IMG/VR virus record: IMGVR_UViG_3300037465_000339
Length of the DNA stretch: 44,723 nt
Direction: 5' to 3' (one strand)
From: a virus
Shown here piece by piece: positions 1 to 44,723 of this stretch. Each line of letters opens with the position of its first letter. Positions within the stretch are counted from its first letter, which is position 1. The notes beneath the pieces are model-generated. The model ran no database searches. It had not been told where the DNA came from and saw only the letters and a list, made by a program, of their open reading frames with translations. The position numbers were made by a program, and so were the translations under genes.

Positions 1-127
1 GCAGCGTGCAGCACAGGCAGCTCTGGATCTGGTCAGGATCTACTGGCCTGATTCGGCCCGGACTGATTGGACGGTCACGACCGTGCCAGTTGGCAACAGC
101 AGCAACTAGCAGCTAAGATTTGTGCAG
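1..127. repeat. Terminal direct duplication, copy 1 (identical to 44597-44723)
   Basis: Base-by-base comparison shows 1-127 equals 44597-44723. Bases 1-109 duplicate the 3' end, including the TAG stop, of the CDS 44529-44705. Confidence 0.97.
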
Positions 128-188
128 CGTGACAGTGTGCAAAATTCAGCGATTTGTGGATTTTGCACGTTGTTGCACTGCACAAATC
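117..188. repeat. Nested inverted repeats (cruciform or operator-like element)
   Basis: Outer arms GATTTGTGCAG (117-127) and CTGCACAAATC (178-188) are 11 bp and perfect. Inner arms GTGCAAAAT (137-145) and ATTTTGCAC (160-168) are 9 bp and perfect. GATTTGTG also recurs directly at 117 and 151. Confidence 0.8.
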
Positions 189-367
189 CTCCTGCCAGAA
201 CCAATCTCTTCGTTCAGCGTTATCTCGTGGTTAATGTTGCAGAGGTGACTCATCCAGGCTCGCTTCGCTCGCTGGGAAAAGCACGAAAAACCAATCCAGG
301 CTCGCAAGCGATCGGGCGCAAAAGCGGCGCCCTCGCTCGCAAAACCAAGAAACTGCACACCTTGGAC

Positions 368-404
368 GGAATTAGCAGCATGAAGCAAAGGCGCTGCTAA
401 TTCC
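368..404 (+). promoter_or_regulatory. Perfect 12-bp stem-loop downstream of the GC-rich cassette; possible weak terminator or processing site
   Basis: GGAATTAGCAGC (368-379) pairs with GCTGCTAATTCC (393-404) around a 13-nt loop. Only GTTT follows, so the U-tract is poor. Confidence 0.35.
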
Positions 405-620
405 GTTTACACCAAGAAAAAGCAAGTCAAAACCAAGAAGATGCAAACCAATCTCGGATTGACGGGAGAGCATTTTTTTGAGGCTTGGAACGCTGAACTC
501 CTACAAGGCACTCAAACAAATTTTCTAAAGTCAATCTATTTTTCCCTACTTCCTACTTCCTTCTTCTTCAATCATACTATAGATAGTGAAGGATTGCGCC
601 GCAAAGGAGAAAGCACCATA

Positions 621-1205
621 ATGGCATCAAGAGAAAAGATTCGAGAACTGTTAGGCTTAGGACTTCCGAACAATGTAGTTGCACAAGCTGTTGGTGTAAC
701 GGAAGGATATATTTCACAACTTCTTGCCGAAGAAGATTTTCGGCGCGAGGTTCATAATCTTCGCCTTCAAAATCTTACAGAACTTTCTGAAAGAGACAAA
801 AAGTGGAATACTCTAGAAGATCAACTTCTCCAGAAACTTGAAGATCTTCTTCCTTTTGGTTTTGTAAAACCAATGGAAGTTCTTAAAGCTCTTCAGATTA
901 TTAATGGTGCAAAGAGGCGCGCGATGAATATGGAAGTTCCGGCGCAGGCACCACAGCAACTTGTGCCTCTAGTGCTTCCTACTGTTTTCGCGCCCAAGTT
1001 TGTTCTTAATGGAGACAATCAAGTAATTGAAGTTGATGGAAGAACAATTGCTACCATTAGTGCTAAAGCTGTAAATGAAAAACTGGCAAATCCTGATCCA
1101 GCGGCAATAAATCAAAAACTCATTCAAGAAGATGAAAATAGAGCACTCCAACGTCTTGATCGTCTTAAGAAACTGGAAACTCTTCCAGTGCATGAACTTT
1201 TGTGA
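621..1205 (+). CDS. terS: Small terminase subunit (putative)
   Basis: ATG 621 is preceded by AAAGGAGA (603-610). The N-terminus has an HTH-like segment, NNVVAQAVGVTEGYISQLL. The gene sits directly upstream of terL, and its stop overlaps the terL GTG start (GTGA). The longer ORF-track start at 441 has no SD. Confidence 0.6.
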   Translation: MASREKIRELLGLGLPNNVVAQAVGVTEGYISQLLAEEDFRREVHNLRLQNLTELSERDKKWNTLEDQLLQKLEDLLPFGFVKPMEVLKALQIINGAKRRAMNMEVPAQAPQQLVPLVLPTVFAPKFVLNGDNQVIEVDGRTIATISAKAVNEKLANPDPAAINQKLIQEDENRALQRLDRLKKLETLPVHELL

Positions 1206-2680
1206 ATGCTCCAGCCTACGATAGAGATCAAGCTATAGATGCAGCAAAGAAAGATCTTAATTTTCTTGCTGGTCTTTCAGCGCCAGATGTATTTCGCTAT
1301 CTTTTTCCTCCAATTTTACTTGCTATTTGGAATCTTCTTGTCGAAGCTGTTCAAAAGCCAACTGGATTTCTTCAACTTGCAATAGGACTTCCGCGCGGAT
1401 TTGCTAAAACTTTCTTCCTTAAAATTTACTGTATTTATTGTATTCTTTTCACCGATCGCAACTTTATTCTCATTGTTTGTAACACAGAGCAGCTTGCAAT
1501 GAATTTTATTGCAGATGTTTGTGATATCCTTGATTCTGCAAACATTAAAGTTCTCTTTGGTGATTGGCGATTAGCAATTGAGAAGGATACACAAAGTCTT
1601 AAAAAGTTTGGTTTTCGTGGAAGAGATATAACTATAGCTGGTGTAGGTGTAGGAACTTCCCTTCGCGGCTTAAATCTTAAGTTTCGGCGCCCTGATCTCA
1701 TCATCATGGATGATATGCAGTCGCGCGAAGATGCTGAAAACCAGCTTATTGCTGACAAACAGTTAGTTTGGCTTATGGGAACGCTTATTAAAGCACGAAA
1801 TTATGAGCGTTGTCTTGCTATTTTCGTTGGAAATCTTTATCCCTTTAATGGAAGCATCTTAAAAAAGCTTAAATACAACCCTAAATGGGTTTCTTTTATT
1901 TGTGGAGGTATTCTTTCTGATGGAAAAAGTCTTTGGGAAGAACTTCGTCCAGTAAAAGATCTCTTAGATGAACTTGAAAATGATATAGCTATGGGACATC
2001 CTGAGATTTTCTATTCAGAAGTTCTTAATGATGAAGAAGCTGGAACTGCTAGTGGTGTAGATGTAGGAAAAATTCCATCTTATCCAATTCATCTTGATTC
2101 TGTAGAACCTCAAGGTGGATTTATTATTATAGATCCTGCTAGTGGAAAGAAACGAGGAAATGATGTAGCTATTGGAATGTTTTTTCTCTATGATGGAATT
2201 CCAGTATTGCGTAAACTTGAACTAGGAAAATTTAATCCAGGAGATACAATTCAAAAATCACTTCTCCTTGCAGTAAAACATAATGTTCAAGTAATTGCTG
2301 TAGAAACAAACGCATATCAATATACTCTTCTTTATTGGTTTGACTATTTTTGCACACAACTTAAGATTACTGGAATCAATCTTTGTGAACTTAATAGCAA
2401 TAGTTATGCTAAAAATGCTAAAATCAAAGATGCTATTGCCGATCTTCTTAAAGGAAAGATACTTATTCATCCTGAAGTAAGAAGTCAAGTAGTTACACAG
2501 ATTGTTCATTGGAATCCTCTACGTCAAAACAATGAAGATGATGTGCTCGATTTGCTTGGTTGGTGTTATCGTTGTATTGAACAACATGGTCATCTTATGG
2601 AGATTTCGGGATCAGTAAATATTACTACTGATGTTCTTCCACCTGCTTTTGATCAAGCAGTTACGCCTCTTCCGTTTTGA
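1202..2680 (+). CDS. terL: Large terminase subunit (ATPase plus nuclease)
   Basis: 492 aa. Walker A-like GLPRGFAKT and Walker B-like PDLIIMDD are present. RNaseH-like nuclease acidic motifs are present (IIIDPASG, AVETNAYQ, NEDDVLD). Confidence 0.9.
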   Translation: MNAPAYDRDQAIDAAKKDLNFLAGLSAPDVFRYLFPPILLAIWNLLVEAVQKPTGFLQLAIGLPRGFAKTFFLKIYCIYCILFTDRNFILIVCNTEQLAMNFIADVCDILDSANIKVLFGDWRLAIEKDTQSLKKFGFRGRDITIAGVGVGTSLRGLNLKFRRPDLIIMDDMQSREDAENQLIADKQLVWLMGTLIKARNYERCLAIFVGNLYPFNGSILKKLKYNPKWVSFICGGILSDGKSLWEELRPVKDLLDELENDIAMGHPEIFYSEVLNDEEAGTASGVDVGKIPSYPIHLDSVEPQGGFIIIDPASGKKRGNDVAIGMFFLYDGIPVLRKLELGKFNPGDTIQKSLLLAVKHNVQVIAVETNAYQYTLLYWFDYFCTQLKITGINLCELNSNSYAKNAKIKDAIADLLKGKILIHPEVRSQVVTQIVHWNPLRQNNEDDVLDLLGWCYRCIEQHGHLMEISGSVNITTDVLPPAFDQAVTPLPF

Positions 2681-2695
2681 TTAAGGAAATTCAAA

Positions 2696-4591
2696 ATGAC
2701 AGTTCCATCAACCCCTGTATCTATATCTCCACAACAACAACAAGCTATTGTAAAATATGTAGAAAATTGTGTAACATCTCTCGGAACGATGTGGAATCTT
2801 CGAGAGCAATTTCTCATCAAAGATCTTTATTACTATCGAGAACTTGATAATTCTGTAGAACAGCAAAAAGCTTTAGCAGCTAACAGAGCAGGAGACCCCT
2901 ATAAGCTTCAAAATCTCACTGTTCCAGTAATTCTTCCACAAGTAGAATCTGCTCTTGCATATCTTTCTGGCGTATTTTTAACTGGTTATCCAATTTTTGG
3001 TATAGTTTCTGATCCTAAAAATGCAGATGTGGCGCTGCAAATGGAAACTATCATTGCAGATAATAGCATTAAATATGGATGGCCGCGCCAGTTAATTATG
3101 GTTCTCCGAGAAGGACTTAAATATAATTTCGGAGCAGTTGAAGTTACGTGGAAAAAGCAACGTGTTCCTTCAATTGTTAATGATCCGGTAGCAAATCTTA
3201 AAGAAGGAACGCCACAAACTGAAATTTATTATGAAGGAAATTGTATTAAACGTCTTGATCCATATAATCTTATTTGGGATAGACGAGTAGATCCTGCAAA
3301 AGTTCATCTTGAAGGTGAATTTGCAGGATATACAGAATTGATGAATCGTATTCAGCTTAAGCAACTTTTCCTAAATCTTAATAGTCAATATACTATGAAT
3401 GGAAAAGAAGCTTTTGAAACTGGACAACCATCTATTACACTTAATGGCAGTGATGATTGGTATTATATTCCTCAAGTAAATCCTCTTTCATTTATTGGCG
3501 CCTCCCCATATCCAACTACAAATTGGCTTTCTTGGGCAATGATTGATGGAAAGACTCAGGGAATTGAATACAATAATATGTATGAAGTTACTACACTTTA
3601 TGGTAGAATCATTCCCCAAGACTTCAAACTTAATGTTCCTCGGCGCAATCAACCACAAATCTGGAAATTTATTGTTGTCAATCGTCAAACAGTAATTTTT
3701 GTAGAACGTCAAACTAACGCCCATAACTATCTACCAATTCTTATTTGCCAACCCACTGAAGATGGACTTGGTTATCAATCGAAGAGTTTTCTTGAAGTTG
3801 CTATGCCATTCCAATCTATGAGCACATCTCTTTGGAATGCAACTATTGAATCAAAGAGGCGCCAAGTTTTTGATCGCCTTCTTTATGATTCTTCAAGAAT
3901 TAGAAAAGAAGATATTGATAAAGTAACATCTGTCGCACGCATTCCAGTTAAGCAATCTGCTTACGGTAAATCCATTGCTGAAGCTGTTTATCATTTTCCT
4001 TATAATGATAGTAACATCGCAGATACTCTTCAAATGGCGCAGGCAATCAGTGAAATGGCAGATGTAGCAAATGGACAGAATCGTGTTGATCGTGGACAGT
4101 TTCAGAAAGGAAATAAAACAAGAACAGAATTCATGACAGTAATGGGAAATAGCAGTAATCGACAACAACTTCAAGCTCTTATGCTTGAATATCAACTTTT
4201 TACCCCACTTAAAGAAATCCTTAAACTCAATATTCTTCAATATCAACCAACCTCAGAATATTACAACATAGATCAAAAACGAATAGTTAAAATTAATCCT
4301 GTAGATATTCGAAAAACAGCTATTCAATTCAAAGTTTCTGATGGAATGCTCCCAACAGAAAAACTTCTTTCCAGCGAACTTCTTCAAGTATTCATGCAAA
4401 CTCTTCAAACATCGCCTCTTATGCAAGCAGAATTTGACATTGTTGCTGCTTTTTCTTATTGGTGCAAGATGCAAGGAGCGCAATGGTTTGAAGATTTCCG
4501 GCGCTCGCCAGAGCAGAGAGATAAGATTCTCGCACAACTTTCTGCTTTTGAAAATCCTCGTCAACCTCCACAGAACCAAGAAGGAACTTGA
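2696..4591 (+). CDS. Portal protein (putative)
   Basis: 631 aa immediately after terL, with an AAGGAA SD 7 nt upstream. The call rests on size and position only. Confidence 0.7.
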   Translation: MTVPSTPVSISPQQQQAIVKYVENCVTSLGTMWNLREQFLIKDLYYYRELDNSVEQQKALAANRAGDPYKLQNLTVPVILPQVESALAYLSGVFLTGYPIFGIVSDPKNADVALQMETIIADNSIKYGWPRQLIMVLREGLKYNFGAVEVTWKKQRVPSIVNDPVANLKEGTPQTEIYYEGNCIKRLDPYNLIWDRRVDPAKVHLEGEFAGYTELMNRIQLKQLFLNLNSQYTMNGKEAFETGQPSITLNGSDDWYYIPQVNPLSFIGASPYPTTNWLSWAMIDGKTQGIEYNNMYEVTTLYGRIIPQDFKLNVPRRNQPQIWKFIVVNRQTVIFVERQTNAHNYLPILICQPTEDGLGYQSKSFLEVAMPFQSMSTSLWNATIESKRRQVFDRLLYDSSRIRKEDIDKVTSVARIPVKQSAYGKSIAEAVYHFPYNDSNIADTLQMAQAISEMADVANGQNRVDRGQFQKGNKTRTEFMTVMGNSSNRQQLQALMLEYQLFTPLKEILKLNILQYQPTSEYYNIDQKRIVKINPVDIRKTAIQFKVSDGMLPTEKLLSSELLQVFMQTLQTSPLMQAEFDIVAAFSYWCKMQGAQWFEDFRRSPEQRDKILAQLSAFENPRQPPQNQEGT

Positions 4592-4848
4592 TGCCGATAC
4601 CGAGAACAACTAGTCTTACAGCATTTGATTTTACAGAACAGGAAATGAAACAAGCAACAACTATTCCTGAACTTACTCTTATGCTGATACAAACTCTTGC
4701 AGCAGAAGCTTTGCTTAAACGACTCTCTTTGAAAGTTGATCTTACAAAGAGTCGAGATGAAGCAGTTACGGAGTTCATTCAACAGGAAGCTGCTCTTAAA
4801 GGCGAACAAGAAGCCTACGAGCACTTAATTTTTCTCGCAAGGAAATAA
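4591..4848 (+). CDS. Hypothetical head-module protein
   Basis: ATG 4591 overlaps the portal TGA (TGATG). 85 aa, helical and charged. Confidence 0.45.
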   Translation: MPIPRTTSLTAFDFTEQEMKQATTIPELTLMLIQTLAAEALLKRLSLKVDLTKSRDEAVTEFIQQEAALKGEQEAYEHLIFLARK

Positions 4849-4850
4849 AT

Positions 4851-5624
4851 ATGGCTACACCAAATACTTTTAGCATTTCAAATATGTTTCGCACGGCGCC
4901 GCCTACTGTTCCAGGCAGCAGTGGTGTTCCAAATAAGCAAATTAATCCTGGTGCTGATCCTGCAAATTCTCCTGATCCAAAAGGAGGAACTACTACACTT
5001 AATCCGGCTGATCCTAATTCATTAAGTGGAAGTGTTGACCCGCTAGATGCTTTCAAGGATATGTTTACAATTACGGAAGATGATCAGAAAAAGAGGGCAC
5101 CAGATCCTTTTGCTGATCCGCTTCTAAATTTTGATGTAAAGAAATTTGGTGAAGCTTCTGGAAAAATGGATTTCTTAAAAGGTGTTTCTCCAGAAGTAAT
5201 TACAAAAGCATTAGGTGGAGACGTTCAAGCTTTCTCTGCTGTAGTAAATCGCGCAGTTCAAAGTAGCTTTGTTGCTTCAGCTCAGGTATTTTCAGGTATT
5301 CTTGAGCAAGCGATTAAAAAGAATAATGGTCGGTGGGATTCTAGTCTCTCTGATCGTTTTAATAAGTTGCAACTTAGTTCATTGCGACCTGAAAATCCTG
5401 CTCTTCAACACCCTGCTGCACAACCCATGCTTGAAGCAATTAAAAGCACTATTGCTTCTAAAGATCCAACTCTTCGTCCTGATGAAGTTGCTAAGAAAGC
5501 AGAAGAATATCTTGGAACTTTTGCTGAAGCTTTCCTTAATAAAGGAAAAAGTGGAAAATCCCAAGAAGATCTTAACAACCCAGGAGAAATTGATTGGTCG
5601 GCTTTTCTTAATCTTAACAAATAG
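4851..5624 (+). CDS. Scaffolding protein (putative)
   Basis: 257 aa between portal and capsid genes. It has a Pro/Ala/Gly-rich N-terminus and a helical charged C-terminus, with an AAGGAA SD. Confidence 0.5.
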   Translation: MATPNTFSISNMFRTAPPTVPGSSGVPNKQINPGADPANSPDPKGGTTTLNPADPNSLSGSVDPLDAFKDMFTITEDDQKKRAPDPFADPLLNFDVKKFGEASGKMDFLKGVSPEVITKALGGDVQAFSAVVNRAVQSSFVASAQVFSGILEQAIKKNNGRWDSSLSDRFNKLQLSSLRPENPALQHPAAQPMLEAIKSTIASKDPTLRPDEVAKKAEEYLGTFAEAFLNKGKSGKSQEDLNNPGEIDWSAFLNLNK

Positions 5625-5632
5625 GAGATAGT

Positions 5633-6283
5633 ATGTTTGTTCGTGCACAAGTATTTTCAAATGGTTTGGCGCAGCCAGCAACTCCTGGACAGCCAGTGCT
5701 TTCGCAGCTTATTCCAGCTACGAATACCACTGCCGGTTCAGCAACGCTAACTGCTGACCAAATTCTTAGTGGGCATCTTCAGCGTTCTGGGCCTGCGGCT
5801 GGTTTTACTGATACTTGGCCTTCCGCAGATTCTATTGTCAGCGCCATGCTTGCTGCTGGTCTTGGCCCGCAAGTTGGAGATCAATTTCGATTGATCTACC
5901 AAAATACAGTAGCATTTGCAATGACGTATGCGGCAGGAACAGGTATCGTTACTGGCACCGGCACCTTAAACTGCGCAGCAAGTTCAACTCGTATTTACTT
6001 CCATACGCTCCTTGCTACTAAGCCTGGAACGATTTTGGTAGGAAATACAGTTAATTCTGGTGATACTCTCACTGGTTTTACAGCAGCTCAAATTGCTACT
6101 GTGATGCCAGGAATGGGAGTTTCTGGCACCGGTATTGCTGCCAGCTCTTACATTATTGGTGTAAATCCAGATACAGGTGTAATTACACTGAATTCTGGCG
6201 GCGTAACAGCAGATGGTAGTAATATTGCTCTTACGTTCTTCCCAAGAATTCGGCTTGATTCCATCGGTGTTCTTGCTGCTTAA
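5633..6283 (+). CDS. Hypothetical head-module protein (decoration or capsid-associated?)
   Basis: 216 aa, AGGAG SD at 5623-5627, Gly/Thr/Ala-rich. It lies directly upstream of the major capsid gene. Confidence 0.45.
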   Translation: MFVRAQVFSNGLAQPATPGQPVLSQLIPATNTTAGSATLTADQILSGHLQRSGPAAGFTDTWPSADSIVSAMLAAGLGPQVGDQFRLIYQNTVAFAMTYAAGTGIVTGTGTLNCAASSTRIYFHTLLATKPGTILVGNTVNSGDTLTGFTAAQIATVMPGMGVSGTGIAASSYIIGVNPDTGVITLNSGGVTADGSNIALTFFPRIRLDSIGVLAA

Positions 6284-6298
6284 ATTTAGGAGATAATT

Positions 6299-7513
6299 AT
6301 GCCTGCTGTTACTGGAGTATTTAATACTGGTCAGATCACGCAAGATCTTGCGAAAAAGTCATTCGCAGCGATGATCACGCGGCTAATGCCAAACGGAACT
6401 GCACCTTTGTTTGGTCTTACTGCGATGTTGAAAGAAGAAACTGCTTATCAATTTGAACACGGCTACTTTAGCAAGACGATGATTTTCCCGTCTATGCAAG
6501 TATCTTCCGCTGGTCAAACTGATGCAGATACTACGTTTACTGTAGCTTCTACTACCAACGTGCTTCCTGGCATGATTATGAGAGTAGATACTACGAATGA
6601 AAACGTATTGGTAACTGCTGTAAATAGTTCCACTAGTGTTAATGTCCAACGCGCTGTTGGCACTGTTGCTGCTGCTGCAATTGGTGCAAACGTTAATTTG
6701 TGGATGGTTGGTAATGCATTTGAAGAAGCTTCACTGCGCCCACAAAGCATGGTGATTGTGCCTTCTAGAATTACCAATTACACACAGATTTTCCGTAATA
6801 CTTGGGCGCTGAGCAAAACAACTGGAGCAACTTCTGTTATTGCTGGAAGTGGAAATATTGCTGAAAGCAGACAGGACTGCGCCGCGTTCCATGCTGCGGA
6901 CATTGAAAAAGCACTGTTCTTTGGCCAGAAATTTCTTGGAAGCAGAAATGGTCAACCATTCCATACAATGGATGGTCTCATTTCCGTTGTAACTTCCAAT
7001 GCTTCTGGAAATATTACGACTCTTGGTTCTACTACGAACTGGACGCAACTTGAAACTGCATTGGATCCTGCATTTAATCAAATGACTGATCCAAAAGTTC
7101 CAAATATGCGTTTGCTTTTTGTAGGTGGCCCTGCGCGCAGAGTTATTCATAACATTTGCAGACTTAATAGCACTTACTTCATTCAGGGAAGTGAAACTGA
7201 GTGGGGGCTGCAATTTGATACTTTGAAAACTCCGCGTGGAACCTTTAACATTATTGAACATCCACTCTTTAATGCTTTTGGTTCAACCTCTACTTGGGCA
7301 AAAATGGCTATTGGCGTTGATCTTGCAACTTTCAATCTTGCGTATCTCCAAGGTCGCAAAACTGAAAATGCTGAATTTAACGTTAGTGGTCAACAAGTTG
7401 ATAATGGAATTGATGCGGTTGGTGGAACTCTTACAACGGAGACTACCTGCCTTGTCAAAAATCCTGCTGCAAACGTAATTCTTTACAATTTTACTGCTGC
7501 TGCTGCTGGTTAA
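6299..7513 (+). CDS. Major capsid protein (putative)
   Basis: 404 aa with an AGGAG SD. It follows the scaffold gene and is followed by the strongest intrinsic terminator in the window. Confidence 0.75.
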   Translation: MPAVTGVFNTGQITQDLAKKSFAAMITRLMPNGTAPLFGLTAMLKEETAYQFEHGYFSKTMIFPSMQVSSAGQTDADTTFTVASTTNVLPGMIMRVDTTNENVLVTAVNSSTSVNVQRAVGTVAAAAIGANVNLWMVGNAFEEASLRPQSMVIVPSRITNYTQIFRNTWALSKTTGATSVIAGSGNIAESRQDCAAFHAADIEKALFFGQKFLGSRNGQPFHTMDGLISVVTSNASGNITTLGSTTNWTQLETALDPAFNQMTDPKVPNMRLLFVGGPARRVIHNICRLNSTYFIQGSETEWGLQFDTLKTPRGTFNIIEHPLFNAFGSTSTWAKMAIGVDLATFNLAYLQGRKTENAEFNVSGQQVDNGIDAVGGTLTTETTCLVKNPAANVILYNFTAAAAG

Positions 7514-7523
7514 GTTGTGCGAT

Positions 7524-7554
7524 GGGAGAAGTAAAAACTTCTCCCATTTTTTTT
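7524..7554 (+). terminator. Rho-independent terminator after the capsid gene
   Basis: GGGAGAAGT (7524-7532), loop AAAA, ACTTCTCCC (7537-7545), then A plus T8 (7546-7554). Confidence 0.9.
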
Positions 7555-7576
7555 CTAACCTCTGGAGGTAAAATTC

Positions 7577-7948
7577 ATGAAAACTTTTTTCCATCGCGTT
7601 CCCGGCGCTCGTTTCATTCTTCCTGATGGCAAAGATGTATGTTTTATAGATGGTTCTTTCTCTACTTTGGATGAAAAAATCATTGACGAACTTAATAAAG
7701 TTGCCAACGTTCCTTCTTCAATGATTTATACTACAAAAGAACCAATAAAAAGTCTTGAAGAAACTGAAGTTCAAGCTGATCTTCTTTCTTCTGCAACTCA
7801 AGCTTTTGATGGAGATAAAAAAATTGTAGGTGGAGCTACTACAGTTCCAATTCCTGTAAAAGCGCCGGATAAACCAACACTTGCAGAATTACAAGCAGCA
7901 AAAATTGCTGCGGTTCGTTCAGCAATTGGTAAATCTGCAAAGGAATAA
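7577..7948 (+). CDS. Hypothetical virion-module protein
   Basis: 123 aa, GGAGG SD at 7563-7567. Confidence 0.45.
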   Translation: MKTFFHRVPGARFILPDGKDVCFIDGSFSTLDEKIIDELNKVANVPSSMIYTTKEPIKSLEETEVQADLLSSATQAFDGDKKIVGGATTVPIPVKAPDKPTLAELQAAKIAAVRSAIGKSAKE

Positions 7949-7951
7949 AAA

Positions 7952-8572
7952 ATGTCTTTGTTTAGTGATACGGTGGATAAAGTTTACACCTTCACTAATC
8001 GTTCTGATTTGGTGGCGGAAACAGCTTTGGCAGTTCGTCAAGCTACTCTTTCCGCCCATCGATCAGATTTCTATCCGCGAGATCTTACCGAAATTCAATT
8101 AACTCTTACTCCTGATTCTATTTTTCAACTTGATATTCCAACATATTTTCCAAGTTGGCGAAATTTTGCTTACATTCGCCCATATGATACAACATCACAA
8201 ACTCCAGCCCCATTTCTTCTATCCTTTTTAGCACCTGATGCAATTTTTGATGAATATCTTGTTGAAAAAGTAAACGTAGCTTATGTAGCTGGAACAAATC
8301 TTAACATCAAGCTCCAAGGAGATTATGGCGGTTTCTTAGTTGGTTATTATAAGAATCCTGTTCTTTCTCCTGATAGTAGCTATGACTCTTGGATTGCATC
8401 TGATCACGATGCAATCATAGTGCTTGATGCTGCAATTAAGATTTTCGGAATGATTGGATATGAAGAAGCTGCCGCAAGATTACGCAGACTTCTTTATGAT
8501 CCTGGGCCTGAAGGTGCACCCTCTGAATTTAATCGTTTCCGCGCGGCTGCTCTTGAAGCAGCAGGAAGATAA
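7952..8572 (+). CDS. Hypothetical virion protein (adaptor or tail-proximal by position)
   Basis: 206 aa with an AAGGAA SD. It lies between the head genes and the fibre gene. Confidence 0.4.
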   Translation: MSLFSDTVDKVYTFTNRSDLVAETALAVRQATLSAHRSDFYPRDLTEIQLTLTPDSIFQLDIPTYFPSWRNFAYIRPYDTTSQTPAPFLLSFLAPDAIFDEYLVEKVNVAYVAGTNLNIKLQGDYGGFLVGYYKNPVLSPDSSYDSWIASDHDAIIVLDAAIKIFGMIGYEEAAARLRRLLYDPGPEGAPSEFNRFRAAALEAAGR

Positions 8573-8575
8573 ATC

Positions 8576-10417
8576 ATGACTGTTAATGTTTGGGCAGTAG
8601 TTGGTGCTACTCCGGGATATCTTCCACTTACAGCACTTATTGGAACTGCTGGTCAAATTCTTGCAATGAATAGCGGAGCTACTGCCGCTGAATGGAAAAA
8701 TTGGAAGATTCTGTCAGATCAACTTTACGGGCCAGCAGGAACAGTAGGAGCACCAAGTCTTGCTTTTGAAGGAGATCTTACTTCTGGTTGGTATCGTCCT
8801 GCTGCAAATCAGTGGGCACTTAGCATCAGTAATAGTCAGAAGTTTCTAGCTACTGGCTCTAATTTTACTTTTTATAATCCAATTACTCTTTCTGGAAAAC
8901 TTCTCCAGGAAGATCAAAGTAGTGATATTTCTGCGGCTGCTACCACCGATCTTGGAACTGCTACAGGTAATTATGTAGTTGTTACCAACACTTCTGGCAC
9001 CACTACTATAACATCTTTCGGCGGCGCCACGATCCCTGCTGGAACGGAGATTGAAACGAAGTTCAGTATTACTGGTGGTTCTGTTTCTCTTACTCACAAT
9101 GCTACATCTCTTATTCTTCTTGGCGGTTCGAATATCGCTCTCCAAGATAAAGATGTTATTCGTTGGAGAAAGATTAATGATGCTTCTGCCTATTGGGAGA
9201 TGGTAGGTTTTCAACGAGGACTTGCAACAAGTCAAATTACTACAAAAGGTGGAATTCTTGTAGGAACTCTTAGTGGTGGTTCTATTATTCCACAAGAAAA
9301 AACTGTTCCTGCGAATGGAAATATTAGATTTGCTAATAGTAATGATTCTACTGGTTGGGTTGATGATACTTTTAGAAAAAAGAACGCCATCATCAACGGC
9401 GACTTCAACATCTGGCAGCGGGGAACAAGCTTCACAAGTGTTACAACAAACGCCTATTCGGCAGATAGATGGGTTTATGGCGTATCTGGAAGTGCCGTTC
9501 ATGACATTTCGCGTTCCACGGATGTTCCCACCGTTGCCGAAGCAGGACGCCTGTTTAACTATTCTTTGCTGTTGGATTGCACGACAGCGGATGCCAGTAT
9601 TGCGGCTGGTGATTACAGCACCATTGCGCAAAGAATTGAGGGCTATAACTGGCTTCCACTTGCACAACGCGCAGTCACTTTGTCGTTTTGGGTCAAGGCA
9701 ACCAAGACCGGGATTTATTGTGCTTCACTGACAAATGGTGGCTTTGATCGCTCATGCGTCAAGGAATACACGATCAACTCGGCAGACACTTGGGAGAAAA
9801 AAACTCTTACTTTTCCTGCGTCGCCTTCTGCTGGAACATGGGATTACACAAATGGGCTTGGTGCGCAGGTTATTTTTGCTATTGCAGTTGGCTCCACTTA
9901 TCAAACAACGGCTGATTCATGGCAAACAGGAAACTATTTCGCTACCAGCAGCCAAGTCAACGGCACCGATTCCACGAGCAACAACTTCCGCCTCTGCGGC
10001 GTGCAGCTTGAAGCGGGAAGCGTAACTACGGAGTTAGAGCAGCGGACGTTTCAGGAAGAACTGGCGCTATGCCAGAGGTATTACCTCAAGACAACTGATT
10101 ACGGTGTTGTAGTTACCAATAATGTCGGAACTTTGGTTGGGGCTATCGAAGGTAAAGGAGTTACAGCAGGAAGCGATGAACCGTTTGCATACTGGTCTTT
10201 TCCAACCGAAATGCGAACTAACCCAACAGTTACGCTTTATACACCCGGAACCGGGACGACAGGGCAGTGGGGAAATCCTAATGCCGCTACTACCAATGCG
10301 AGATTGGGGGGTGGTGTCTCTGCAGGAACTAGGGGGACAAGTATAGATAATGGTGGTGTAGCAGTTGCATCTGGCACTCAATGCTATATCCATGCGGCTG
10401 CCGTAGCGGAGATTTAA
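8576..10417 (+). CDS. Tail fibre / receptor-binding protein
   Basis: 613 aa. The N-terminal segment APSLAFEGDLTSGWYRPAANQWALS resembles conserved phage fibre anchor motifs. The C-terminal VQLEAGSVTTELEQRTFQEELALCQRYY motif recurs in phage fibre C-domains. G+C jumps after about nt 9385. Confidence 0.7.
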   Translation: MTVNVWAVVGATPGYLPLTALIGTAGQILAMNSGATAAEWKNWKILSDQLYGPAGTVGAPSLAFEGDLTSGWYRPAANQWALSISNSQKFLATGSNFTFYNPITLSGKLLQEDQSSDISAAATTDLGTATGNYVVVTNTSGTTTITSFGGATIPAGTEIETKFSITGGSVSLTHNATSLILLGGSNIALQDKDVIRWRKINDASAYWEMVGFQRGLATSQITTKGGILVGTLSGGSIIPQEKTVPANGNIRFANSNDSTGWVDDTFRKKNAIINGDFNIWQRGTSFTSVTTNAYSADRWVYGVSGSAVHDISRSTDVPTVAEAGRLFNYSLLLDCTTADASIAAGDYSTIAQRIEGYNWLPLAQRAVTLSFWVKATKTGIYCASLTNGGFDRSCVKEYTINSADTWEKKTLTFPASPSAGTWDYTNGLGAQVIFAIAVGSTYQTTADSWQTGNYFATSSQVNGTDSTSNNFRLCGVQLEAGSVTTELEQRTFQEELALCQRYYLKTTDYGVVVTNNVGTLVGAIEGKGVTAGSDEPFAYWSFPTEMRTNPTVTLYTPGTGTTGQWGNPNAATTNARLGGGVSAGTRGTSIDNGGVAVASGTQCYIHAAAVAEI

Positions 10418-10420
10418 CTC

Positions 10421-10660
10421 ATGACCTATAAACTCACACACAGCGAACTTGTCATTCGTCTTAAAGATGGGGCATATATTCCGAACGATCCTCGTAACAC
10501 CGACAGGCAGGAATACGACAAGTGGCTCGCTGCTGGCAATGCGCCGCAACCTGCTGATCCATTGCCGCCTCCTGCACCACGACGTTATTCAGCATTAGAA
10601 AAAGCACTTATTAAAAAAGGATTACTTACTCAAGCTGAACTTGATGCGGAGACAGATTAA
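10421..10660 (+). CDS. Small fibre-associated protein (putative)
   Basis: 79 aa directly after the fibre gene. The motif DGAYIPNDPRNTDRQEYDKWLAAGN is common downstream of phage fibres. Its 5' part is GC-rich like the fibre 3' half. Confidence 0.5.
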   Translation: MTYKLTHSELVIRLKDGAYIPNDPRNTDRQEYDKWLAAGNAPQPADPLPPPAPRRYSALEKALIKKGLLTQAELDAETD

Positions 10661-11046
10661 TGAAACCACACGCACTAGATTTAGAATTTCGATTAGGAAT
10701 TCCTCATAATGCTCTTTGGGCTGATTCTGAAGATCGCCATCAAGAAGCTGGAATTGAGAGTCAATATTTTGGTCTAGTGCTTGGGATTCGTTGGGGCCAC
10801 TTTATTTGCACACTTCCATGGAGCGGAAGTTGGCTTGATGCAAATAGAAAAAATACTCGTGTTTTTCGTTTCAACTTTCTCTTTCCTTGGATTTCAATAT
10901 CTATTTCCAAATATGGTTTTTATTTTGGAGCTAAAGATTTTGGTTGGCTCCCTGTCTATGTTCTCAACGGTATTTGGCCTGATGGAAATGAAGGAGATCG
11001 TGCATTAACTTTTAGTGCATCTATTAGACGCACAAGGATAACTTAA
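10660..11046 (+). CDS. Hypothetical protein
   Basis: 128 aa, Trp/Phe-rich. TAATG overlap with the upstream gene. Confidence 0.4.
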   Translation: MKPHALDLEFRLGIPHNALWADSEDRHQEAGIESQYFGLVLGIRWGHFICTLPWSGSWLDANRKNTRVFRFNFLFPWISISISKYGFYFGAKDFGWLPVYVLNGIWPDGNEGDRALTFSASIRRTRIT

Positions 11047-11047
11047 A

Positions 11048-11344
11048 ATGGCTGATGGAGATCGTAGAAAGCATTTTTATCCTCAAATATCTCTCGGTTC
11101 AATTATAGCTACAGTAACTTTTCTTCTTTCTGGGGTAGGTGCTTTTGCTCAATTTCAATCAAAAATTGAACGTCAGGAGCAAAAAATTGAAAACATTGAG
11201 AAAAAAGATAAAGAACGTCAAGAAGAAGCAAAAGAACAACGACAAGAAATCAAACAAGAAATTAAGGAAGTTAAACAAGAAGTTAAAGATATTCGTCAGG
11301 ATGTTCAAAAAATTCTTCAAGAAATAAGAAGCACGCGCCGATGA
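11048..11344 (+). CDS. Membrane-anchored coiled-coil protein (hypothetical)
   Basis: 98 aa. One hydrophobic helix (SIIATVTFLLSGVGAFA) is followed by a K/E/Q-rich heptad-like region. Confidence 0.45.
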   Translation: MADGDRRKHFYPQISLGSIIATVTFLLSGVGAFAQFQSKIERQEQKIENIEKKDKERQEEAKEQRQEIKQEIKEVKQEVKDIRQDVQKILQEIRSTRR

Positions 11345-12924
11345 GTTTCGATACTTTTACACTTCTTCTTAATGCGGCTGATTTTCCTTTTGTTTCTGAT
11401 TTTTTTCAGCGCCCTGTAATCATTCCACAAATTGATCTTCCTCCCCGCGCCGGGAAACTTGTAACTGGCACAGAAGAAGGAAGTAATAAAGAATTGCCTC
11501 AAACATTTTATGCTCAAAATGTAATGCCAACAGCAGAAGGAGTAATGAGTGTTGGATTTGAGCAGATTGTTCCAGGTTTGTCAGGAGTTACAGATTTCGA
11601 TCAAGTAATTACACTTAGAGATGAAGATGAGAATGTATTTCTTTTAGCTCCAGCTAAAGGAAAAAATTATATCTATAGAGAAGATGTTGGAGAATGGGTT
11701 TCTACTAATGCATTTACTGGTTGGACTGGTGAACACGTTACTAGAGCATATGTAAATGGGAGAACATTTGTTTGTTACGAAAATTACAATATCTATGAAT
11801 ATAATACTGTTGCAGATACTTTTCTTCCAATAACTATTACAGGACTTTCTGCTGCAGATATTCATGCCATTGGTGCAAGCAATAACTATATGCTTGCAGT
11901 TAGTGGTATTACAGTTCATTGGAGTAGTCTTGTAGATCCTACAGATTTTACTCCCAATATTACCACAGGTGCGGGATTTTCAATTCCACAAGATATTAAA
12001 GGTGGCATTCATGCTGTAGGTAATGTAAGTAGTGGCTTTGTAATTTACACAAATAAGAACACTGTCGGCGCCCTCTATACTAATAACGCCAGAGCACCAT
12101 TTGTATTTCGTGAAGTATCCAATGCTGGTGGTGTAATATCTCCTGAGCTTGTAACTCTTGATACTACTACAGGATACCACTATGCTTACACTAGCGCCGG
12201 ACTACAAAAAATAACGGCGCAGGCATCTGAGATGTTAGAAACGGCAATTACAGATTTTCTTGCTGGTAGAGTTTATGAATCTTTTGATCTTACAACACTA
12301 ACTCTCACACTCGAAAAATTAAATGAAAATTTGAAAGTTAAAGTAGCGTATGTTTCTAATCGTTACTTAGTAATTAGTTATGGGAAAATTTCAAGTCCAC
12401 AAATTTATACTCATGCACTTGTTCTTGATACTAGTCTTAAGCGGTGGGGAAAACTTAGAATTGATCATGTAGATTGTTTTACTTATCCGTATCCAAACAT
12501 TATTGGAGATTTTACAGAAAGTCCGCCGAAGCAAAGTATGGCGTTTCTCCAAAAAGATGGAACGATTCAACTTTGTATTCTCGACTATCGAATTAAACAA
12601 GATCAAGGAGTTCTTCTCCTTGGTCGTTATCAGCTTGTGCGCCAAAAAGCTATTACTTTTCAATCTCTTGAACTTGAAAGTTTGGTGCAAGCATATCCAC
12701 CAAATGTTTATCTTGTTATCTCTCTTGATGGTAAAACACTTTCGGCGCCCGCTGCTCTTTCCACTCTTTATGATAACGGAAACATTAAAAAATATGGCGC
12801 TCCTACTTGGAGTGGAAGTGGCCCTGCACCAGCAAGAACCGGAAAGAATATTAGTCTATTAGCTGTAGGAACATTTGAACTTTCTACTGGTGTTTTGACT
12901 TTGACTCGTCATGGGAATCGCTAA
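11341..12924 (+). CDS. Virion structural protein (tail component, putative)
   Basis: 527 aa, ATGA overlap with the upstream gene, beta-rich composition. It lies inside the tail module. Confidence 0.45.
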   Translation: MSFDTFTLLLNAADFPFVSDFFQRPVIIPQIDLPPRAGKLVTGTEEGSNKELPQTFYAQNVMPTAEGVMSVGFEQIVPGLSGVTDFDQVITLRDEDENVFLLAPAKGKNYIYREDVGEWVSTNAFTGWTGEHVTRAYVNGRTFVCYENYNIYEYNTVADTFLPITITGLSAADIHAIGASNNYMLAVSGITVHWSSLVDPTDFTPNITTGAGFSIPQDIKGGIHAVGNVSSGFVIYTNKNTVGALYTNNARAPFVFREVSNAGGVISPELVTLDTTTGYHYAYTSAGLQKITAQASEMLETAITDFLAGRVYESFDLTTLTLTLEKLNENLKVKVAYVSNRYLVISYGKISSPQIYTHALVLDTSLKRWGKLRIDHVDCFTYPYPNIIGDFTESPPKQSMAFLQKDGTIQLCILDYRIKQDQGVLLLGRYQLVRQKAITFQSLELESLVQAYPPNVYLVISLDGKTLSAPAALSTLYDNGNIKKYGAPTWSGSGPAPARTGKNISLLAVGTFELSTGVLTLTRHGNR

Positions 12925-13486
12925 TTATCGTATTATTCTTGGACTTCCTCAACTTCCAGAAGGAGTTCCACCTGAGTTATTTAATCAATTTTTTATTATT
13001 TATCAAGCTATTAATAATCTTCTCCGACAAATCTCTCAATTTGCTGGAATTGATGCTCAAGATTCTACCATCTGGGATCAACTTTCTGTAGATGATACGA
13101 TATGGCAAATAGTTCCTACAAGGTGGTATGCACGACAAAATGAAGCATTGAATTTTGGAGATGCTGTATCAGCCTTTCTTAGCAGTGGTGAACTTCAAGT
13201 TAGAAAGGCTAATGCAACAGATAATACACGACCATGTATTGGATTTGTAACTAGTCAAGATCATACAAGTTCTATTGGTTCTTTTTGTGAAGTTACAGCA
13301 TCGGTAGGACTTATTACTGGAATTTCTGGAATGACTGCTGGAACCCGTTATTTTCTTTCGACTTCAGCAGGACTCATTACTTCTACTGCTCCTGTAGCAG
13401 CAGGAAATATAGAACAAGTAGTTGGAATTGCTTTAGCATCGAATAGACTTCTTGTAAATATTAATATGGCGTGGGTGCAACATTAA
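12911..13486 (+). CDS. Virion structural protein (fibre-like, putative)
   Basis: 191 aa. The C-terminal pattern GTRYFLSTSAGLITSTAP...QVVGIAL is typical of fibre or knob-like proteins. Confidence 0.4.
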   Translation: MGIANYRIILGLPQLPEGVPPELFNQFFIIYQAINNLLRQISQFAGIDAQDSTIWDQLSVDDTIWQIVPTRWYARQNEALNFGDAVSAFLSSGELQVRKANATDNTRPCIGFVTSQDHTSSIGSFCEVTASVGLITGISGMTAGTRYFLSTSAGLITSTAPVAAGNIEQVVGIALASNRLLVNINMAWVQH

Positions 13487-13495
13487 AGGAAATTT

Positions 13496-13711
13496 ATGGA
13501 TATTCATGAAATGCTCCCATCACTAATTGCCAATCTTCCTGAAGGAACAATGGTAATTCTTCGTTTCGATGAAGAAAAAGAGGAAGAAAAATATAATCCT
13601 TATGAAGATTTTCAAACTGCCGCTGATATAATGATAACAGGTGGAATTAGTGGTGGTGGCGGTGGCGGTGGTGATGGTTATCCAAATCCCCTTGGACATA
13701 GTAGAATCTAA
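13496..13711 (+). CDS. Hypothetical protein with a poly-Gly tract
   Basis: 71 aa with an AAAGGAA SD. It contains GGISGGGGGGGDG, encoded by a (GGT/GGC)n run. Confidence 0.4.
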   Translation: MDIHEMLPSLIANLPEGTMVILRFDEEKEEEKYNPYEDFQTAADIMITGGISGGGGGGGDGYPNPLGHSRI

Positions 13712-14043
13712 TGGCTGGAACATTCACTGGAAAAAGTATTGCAGATGGTCAACTGCCTACAGCACAAGCTGCCATCTACACTGTTCCAATAAGCACCATT
13801 AGCTATGTTAAACAACTCTATATGTTTAACACTAATGCTGCTACGCAGACAATTGATGTATGGCTGCGCCGAAGTGGTGGATCTGCGAGAAGAATTCATC
13901 GAGCAGTTATTGCTCAAAATGAATCTGTAGAGTTTCTCGATCAAGGAGAAACAATAGAACTTTCAGCTGGGGATACGATTGAAGCACAAACAACAACTGC
14001 CAGTGCAGTTGATTATATCGTTACTGGCGTGGAAGAAACCTAA
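13711..14043 (+). CDS. Hypothetical small beta-rich tail-module protein
   Basis: 110 aa with TAATG overlaps at both ends. Confidence 0.45.
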   Translation: MAGTFTGKSIADGQLPTAQAAIYTVPISTISYVKQLYMFNTNAATQTIDVWLRRSGGSARRIHRAVIAQNESVEFLDQGETIELSAGDTIEAQTTTASAVDYIVTGVEET

Positions 14044-15689
14044 TGCAATTATATGATACCGCAGGATTGAAGAAGCCAGTTCCAGGTGGTGGACTGGCTG
14101 CTGCTATTCAAACTCTTTGGGCTGGAACAACTGGCGCAACTGGGCCAACTGTTACTTTTAGTGATGCTAACGGTATTTCATTTGGTGCAAACGGTAATAC
14201 AATAACAGCTTCTCATAATGCACTTACTAGTCAATCAGCACAAACTGTTGGTCTTTATGGAGTAGGAAATACTACTCAAAATAGTAGCACAACTCTTGAT
14301 GCTAGGACTCTTTCTTTTGGTGGTCGTGGAAATATTACTGTAGGATTTTCTAATGGCACCATTCAAATTAGCGGTAGCCAATCTGTTCAACCAGGTATTC
14401 AATCAATCTCAGCGGGAACAACGAGAATTACTACAGGAGAAGCAATTTTCTCCAACTCCAATGGGATATCTTTTGGAGTAAATGGGCAGACGATCACTGC
14501 CAGCCACAACGCGCTCACCGCTGGAATCCAAAGTATCAGTGCCGGAACAACTAGAGCTACCGCTGGAGAAGTAGTTTTTAGTAACAGTAATGGAATAACT
14601 TTTGGACTTAATGGACAAACTGTAACTGCCAGTCATAATGCATTAACAAGTCAAAGTAATCAAGCATTTTCTGCTGCTGGTGGGAGTTCAGCTTTTCAAA
14701 CTCTTGGATTTAGCGATAATGCTGCTGCCAGTTTTACAAATACTAATGGTTCTGTTGCTATTGCTTCTGTTCGCGCATCTCTTTTTGCTGCAAGTAATAC
14801 CACACAAGGAACTAGCGGCACTCAGAATCTCAATGCCATTACCTTTGCCGGCGCAGGTGTAGCATCAGTAGGAATAACTAATGGTAGTGTAGTTGTTAGT
14901 GTCCCCTCTGGTGGTGGTGGATTGACAAATATTAATGTCAGTGCTGGAACTACAAGCAATAATCTTTCCAATCTTGTATTTTCTGATGGTGGAAATGTTA
15001 GTTTTGGTCTCAATGGTAGCACCATAACTGCTAGTGCTCCTTCTGGTGGTGGTGGAGTTACTCTTTCAGAGTGGGTTGCAGGCAGTGGTGCTACTGCTGC
15101 TGGTTCTAATGCAGCTAACAGTAGTATGTCTCTTGTTCCATTTTCTCTTGCACAGGCTGTTGCTGCATCTCAACTTGAATTTGCTGCGAGTATTTCTGCT
15201 GCAACACAAACGAATACTAGTAGTGCTGGATTTACTATTGGTCTTTCTGCTGTAATTTATACTAGAAACGGAGCTACTCTTTCTAGTCTTAATAGTGCTT
15301 CTACTAGTGCTACTACATTTCATCAAAGTAATAGCACTAGTAGCGTTGCAGGTGCTAGGAAATTTACTCTTAGTCTTGCTTCTACTTCTGTATTTTCTGC
15401 TGGACAGTATTGGTTGGCTCTTCATGCAACTACAACTACAGGTGGTCAAACAAGTCTTGCTAAAGGATTATCTTTTGCTGTTCAACCTACATGGGCATCT
15501 GGTATGGGAGCTGCGAACTATTTTGGCAGTAATACTACTAATACTCGCGGCATTCGTCCAGGACTTGCGATCCACAGCACTGGTGCAACAAGAGCTAGTA
15601 TTGCATTTAGCGATATTACTGGACACGCAGGAAACTCAGCTTCTCTTGCAAATCTATGGTTTGGAATGAGGAATCAAACGGTATGGTAA
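14043..15689 (+). CDS. Ser/Thr/Gly-rich repeat-containing fibre or spike protein (putative)
   Basis: 548 aa. The unit NG(I/V)(S/T)FG.NG.T(I/V)TASHNALT recurs at least 4 times, and IQSISAGTTR...FSNSNGI occurs twice. Composition is very Ser/Thr/Ala/Gly-rich. Confidence 0.6.
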   Translation: MQLYDTAGLKKPVPGGGLAAAIQTLWAGTTGATGPTVTFSDANGISFGANGNTITASHNALTSQSAQTVGLYGVGNTTQNSSTTLDARTLSFGGRGNITVGFSNGTIQISGSQSVQPGIQSISAGTTRITTGEAIFSNSNGISFGVNGQTITASHNALTAGIQSISAGTTRATAGEVVFSNSNGITFGLNGQTVTASHNALTSQSNQAFSAAGGSSAFQTLGFSDNAAASFTNTNGSVAIASVRASLFAASNTTQGTSGTQNLNAITFAGAGVASVGITNGSVVVSVPSGGGGLTNINVSAGTTSNNLSNLVFSDGGNVSFGLNGSTITASAPSGGGGVTLSEWVAGSGATAAGSNAANSSMSLVPFSLAQAVAASQLEFAASISAATQTNTSSAGFTIGLSAVIYTRNGATLSSLNSASTSATTFHQSNSTSSVAGARKFTLSLASTSVFSAGQYWLALHATTTTGGQTSLAKGLSFAVQPTWASGMGAANYFGSNTTNTRGIRPGLAIHSTGATRASIAFSDITGHAGNSASLANLWFGMRNQTVW

Positions 15690-16423
15690 GAAAGAAAAAA
15701 GGAATTATTGGACTTGAATCAGGAATTCATAATAAAGATTTACAAGTTTCTAGCACAAAACTTCTTCGTTCTGGAAGCTACAAGAAACAGCGTGTAATTT
15801 CTTTAATTCCAGCTATTGAACCAATTCCACCTAAAGTTTATCTTTCCCATTGCGCTCTTATATTTCCACCAAATCAAGGAGTTTTTCGCTTTCTTGCAGA
15901 AGGTGATGAAGTAGGAATAGCATTTAATAATGCAGTAGAAACAATACTCAAGCATCCTGATCTTTCTAAATGGGAATATTTACTTACCATTGAAGCTGAT
16001 AATATTCCTCAACCAGATGCATTAATTCGATTACTTCAAAGAATGGAAGATAACCCTCAACTTGATGCAATTGGAGGTCTTTATTGGACTAAAGGATTAG
16101 GTGGAGTTCCTCAAATCTGGGGTGATCCAAAAGATACACTCCCGAATTATAGACCACAACTTCCTGATGTTAATGGTGGACTTGTAGAATGTTGTGGTTT
16201 GGGAATGGGATTTACTCTTTATAGATTAAAGATGCTTAAAGATCCTGAATTTCCTCGTCCTTTTTTCAAAACACTTGCAGGAAAAGAAGGAGTTGGCACT
16301 CAAGACCTTTATTTTTGGGGAAACGCGCGCAGGCTAGGCTATCGTTGTGCAGTTGACTGTGGAACGGTAATTGGACATTACGACTTTGAAGGAAAATATG
16401 GTGAACCAGACACGACGTATTAA
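15683..16423 (+). CDS. Glycosyltransferase, GT-A / family 2-like (putative)
   Basis: ATG 15683 (GAGGA SD at 15668-15672) overlaps the fibre stop. The pattern LLTIEADN sits in the DxD position. The downstream motifs GLGMGFTLYR and GTQDLYFWGNARRLGYRCAVDCGTVIGHY match the GT2 layout. Confidence 0.6.
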   Translation: MVRKKKGIIGLESGIHNKDLQVSSTKLLRSGSYKKQRVISLIPAIEPIPPKVYLSHCALIFPPNQGVFRFLAEGDEVGIAFNNAVETILKHPDLSKWEYLLTIEADNIPQPDALIRLLQRMEDNPQLDAIGGLYWTKGLGGVPQIWGDPKDTLPNYRPQLPDVNGGLVECCGLGMGFTLYRLKMLKDPEFPRPFFKTLAGKEGVGTQDLYFWGNARRLGYRCAVDCGTVIGHYDFEGKYGEPDTTY

Positions 16424-16979
16424 AAAAGTAGAAGAAGTAAAACTTCTCAAACTTGATCTTGGTTGTGGAACGCGCAAGCAAGAAGGATTTATTGGTGTTG
16501 ATAAAGTTAAAGGCGAAAAAGTTGATGTAGTTTGTGACCTTGGGCGCGGACGCTGGCCATGGAAAAATAATAGTGTTGGAGAAGTATTTTGTTCTCATAT
16601 GCTTGAGCATCTTAAACCATTGGAACGAATTAATTTTGCTAATGAACTTTGGCGCGTTCTAGCTCCGGGCGCTAAAGCAAAAATTATTACTCCAAATTGG
16701 GCAAGTAATAGAGCCTATGGCGATCTTACTCATGAATGGCCGCCAGTTTGTGAAATGTGGTATCTCTATTTGTGTAAGAGTTGGAGAGAAGAAAATGCAC
16801 AGCATAACGATGTTCTTGGTTATCGTTGTGATTTTGAACTTCCAAATTGGGATTACATCTTGCATCAGAATATTGTAGGAAGGCCACAAGAATATATTAT
16901 TCATGCATTGAGTTTTTGGAAAGAAGCAGCAATGGATTTGATTACTATTCTTACTTGTAAAAAAGAGATTAAAAAATAA
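16398..16979 (+). CDS. Class I SAM-dependent methyltransferase (putative)
   Basis: Motif I LDLGCG is followed by FIGVD and CSHMLEHL. No DPPY/NPPY DNA-methyltransferase motif was seen. The start could be 16371 or 16398. Confidence 0.6.
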   Translation: MVNQTRRIKKVEEVKLLKLDLGCGTRKQEGFIGVDKVKGEKVDVVCDLGRGRWPWKNNSVGEVFCSHMLEHLKPLERINFANELWRVLAPGAKAKIITPNWASNRAYGDLTHEWPPVCEMWYLYLCKSWREENAQHNDVLGYRCDFELPNWDYILHQNIVGRPQEYIIHALSFWKEAAMDLITILTCKKEIKK

Positions 16980-16984
16980 AGAAA

Positions 16985-17341
16985 ATGACACTCGGAGAAA
17001 AACAACGTCGGTTTTGTTACCTAGTTGGTAAACTTATCCTTTGGACTTACGATCAAGGATATGAACTTACTTTTGGAGAAGCAACAAGAAGTGCTGAACA
17101 AGCTGCTAGAAATGCAGCGGCAGGAATTGGTATTTCTAACAGTCTCCACACTAAACGTCTTGCAATTGACCTTAATCTATTCATTGATGTTGATGGAGAA
17201 ATGGTTTATCAAACCATTAGTGAAGCCTACAAACCACTTGGAGAATATTGGAAAAGTCTTGATCCATCCTGCTGTTGGGGCGGAGATTTCAAGAAAAAGG
17301 ATGGTAATCATTTCAGCTTTGAACACGAAGGAGTAAAATAA
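16985..17341 (+). CDS. Endolysin, peptidase M15 (VanY / L-Ala-D-Glu peptidase-like)
   Basis: 118 aa. Zn ligand pattern SLHTKRLAIDL ... DGNHFSFEH. Confidence 0.8.
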   Translation: MTLGEKQRRFCYLVGKLILWTYDQGYELTFGEATRSAEQAARNAAAGIGISNSLHTKRLAIDLNLFIDVDGEMVYQTISEAYKPLGEYWKSLDPSCCWGGDFKKKDGNHFSFEHEGVK

Positions 17342-17745
17342 TGCTTCAAGTTCTACTTCCAATTCTTGGAACTATTGGTGCTCAAGTTGCAAAGAATTTA
17401 TTTCCTGATCCTGCGGACGAGCAAAAAAGATTGGAAGTAGAAAAGAATTTTGCTATTGAAACAATGAAACAAGCGCAGGCAATTGAAACTGCGGCGGCTG
17501 AAATTGTAAAAGCTGAAGCTCAGTCTGGAAGTTTTCTTGCAGCAAATTGGCGTCCAATTACTATGCTTATTTTTGTTGCTCTTATTGTTGCACGTTGGTT
17601 TGGTGTTGCTGCTCCGAATCTTGCAGAAGAAGAATATATTAAGCTTTGGGATATTGTGCAACTTGGATTAGGTGGATATGTTATTGGTAGATCTGCTGAA
17701 AAGATTGTTCCAGCAATTACTGCTGCGCTTAAAGGAAAGGGTTAA
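17341..17745 (+). CDS. Holin (3-TM, GTA-holin-like; putative)
   Basis: 134 aa directly after the endolysin (TAATG overlap). It has three hydrophobic segments, and AEAQSGSFLAANWRP resembles the 3-TM holin family. Confidence 0.5.
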   Translation: MLQVLLPILGTIGAQVAKNLFPDPADEQKRLEVEKNFAIETMKQAQAIETAAAEIVKAEAQSGSFLAANWRPITMLIFVALIVARWFGVAAPNLAEEEYIKLWDIVQLGLGGYVIGRSAEKIVPAITAALKGKG

Positions 17746-17747
17746 AG

Positions 17748-19496
17748 ATGTTTAATAAAACTCCAACTCCAATCAATTATCAGTCTGTGCTTCCCGCAAT
17801 TCTTCCAGAACTCATAAAGCTTTTTGGAGGAAGTAAAGTTTCTACTACTGGTGGTGCAGAAACAACAACAGTAGCAGGAGATATTTCTGGTCTCCAACAA
17901 GTTCTCGTACAACAAATTGATCCAGCTGCTCTTCTTGCTACTGTTCAAAATCTTTTTGCACAAGGCGCCGCGAAAGTTCCTGCTTTGACGACGCAATTTG
18001 CTAATGCTACTGGAAGTAGAGTTAGCAATAATAGTATGCTTGGTCAAAGTCTTGCAATACTTAATCAAGATTTAGCTTCTAGTATAGCTAATGCCATTAC
18101 TACTAATCTTGCTAATGCATCCACTACAGCTGGACGAATTGCTGAAGGATCGAAAACAACTACAAAAACTGCAGAACCGAAAACAGTAACAACTCAAATT
18201 GGCTCTGCTAAGAATCTTGCTGGCGCAGGTCTTGCAACGACTCTTGGTGGAATGATTCTTAATCGTCTAGGTAAAAATCAAATTGTAGGCGCATCGCCTG
18301 AACAATTTCCTGCGCCTGTAGTTGATCGCTCCATTACTTTTCCTCCAGCTATTGAACAAAGTTATGTTCCTCCGCCAATTGTAGAAACACCACCACAAGT
18401 CTTTGATGTTAATAGTTTAGATTATACACCAATTATTGATGTTGGTTCTAATGTTGCTGTTGAGTCTTTACCATATTTTGCAGGAGAATTTGCTACACCT
18501 GTTGCTGATATAGCAGCAGAATCACTTCCTTATTTTGCAGGAGAAGCAGTTTCTGATGTTGGTTCTTTTATTGCAGAAGAACTTCCTTATTTCTTTGGTT
18601 TTGCAGATGGTGGAAAAATTGGAACACCAAATAGTGGACGTTATATGGATAATGTTCCGCGAAATTATCCGAATTTTGGTCGTGCAAGACAATTTATTGT
18701 AAATCCAGTTTATATTCCACCACTGCCAAATACACCAAAACAAGAAGGAACAGGTAGTCAACGACTTGAAACTGTGCCATTACAGGAAAGAAAGCCAAAC
18801 GAAGAAAAAAAGATTGTAGCAGATGCTTCTGAATTTTTATCTCCAGCTACAAGTGTTGTTTCTGGTCTTGAGGCTGGTGGTTTAGCTCAACCCGGTGGAG
18901 TAGCAGGCACCGGACTTACTTTAGGACAAGCTCTGAGTATTGCTTCTTTAGTTACCGGAACAGCTCTTACTGGTGCTATTCCTCCTACAGTTCTTGCAAA
19001 TTTTGTAACAGCAATGATTACTGGAAAAACTCTTGCACAACTTATTCTTGGGGATCAACCTATTGAAACTCAAGAACCAGCACCAGTAGAAGAAGCTGTT
19101 ATGACCAGTATTAATCCTGAAGCTGTAGTTACTAGCACCTCAATGCCTCCCGCAATTTCAGTTAATCCTGAAACAGGAGAACCTGTAACTTCAATGCCTC
19201 CTGCTGATCTTTTAGGAATTACAGAAACAGGAGAAACTCCAAGTGGAGAAACTCCTAGTGGAGAAACTCCAAGTGGTGAAGCAGGAACTTCTTCTTCTTC
19301 TAATGTTGGAGATGCAGCAGATGGTGGAATAATTAAAAGAAGAACAAAACTTGCTGGTATTGATACAGAAACGATTAAAGCTACTCCCGGTGAGTATATG
19401 CTTCCTGTAGATGTTGTTGACTACATTGGAAAGGATACTCTTGATGATCTTGTCGCCCTTGTGCATACGCCTCTGCGGAGTGGCACTCATGGCTAA
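17748..19496 (+). CDS. Internal virion / ejection protein (putative)
   Basis: 582 aa of low-complexity Ala/Thr/Pro/Gly. Internal repeats ESLPYFAGE (x2) and EELPYFFGF are present, plus a GETPS x3 tandem repeat. It precedes the SLT protein. Confidence 0.45.
   Translation: MFNKTPTPINYQSVLPAILPELIKLFGGSKVSTTGGAETTTVAGDISGLQQVLVQQIDPAALLATVQNLFAQGAAKVPALTTQFANATGSRVSNNSMLGQSLAILNQDLASSIANAITTNLANASTTAGRIAEGSKTTTKTAEPKTVTTQIGSAKNLAGAGLATTLGGMILNRLGKNQIVGASPEQFPAPVVDRSITFPPAIEQSYVPPPIVETPPQVFDVNSLDYTPIIDVGSNVAVESLPYFAGEFATPVADIAAESLPYFAGEAVSDVGSFIAEELPYFFGFADGGKIGTPNSGRYMDNVPRNYPNFGRARQFIVNPVYIPPLPNTPKQEGTGSQRLETVPLQERKPNEEKKIVADASEFLSPATSVVSGLEAGGLAQPGGVAGTGLTLGQALSIASLVTGTALTGAIPPTVLANFVTAMITGKTLAQLILGDQPIETQEPAPVEEAVMTSINPEAVVTSTSMPPAISVNPETGEPVTSMPPADLLGITETGETPSGETPSGETPSGEAGTSSSSNVGDAADGGIIKRRTKLAGIDTETIKATPGEYMLPVDVVDYIGKDTLDDLVALVHTPLRSGTHG
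19230..19274 (+). repeat. 15-bp tandem repeat x3 (codes GETPS GETPS GETPS)
   Basis: GGAGAAACTCCAAGT / GGAGAAACTCCTAGT / GGAGAAACTCCAAGT. Confidence 0.9.
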
Positions 19497-21600
19497 TATT
19501 AATACTCAAGTTGTTTTACAGTATCTTGAAGAAAATGCAGCAAAGTTTGATGTTGATCCGGCGCTGGCTAAACAAATCTTTCTCAGCGAAAACATGGGGC
19601 GCAACAATGATGGATCTTTTACTATTCCAGCCATCATTGATACTGAGACAGTAAGTAAGAAAGGTGCGCGAGGATTAATGCAAGTAATGCCAAATACTCA
19701 CGCCGGACTTATTAAAGAACGCTATCTTCCTGAAGGTCATACACTTGATAATTGGACAGCGCAACTTGATGCTGGACTTGCAGCACTAAAAGCAAAACAA
19801 AAAGAACACGGAACTAAAGATCCTCGTATTATTGCTGCGGCTTATAATGCTGGAAATCGTGGTGCCGAAGCAGCTAAAGCAGGAAATTATGAACAGCTTC
19901 CCGCAGAAACTCAACAGTATTTATTGAAGATGGATTTTGCTAGAAAATTTCTCCAGCCACAAGCTTCTCAGCGCGATGTTCGGAGAGCAGAAACAGGAAT
20001 TTCTGCGCCTTCTACTCCACTTAGTAGTAATGAAACTACTCAGCGTGGACTTGAAGCATTTGCTTCTACCATGACTGAATATCAAACAACTCTTGATACA
20101 TTAATTGCTGATACAGTTAGTTCTACAAATAAAGCTATTGATGCAAAATTAGATGTAGCGACAGCAATTATAGAAGCTGGAAATAGAGCTGGTGCTATGG
20201 CTGCTACTACTGGAACTATTGAAGCAGCTACAGAGCATATGAAAGAAAGAACTGCTGCAATGCTGAGATTAGATACTCGGAATGCAAATAATCTTATAGC
20301 AGAACAACTTAATCGGCAAGCATTTATTAAAGGACGAATGGAACCCTTGCGTCGAGAGATTGATGCAAGAATGTCTGTAGGATTTTTTGATAATCCTCTT
20401 CAGTGGCTTATCAATGAAACTATTCTTCCTGGGCAAGTAAGTGCTTATAATGCTATGGTTCGTGAATATCATGATTCCGTAGAAGAAATTAGCACTGCAC
20501 AAAATGTAGCTGAACGACAAAATCGAATTGATGTAGCTGGAATTGCAGATGAATATACTAAGCGTGGTGTTGAGTTGGCGAACTTGAAGATTGCTGAAGC
20601 CAATGCTAAAGCTGCTGAAGTAAAAGCGGATGCAGCAGCTCTCGCGGCGCAGAAGTCTCTTCAAGTAGCTAGACTTACTGGAGAGCAAATTGCGACACAT
20701 GGCAGACAAGTTGCTACTTTACTTGAACTTGAGGGAAGAGCAGAGAAGCAACAGCTTAAGAGAGAAGAAATTGAAAGACTTAATGATTTGAGAGTAAAAC
20801 TTAATAGAGTTGCTACAGCAATTGGCGCTCCTGGAATTACAGTAGAAAGATTAAAAGCACTTCCAAAAGAACAACAAGCAATGTGGGATGCAGCAATTAA
20901 TACAAATAGTTTTGGAGATTCTTTTGCAGAAGTTACTCTTTTCCTTGCGTCTCAAGGAAATGTTAATAGAATGCCACAGGAATTTGGACAGATGCAAAAA
21001 GCATTCCAAGAAAAAATAGATAAAAATATGAAGGAAGAATATACTACTTGGCCTGTTAAACATCCTGGAGTTAAGATTCCTTCACAAGCAGAGTTGTTTA
21101 GAATGGTAGCTAAAGATCTTGGCACACAATTTGAACGAGAAAATGCTACTAATCTTGCTACTGCTGATAATGCTAATCCATATAAAGCTAGTCATTTTCT
21201 TACAGTTCAACAATGGACAGGAAATAAAGAAAATATTGTATTCAAAAAAGTTCAAGAAGCACTTAAAAAGAATGTAAATATTAATGATTCTATTATTCTT
21301 AAGATGATTACAGACGAAGTTACAGCTTTAACTCTTAAACCTGCTGATGCAGCTGCTGCACTTGAAGAATATTATACACAAGTTATTGCTAGAAATAATA
21401 GAGCTAGAGATATTACAGGGATGGGACTCAAAAAACAAGAATCTTATAATGTTATTCGTCCCGGTGCCGGGATCTTTGTGCAAGATAAATCAATCAATCT
21501 TATTAATAGAACAGAAGTTGAAAGACTTCTTACACAAAATGCTATTCATGGCGCTGTAATGAAAGGTATGCCTGAAGCTGCTGGAATGAGGAACTTTTGA
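19489..21600 (+). CDS. Internal virion protein with N-terminal lytic transglycosylase (SLT) domain
   Basis: ATG 19489 overlaps the upstream stop (ATGGCTAA). SLT motifs are present: FLSENMG (catalytic Glu), GARGLMQVMPNTH and AAYNAGNRG. A long coiled-coil region follows. Confidence 0.8.
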   Translation: MANINTQVVLQYLEENAAKFDVDPALAKQIFLSENMGRNNDGSFTIPAIIDTETVSKKGARGLMQVMPNTHAGLIKERYLPEGHTLDNWTAQLDAGLAALKAKQKEHGTKDPRIIAAAYNAGNRGAEAAKAGNYEQLPAETQQYLLKMDFARKFLQPQASQRDVRRAETGISAPSTPLSSNETTQRGLEAFASTMTEYQTTLDTLIADTVSSTNKAIDAKLDVATAIIEAGNRAGAMAATTGTIEAATEHMKERTAAMLRLDTRNANNLIAEQLNRQAFIKGRMEPLRREIDARMSVGFFDNPLQWLINETILPGQVSAYNAMVREYHDSVEEISTAQNVAERQNRIDVAGIADEYTKRGVELANLKIAEANAKAAEVKADAAALAAQKSLQVARLTGEQIATHGRQVATLLELEGRAEKQQLKREEIERLNDLRVKLNRVATAIGAPGITVERLKALPKEQQAMWDAAINTNSFGDSFAEVTLFLASQGNVNRMPQEFGQMQKAFQEKIDKNMKEEYTTWPVKHPGVKIPSQAELFRMVAKDLGTQFERENATNLATADNANPYKASHFLTVQQWTGNKENIVFKKVQEALKKNVNINDSIILKMITDEVTALTLKPADAAAALEEYYTQVIARNNRARDITGMGLKKQESYNVIRPGAGIFVQDKSINLINRTEVERLLTQNAIHGAVMKGMPEAAGMRNF

Positions 21601-24600
21601 ATGACCACGGAATATAATCCTTTTATTTCTGCGGCAGATATAGCCAATATGCAGGCTGGATCTTCCAGCTCCATTCTTGATAATATTACTAATTATACCG
21701 GCGCAGCTCTTGTATCAGGATTTGCAAGCATTTATAATACTGCTGCTTACATGGTTGGCGCCGATAAGTTTGATACTCTCAAGTGGATAGAAGAAAATGA
21801 TGCCAGCATGGGAGAGTATTACAGAAAAAATAAGGACGCAGTGGATCTTGGTGGATTCATTGCAGGAAGTATTGTTCCTGGTGGATTAGCATTGAAAGGA
21901 TTACAACTTGCAAAAGCAGGAACTCTTGCAGGGCCGTGGGGACGCGCACTAGGAGTATTTTCAAGTCGCAGAGATGCATCCTTAAAACTTGCAATTGAAG
22001 AACTTTCTCAAAGTGGTGGCACAATTTTTAATCAAATTAGTAGAAATAAATTTGCTGCTATGGGATGGGGAATAGCAGATAATGTGCTTCAAATGGCTGC
22101 GTTTGAAACTGCAGTAGCAGCTACTATGCACCAAAGTCCACTGATGGAGAAAGATGATCTCTCTACTATTGTTGCAAATATCTTCAAAACTTCTTTTGCT
22201 TTTGGACTTCTTGGTGGTGGAATTGAAGCTTTAGCTATTAATGCAGCATATAAAGGTGCAAGTAAAACTATTGAACCTGCGGCGCGAATCTTTGATCGGT
22301 TAACGATTCTTCCAGAAACACAAGTTCTTCCATTAGGAACACGCACTTATCATCTTCTTGAATCTATGCTTGATATTCCAAAAGAAGGAAAAAATTTGGA
22401 ATATTGGCATAAATTTCTTCCTACTAAAGATGCAATGACTCTTCCTACCAAAGAAGCATTTGAGAAGAGTAGGATTGCTGCAGTAGAGCGGGGATGGAAT
22501 CAAGTTAGAGAATTTTCTGTAAAACTGGCTGGCAATGATGCAGTTATTGGAATGCAGTTGTCTCGTTTTCTCGAATCTAATATTGATTCAATGCAGCGAG
22601 CAGGAAAAGATATAGAAGAAATTAAAGAATTTCTTCAAGATCATCTAATGGGAGTAAATAGAATTAAAAATATTACACCACAAGCAAGTAAAGGAATTAG
22701 TAATATTTTTTATGTGGCAGAAAAGATTCCAGAAGAAGCACTCATAACTATAAAGACAGGTGATGATCTATTAGAATATCTTGTTTCGCGCAGTCCTTCA
22801 AAGAACATGGCATCTGAAACTCCATATGAAATTATTGGAGATAAAGCTGCAATTCGGATTGCATTGATTGGAAAAGAAGCACCAATTGAAGGTCAATTTG
22901 CACGTTTTGTTACACCAACGGATGCTTGGAAAGAGGGTTTCGATGCTGTAATTAGAGCTAACGGAACCATCGCTATAAATCCAAGAAGTGAAAGAATTGT
23001 CCATCGTGCTGATCCAATTATTCGTCCAACGCAGTATTTTAATTTTCCTACGGGTAGTTATTCTTTTGTTGCTTATCCTACTATTGCTGATCTTGCTACT
23101 TCTTCTCGCCCCCTTAATTTGGTTGGTGCGAAAGATACGATAGTAGCTGGAGAATACATGCGGAGCATGAAACAATTTGATCCATTTATTCTTTCTGAAA
23201 TGGATACTATTGATGCTTCTGCTCGCTATGCTTGGGTAGCAATGAAAGATATACGTGGAGAACGATTCATTGTAAAAGTTCCTGAAAAAATTTCTGCCAC
23301 CGATCTTCCAATGCTTGATCGTATTGGACAAGAAGGTGCAGCAAATTTCAAAGATGTAAAAATTGAATTTGCTGATGGCAGTATAAGAAAAATTGGTGAT
23401 CTCGCAAATTATGGAGATTGGCTTCAAGCTCATAAAATTGAAATCTTGAAAAATCATCTAGCAAATAATGGGCCAGAAGATCTTCTTTCTCTTTCAGCAA
23501 AACTTAATTCTGAAGTTTCATGGATTCAAAAAACAATAGAAAATAATTTCCTTCCAACTGGAATTTCTGGTTGGACTAGACCACTTGATAGAAATCTTTA
23601 TCCTGAAAATATTCAAGTTTCTTGGGATTTCAGTGGAAATATTGCTGTAGCAAAAAAGCTTGGAGTAGAAACTCCAAAAAATGCTAATAAACTTATGATT
23701 CAGGCATTGCCGGATGGCGCCGGGAATCAAATCTACGGCATATTAAATACTCAATATGCTTTGAAGATCGCTAAAGAAGAAGGAGATAATGCGGTTGCTA
23801 CTGTTTTTGGTGCAGAAAAGTTTGCACAAATGCCAAAAATGGATGGTGATTGGGCAAAACTAGCAGATGTTCGCGGCGCTGGCCCTTCTCTTATTGGCTT
23901 TACTAATGCTGATTATGGAGATTATTTGCGTGTAGGGATGCAGTTCCAAGGACAACTTTCGAATCTTTGGATCAAAGAATTTTCAAATAATGCTCTTGCT
24001 CCTTTTCAACCATTTCTTGTAAAGATTCGAGATGATAAAGTTGCTTCGGCTGAGTGGGCATTGCTTACTAATTTTCTTCGTAGAAGTGCTGATAATTGGA
24101 TGATTCACCCTGAAGATAGTTCGAAAATTGTTAATATTCGTGCCATTTACAGGGATCCAGAAACAAATCTTAAAATGGTAAGTGCAACAAAAGTTAAGGA
24201 AATTGAAGAAGCAGGAGAAAAAGCAATTATTAAAATTGAAAATGAAGATGTAGCTACGGTAATGAATCTTTTTAGAGATTGGAATGTTTCACGCCTTGAT
24301 CGTAAAGGCGTGCTACTTTCTGCTCGTGGATGGGAAAGTAATTGGGATAAAGATGTTCTTCGTGTTCCCCCTGTAGATACAGGTCGTTATCCTTTTTTTG
24401 CTTTTGTTAGAAAGAGAGAAGGAACTCTTGGAGCGAGCAGTGAAGTTTCAATGATTACTGCAAGAACAGAAGAACAACTTCGTGCACTTGCTAAAGAAGT
24501 TCCGGAAAATTATCAAGTTATTTTTAAGAGTGAAACTAAAGATTGGTTCAAAGCTAAAGATGCATATGATTATGAACTTACTATCAAAGAACCTGTTGTA

Positions 24601-26724
24601 AATCAAGAGCTTCAACGGGTTGGAAGATTAGCAAATTTCTATCCTGAAACTCGCTTTGAAAATGTAGTTGAAGATTTTGTTCGCTATATCCAACATCAAG
24701 AAGCGAAGATTGTTCGACTTGGAGTTGAAATTAAAAATGATCAACTCTTTGCAGAGCTTAGAAGTCTTGGTAAACAGTTTGAACAAGTTGCTACTTCTAA
24801 AGCAGTAGGTGATATTAAAAAATTCAAGAGTCAAGTTGAGAATCCATTTAATGAATATATTAAAATGGCTCTTGATATTTCTAAAAGAAGTGAATATACA
24901 CTTCTTCATGAACTTAATGAATTTACTGAAGGACTTGGAAAAACAGCTTATAGAATGTTTGGAGAAGGAAAAGAAAAAGCTTTAAGTAAGATGATTAGTT
25001 GGGAAGAAGCAAATGAAATGGCTAGTAAGTTTGGTATTCGCGGGCCATACAGTAATGCCGATGCTTATTGGACAGCTAATACTGCGGCAGAGAAAAGTCT
25101 TACTAAAGAATTTGTTTCAAAAGCAAATATGTTCATGGTAAACTTTACGCTGCGTCTTGATTGGGCGCAGTCGCTCATGAACATTATTTCTACTCCAATT
25201 CTTCTTTCTACAGAAATGGCAAGTATTAGGAAATTGGTAGCTGATGATCCTGCACTTGCTGGAAAGATTGCAGAATTACGTTCTATTAAAGTTCCAGGAG
25301 AAGATTTTTCTGTTCCTTCAACAATGAAGCTTATTTCTACAGCTATCAAAAATTTTTGGAGCGTAGATAAAGCACAGCTTCTTAAACGTTATCATGATCT
25401 TGGTGCAATCAAAGATGTAATGAGCAAGTATCATGAAATGATTGATGATTTTAGTTATAAACCATGGCAGAAAATTTCTGAACTTCGTGCTTCTGCTGAT
25501 GCAGCAATTGAAAAAGGTGCTAAATGGACAGGTAATTTGTGGGCAGAAGAATTTACTCGCTTTGTTAGTGCTGATGTAATGCGCCAAGTAACAGAACCTA
25601 TCGTGGCCGCAGGAAAGATGACACTTGCGGAACAGAACAGCTACATCAGTATTTTCGTAAATAGAGTGCAAGGAAACTATCTCGCTTCTCAGCGCCCTGT
25701 CGCATTTCAAGGAGTTGTTGGAGCAGCTATTTCTCTTTTCCAAACTTATCAATTTAATCTTCTTCAACAACTTTTCCGCCATGTCGGAGATGGAAATAAA
25801 AAAGCATATTTTACACTTCTTGGAATGCAAGGTGGATTATATGGAATGAATGGTATTCCATTGTTTGAAGCAATGAATAATTATCTTATTGGTCAAAGTA
25901 GTATGAATCCGCAGCATAAAGATGCGTATAGTTATGCTGCTAATATATCTACTGCACTTTTTGGAAATAAAGATATTGGTGAGTGGATGATGTATGGCAC
26001 TGCTTCAGCGTTTCCTTTCTGGAGTTCTAGTGCACCAGCTCTTTATACTCGGGGTGATATTAATCCTCGACACATTTCTATTGTTCCTATTAATCCTATG
26101 CAGTTTGTAGCAGTAGATGGAAGTATTAGATTTGTAAAAAATCTTGTTAATATTGGAACGAAAATTCCAGGGGGTGCAGCGATTGGTGCAACTCTTTTAG
26201 AAGGACTCGAACACAATGGAATTAATAGACCGTTGGCAGGAATTGCTCAGGCATTTAATGGAAGAGTTACTACATCGAAAGGCAGTCTTATTTCTAGTGC
26301 TAATGATTTTAATGCTATTGCTACCATGAGTCGTATCATTGGTTCTAAACCAATGGATGAAAGTTTAGCTTTGAATACTTTTTTCCGTATTCAAGGTTAT
26401 CAAGCAGCAGATCAAGCAAGATTAGAAGAGCTTGGAGAAAAGATAAAAAGTAAACTTCATAATAATAAAGTGCCAACAACTGAAGAGCTTATGAAGTTTC
26501 AAGAAGAATATGCTAAAGCTGGTGGAAGAATTGAAAACTATTTTGCTGCATTACAACGATGGATGAAAGATGCTAACGTATCAATTGTAAATCAACTGAT
26601 ACGTCAGCATCAAAGTAGTTACAGTAAGAGATTGATGGAAATTATGGGAGGAACTACACTTCCAGATTATCGTAGTAATTTTGCTATTTCGATTCCTCCT
26701 GAAGAGCAGGAAACAGCAAAGTAA
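21601..26724 (+). CDS. Giant internal virion / DNA-ejection protein (putative)
   Basis: 1707-aa uninterrupted ORF starting TGAATG after the SLT protein. It is the last gene of the late arm. No enzymatic motif was recognised. Confidence 0.5.
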   Translation: MTTEYNPFISAADIANMQAGSSSSILDNITNYTGAALVSGFASIYNTAAYMVGADKFDTLKWIEENDASMGEYYRKNKDAVDLGGFIAGSIVPGGLALKGLQLAKAGTLAGPWGRALGVFSSRRDASLKLAIEELSQSGGTIFNQISRNKFAAMGWGIADNVLQMAAFETAVAATMHQSPLMEKDDLSTIVANIFKTSFAFGLLGGGIEALAINAAYKGASKTIEPAARIFDRLTILPETQVLPLGTRTYHLLESMLDIPKEGKNLEYWHKFLPTKDAMTLPTKEAFEKSRIAAVERGWNQVREFSVKLAGNDAVIGMQLSRFLESNIDSMQRAGKDIEEIKEFLQDHLMGVNRIKNITPQASKGISNIFYVAEKIPEEALITIKTGDDLLEYLVSRSPSKNMASETPYEIIGDKAAIRIALIGKEAPIEGQFARFVTPTDAWKEGFDAVIRANGTIAINPRSERIVHRADPIIRPTQYFNFPTGSYSFVAYPTIADLATSSRPLNLVGAKDTIVAGEYMRSMKQFDPFILSEMDTIDASARYAWVAMKDIRGERFIVKVPEKISATDLPMLDRIGQEGAANFKDVKIEFADGSIRKIGDLANYGDWLQAHKIEILKNHLANNGPEDLLSLSAKLNSEVSWIQKTIENNFLPTGISGWTRPLDRNLYPENIQVSWDFSGNIAVAKKLGVETPKNANKLMIQALPDGAGNQIYGILNTQYALKIAKEEGDNAVATVFGAEKFAQMPKMDGDWAKLADVRGAGPSLIGFTNADYGDYLRVGMQFQGQLSNLWIKEFSNNALAPFQPFLVKIRDDKVASAEWALLTNFLRRSADNWMIHPEDSSKIVNIRAIYRDPETNLKMVSATKVKEIEEAGEKAIIKIENEDVATVMNLFRDWNVSRLDRKGVLLSARGWESNWDKDVLRVPPVDTGRYPFFAFVRKREGTLGASSEVSMITARTEEQLRALAKEVPENYQVIFKSETKDWFKAKDAYDYELTIKEPVVNQELQRVGRLANFYPETRFENVVEDFVRYIQHQEAKIVRLGVEIKNDQLFAELRSLGKQFEQVATSKAVGDIKKFKSQVENPFNEYIKMALDISKRSEYTLLHELNEFTEGLGKTAYRMFGEGKEKALSKMISWEEANEMASKFGIRGPYSNADAYWTANTAAEKSLTKEFVSKANMFMVNFTLRLDWAQSLMNIISTPILLSTEMASIRKLVADDPALAGKIAELRSIKVPGEDFSVPSTMKLISTAIKNFWSVDKAQLLKRYHDLGAIKDVMSKYHEMIDDFSYKPWQKISELRASADAAIEKGAKWTGNLWAEEFTRFVSADVMRQVTEPIVAAGKMTLAEQNSYISIFVNRVQGNYLASQRPVAFQGVVGAAISLFQTYQFNLLQQLFRHVGDGNKKAYFTLLGMQGGLYGMNGIPLFEAMNNYLIGQSSMNPQHKDAYSYAANISTALFGNKDIGEWMMYGTASAFPFWSSSAPALYTRGDINPRHISIVPINPMQFVAVDGSIRFVKNLVNIGTKIPGGAAIGATLLEGLEHNGINRPLAGIAQAFNGRVTTSKGSLISSANDFNAIATMSRIIGSKPMDESLALNTFFRIQGYQAADQARLEELGEKIKSKLHNNKVPTTEELMKFQEEYAKAGGRIENYFAALQRWMKDANVSIVNQLIRQHQSSYSKRLMEIMGGTTLPDYRSNFAISIPPEEQETAK

Positions 26725-27154
26725 GATCAGCAGGTTTCCAATCTTCTGGCGCTACAATTATTCCATCTTTATTTTTGATTACTGCATCTTTTATTTTTTG
26801 CATATTTGCTTCATGAATTAACATGAAAGCACTATCGAAAGGAAGATGTAATTCTGCCGACACACTAAGAATAGCATAAACGCTATTTACACACTCTTCG
26901 AGAATTTTAATAATTAATTTTTTGTCTTTAGATTCTTTATATTTTTCTAGTAAAAAAAGAAGTTTATTTATTGGATATTCAATAGAATTTATTTTAACAT
27001 CAATTTCATGTTTATTTAATGTTTCCGTTAATGAAAGTCCTGCTAGTAGATGAAACATCACTACACAATCATATTGTGTATGAAAACGAATCTCACCAGA
27101 TGGTCTATAATTAAGAAGTTTAACCCAATTCGGATTTTTCGACGCCACATTCAT
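26684..27154 (-). CDS. MazG-like all-alpha NTP pyrophosphohydrolase (putative)
   Basis: 156 aa. The C-terminal pattern IHEANMQKIK...KNKDGIIVAPEDWKPADL resembles the h.SNMSK...dGK..Kp..w.pPd tail of the MazG/HisE-like phage family. Upstream acidic helices LLEKYKE and ILEEC are present. Confidence 0.45.
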   Translation of the reverse strand: MNVASKNPNWVKLLNYRPSGEIRFHTQYDCVVMFHLLAGLSLTETLNKHEIDVKINSIEYPINKLLFLLEKYKESKDKKLIIKILEECVNSVYAILSVSAELHLPFDSAFMLIHEANMQKIKDAVIKNKDGIIVAPEDWKPADLTLLFPALQEESK

Positions 27155-28287
27155 TGTTTATATTCCTCAAGAAGATTAAAATCAAGATAGAGAAGTTTTC
27201 TATCTAATGGTTTTTGCTTCGGAAGAAACCCTTCATTTCGCACTATTTGAATTTTATCTGCATTTTGAAGATTCTGTAAAAGAATCGAAAGATCTCCAAG
27301 TTTATCTAAATCATTTGATACCACTTTCCATAAATCGTTAAGTGTCATTGGCTTTTTAGTTTCATAAAGTGCAGCCATAAGTTTATTTGCTGCTTCTGCA
27401 TTTCTACTCTTTCCAAATTCTCCCAATGCTTTTGGCATTTGATTTTCGGTGAAGCTGAGAAGTGTATTCGCAAGCAATACATCAGTTAATTCTACAACGC
27501 GAGAGATTCTTGCTGCGGCGCAGATGATCACAAGTTTAAGAAGATGAGTAAATCTTCTTGTGCTGTAATGTTTGAATCTTTGATCATCAAGTTCTTTCCA
27601 ACTTCTGTAAATCATATCAAGAGCATGACGTGCATCATTTTTTATTACCACTGTTCCTTTAACTTCCTCCTTGATTCGTCGAAATGTTCTAAGGATTTCT
27701 TCGTGAATTTTTTGATCTGGCGGTGGGGGAAATGTAATCTTCTTTCCCGTTGGTTCTGCATAAACGAGGATGATGCGAGATAAAATACCTTGACCAAGTG
27801 CCTGCGGCGGGAACATGAATTGGAAACCTTCATGTGTATTTCCCGCCAATATAGAAATGGTGGGCTGGAAGATATGAACGCTTTTACTATTTTTAAGCCG
27901 GTATCTGTAAAAATGATTTTCATCATCCCAATCCCACAAATCTCCTAAATCGGAGAGAAATTCTAAATCTCCTGCTGGTAAAAAGTTATTAAATTCAGGA
28001 GCAATAATAAATACTTCTTTTGGTTCCTGACCAATTGTATCATTTTCTGTTTCTGTTCCAAAAAGATTTTCAAATACAATATTGTGATCTCTTCTATCTT
28101 TACTTTCTTCTGGTATTCCTTCAAGATCAAGAAGAAACTTTTCTTTTCTTGTCTTGCTTGCGCTAAAAGATACGAAGCCAAGTGAAGTCAAAAGTTTCTT
28201 CACAAGAAGAGCTGCGGTAGATTTTCTTGTTCCGGGGTTTCCCATTAGCATAATGTAATGATTTGGAAACACCCGGAATCTTCCCAT
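27151..28287 (-). CDS. P-loop ATPase, DUF3987 / VirE-like putative replicative helicase
   Basis: Walker A GNPGTRKST and Walker B-like VFIIAPEF. Coordinates use the first ATG. The frame stays open 44 more codons upstream, to 28419 (see findings). Confidence 0.6.
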   Translation of the reverse strand: MGRFRVFPNHYIMLMGNPGTRKSTAALLVKKLLTSLGFVSFSASKTRKEKFLLDLEGIPEESKDRRDHNIVFENLFGTETENDTIGQEPKEVFIIAPEFNNFLPAGDLEFLSDLGDLWDWDDENHFYRYRLKNSKSVHIFQPTISILAGNTHEGFQFMFPPQALGQGILSRIILVYAEPTGKKITFPPPPDQKIHEEILRTFRRIKEEVKGTVVIKNDARHALDMIYRSWKELDDQRFKHYSTRRFTHLLKLVIICAAARISRVVELTDVLLANTLLSFTENQMPKALGEFGKSRNAEAANKLMAALYETKKPMTLNDLWKVVSNDLDKLGDLSILLQNLQNADKIQIVRNEGFLPKQKPLDRKLLYLDFNLLEEYKQ

Positions 28288-28409
28288 ATCAAGATAAAGA
28301 CGACGACCAAGATAAGCACCAATAGCAGTTACTAGTGCCCATCTGTGATAAATTAACGGTGGTTCCGTATCTTTAACATAGGAAAAATAGAGTCTAAAAA
28401 GATCAGTGC

Positions 28410-30647
28410 TTATTTTAATTCACTCCAACGCAATGCGCCAGAAGCTATGGCAATAGGGATTCGCATAATTCTTTTTACTTTATCGCATCCAACAACTTCT
28501 ACAGGATAATCCATTAATTTTACCACTTCTTGATTTACCCATTCGCATCCTTCTTTGTATTGATAAGGTAAACTATCGTGAATTTGAGCCTTCAAGCGCA
28601 ATACTTTTTGAAGGGAACCATAAACACTTTCTTTCCAAATTTTATAAAAACATCTATTAATGATGGAAACAGAAAGATTTTGTGGTTTATGAGCAATGGC
28701 ACTATTTAAGTGATGTTTGTTATTTCTTGGATCTCCAAAAAACCATCTAACATGACCAAAGGGAGATGTAAGTTTTTTCGTCGTTTCAATTTCTGTGATA
28801 ATACTATTATACCAATCTCCTTTTACTCTTGGATATGTTGCTTCATATCTTTTCAGAAGATGAGAACAAACATCTTTAAGATTCATGAAGGCAGGAAGTC
28901 GCAATAATCTTTTTGCTTCAGCTACTTTCCTAGATCCCATAGTATCTAACATTACTTTCGCTGTCATATTATAATTTGCTCCATGATTTGTTCTTTTACT
29001 AAGATCACGGAGTTCTGTCATTTCTTTATTTCTCGTTTTACCCGTGCTTTCATCCCATATTTTTTCATATGGGATACCAAAAAATGCCTGAGCATTCCAT
29101 GAATGATAATCTCTTCCAGACTCCAAGAGACTGATAAGGTTGACGTCGCCGGAAAGATACCCGACACAGCGAGCTTCAGATTGGCTGAAATCTGGCTCAG
29201 CCAAGCGCCACCCTGAATCAGCGACCAGAAACGATTTAATTGAATCTCCCCGAGGTATATTTTGTATTTGGAACCCAACCCCAAAGCTGCTCTCAGCACT
29301 AGCAAGTCTTTGCGTATCTGTGCCCGCAGGATTAAGTTTGTAGTGGAGTCTCCAATTCCAAAACTTAAAATCAAGAATGTAGGTAGAGAGTAACTTTGAC
29401 GCCTTTTTGTAGTCTTTAATTTCACCAAGGATTCTTGCATTGAGAGGATGCCTTGCTTCCGCTTTAAGTGTATGAATAGCATCTGTGGATGGAAGATCAC
29501 CACAACCTAAAATAGTAAAAAGTTTCTTCATTTGCACCGGACTCCGTGGATTGAAGTTCGCGGCGCGGAGCATTCTCCTTATTTTTTCCAATTTTTGTTG
29601 TGCTTCTTCTTCTTTTTCTTTCTTTACTTTAAGAAACTGCACTTGATCTACTTTCCATCCTTCAAGTTCACAGTGAATAGAAGGAAAGACAAGAGGAAAT
29701 TCTTCTACATAATTTTTCAACGCCCAACTTGGTAGCTCCCCCATAAGAGCAAGAAAAGAATTGAGAGTAGCCCAACCATCGAGAGCATTGTAACGATAAT
29801 AATCTTCCAAGTTTCCAGATTTTCCATCGTCTTTCCAATACCGAATATTGCGAAGCGCAAATGCTGCCACAAAATCCAAACGCTTTGGAAGCTCAGAATA
29901 ATAAGAATGAAAGAGATGCAAAGTATCAAAAAGCCAATTGTCAATTGGACAATTGAACCGGAGAAGTCTAACAGCATCGAAAATACCTCCTTGAAGAATC
30001 TTGGGCGCCGGAAGAGAAAGAAACTTTCTGATCCAGATTAGGTTTACTGTTGAATCAAAAGGAATTACGATAGAAAAAGTTTTGTGTTTATCTTTCCAGT
30101 AAGCAGTAAAACTAACACAGTTGATCATCTTGTTTACATCATTTGCTATTGGTGTTTCAATGTCAACTGCAATAAAATTGGATCGCGCGAAATCTGTGAA
30201 AGTTTCTTCTGCTTCGCGCAGAGAGAACACCTTCCATTCAAATGGTGTTTGCTCAAACCATTGTTCTGGTTTTGTTAACTTTTCTATAAATCTACTAAAA
30301 ATGAATGCTCCATACGGAACAGTCATAAGATGTTCTGGAGGATTAAGAACTACAACAGGAATTCCTTTTAATGAAAGAAAAGAACCTTGATAGTCATCTA
30401 AGGTTAATCCTCGTCTATTGTTTGGACGTTGAAAATCAGGTTGTGAATCAAGAATTCGAGAAAGAAGAACTGCATTAGCACAAAGAATTCCATCTATTCC
30501 TGCTTTTGTGCATTTAAGTTGCAGCTCAGAAAGAGTATCTGGAGTAGAATTAATAACGCTGACACGATGACCAATCAGCGCCGCAAGCTTAGAAAATCGT
30601 GGAAGAAAACTTTGTTGATCTGGTGTAGTGCAAAGAAGTAAGTGCAT
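28410..30647 (-). CDS. Family A DNA polymerase with 3'-5' exonuclease domain
   Basis: 745 aa. Exo motifs AVDIET and YNALDG are present. Pol motif A is DFSQSEARCVGYL, motif B RDLSKRTNHGANYNM and motif C AQIHDSL. Confidence 0.9.
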   Translation of the reverse strand: MHLLLCTTPDQQSFLPRFSKLAALIGHRVSVINSTPDTLSELQLKCTKAGIDGILCANAVLLSRILDSQPDFQRPNNRRGLTLDDYQGSFLSLKGIPVVVLNPPEHLMTVPYGAFIFSRFIEKLTKPEQWFEQTPFEWKVFSLREAEETFTDFARSNFIAVDIETPIANDVNKMINCVSFTAYWKDKHKTFSIVIPFDSTVNLIWIRKFLSLPAPKILQGGIFDAVRLLRFNCPIDNWLFDTLHLFHSYYSELPKRLDFVAAFALRNIRYWKDDGKSGNLEDYYRYNALDGWATLNSFLALMGELPSWALKNYVEEFPLVFPSIHCELEGWKVDQVQFLKVKKEKEEEAQQKLEKIRRMLRAANFNPRSPVQMKKLFTILGCGDLPSTDAIHTLKAEARHPLNARILGEIKDYKKASKLLSTYILDFKFWNWRLHYKLNPAGTDTQRLASAESSFGVGFQIQNIPRGDSIKSFLVADSGWRLAEPDFSQSEARCVGYLSGDVNLISLLESGRDYHSWNAQAFFGIPYEKIWDESTGKTRNKEMTELRDLSKRTNHGANYNMTAKVMLDTMGSRKVAEAKRLLRLPAFMNLKDVCSHLLKRYEATYPRVKGDWYNSIITEIETTKKLTSPFGHVRWFFGDPRNNKHHLNSAIAHKPQNLSVSIINRCFYKIWKESVYGSLQKVLRLKAQIHDSLPYQYKEGCEWVNQEVVKLMDYPVEVVGCDKVKRIMRIPIAIASGALRWSELK

Positions 30648-30830
30648 TTAGATTTTAGATTCCATAAAATCTTCTGGAGATTTCTTTTTACATTTATGAA
30701 CCTTGCCATAGTTATTCACAAGCATCCAACAACCATCATAATTTTCCCAGTGAAGATTACTTTTTCCACAAAATTTACATTCTATTGAATTTTCATCATC
30801 ATCATCAAGGATCCAATCTTCTATGGTCAT
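30648..30830 (-). CDS. Small Zn-ribbon-like protein (hypothetical)
   Basis: 60 aa from ATG 30830 (the TTG alternative at 30854 lies in the terminator loop). The pattern is CKFCG...HKC. Its stop abuts the polymerase start. Confidence 0.35.
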   Translation of the reverse strand: MTIEDWILDDDDENSIECKFCGKSNLHWENYDGCWMLVNNYGKVHKCKKKSPEDFMESKI

Positions 30831-30832
30831 TG

Positions 30833-30861
30833 AAAAAGTGGAGAGGGCTAACAACCCTCTC
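30833..30861 (-). terminator. Intrinsic terminator-like hairpin (partial, within the early arm)
   Basis: On the minus strand: GAGAGGG, loop TTGTTAG, CCCTCTC, then CAC plus T5. On the plus strand the same hairpin is followed by CACTATTTTTT. Confidence 0.5.
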
Positions 30862-30870
30862 CACTATTTT

Positions 30871-31431
30871 TTACACTACTTCGGGATTCACTACGTTGGC
30901 ATAGATTTTAGTCTTATCTTTTTTATCTTGTCTATGCTTAACCGTAGCAGCGATTGCTACATTTTGAACTGCTGCAAGAATTTCAGAAACTCTTTTTCCT
31001 TGCAGTCCCAAACCATCAATGATGGGCTTAATGAAGAGTTTGAATCCACCCTGACCAAACTCATTGTCCATCGTAAACAGTTGAGAGAACTTCGTTCCTG
31101 CTTCTGCTGGAGCAGCGCCTGGATCTTTCAACTCCAAAGTTTCAATGACAACAAATCCAGCTTCGATACACGGCTTGTCATTAACAACTTTGTTAGTGAG
31201 AGAAAGATTCAATTTGTAATGACCGACAGGAGGAATTTCAAACGGAGGAAGATCCTGCAGATCATCAATGCTTGCATCCATTAAATCTTCGATTGGAATC
31301 ACTTTATCTTCTGCCATTGTAGTTACCTTATTTGGAAATGGAAGTTGAAGTTGACTGAATAATTGATGACGAATCAATAGGCGTCTATATCTCCTTGCGA
31401 ATTTTTCAAGTTTCTGTTTTGTATAAATCAT
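30871..31431 (-). CDS. ssDNA-binding-like protein (DUF669-like; putative)
   Basis: The pattern DLQDLPPFEIPPVGHYKLNL...KDKTKIYANV, and the position next to a Sak4-like ATPase, fit DUF669-type phage SSBs. The start is either 31431 (TGATG coupling) or ATG 31317 (TAAGGT SD). Confidence 0.45.
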   Translation of the reverse strand: MIYTKQKLEKFARRYRRLLIRHQLFSQLQLPFPNKVTTMAEDKVIPIEDLMDASIDDLQDLPPFEIPPVGHYKLNLSLTNKVVNDKPCIEAGFVVIETLELKDPGAAPAEAGTKFSQLFTMDNEFGQGGFKLFIKPIIDGLGLQGKRVSEILAAVQNVAIAATVKHRQDKKDKTKIYANVVNPEVV

Positions 31432-32282
31432 CAGCTTGCTTTTCGCTGAAGAAGTGAGAGAATGTTTTGCGCCCCTTCTTCTAGCTTTTCTATTTCTATC
31501 CCTGTTCTACTACCTGTCATGATTCTTCCGTCATGGGTGGTAGAACTAAATGCACGATGGCGTTTATTTACTATATCAAGATATACAATGTTGTCGAAGT
31601 AACGGCCAAATTGACGACTGAAGTTTCTTGTTCCAGCAGCAGGAAAAATCATTTCTACATTATTTCCTGCTGCTTTCTCGCCACCGCCGCCGGTTGTATC
31701 TTGAATTTGTTCGATCATTACTTCATGACTTACAGCTACGCAGTTAAAATTTCCTGCTTGCATCGTTCCAAAGATACGATCAAGCATAAATCCCTGCGCC
31801 CGGTAATCATGAAAGGTTGGTTTATATTCCCAATTATCTTTTAGATTTTCTGCCTTTGTTATTGCGTTCATGGCAGAGAGACTAAGTTGTGTAACGCTAT
31901 TAATGACAAGCCAATCAGAAGTAGTAAACTCGTTAAGACAGATACGAGTGAGATTATCTTTGCAATCAGGAGAAGGGCACGCAACCTTACCATGCTTAAA
32001 ACAAATGAAACATGGAACTCCCTTAAGGACTTTGAGTAAAGTCTCAACAGCCATAGGGATAATTTGGGTATCAGGAATGCGAAACACAGTGATATTGCTG
32101 CGATACTCTACAGGAAGTATATTTGGATTAAGTAGAGTTTTGATTCCATCTTCTAGATCAAACCACCAGAGTTTCTGATTTGCCCGCGCAAGTTGACCAA
32201 CGAAGGCATCTTTGCCAACTTTTGCACGACCATAAACAAGAACACGACTAGTTGCTTTAGATTGATATTCACTTAGAAGCAT
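31431..32282 (-). CDS. Sak4-like (AAA_24 / RecA-fold) recombination ATPase
   Basis: 283 aa. It has VLVYGRAKVGKD (Walker A with GKD), WWFDLEDG, WLVINSVTQLS and NCVAVSHE, plus an inserted Cys cluster CFICFKHGKVACPSPDC. Confidence 0.5.
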   Translation of the reverse strand: MLLSEYQSKATSRVLVYGRAKVGKDAFVGQLARANQKLWWFDLEDGIKTLLNPNILPVEYRSNITVFRIPDTQIIPMAVETLLKVLKGVPCFICFKHGKVACPSPDCKDNLTRICLNEFTTSDWLVINSVTQLSLSAMNAITKAENLKDNWEYKPTFHDYRAQGFMLDRIFGTMQAGNFNCVAVSHEVMIEQIQDTTGGGGEKAAGNNVEMIFPAAGTRNFSRQFGRYFDNIVYLDIVNKRHRAFSSTTHDGRIMTGSRTGIEIEKLEEGAQNILSLLQRKAS

Positions 32283-32428
32283 TGCCTCGATATCCTTTAT
32301 GGAATGGAAAATGACAGTAATTACTTAGTCCACAAAAAATGATTTCGTATTCTTCATCTTTAAGAATTGGAGCATCATATTTTTTAATGCATGGAATACA
32401 CATAGAAAAAGTCTGACCTCTCCAATCA

Positions 32429-33454
32429 TCATTCTTCCGACGATACTGTAGTAGTAGAATATCTGATTCCTGAAATGAGTTCAGAGAGCTTAAAGATGAA
32501 GTCCGGATTTTCTGAATATCCATTTTCTAATGTCCATGTATGAAATGAGTCATTTCTGGTGGAATCTTTAAGGTCGCATATTCCGTAATGCGGGCATCTA
32601 CGAGAAAAAGTCCAACAGCTATTTCCTCGCTTTGGGAAAAGTCTAAGTTTGCGATAAGTCTCGATGGTGGAATGATCAAGCAAAAGGTCTTGGAGCCAAT
32701 CTGCTCTTTGACTTCTGTTTTTTGTAAATTGAAAAACTGACCAATTTCTACTTGTTGTGCTATAGACATAGTAGAGAACATTGAAAGTAGAAATTTGTAT
32801 TGTATGTTTAGCTATAGCGTCAAGAACAATACTATAACCAAGTGCTTGGTCACTATTTCCGTAAGCTGCTTCATCAGGATATCTGGAAGACGTGGTTTTT
32901 ATTTCTACTATTTTTAATTCTTTAGTAATACGATTCTGAATAATTACATCTATGTGGCCTACATGAAAATAACCATTTTCACAATCTATCCAGAAAAGTA
33001 ATTCACTAGCTGGACGTTCATTGAAAACAGCTATTGTCCAAGTATCTTTAATTTGATCCCAAACATCAATAAATTTAAGAACTGCTAGATATGCAAAGAG
33101 AAAACTTTTTTGTTTCTTTGGAAGAACCGTTTCGAGATCAGCTTTCCAAGCGAGGAAAGTTGTATAAAGAGCAAAATTCTTATCTTCATTAACAATATAG
33201 TTTTGAACTCCTGCGCCTACAGCATGACCGAAGATGAAATCAACATTTGAAGTTTCTTCTTGCTCGGCGCCAGCCCTAACTATTTTTAATTGTTGAAATT
33301 TTCTTGGACATTCATGAAGAACTTCTCGTTGACTGTAGCTTGTAACGTTTATGAAACGATAATCGTTTCTATAACTTTTTTTAGTAGTAAGATATGCTTG
33401 TGAACTTGGAGATATTCCTATTGGAGTATCCAAGAATTCTTCAAAAGAAATCAT
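32429..33454 (-). CDS. PD-(D/E)XK nuclease, Cas4 / RecB-like with Fe-S cysteines
   Basis: 341 aa. It has an N-terminal LHECPRKF, a core GHIDVII...LKIVEIKT, and a C-terminal CWTFSRRCPHYGIC. Confidence 0.8.
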   Translation of the reverse strand: MISFEEFLDTPIGISPSSQAYLTTKKSYRNDYRFINVTSYSQREVLHECPRKFQQLKIVRAGAEQEETSNVDFIFGHAVGAGVQNYIVNEDKNFALYTTFLAWKADLETVLPKKQKSFLFAYLAVLKFIDVWDQIKDTWTIAVFNERPASELLFWIDCENGYFHVGHIDVIIQNRITKELKIVEIKTTSSRYPDEAAYGNSDQALGYSIVLDAIAKHTIQISTFNVLYYVYSTTSRNWSVFQFTKNRSQRADWLQDLLLDHSTIETYRKLRLFPKRGNSCWTFSRRCPHYGICDLKDSTRNDSFHTWTLENGYSENPDFIFKLSELISGIRYSTTTVSSEE

Positions 33455-33720
33455 TATAAATCGTCAGCTAGAGATTTGATTATTTTAGTAGAAGATGATG
33501 CAGAAGTATAAATATATTCTTCATACCATTCACCTTTGCAGTGATTGTATCGCACATCTTGAATATTTTCAATTAGTTTATTCTTTTTTCCTGTAACAAG
33601 ATCAATTTCAGGATCTAAATTTTTTTCATGTCCACAAGACCAATCACCACTATTTGAAGAATTGTGTCGAACACCAATAAGATGTGCACAGTCCCTACAA
33701 ATTTTATATTCGCTTTTCAT
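33454..33720 (-). CDS. Cys-rich small protein (hypothetical; paralogue of 36566-36805)
   Basis: 88 aa with the pattern CRDC...WSC...DLVTG...RYNHCKGEWY. Confidence 0.5.
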   Translation of the reverse strand: MKSEYKICRDCAHLIGVRHNSSNSGDWSCGHEKNLDPEIDLVTGKKNKLIENIQDVRYNHCKGEWYEEYIYTSASSSTKIIKSLADDL

Positions 33721-33896
33721 GATTTCTTTTTTTCTACATCTATTTTATTTTTAACTTCTCCGCGCACAATCTTTCCATTTTTTCCTACGCAGATATGGAG
33801 ATATTGATTTGCAGAAAGTCCATAACTTTTATTTGGGCCAGAAATTGTTCTTATTTTTCCACCAGATTTTCTGCAAGCGTCAAATTCTGCTGGCAT
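33717..33896 (-). CDS. Small hypothetical protein
   Basis: Probable start at MPAEFDACRKSGGKIRT (ATG 33896). The longer ORF would overlap the GC-rich gene upstream. Confidence 0.4.
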   Translation of the reverse strand: MPAEFDACRKSGGKIRTISGPNKSYGLSANQYLHICVGKNGKIVRGEVKNKIDVEKKKS

Positions 33897-33909
33897 AACC
33901 ACTCTCCCC

Positions 33910-34281
33910 TTAATCGTAAATCCACTGGCGAGCAATTTCACACAAGGCGATGAATACGGCGTCTTTGTCACGCTCTAGCTGCCCTAACTGTGCGTAGGGC
34001 ACCAGATCAGGATGAGTCTTTTTCTCTCGGTCATACGTTTCGCCGTATATCCATCCCATAGCGATGTATGCCTGCATCCAACTACCATGTAGTTCCTCCG
34101 GGGACGCTGACCGCTGCGGCCCGCATTGGCGCTCGATCACGTCGAGGAACTGAGCTTTGAAGGCTTCTTCTCGCTCGGCCCATAGCACCGGAATAACTGG
34201 CGCGCCAGCAGCAATCGCGGCAAGCCGTGCTGCATTGTAAACAAATTCTGCGCGGCGCTCGGTGAGTGTGTCGAGGGTCAC
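33910..34281 (-). CDS. RyR (ryanodine-receptor-like) domain protein
   Basis: 123 aa, GC-rich, GTG start overlapping the upstream TGA. LHGSWMQAYIAMGWIYGETYDREKKTHPDLVPYAQLGQLERDKD matches the H..W....GW.YG....K.HP.LVPY..L...E..KD signature. Confidence 0.6.
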   Translation of the reverse strand: MTLDTLTERRAEFVYNAARLAAIAAGAPVIPVLWAEREEAFKAQFLDVIERQCGPQRSASPEELHGSWMQAYIAMGWIYGETYDREKKTHPDLVPYAQLGQLERDKDAVFIALCEIARQWIYD

Positions 34282-35057
34282 TTGTCCTTTCTGAGTGCCG
34301 CGCGAAACGTCATGGCGCGCTCGTCACTACGAGGCGCTCCCCAGTGTTCGCGCGCCTGTTCGAGCGTTAGAGGGCCGCGGCAACCAGCATAATAGTGTCC
34401 ACTTGGTGATTGCAGCAGCGCCCACTCACTGCGGGCGAGTTCCGTCCAGCCGTCCGCAATGATCCGTCCCGCGCCGCGCACGCTAAGCTGCGCCAAATCG
34501 CAAATGTTAAACTGCGCCGATTTGATCACGTCGAGCTGCCCAGATTGGCGCAGTTCAAGTTGCGCCGATTTAATTACGCTAAGCTGACCAGCGTCGCGCA
34601 CAATAAGCCGCCCTTCGTCCTGCACGCTAAGCTGACCAGTGTCGCGCACTTTGAGCTGGGCCGAGTCGATCACACTGAGCTGCGCCGAATCGCGCACAAT
34701 GATCCATCCTCCGTTGAATACAATGATCTGTCCTTTATTGCGCACGCTGAGTTGTCCAGCGTCGAGCATAATAAGCCATCCGGAATCTAGCACAGTAAGC
34801 CATCCAAAACCGCGCACGTTAATTTGTCCCTCATCCTGCACATCAAGTTGCGCTGAATCGCAAATGTTGAGCTGCCCAGAATCGCAAATGTTGAGTTGTG
34901 CTGATTGACGCACAATGAGTTGCGCCAAGTCGAGCACGTCGAGAGTGCCTACCAGCCGCACGGCGCCGGTGATAGTGTGGACGCCCTCAGTGAGCGTTTG
35001 CTCGCCGCGTATTTCGCGCGTCCCATCAGCAGCAAGGGTGTATTGTATGGCGTTCAT
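34278..35057 (-). CDS. Octapeptide-repeat (predicted beta-solenoid) protein
   Basis: 259 aa, GC-rich. Residues 42-201 are 20 tandem 8-residue units with consensus x-D-(S/A)-(A/G)-Q-L-x-V. The C-terminal domain is GHYYAGCRGPLTLEQAREHW. Confidence 0.7.
   Translation of the reverse strand: MNAIQYTLAADGTREIRGEQTLTEGVHTITGAVRLVGTLDVLDLAQLIVRQSAQLNICDSGQLNICDSAQLDVQDEGQINVRGFGWLTVLDSGWLIMLDAGQLSVRNKGQIIVFNGGWIIVRDSAQLSVIDSAQLKVRDTGQLSVQDEGRLIVRDAGQLSVIKSAQLELRQSGQLDVIKSAQFNICDLAQLSVRGAGRIIADGWTELARSEWALLQSPSGHYYAGCRGPLTLEQAREHWGAPRSDERAMTFRAALRKDK
34455..34934 (-). repeat. 20 x 24-bp degenerate tandem coding repeat
   Basis: This is the DNA behind the octapeptide array. It generates spurious long ORFs in other frames and on the other strand. 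Confidence 0.85.
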
Positions 35058-35275
35058 GCAATTTCTTTTGCTGTTATTTGGTCTTCTTGGAGTTTCATTT
35101 TCGCTGCGATGCTGCGGTAGTCGCTAATCCTCACTCCAAGTATGTGGCACTGCCGGGCTATAAGTTGAAGCGGATCTGTTTGCTCCCTTTTTACTCGTAG
35201 TTTTACCTCCATCCAGTGTGCCAAGCTGATGCGGCTTAAGGCTCGTTGGTAACGTGCTTCATGTTGAGTGGTCAT
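35054..35275 (-). CDS. Hypothetical protein (first gene of the GC-rich island)
   Basis: 73 aa, AGGAG SD 7 nt upstream, ATGA coupling to the repeat protein. Confidence 0.5.
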   Translation of the reverse strand: MTTQHEARYQRALSRISLAHWMEVKLRVKREQTDPLQLIARQCHILGVRISDYRSIAAKMKLQEDQITAKEIA

Positions 35276-35403
35276 AGTTGACTCCTGTTTGAGATAATTG
35301 ATTGGTGCTTGAACCAGCGATCTTCCCGTCCATCAAGTCTTAAAATGGAACAGGGTGAACCTTGATTCTGGGGCGCGGTGCAGCGTGCAATCTTTACATT
35401 GTT

Positions 35404-35655
35404 TCATAGTTCATCTGCTCCGCCTGTAAGTTTTTTATTTCCTTTTTTAGTTTCTTCTGCAAGCATTACTCCAAGCTTCTTTCCTGCCGCTTCAATAAGA
35501 ACAGCTATTTGATCTTCTTTTAGAAGATGAGATAACTCTTCGTATTGAATAAGAGTTCGGTGAATTGCGCGAAGATGTTCTGGCATCTTTGGATCAGATG
35601 TTAGAAGAAGTTCTTGAAGTTTTTCAATTTTAGTTGAGATTTCTTCGAGGTTCAT
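35404..35655 (-). CDS. Hypothetical early protein
   Basis: 83 aa, helical, ATGA overlap with the upstream gene. Confidence 0.45.
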   Translation of the reverse strand: MNLEEISTKIEKLQELLLTSDPKMPEHLRAIHRTLIQYEELSHLLKEDQIAVLIEAAGKKLGVMLAEETKKGNKKLTGGADEL

Positions 35656-35885
35656 TGAAGGATGATAATTCTTTTCTTTTGAAGAAGTTCGAGATAATGT
35701 TTACAAAGAACATCAATATCAGTTTCAAAAAGTATTTTAGTCTTGAGTTCTTTGTTCATTGTTTCTATGAAAAGTTCACGATCAAATGCCATAAACCATT
35801 GAACTTTTTTCCATAGGGAAGGATGATGATCGTGAAGTTCTGCGCGGAGAAGATTGTAACTTTCAGGGAACATGAAGATTTTCAT
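35652..35885 (-). CDS. Hypothetical early protein
   Basis: 77 aa with ATGA overlaps at both ends. Confidence 0.45.
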   Translation of the reverse strand: MKIFMFPESYNLLRAELHDHHPSLWKKVQWFMAFDRELFIETMNKELKTKILFETDIDVLCKHYLELLQKKRIIILQ

Positions 35886-36136
35886 AGATCAAAAGCTTTG
35901 TTGCCGACAACAAGACGAAAATCTATAATAGCTGTTCCAGCAGCTTTATTGATTATTTTTTTTACTTTAAGTCTGCCGTAAGATGGAATTTCTAATGCTG
36001 TTTTAATAGCATTTTCTCTTGCTTTTTCTTTATACATACAACGAATTATGGTATCCATCTTTTCTAAACGGCAAGTAATGATGCAGCGTTTAGTTTCTTT
36101 TAGTTGCTTCCAAATATTTCCGTATCTTCTCGCCAT
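35882..36136 (-). CDS. Hypothetical early protein
   Basis: Probable ATG 36136 (MARRYGNIWKQLKE...). The ORF-track start at 36199 is TTG. Confidence 0.35.
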   Translation of the reverse strand: MARRYGNIWKQLKETKRCIITCRLEKMDTIIRCMYKEKARENAIKTALEIPSYGRLKVKKIINKAAGTAIIDFRLVVGNKAFDL

Positions 36137-36344
36137 CAGTTTCTTCGAGTTTTGTCCAATAAATATCAATAGTTCTTTTATCTGGATTCCACTCTTCAAT
36201 AAGAATGTAATCCAGAATATTGAGTCCCCGCGCCGCGAATTTTTTTACTTCTTCGTGCGCATATTTATCCAGAATTTCTTCATTGCAATCAAAAATGTAT
36301 CGTGCAATTTCAAGTTTTGCGTGATCAAATTGAGATAAGTTCAT
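36090..36344 (-). CDS. Hypothetical early protein
   Basis: Probable ATG 36344 (MNLSQFDHAKLE...). The start is ambiguous; alternatives are 36404 (ATG) and 36443 (GTG). Confidence 0.3.
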   Translation of the reverse strand: MNLSQFDHAKLEIARYIFDCNEEILDKYAHEEVKKFAARGLNILDYILIEEWNPDKRTIDIYWTKLEETDGEKIRKYLEATKRN

Positions 36345-36591
36345 AATCAGTTTGTCTCTCTTTCCGCTCTTTAAGATGGAAAGTAGAAGTTCTGCTAGAT
36401 TCATTATAAGATGAATGAATAGCCAAAGAACTAGAAGTATCACTGTAGCCTAGATCTGCTGCGGTAGCTTGAAAATTGCGATACATTCTAAGTAAACGAA
36501 TGCGCAAGTTATCATGTTCTCGGCGCGAATCGCAGCGAACAGAAATTTTATTATCTGCGATTAATCTATTGAGGATTTGGTTTGTTTGCAT
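36325..36591 (-). CDS. Hypothetical early protein
   Basis: ATG 36591 or GTG 36678. It overlaps the preceding gene either way. Confidence 0.3.
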   Translation of the reverse strand: MQTNQILNRLIADNKISVRCDSRREHDNLRIRLLRMYRNFQATAADLGYSDTSSSLAIHSSYNESSRTSTFHLKERKERQTDYELISI

Positions 36592-36805
36592 TGGGAGCGG
36601 CTCTAAAATATTTTCCTTCACTGCCGCACATAACTTCAGTGCTTCGAGCCATGAAACATTTAATCGTAATTTTTCCACCGTCCACGGGATCTAGACGGTA
36701 ACGATCAAATTGGAGATTGAGACAGATGGGATGAAAAGATTCTGCTGGGAGTAAATAGTATATGCAATTTGCACAAATTGGAATTGGTTTCAGTTGTTCA
36801 GCCAT
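36566..36805 (-). CDS. Cys-rich small protein (paralogue of 33454-33720)
   Basis: 79 aa with the pattern CANC...ICL...LDPVDGGK...ARSTEVMCGSEGKYF. Confidence 0.5.
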   Translation of the reverse strand: MAEQLKPIPICANCIYYLLPAESFHPICLNLQFDRYRLDPVDGGKITIKCFMARSTEVMCGSEGKYFRAAPNANKPNPQ

Positions 36806-37540
36806 TTTTAAGTTCCGTAAACTGGATAAATTCTAGTTGAAATTCTACATCAGGGGGAGTGATAGCTTGAGAAGAAACAATGCAACACATATCAAGAATT
36901 TTGGTGCCAATTTCGATAAGAAGAATTTGGAGAATTGCTTCCATAATAGTTCCTGGTTGTTGATAGAACTTATTCGAGCAGGAAACTGTATATCAATTTC
37001 CTGCCGACTAAGCACTAAGGGCATCTGTAGCCGAAGCTATGTAGCACGCATAGGCTTAATTACCTTGCAAGGATCTGTTTGTGCTACGGTTTAACCTGAT
37101 TTCATCACCGTAAGTTTTGTATCACATCAGGACTTTGACCAGTCATTATAAGAGCGCGCGTCAGACTGGTAATTGAGCGCGACAATATATGAAACAAAAC
37201 TGCTTCCATTTTTGATGGGTTTCACTATATACACCCACCCCAGTTTTGTTTCCTAGAGGAAGCTATTTCTAACTTCCTCAGAGAAACAAACTCGTCAGTT
37301 GTTTCTTCGGTTACTTGTTTCCGATGGCTCCTTAATTCGACTCCTATCGCGTCATAGGCGAGCAGGGAGATAGTTGAGTGCTTGCAACTATCCTAGTTAT
37401 TTTCCTCTCTAAGCACAGCCATTAGTTGGCAGAGAGGGAGCAGTTTCTATTTGGATGGTAGTAGTTGAACTTGCTCAAAAGAACTACTACTACGCTCTTA
37501 CTCCCCCGAAGGAGAGTTTCGCTGGAATTTCACCAGCTCA
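36806..37540 (-). ncRNA. Candidate large structured non-coding RNA (unclassified); alternatively an origin-like element
   Basis: 735 nt with no credible ORF in an otherwise gene-dense arm. At least 10 perfect helices of 5-12 bp and two interleaved pseudoknot-like pairings are present. Two C(UUCG)G tetraloops and two G.U-only pairs exist only on the minus strand. It is transcribed co-directionally from the promoter at 38248-38276. Confidence 0.45.
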
Positions 37541-38200
37541 TCAGAGAGCTTCTGCAAGAACTTTTTCTTCTTCTTGCAACAGAGTTTCAACCCTGTTCTT
37601 CAGGTATTCATATACATCTTCGTTATCTTCCATCGAAGAAGTATTGGATGCCCAAAGATTCAACATATCTTGAAGAATTCCAAGTGCTTTCTTATCATTG
37701 CGGCACATATAGAATTTTTTCTTGAAATGTTGAAGATGTTTCTCGATACGATCAGTATCTTTCCCCGTAACTTTCGGCATAATTGCGCGATAGTCGGCAG
37801 AGAAAGTGTCCCAATCTTCATCGGTAATGCCAAGTCCGCGCCGTTCCGCTTGCGGAATATTGGCAATCACCGACCAAGCAAGAGCAGAAACATCAATTGC
37901 TTCTGACTTGATTTCAGACTCCGGAGATTTCTCTCGGATTTGATTGACAAGATTCCTACCAGCAGCGATGACACCTTCTTTTACAAGAGTCAGAAGATAT
38001 TCAAGCTCTTTTCCACCAGCTTGGACAATCTCAAGAATTCCTTCAGCAGTAGGAACAGGAACAGAAACTTTTACCGATGGAAGTTTCTTTCCTTCTCCAA
38101 TTACAGCACCACTCGCATCTTTGATCTTCTCTTTTTTGAAGTGATAAACAGCTTCCTTCATTTCAGATTGGATCGGTTTTACTACAATGTTTTCGACCAT
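37541..38200 (-). CDS. Hypothetical protein (219 aa), first gene after the sigma70-like promoter
   Basis: GAGGAAAT SD directly upstream of ATG 38200. No motif was recognised. It is possibly related to the GC-rich 204-aa protein at 43671-44285. Confidence 0.6.
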   Translation of the reverse strand: MVENIVVKPIQSEMKEAVYHFKKEKIKDASGAVIGEGKKLPSVKVSVPVPTAEGILEIVQAGGKELEYLLTLVKEGVIAAGRNLVNQIREKSPESEIKSEAIDVSALAWSVIANIPQAERRGLGITDEDWDTFSADYRAIMPKVTGKDTDRIEKHLQHFKKKFYMCRNDKKALGILQDMLNLWASNTSSMEDNEDVYEYLKNRVETLLQEEEKVLAEAL

Positions 38201-38247
38201 ATTTCCTCTAAGATTTTGGGAGTCGCCCCGGTTTTGGGAGCAAGGGT

Positions 38248-38276
38248 ATTCTACAGGATTGTCCGGCGCCGGTCAA
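38248..38276 (-). promoter_or_regulatory. Sigma70-type promoter, TTGACC-N17-TAGAAT
   Basis: The minus strand reads cccc TTGACC ggcgccggacaatcctg TAGAAT accc. An A/T-rich tract lies upstream. The spacer contains the palindrome CCGGCGCCGG. The leader carries CTCCCAAAA twice (plus-strand TTTTGGGAG at 38214 and 38232). Confidence 0.7.
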
Positions 38277-38341
38277 GGGGATGATTTTTTAATTTTTTGT
38301 GGTCATTTTACTTCATCAATTATTCTTCAATCGAGTTTAGT

Positions 38342-38554
38342 TCAATCTTTGTCATGTTCGTATTTTCTATCAAGTTTATAGACATACCACCATCCATCCC
38401 TATAGACGGACAATTCTACAGAATTTTGAATCTCTATTGTGCCAAGTGGTTGTCCGGTATCTTCATCGAAAACGTCTCCATTTTCGAAAGGCGCCGAATC
38501 TTCTGGAAGATCTTCAATTTTCAGAGAAGAAAGGATCTTTTCGCTTTCAGTCAT
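38342..38554 (-). CDS. Hypothetical acidic early protein
   Basis: 70 aa with an 8-nt start/stop overlap with the upstream gene. Confidence 0.45.
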   Translation of the reverse strand: MTESEKILSSLKIEDLPEDSAPFENGDVFDEDTGQPLGTIEIQNSVELSVYRDGWWYVYKLDRKYEHDKD

Positions 38555-38762
38555 TTTGTTCTCCTAGTTTGGGTTCGAAAATTTTAGCTATGTCAATAGC
38601 TATATATAGCCGGTAATTTTCTAATTCTTTTATAGTATTCGTGCCACAAGAATAGCCAAAATCACTCATATTCAGATTAGATATGATTTTGTCAACCGCT
38701 TTCAGAGCAAGAGAAAAGCTATGAGGATAGACTTTAGCTAATCTATTTTCATCCTTTTCCAT
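38547..38762 (-). CDS. Hypothetical early protein
   Basis: 71 aa with an AAAGGAAAA SD. Confidence 0.45.
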   Translation of the reverse strand: MEKDENRLAKVYPHSFSLALKAVDKIISNLNMSDFGYSCGTNTIKELENYRLYIAIDIAKIFEPKLGEQND

Positions 38763-38774
38763 AGTTTTCCTTTC

Positions 38775-41030
38775 TTAAACCTCATAGAATGGGTCAAGTA
38801 TTGTTGTATCTTCTGTTGTATCTGCTCCCTTCAATTTGAGTTCAAGCTCTTTGTGTCGCAAAATCTCCTTGAAAGAATCTGTCCAGGTAGGAAGATCGTT
38901 GGAAGCATAAACTGATGGAATGCGCCCGAGAAGTTTCATGGTCATAACCCAACCTGAATTATGTCCTCGATCTTGACTATAATTCCAGGCAACAAGATGA
39001 GCTATCTCGTGATCGAGAGTTTCCCCAAGCATTTCTTCTCTGACTTTAGGATGAGATTCAGAAAGAATGCACCACAGGGAATTAAGACTGATGGTATTGC
39101 TTTTCAAGTGCGCAAGTCCAACATATTTACTGCGCTGAAGATCAAATCGAATGTGTGGGAATGGGCCGATTTTTTCTGCTCCCCAAATTGCTTGGGCTTT
39201 TAACCAAGTCGCGCGGAGTCGTTCCAAGGCTTCGGCTTTGAATGTAGCAGAAATAAAAGTTTCGAGTTTGACAAGTGGCGCGGGCGGAGCCGAAGAAGTT
39301 ACTGTTATTTTTCTTTCATTCTCTTTTCGTCCTTTATAGACGCTTTCAACTATCCGACCTTGCGGCGCTCGCTTCAACTCTTCTATTTGTTTGTCAAATT
39401 CCTCTTTCTTTCCCTTGAAGTATTCTGCCTTTTCTTCAAGAGTATCTCCCTTAATGCGAGGACTCTTTGCAGATTTCATGAGTGTTCCCGGTTTTTTGAA
39501 TCTGTCCGGTTCAACAATCATATAGAGTTCTTTTCTGGCGCGGGTAATTGCAGTATAGAGTAGTTCTCTAGACCACATTACTGCATGGCTTTGATGAGTA
39601 ATAAAAAATACTCGCGTCCATTCGCTGCCTTGAGATTTGTGAACGGTGAGACAGTAGGCAAATTCTAACAGGTTAATTTCACCTGCGGTAGAGAATACCT
39701 CTTTTTGTCCAGAATCTAGAAGTTCTACTTCGATTGTGTGCGATGCTTCTTGCTTTCTTTCTTCCGTTTCTTTGCTGTCTTGAAGAGTGAAACTATCAAG
39801 ATATTTGTCAACGTCGAAATCGTCGGCGTCGGTGTTGGCAATTACCGGTGTCTTGATGTAATTTCCCCAACGATCAAGATCAACACTAGGCGGGCGCGTG
39901 CGCTTGCCAAAGTAGCGGGCATTCTTTGTTATTTTTGTAATAATTGCATCTTCTCTGCCAGCTAAAATTCGATCGCCTTCAGCAAAATAATGCTTCAAGA
40001 AACCGGATTGAATTTCCCACACCAGCGCGTTTCTTTTTCTTCCGAGTTCTTGTGCTATCACTCGGTTTAATTCATTAGTGCCAAAAGCAAGGTTAGCTGT
40101 TTTACCTTGCGGGCAAAGAATTATATCTTCCTCTTCATCGTAGTTTCCTTCAGTTATTAATCTTCTAAGGAAAACAGAAGCAGTATGAACGCCATCAAAA
40201 TCAGAAAGAGATTTTTTCCATGGATGAATAGTTATCTTACCTTGAGAAGTTTCCAGCATTTTTTTCTCAATCACTGGAATATCTTCACCATCTTTGATTT
40301 GATGCGCCAAGGAAATGATAGGACTGTTTTTTGCCTGTCTGTAGATTTTTTTCAATTCTACAATAGGCAACTCTAGAAGTTTGAAGCCGAGAATTGCTGA
40401 ACCATAAACGGGAGGCAGTTGATAAAGATCACCAACAAAGATGAATTGAACGCGATCAGGAAAAGGCAGGGCATCAATTAATTGTTTGTAGAGTTCTGTG
40501 CCTACCATTGACGATTCATCAATGATGATAGTTTTCAGTGTGCTAGGCAATTTTTTATGCCTGTTGCGCCCCGGCTCGAAACGCATTGTTACACGATTTT
40601 TCTGCGTTTCTTCATCAAACACTTCATAGAATACAGGTTCAAATTCGAGCAATTTGTGAAGAGTAATGCAGTGCATCTTAATATCATTAGATACTACTTT
40701 ACGGCTGTTTCTTACTGCTCGGCGCGTGAACGAAGTAATGACAAGGCCCGGCGCACCGTATTGAAGATACTTTGTAGAAACATCAATAGGTGGAATCTTG
40801 TTTTGAGCTATCAGAAGCCTTGTGATTTCTTTTTCTACTGTAGTTTTTCCTGTTCCGGCGGCGCCGTTAATGATGAAGCTTTTGCCTTCCAGCGCCATTT
40901 GGATAGCTTTTTGCTGTTCTTCATTCCAAGTCCAAACGTCGGCAGAGGTTGATTCTGATGCTGTTGTTTGTGTTTTCTTTTTTGCTTCCTCAATTAATTG
41001 TTTGAGGCGATCTTTTTCAGTAAAAGACAT
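38775..41030 (-). CDS. SF1B RecD/Dda-like DNA helicase fused to a C-terminal SprT-like zinc-metallopeptidase domain
   Basis: 751 aa. Helicase motifs are Walker A GAAGTGKTT, Walker B IIIDESSM, and LTVHKSQGSEW. The C-terminal segment is YVGLAHLKSNTISLNSLW...ETLDHEIAHLVAW...RGHNSGW, with HExxH at nt 39009-38995. Confidence 0.8.
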   Translation of the reverse strand: MSFTEKDRLKQLIEEAKKKTQTTASESTSADVWTWNEEQQKAIQMALEGKSFIINGAAGTGKTTVEKEITRLLIAQNKIPPIDVSTKYLQYGAPGLVITSFTRRAVRNSRKVVSNDIKMHCITLHKLLEFEPVFYEVFDEETQKNRVTMRFEPGRNRHKKLPSTLKTIIIDESSMVGTELYKQLIDALPFPDRVQFIFVGDLYQLPPVYGSAILGFKLLELPIVELKKIYRQAKNSPIISLAHQIKDGEDIPVIEKKMLETSQGKITIHPWKKSLSDFDGVHTASVFLRRLITEGNYDEEEDIILCPQGKTANLAFGTNELNRVIAQELGRKRNALVWEIQSGFLKHYFAEGDRILAGREDAIITKITKNARYFGKRTRPPSVDLDRWGNYIKTPVIANTDADDFDVDKYLDSFTLQDSKETEERKQEASHTIEVELLDSGQKEVFSTAGEINLLEFAYCLTVHKSQGSEWTRVFFITHQSHAVMWSRELLYTAITRARKELYMIVEPDRFKKPGTLMKSAKSPRIKGDTLEEKAEYFKGKKEEFDKQIEELKRAPQGRIVESVYKGRKENERKITVTSSAPPAPLVKLETFISATFKAEALERLRATWLKAQAIWGAEKIGPFPHIRFDLQRSKYVGLAHLKSNTISLNSLWCILSESHPKVREEMLGETLDHEIAHLVAWNYSQDRGHNSGWVMTMKLLGRIPSVYASNDLPTWTDSFKEILRHKELELKLKGADTTEDTTILDPFYEV

Positions 41031-41035
41031 AGTTG

Positions 41036-41266
41036 TTAGTCTTTCGAAAGAATTAAATGGGTTGAGGTTTTGATAACAACCTCATTTTCAAGATCTACTT
41101 CTCTGTAAAAGAGAATTTTTAATTCGTCTATTCCAGACAAATCTAGCTTTTTTCGTATGTTCTTTTTGTTTTTTGACCAAACGTAAGCTTCAAAAAGTCT
41201 GTTTGTTTTTCTGTGAATTCCCGTAACTTTGTAAGAATTGAAACTTACGGTTTTGAGTTTAATCAT
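41036..41266 (-). CDS. Hypothetical early protein
   Basis: ATG 41266 overlaps the upstream stop (ATGATTAA). 76 aa. Confidence 0.4.
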   Translation of the reverse strand: MIKLKTVSFNSYKVTGIHRKTNRLFEAYVWSKNKKNIRKKLDLSGIDELKILFYREVDLENEVVIKTSTHLILSKD

Positions 41267-41582
41267 TGCGATATCTCCAATAATCGCGAATTTGATATAA
41301 CGTGATGGATTGATACGTCGGGCCGCGAGCAATGATAGCAGCTTTTATTTTTTCTTGTTTTTCATTTTCAGGTTCCAACGTCAATGCATGAGTATAGGCC
41401 AGGGAATGCACTGTTACAGATTCTAGCAACATTTTCGATTTTGCGTTGAGTTCGCAAGGTTGAACCTGCAACATGATTGATTTTCCGGTTTTCTCATTCC
41501 GGGCCACAACATAATCTCGTTGAAGATGATCTTGACGAACGCCAGGAATGATTGTGTAGCCTTCAGGTAATTTTGTTTCCAT
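41259..41582 (-). CDS. Hypothetical early protein
   Basis: 107-aa ORF in the operon context. Confidence 0.45.
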   Translation of the reverse strand: METKLPEGYTIIPGVRQDHLQRDYVVARNEKTGKSIMLQVQPCELNAKSKMLLESVTVHSLAYTHALTLEPENEKQEKIKAAIIARGPTYQSITLYQIRDYWRYRND

Positions 41583-41588
41583 AGCTAC

Positions 41589-41849
41589 TTACCTCCAATT
41601 GATATGAGTTTTACGGGAGTTAAACATGATCTTGTTTTCTTGTGCCAAGCTATTTATTGTTTGACGCAAGAATTCAAAATGACGTTCTTCCAATTCAAAT
41701 TCTTGCATCAAATCATCGAAAGAAAAAGCATTTAGATGATACATCTTGAGAAATTGTTCCAATTTTCTTTTCAAATAAAACAATTTCCGTTCGGGAGCAA
41801 TCGTTTTTGAATCAAGTAGAAAACGAAGCGACGAAGAATTAAATTTCAT
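41589..41849 (-). CDS. Hypothetical early protein
   Basis: 86 aa, overlapping the stop of the upstream gene. Confidence 0.45.
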   Translation of the reverse strand: MKFNSSSLRFLLDSKTIAPERKLFYLKRKLEQFLKMYHLNAFSFDDLMQEFELEERHFEFLRQTINSLAQENKIMFNSRKTHINWR

Positions 41850-42826
41850 AGATCATTTTCTCCAACATTGGATTGTTTCTTGTTTGCCAAGTCCCACTTG
41901 GCTTTAGCAACTAGCCAAGCAGCGCGGTTCGGGAAGTTTCTTACTTCCGGCGCGGGAGTCCCTGTTAGTTCGGGATGCGGATTATCCAGCAGAATTTCGA
42001 AGGTATCATTGTAAACAGCAAGCCAGTGTTTTAGCTGTTCGATTCTGCGGGATACTTCGTAGCTTACACTGTTGCCTGTTTCACAATGAGTCAAAAACAA
42101 ATCTTCCAGATCTTGAATGTCTTGTTCTGTCCAGACATGAATGTTTTTCTCTGCACAGAAAAACAATCTTTCGCATTCTCCATCTATTAGTTCTGAGTTT
42201 GGAATTTGTGTTGTTAGCCAACTCCAAAGGCGCCGAAGCGAAATATCTTCATAGAGATTCCGCCGAATTTGTTTTATTGCTAATTCCTCGGCTTTCTTTT
42301 TGGCTTCTCTCACCCTTATGCGCACAGTATCGTTATAGTCCTTGATGCATTCTCTTGCTGCGCGCAGCCAGACTGGAATGGGATAGAATGGATCTTTTTC
42401 CAATTCTCCTGCTGCACCTTTCCAGATATGAAGTTTTGGAAATTTCAGCCTGTCGCTACCGTGTTCGTATTTCCAGCTAACTACTTCCAATACCTCCGCT
42501 AGATAGGTAGCTGTAATTCTGGGGGAAGGCAGGCAAGGAAAATCTTGGATAACTACATCGGCTGCATGAAGCAATGCAAGCATCATTAGCTGTTGTTGCT
42601 GCATCGGCCACTCTCGCCTGCCGTTTTTAGCGAGCTGGAAGTTACTCTTCGCTCTATGCAACAAATCATAGATGTTTGCAGCAAAGATTGGATGAAAACT
42701 TACTGTTTCCTTCCAAGCTTTTACATATGGGGAGAGTCCTGCAAGTGTGCTTTTCGGGTAGAAGCTGCCCAACGTTAATCCAGTGCGCTGACACACTAGC
42801 TTGATGTGGAATTTTTCTTCAGACAT
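41846..42826 (-). CDS. Hypothetical protein (326 aa), first gene of the early arm
   Basis: GGGAG SD 6 nt upstream of ATG 42826. No motif was recognised. Confidence 0.55.
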   Translation of the reverse strand: MSEEKFHIKLVCQRTGLTLGSFYPKSTLAGLSPYVKAWKETVSFHPIFAANIYDLLHRAKSNFQLAKNGRREWPMQQQQLMMLALLHAADVVIQDFPCLPSPRITATYLAEVLEVVSWKYEHGSDRLKFPKLHIWKGAAGELEKDPFYPIPVWLRAARECIKDYNDTVRIRVREAKKKAEELAIKQIRRNLYEDISLRRLWSWLTTQIPNSELIDGECERLFFCAEKNIHVWTEQDIQDLEDLFLTHCETGNSVSYEVSRRIEQLKHWLAVYNDTFEILLDNPHPELTGTPAPEVRNFPNRAAWLVAKAKWDLANKKQSNVGENDL

Positions 42827-43025
42827 TGATACTCCCGATTTTATGATCTCGCAAGGATTTTTGCCGCTTGTTTTTTCGCCATTCTGATCTGCTCCATTTG
42901 CGGCAGTTCCACAATTTTTTGATGATTTTATTCGGGTTATTTGTTGTGTGCCGTGAAATTTCCATATGCTCCTCTATTTTGGTGGAAGTTTCTAGGATCT
43001 ACTTGGCGAACTCCAATTATACCAT

Positions 43026-43034
43026 AGGCTTAGA
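43026..43034 (-). promoter_or_regulatory. Extended -10 promoter candidate (TGGTATAAT) for the early arm
   Basis: The minus strand reads ccta TGG TATAAT tgga. An A/T tract and a GC hairpin lie upstream. It sits about 200 nt upstream of the first early gene. There is no good -35. Confidence 0.5.
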
Positions 43035-43428
43035 CCGGGCGGGGCGGCCGGAGTTCAAAAAATTTTACGCTTTTTCTGCTGGTAGATTTATGAGATAGAA
43101 TCTTACCGCGTGCAGTGTGCGGCGTGCGTTGGGGGGCGCGCTGTGTTTCCCGGCTTTTGGCTGCTAGTTTCTATCTTCCTTTCTTGACGTATGTTTTGAC
43201 CCCTGTCTTTAGAAAAATTGATAAAGTAAAGAGATAGTTACATGGGGAAAATAAATAGGATAGTAATAGATAGAGATACCCAAAAAGGGACAGACCCATG
43301 ATGCACACCGCACAACGCACATGGTAAGAATCGCATAGATTAGAAACTTATGAAGGTTGTTTACTATATTTATGCTCCTAGCTTCGTTGCAGCGCACAAA
43401 TTACGAGCGTTGAAAAATCGACAGAAAC

Positions 43429-43453
43429 TTACAATTGTAACAATTTGTAACAG
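43429..43453. promoter_or_regulatory. Operator-like palindrome plus an extra half-site
   Basis: TTACAATTGTAA (43429-43440) is a perfect 12-bp palindrome. TGTAACA is directly repeated at 43437 and 43447. Confidence 0.4.
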
Positions 43454-43670
43454 TTTGGAACACGCAGGAACCAAATTGGTCAAACATGGGCAGGCACACG
43501 AAACTACCGAGGAGCGGAAGCTCCCGCGAGAGTAGCAAAGCCTGACGGTGCGGTTAGATCCATCGAATGCTGAGATGGTGACCCGGCGACACCGTAAAAC
43601 CCATGCCAGCAGCGCCAACGGTGGCGAACACAACCGACAACCCATCAACCAACTACTAAGGAGTGTCCAG

Positions 43671-44285
43671 ATGGATACCGCTGTAACGCAGGTGCTGGAT
43701 CAGGCGCCTGCAACTGTCCCTGCTGGAGCGATGCTGGTTTCGTTCCGCCGCAAGGACACGCGGAAAAACCCGGTGCCCGAAGCGGAGAAATTCCGCTGCG
43801 TCGTTGTCCCTGCGCTTGATTGGAGCATCACGGCGCAACCGGAAAACGCCACCGGCATCTTTGCGGCGGCAATCGCGGAGCAAATCGACAGTGCTGCTAG
43901 CGCCGTGCTGCTCGATGCGTGGATTGCCGGCGGCAAAGCGCAGACAGTTCCTGTTGGCCTGTTTACCTTGTCCGCGCTGCTTGCCAAGATGGAGCAGGTG
44001 CAGTCTGCGGTCAGGCTCGACGGCGACGATATCATCGCTTGGTATGATGCCAGTGCTACCAAGCACGCCGCTGTCGAACGCTACAGGGATCGGCCAGAGA
44101 ACGTCAAGAAACTCGGTGCTAAGTTGCGCGGGCTTGCCAGCAACAATCCGGCAATCTCGCCTGAGCTGGCGACCAAGTTGATTTCGTTTTTTGCCGACGC
44201 CGACCTGCAGCATCCGATCTGCAAAAACCTGCTGCGCCGGCTCGAACGTCTCAGCAAGCCGCAAGACACTGCGGACGACCTGTAA
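43671..44285 (+). CDS. Hypothetical protein (204 aa), GC-rich cassette
   Basis: TAAGGAG SD (43657-43663) 7 nt before ATG 43671. The ORF-track GTG at 43548 lacks an SD. Confidence 0.6.
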   Translation: MDTAVTQVLDQAPATVPAGAMLVSFRRKDTRKNPVPEAEKFRCVVVPALDWSITAQPENATGIFAAAIAEQIDSAASAVLLDAWIAGGKAQTVPVGLFTLSALLAKMEQVQSAVRLDGDDIIAWYDASATKHAAVERYRDRPENVKKLGAKLRGLASNNPAISPELATKLISFFADADLQHPICKNLLRRLERLSKPQDTADDL

Positions 44286-44304
44286 AATTGGGGGAGATTG
44301 GATC

Positions 44305-44517
44305 ATGCCAAACAATCTGATCTCCCCCATCTACCGCCTCAGATGCGAGGTGGTAGATCGGGTTGATGCCGAATCGTTCCGCCGCGCAGATGCAGCGCAG
44401 ATTCAGCGGGCGCGCATCATCGCTCGCAGTCTCGGCATCGCAGTAGCAGCACGTTATCTCCGCAAGCGTGGTTGGAGTCTCACCGCTGCGCGGTGGATCC
44501 TGCTCCACAAGCAATAG
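44305..44517 (+). CDS. Small protein, possibly DNA-binding (hypothetical)
   Basis: GGGGGAG SD, 70 aa. The C-terminus LGIAVAARYLRKRGWSLTAARWIL is helix-turn-helix-like. Confidence 0.5.
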   Translation: MPNNLISPIYRLRCEVVDRVDAESFRRADAAQIQRARIIARSLGIAVAARYLRKRGWSLTAARWILLHKQ

Positions 44518-44528
44518 GAGATCGCACC

Positions 44529-44705
44529 ATGATCTACGTAGCAAGAGCAAAGCATGTCAACGAGACTTGGGCTGCGACGGCGTTCAGCAGCACGGAGCAG
44601 CGTGCAGCACAGGCAGCTCTGGATCTGGTCAGGATCTACTGGCCTGATTCGGCCCGGACTGATTGGACGGTCACGACCGTGCCAGTTGGCAACAGCAGCA
44701 ACTAG
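44529..44705 (+). CDS. Small hypothetical protein
   Basis: AGGAG SD (44516-44520), 58 aa. Its 3' part lies in the terminal duplication. Confidence 0.5.
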   Translation: MIYVARAKHVNETWAATAFSSTEQRAAQAALDLVRIYWPDSARTDWTVTTVPVGNSSN

Positions 44706-44723
44706 CAGCTAAGATTTGTGCAG
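44597..44723. repeat. Terminal direct duplication, copy 2 (identical to 1-127)
   Basis: Identical to 1-127 by direct comparison. Confidence 0.97.

Follow-up and report, generated by a model that had tools for sequence, protein, structure and literature searches.

What does a phage make from 735 nt that hold no minus-strand open reading frame (ORF) of at least 60 codons? Positions 36806–37540 of the viral DNA IMGVR_UViG_3300037465_000339, whose whole 44,723-nt length we call the window, pose this question. An earlier note, made from the letters alone, proposed that the region is non-coding, that its minus strand is structured and functional, and that it is the largest non-coding stretch in its coding arm. 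Our analysis supports this reading, and the runner-up among such stretches measures only 141 nt. We conclude, with a probability of roughly 0.7, that the region is a modular minus-strand non-coding RNA locus whose separable modules are co-transcribed with the 219-aa gene (Table 1).

Results

Extent, strand and fold density of the region

We counted 14 perfect local helices of at least 7 bp in the region, compared with 2.4 ± 1.6 (maximum 8) in 1000 shuffles. For 36945–37560, the minimum free energy (MFE) z-score reaches −8.5 when the minus strand is folded and −5.8 for the plus strand. The proposed minus-strand polarity is backed by this better fold score, by gene orientation, and by the polarity of the hammerhead and the pseudoknot motif described below. 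In a script check, all four pseudoknot helices and eight of the ten other helices listed before lay exactly where they had been placed, whereas two had wrong 5′-arm coordinates and are found at 37369–76/37385–92 (formerly 37359–66/37375–82) and 37404–10/37431–37 (formerly 37394–400/37431–37). The single plus-strand C-A mismatch in 37500–06/37511–17 is a G·U pair on the minus strand as described, and both UUCG loops (plus-strand CGAA at 37032–35 and 37507–10) and all six copies of the heptamer GAAACAA/TTGTTTC are present. The longest ORF had been put at about 34 codons, which is too short, as the minus strand contains ORFs of 59 aa (36845–37024) and 48 aa (36798–36944).

The 219-aa gene that anchors the locus has 66 homologues and is conserved across one set of phage contigs, of which the longest measure ~43–47 kb; a metagenome scan with its protein alignment gave 10 loci, few of them new. 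The protein matches nothing in Pfam or PHROG, and a PDB fold comparison with its AF2 model (pLDDT 86) gave no match below E 0.4. The promoter proposed upstream of this gene agrees with the consensus at 10 of 12 positions, more than any other site in the area, but such sites are not enriched over shuffles, and its use as a transcription start is plausible but unproven. From the CDS down to 36800 there is no terminator-like site on the minus strand, in agreement with the earlier observation. ARAGORN and Rfam detect no tRNA in the window, and ARAGORN no tmRNA. Among 50,697 phage genomes, megablast with an 18.7-kb query returned no match, hence the phage itself is uncharacterised.

Table 1 Features of the locus, in window coordinates
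Feature	Position	Strand	Basis or detail
Sigma-70-like promoter match TTGACC-N17-TAGAAT	38248..38276	minus	consensus scan; upstream of 219-aa CDS
219-aa CDS, locus anchor gene	37541..38200	minus	ORF list; homologues
Type I hammerhead ribozyme (predicted)	37494..37549	minus	rule-based finder, covariation
Hammerhead helix I	37549-45 with 37498-94	minus	
Hammerhead core CUGAUGA	37544-38	minus	contains CDS stop UGA at 37543-41
Hammerhead helix II	37537-21	minus	
Hammerhead GAA	37520-18	minus	
Hammerhead helix III with UUCG loop	37517-00	minus	
Hammerhead H17	A37499	minus	predicted cleavage between 37499 and 37498
9-bp hairpin	37458..37490	minus	perfect inverted repeat and MFE fold; directly after 5′ end of predicted hammerhead product
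7-bp hairpin CCUCUCU/AGAGAGG	37404..37437	minus	sequence and MFE fold
8-bp hairpin GAUAGUUG/CAACUAUC	37369..37392	minus	MFE fold
Hairpin UCGG-AAACAAGUAA-CCGA	37307..37324	minus	instance of recurrent YNGG-N5-9-AGUAA-CCNR hairpin
7-bp hairpin GAAACAAC-UGACGA-GUUUGUUUC	37283..37305	minus	helix listed earlier; UGACGA loop
7-bp hairpin GAGGAAG/CUUCCUC	37256..37279	minus	MFE fold, helix check
Hairpin module: 12-bp outer stem, inner hairpin GGUGGG...CCCAUC, conserved 3′ internal loop AAAAAUGGAAG	37191..37252	minus	
Double-pseudoknot RNA motif, 102 nt	37084..37185	minus	blastn, pattern scans, covariance model R1, covariation
Motif PK1	S1 37181-77 with 37159-55, crossed with S2 37169-64 with 37144-39	minus	
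Motif linker YAAAGU	between PK1 and PK2		
Motif PK2	S3 37131-27 with 37099-95, crossed with S4 37111-07 with 37090-86	minus	
3′ hairpins	36978..37087	minus	7-bp stem 37087-81/37047-41; UUCG hairpin ~37041-37026; 8-bp hairpin 37004-36978
48-aa ORF	36798..36944	minus	ORF list

A predicted type I hammerhead ribozyme at the end of the 219-aa gene

All nucleotides that define the hammerhead core are present in the window (CUGAUGA, GAA and the pair A15.1-U16.1, here A37517-U37500). The helices follow the type I order, with helix I open and helices II and III closed by loops, and measure 5, 5 and 7–8 bp. Helices II and III had both appeared in the earlier list, and their identity as parts of a ribozyme is newly assigned here. 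Six distinct relatives (L011, L018, L037, L043, L044 and L052) also carry a hammerhead after the homologous gene. Across the seven versions the core C3-U4-G5-A6-N7-G8-A9, G12-A13-A14 and A15.1-U16.1 is invariant except that N7 is U or C, and the NUH cleavage triplet is GUA in the window, L018 and L052 and GUC in L011, L037, L043 and L044. The sequence of helix I is different in every version (for example GCUCU/AGAGC, GUCGU/ACGAC and ACCAA/UUGGU), helices II and III vary with their pairing kept, and helix III ranges from 18 to 48 nt among the relatives. All three helices covary. In the alignment of the seven hammerheads (A6), where placeholders stand for the loops of helices II and III, 13 of the 16 pairs are compensatory and 97.3% of cells are paired, compared with 24–41% in slid controls, a statistic that is partly built in as the finder itself demands pairing. 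The chance rate of the finder is 0.005–0.01 per shuffled window.

On the window, Rfam reports Hammerhead_3 only, at a sub-threshold 22.4 bits (gathering score 48.5, E 0.1), and its hammerhead models do not report the versions of the relatives at all. This shortfall is probably due to the type I topology and the long helix III. Judged from its sequence, the window hammerhead is an ordinary member of the known class. It has the core, the three-helix junction and the NUH triplet of the type I hammerheads of phages and prophages (Rfam clan CL00010), and it shares their setting between genes of a polycistronic transcript; processing of such phage transcripts by hammerheads is documented (Perreault et al. 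2011, PMC3088659). It differs from those hammerheads in scoring below the Rfam threshold, in having a CDS stop codon within the CUGAUGA core, and in preceding a long structured non-coding stretch, where the others flank a gene on both sides. A second hammerhead, considered at CUGACGAG (37298→37291), was rejected, since these letters form a hairpin loop and are not followed by GAAA, and position 8 in L011 is A.

A candidate new RNA family built of two tandem pseudoknots

The two H-type pseudoknots of the earlier note are real, and together they form a 102-nt motif that is the best-supported element of the region. Pairing holds in 95.7% of cells over 24 distinct sequences and drops to 22–36% when the partners are slid; compensatory changes occur at 16 of 21 pairs, and none of 500 shuffles scores as high. 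Helices S2 and S4 are paired in 97% and 90% of cells, although the model behind the alignment did not impose them. The covariance model R1 scores the window copy at 111 bits (E 1e-18) and finds one copy per locus. About 35 unpaired nucleotides are invariant, and loop L3 is the sole place that tolerates hairpin insertions, of 12–50 nt. The motif has no match in Rfam 15 even at E ≤ 10. Our literature searches found no account of it; a ~10,000-entry catalogue of candidate viral structured RNAs (PMC10690425) might include it. By its sequence and covariation, the motif is a candidate new phage RNA family to which no Rfam 15 family corresponds.

Several known elements were tried as an identity for the motif or parts of it and rejected. 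The helix order, S1-S2-S1′-S2′ followed by S3-S4-S3′-S4′, is not the P1-P2-P3-P3′-P1′-(P4)-P2′ of HDV-like and theta ribozymes, and no HDV-family Rfam model matches; preQ1-I and fluoride riboswitches have a different topology and likewise give no Rfam match. In an AAAGUCC resembling P4 of RNase P, the UCC is peculiar to the window, because this stretch falls in the variable helix S3. The partner bases of a box C/D kink-turn (UCUGACG and GUGAUGA) are already engaged in the covarying helices S1 and S4. A sigma-70-like promoter inside the motif (37172→37145) has a spacing that is not kept in homologues, and the covariation here is at the RNA level.

The motif occurs in tRNA arrays of large phages

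We located the motif by blastn (RP13, Xoo-sp13; Psa21, phiHQ) and by pattern scans of IMG/VR and GTDB genomes. The 24 distinct sequences, mostly phage, come from the jumbo phages RP13, Xoo-sp13, Psa21 and phiHQ, from IMG/VR contigs and from two MAG contigs. Carriers are mostly large phages, and they include unrelated ones: jumbo phages of the phiKZ-like and other kinds from Pseudomonas, Xanthomonas and Ralstonia, metagenomic phages and a group of ~45-kb phages. There was no match in 5,426 E. coli genomes and 72,556 plasmids.

On nine of the tRNA-bearing contigs the motif lies 1–21 nt from a flanking tRNA, with a spacing that varies from 4 to 21 nt upstream and from 1 to 6 nt downstream, and its strand is always that of the neighbouring tRNAs. 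Examples are tRNA-Ile/motif/tRNA-Lys (L026), tRNA-Tyr/motif/tRNA-Leu (L023) and Leu/motif/Leu (L015); tRNA-Leu accounts for many of the tRNAs that come next downstream. The motif is never itself called a tRNA by ARAGORN or the Rfam tRNA model, though it sits between called tRNAs. This proximity implies maturation by RNase P and the tRNA 3′-end enzymes. The motif also occurs outside tRNA clusters, and what follows it belongs to no consistent gene family, being tRNAs, unrelated ORFs, or nothing within 140–500 nt. A cis-regulatory riboswitch or leader is recognised by its regular place in the 5′ UTR of one gene family, and the motif does not show this pattern. Our best inference, drawn for the trans role solely from these contexts, is that the motif makes a small RNA which is stable, processed and active in trans.

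Additional hairpin modules

The hairpin module at 37191–37252 is common to the window, L037, L018 and L052. Its outer stem covaries (GAAACAAAACUG/CAGUUUUGUUUC, GAGAGCACUG/CAGUGCUCUC and GAGAACUCUG/CAGAGUUCUC), as does its inner stem across the four sequences (GGUGGG/CCCAUC, GAUGG/CCAUC and GCGUG/CACGC). The hairpin type to which 37307–37324 belongs was read directly from the sequences of L018, L037, L052, L042 and L055, and its stems covary (UCGG/CCGA, CUGG/CCAG and ACGG/CCGU). The block 37334→37290 is 82% identical to L035, whose contig was the only one returned by a pattern scan for the window-type middle block, and a similar ACUGAC(G/A)AGU hairpin loop in L035 and L011 lends weak support to the hairpin at 37283–37305. 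The position of the hairpin at 37256–37279 is held in L018, L037 and L052 by a larger and different two-stem element. An IMG/VR scan with the pattern CTGGG...CAANAATGRAAGCAG gave 29 loci, of which L018, L051, L052 and L053, already known, were genuine; the remaining matches were rejected as chance occurrences within coding sequence.

The hairpin at 37458–37490 is not shared by any relative, those at 37404–37437 and 37369–37392 have no comparative support, and the 3′ hairpins show no similarity to any relative. Comparison of homologous regions for covariation, which had been proposed as a check, supports the hammerhead and the motif; about half of the region (37493–37335 and 37083–36945) has no detected relative, and the helices there are predicted by thermodynamics only.

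Discussion

Modules, origin, genes or leader

The alternative offered before was an iteron-containing replication origin, with heptamers of the GAACAA type as iterons. We reject it and give it hardly any weight. The heptamer is indeed concentrated here, with six copies in 735 nt and 24 in the whole 44.7-kb window, and the region lies among replication genes (helicase, DNA polymerase A and nuclease). However, only the copy at 36874 is unpaired, the other five being inverted-repeat arms that make up RNA helices; the 12-bp stem is swapped in relatives for unrelated but still complementary sequences; and conservation falls on a ribozyme and on an RNA motif that covaries. Furthermore, the region is not AT-rich (GC 0.43, compared with 0.40 for the window), and the cumulative GC skew turns elsewhere, near 26–27 kb. 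It is also very improbable that short protein-coding genes, namely the 59-aa ORF, the 48-aa ORF and smaller ones, account for the region. In front of the 48-aa ORF an AGGA lies 10 nt from the ATG, and the stop of this ORF falls within the start of the 79-aa ORF (36566–36805), the two overlapping as ATGGCTGA; the 48-aa ORF may form the 3′ limit of the non-coding RNA region. Yet the small ORFs span only the 3′ quarter, neither the 48-aa nor the 59-aa ORF has a homologue in the related loci compared or a PHROG match, and the hammerhead and the motif accept indels that are not multiples of three and covary as base pairs. A single integrated ornate RNA of ~600–735 nt, with a 5′ end released by the hammerhead and the motif as one domain, would resemble GOLLD and ROOL, the large RNAs with which the region had been compared, and we consider it unlikely. 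These RNAs are likewise phage-borne, pseudoknot-rich, often beside tRNA islands and of unknown function (PMC12286853; PMC5737381). The very strong fold z-score is in keeping with one fold, as is the organisation of L018, L037 and L052, where a conserved pseudoknotted middle domain of ~200 nt and conserved 3′ modules extend from the hammerhead to the next gene. But GOLLD and ROOL are single folds of ~580–800+ nt with their own Rfam models, whereas this locus is modular, with a conserved unit of ~100 nt. Neither family, nor any other in Rfam 15, matches: the GOLLD and ROOL models give nothing at gathering score over the whole window, and nothing at E ≤ 10 on the shorter stretches 36400–38400 and L018. 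In addition, the window and the L018-type domain share short blocks only, the motif is autonomous in tRNA arrays, and close relatives combine the modules differently. The content at this locus position differs markedly among close relatives of the phage, with a hammerhead and no motif in L037, L052, L043 and L044, a motif and no hammerhead in L038, and neither element in others. This distribution favours a chain of separable modules over a single integrated 735-nt fold.

The modules could still act only in cis. On this account, which we think doubtful though it deserves serious attention, the hammerhead is just an intercistronic mRNA-processing site, and what follows is a structured 5′ leader that stabilises or controls the translation of the 48-aa, 79-aa and 117-aa ORFs, with no trans-acting product. 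The downstream RNA could indeed be merely the 5′ leader of the next genes, since no terminator separates the region from them and its 3′ end shows neither a terminator nor a second processing site. ORFs start 7 nt (L043) and ~180 nt (L044) past the hammerhead, so the ribozyme exists without a non-coding RNA cargo; in L017 a gene starts ~60 nt past the end of the motif; and hammerheads that flank genes are known in phages (PMC3088659). Against a leader, the motif in arrays has tRNAs and not mRNA close on both sides, the genes downstream of it are unrelated across loci, and its many unpaired positions that never vary point to a specific binding site or tertiary fold, not to a generic stabiliser. 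The motif might, on the other hand, be a new self-cleaving ribozyme in the processing of tRNA arrays or transcripts, like the HDV-like theta ribozymes; we would not expect this to be so. Its invariant junction nucleotides and two pseudoknots are what such a ribozyme might have, and in four lineages it has a known self-cleaving ribozyme nearby, namely a hammerhead (window, L011 and L018), a twister-P1 at 430 nt (L010; 52 bits, E 8e-9) or a twister-sister at 2.4 kb (RP13). Searching near known ribozymes has previously uncovered new classes (PMC5737381), and theta ribozymes, which sit at phage tRNA 3′ ends and cleave there (Kienbeck et al. 2024, PMC10879173), illustrate the use of small ribozymes at tRNAs by phages. 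Like the motif, they are small pseudoknotted RNAs adjoining phage tRNA genes. They differ in forming a nested HDV double pseudoknot (P1/P2/P3/P1.1) at tRNA 3′ ends, whereas the motif has two tandem H-type pseudoknots, a topology of no known ribozyme, and fits neither the HDV model nor any other Rfam ribozyme model. The association with ribozymes holds in some loci only, and the distances between motif and tRNAs on either side are variable, which means that the motif cannot define mature tRNA ends.

A possible route from transcript to small RNA

For the modular locus that we prefer, cleavage of the transcript by the hammerhead is predicted to fall 3′ of A37499, and would presumably occur in vivo. 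The upstream product would be an mRNA that keeps most of the ribozyme and ends in a 2′,3′-cyclic phosphate, and the downstream product an RNA with a 5′-OH at 37498 that runs ~550 nt to the next plausible ORF and bears lineage-specific hairpin modules together with the 102-nt motif. The ribozyme would in this way separate the upstream mRNA from the structured RNA behind it. In tRNA arrays, the tRNA-processing enzymes would release the motif as a discrete RNA of ~100–115 nt. In a phage without tRNAs, such as this one, the hammerhead and the flanking hairpins may replace tRNA-type processing and stabilisation. We suppose that the motif acts in trans and not in cis, as a stable folded small RNA that binds or decoys a protein or RNA partner.

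Compact, strongly covarying RNAs with many invariant unpaired nucleotides have often proved to be ribozymes, aptamers or specific protein decoys. Beyond the anatomy, conservation, covariation and genomic contexts described above, it is thinkable, although we rate it as a long shot, that the motif is a new phage RNA class with a sophisticated activity. One possibility is a new ribozyme, for self-cleavage or some other reaction, and another is a tRNA-shaped decoy that is matured by the tRNA machinery and directed against a host enzyme or defence; in the window the motif would lie within a composite RNA released by the hammerhead. The nearest likeness in position is to the rnaC and rnaD RNAs of T4 (species 1 and 2), which are of tRNA-like size and, as the motif does, lie among phage tRNA genes, sharing their strand and a few nt away from them. 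To our knowledge, the function of these T4 RNAs is still unknown. Homology to them was sought and rejected: cmsearch with R1 and filters off over the T4 tRNA region gave a best score of 9.2 bits (E 1.4), not at rnaC or rnaD. The motif differs from them in this lack of homology and in occurring outside tRNA clusters as well.

The stop codon in the catalytic core of the hammerhead offers a simple natural case in which translation termination and ribozyme folding may interfere with one another. If the decoy version is true, a tRNA shape built from pseudoknots would neutralise a host enzyme or a defence system that acts on tRNAs. In tRNA arrays, the motif may be a modern equivalent of T4 species 1 and 2, RNAs that still lack an explanation, and since four cultured phages carry it, experiments on its role are feasible now.

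Two conserved RNA elements in the noncoding region

The noncoding region downstream of the 219-aa gene contains two conserved RNA elements on the minus strand, a type I hammerhead ribozyme and a ~100-nt double-pseudoknot motif. The earlier note had singled out this region as the largest gap between minus-strand ORFs of at least 60 codons in the minus-strand arm, which holds (735 nt versus 141 nt for the next), and as helix-dense, which is borne out by 14 perfect local helices of at least 7 bp against 2.4 ± 1.6 (maximum 8) in 1000 shuffles. A script check reproduced all four of its pseudoknot helices and eight of its ten hairpins exactly, together with two UUCG loops and six heptamers; two 5′ arms had been given wrong coordinates and are corrected in the table. 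The proposed minus-strand polarity agrees with folding z-scores over 616 nt of −8.5 on the minus strand versus −5.8 on the plus strand. The promoter is real as a consensus match, and the minus strand indeed has no terminator-like site after the CDS. The claim that the longest minus-strand ORF has ~34 codons is wrong, as the 3′ quarter of the region holds ORFs of 59 and 48 aa.

The suggested kinship with large ornate RNAs did not survive an Rfam 15 search of the whole window: nothing reaches the gathering score, and GOLLD, ROOL, group I/II introns and riboswitches are absent from the matches. At E ≤ 10 the sole relevant match was a weak Hammerhead_3 (22.4 bits versus a gathering score of 48.5). 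ARAGORN called no tRNA and no tmRNA in the window. The phage, to which none of 50,697 GenBank phage genomes is closely related, has genes for a family A DNA polymerase, for a PD-(D/E)XK nuclease and for an SF1 helicase with a fused SprT-like domain. A 259-aa ORF made of short SGQLxVxDSAQL-type repeats has a GC content of 0.57, the rest of the window ~0.40; it may encode a repeat/beta-helix protein or be a recently acquired gene.

Coordinates of features in the window and in other loci (L numbers)
Feature	Location	Strand
Promoter	window 38276-38248	minus
219-aa CDS	window 37541-38200	minus
CDS stop codon UGA	window 37543-37541	minus
Weak Hammerhead_3 match	window 37511-37566	minus
Type I hammerhead	window 37549-37494	minus
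Hammerhead helix II	window 37521-25/37533-37	minus
Hammerhead helix III	window 37500-06/37511-17	minus
Predicted cleavage site	window, between 37499 and 37498	minus
Region in question	window 36806-37540	minus
Segment scored for folding	window 36945-37560	both
Corrected helices	window 37369-76/37385-92; 37404-10/37431-37	
Recurrent-hairpin block	window 37334-37290	minus
12-bp helix module	window 37252-37191	minus
Double-pseudoknot motif	window 37185-37084	minus
blastn match to jumbo phages	window 37085-37177	
Stretches with no relatives detected	window 37493-37335; 37083-36945	
259-aa ORF	window 34278-35057	minus
twister-P1 match	L010 11105-11179	
twister-sister match	L001 (RP13) 5431-5506	
Permuted tmRNA match	L002 (Xoo-sp13) 5458-5801	
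PSA21_57	L085 (Psa21) 1385-1627	opposite to motif
tRNA-5′-half-like sequence	L007 ~8040-7950	
Further noncoding modules	L018 11780-11930; L052 5990-6130; L038 3350-3480; L056 3260-3375	

A hammerhead ribozyme overlapping the end of the 219-aa gene

Relatives of the phage were gathered through the 219-aa protein (66 homologues, longest contigs ~43–47 kb). This protein is well conserved and its gene always lies just upstream of the ribozyme/ncRNA hotspot; a confident AF2 model (pLDDT 86) predicts an N-terminal beta-meander and a helical bundle, and Pfam, PHROG and PDB fold comparison gave no match. Comparing the DNA 3′ of this gene among relatives revealed a type I hammerhead with helix I GCUCU/AGAGC, core CUGAUGA, helix II GCUGG-UGAAAUU-CCAGC, GAA between helices II and III, helix III ACUCUCC-UUCG-GGGGAGU and cleavage triplet GUA. 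The stop codon of the CDS sits within the core, and helices II and III are two of the hairpins in the earlier note. A hammerhead also directly follows the homologous gene in L011, L018, L037, L043, L044 and L052. Across the seven versions the core is invariant, helix I differs in every one, helix II is variable yet paired, and helix III is 18 to 48 nt long. Paired cells amount to 97.3% with 13 of 16 pairs compensatory, in an alignment whose finder demands pairing and whose helix II/III loops are placeholders; the homologous position and a chance rate of 0.005–0.01 matches per shuffled window support the ribozyme independently. The hammerhead adds a new member to a known class. Processing of phage polycistronic RNAs by hammerheads is documented (PMC3088659), and the ribozyme of L043 is followed after 7 nt by the start of an ORF, so the basic role of the hammerhead is probably intercistronic cleavage.

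A tandem double-pseudoknot motif

A sensitive blastn search with the region matched ~85 nt in unannotated DNA of two jumbo phages, RP13 (Ralstonia) and Xoo-sp13 (Xanthomonas); each match lies immediately 5′ of a same-strand tRNA-Leu gene. Pattern scans of IMG/VR and GTDB genomes recovered further copies, nearly all of which also had two complementary segments left unspecified in the pattern. On the minus strand the motif reads S1 - UCAAUUR - S2 - UGAC - S1′ - variable stretch ending UUAAU - S2′ - YAAAGU - S3 - UGUGNUANAAAACUU - S4 - GAUGNAA - S3′ - NUAA - S4′, where primes mark 3′ partner strands and a hairpin insertion of 12–50 nt can stand in place of NUAA. The fold is two H-type pseudoknots in tandem, exactly the two arrangements that the earlier note had described. 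A hand-trimmed alignment of 15 sequences has 90.4% of cells paired, versus 27–35% with slid partners, and compensatory changes in 18 of 24 pairs. A covariance model (R1) in which only S1 and S3 were entered as pairs found a single copy per locus (window 111 bits, E 1e-18). The alignment that this model yielded for 24 distinct sequences has 95.7% paired cells and compensatory changes in 16 of 21 pairs, values reached by none of 500 shuffles; S2 and S4, not imposed by the model, are paired in 97% and 90% of cells.

The motif occurs in four cultured phages (RP13, Xoo-sp13, Psa21 and the phiKZ-like phiHQ); searches of 5,426 E. coli genomes and 72,556 plasmids gave no match. It matches no Rfam 15 family, and no description was found in the literature searched; on this basis it is new as a family and as a fold, barring an unnamed entry that it may have among the viral RNA candidates of a large catalogue, the supplements of which lie outside that literature. 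Its closest counterparts, the T4 species 1 and 2 RNAs, are encoded in the T4 tRNA cluster but are not homologous to the motif. The 80-aa ‘hypothetical protein’ PSA21_57 (MK552327) overlies the Psa21 motif (R1 61.9 bits) and is probably a mis-annotation.

Genomic neighbours of the motif

In nine of the tRNA-bearing contigs the motif adjoins a same-strand tRNA 1–21 nt away. Observed orders include tRNA-Ile/motif/tRNA-Lys (L026), tRNA-Tyr/motif/tRNA-Leu (L023), tRNA-Leu/motif/tRNA-Leu (L015) and tRNA-Asn/motif (L022). tRNAs are cut out of precursors by RNase P and tRNA 3′-end processing enzymes; at such distances, the motif would therefore be freed by them as a discrete RNA of ~100–115 nt. Since its distance to the tRNA varies among loci, a role in defining tRNA ends is ruled out. 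The tRNA directly 3′ is tRNA-Leu (anticodon UAA or UAG) in RP13, Xoo-sp13, L015 and L023 and tRNA-Lys in L026, and the association with a downstream tRNA-Leu may be non-random. Just 3′ of the motif in L007, L016, L024 and L029 lie tRNA-5′-half-like sequences (GCGAGTGATGGAATTGGGTAGAC..., GCGCGTATAGTTTAGTGGTAGAAT...) uncalled by ARAGORN, which may be intron-containing or split tRNAs. The tRNA region of Xoo-sp13 also holds an unannotated permuted tmRNA match (65.7 bits).

Self-cleaving ribozymes lie near the motif in several lineages: the hammerhead in the window, twister-P1 in L010 and twister-sister in RP13. The L010 match (IMGVR_UViG_3300020050_007388; 52 bits, E 8e-9, under the gathering score of 67) is 430 nt downstream of the motif and ends ~15 nt before a GIY-YIG-like homing-endonuclease ORF (MAIIYKITN...KCYIGQT). 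The RP13 match, unannotated and in the tRNA region, scores 36 bits, over the gathering score of 34.

Modularity of the locus and alternative readings

Between hammerhead and motif, only two blocks are common to the window and its relatives. One holds a hairpin with a UGACGA loop and another that follows the recurrent pattern YNGG-N5-9-AGUAA-CCNR, with stems covarying among L018, L035, L037, L042, L052 and L055. In the other block, the 12-bp helix of the earlier note surrounds an inner hairpin together with a conserved loop, AAAAAUGRAAG; the two stems covary with L018, L037 and L052. Hairpins in the two stretches with no relatives detected are thermodynamic predictions. After the 219-aa gene, hammerhead and motif occur together in the window, L011 and L018, the hammerhead without the motif in L037, L052, L043 and L044, the motif without the hammerhead in L038, and neither in L035, L036, L039, L040 and L054–57. 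Because this content differs among close relatives, we take the locus to be a modular, accessory one, not one ornate RNA; a single integrated large RNA is unlikely. L018, L037 and L052 have a larger conserved middle domain (~200 nt) with its own UGUGG/CCACA pseudoknot, plus conserved 3′ modules absent from the window. Further conserved noncoding modules in L018, L052, L038 and L056 (CUGCACAACUGA...AUCAGUGGAAAA and AUAGUGCGNCGGAGAUUCCGAGUAACCGNC) are, by sequence, absent from the window; together with the middle domain they could make up a separate, larger RNA.

A purely cis-acting structured leader is the likeliest alternative, although we consider it doubtful. The genes downstream of the motif change from locus to locus, which makes a riboswitch or leader role unlikely. 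In Psa21 and phiHQ the motif lies in an intergenic gap without a nearby tRNA, in Psa21 ahead of an RNA polymerase beta-subunit gene, which counts against specific roles. That the motif is itself a new self-cleaving ribozyme is improbable. The 59-aa and 48-aa ORFs, for which no homologue was found in related genomes, are very unlikely to account for the region, and an iteron-type origin, the alternative that the earlier note had attached to the region of the six heptamers, is hardly credible.

Proposed mechanism

The anatomy, strand, conservation and covariation of the locus are direct observations. We propose that a transcript from the upstream promoter would continue through the CDS into the region, where the hammerhead would cut it after A37499. 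The mRNA 3′ end would stay capped by the ribozyme fold, and a structured RNA with a 5′-OH would be freed. A ribosome terminating at the CDS stop would sit over the core of the hammerhead and its helix II, so that cleavage may, speculatively, be coupled to translation. The functional cargo of the freed RNA would be the double-pseudoknot module, which tRNA-array phages have as well; acting in trans, this stable, folded RNA would bind or decoy some partner. In kind, the motif belongs with the phage RNAs, small and large, that are found alongside tRNA islands (T4 rnaC and rnaD, GOLLD, ROOL).
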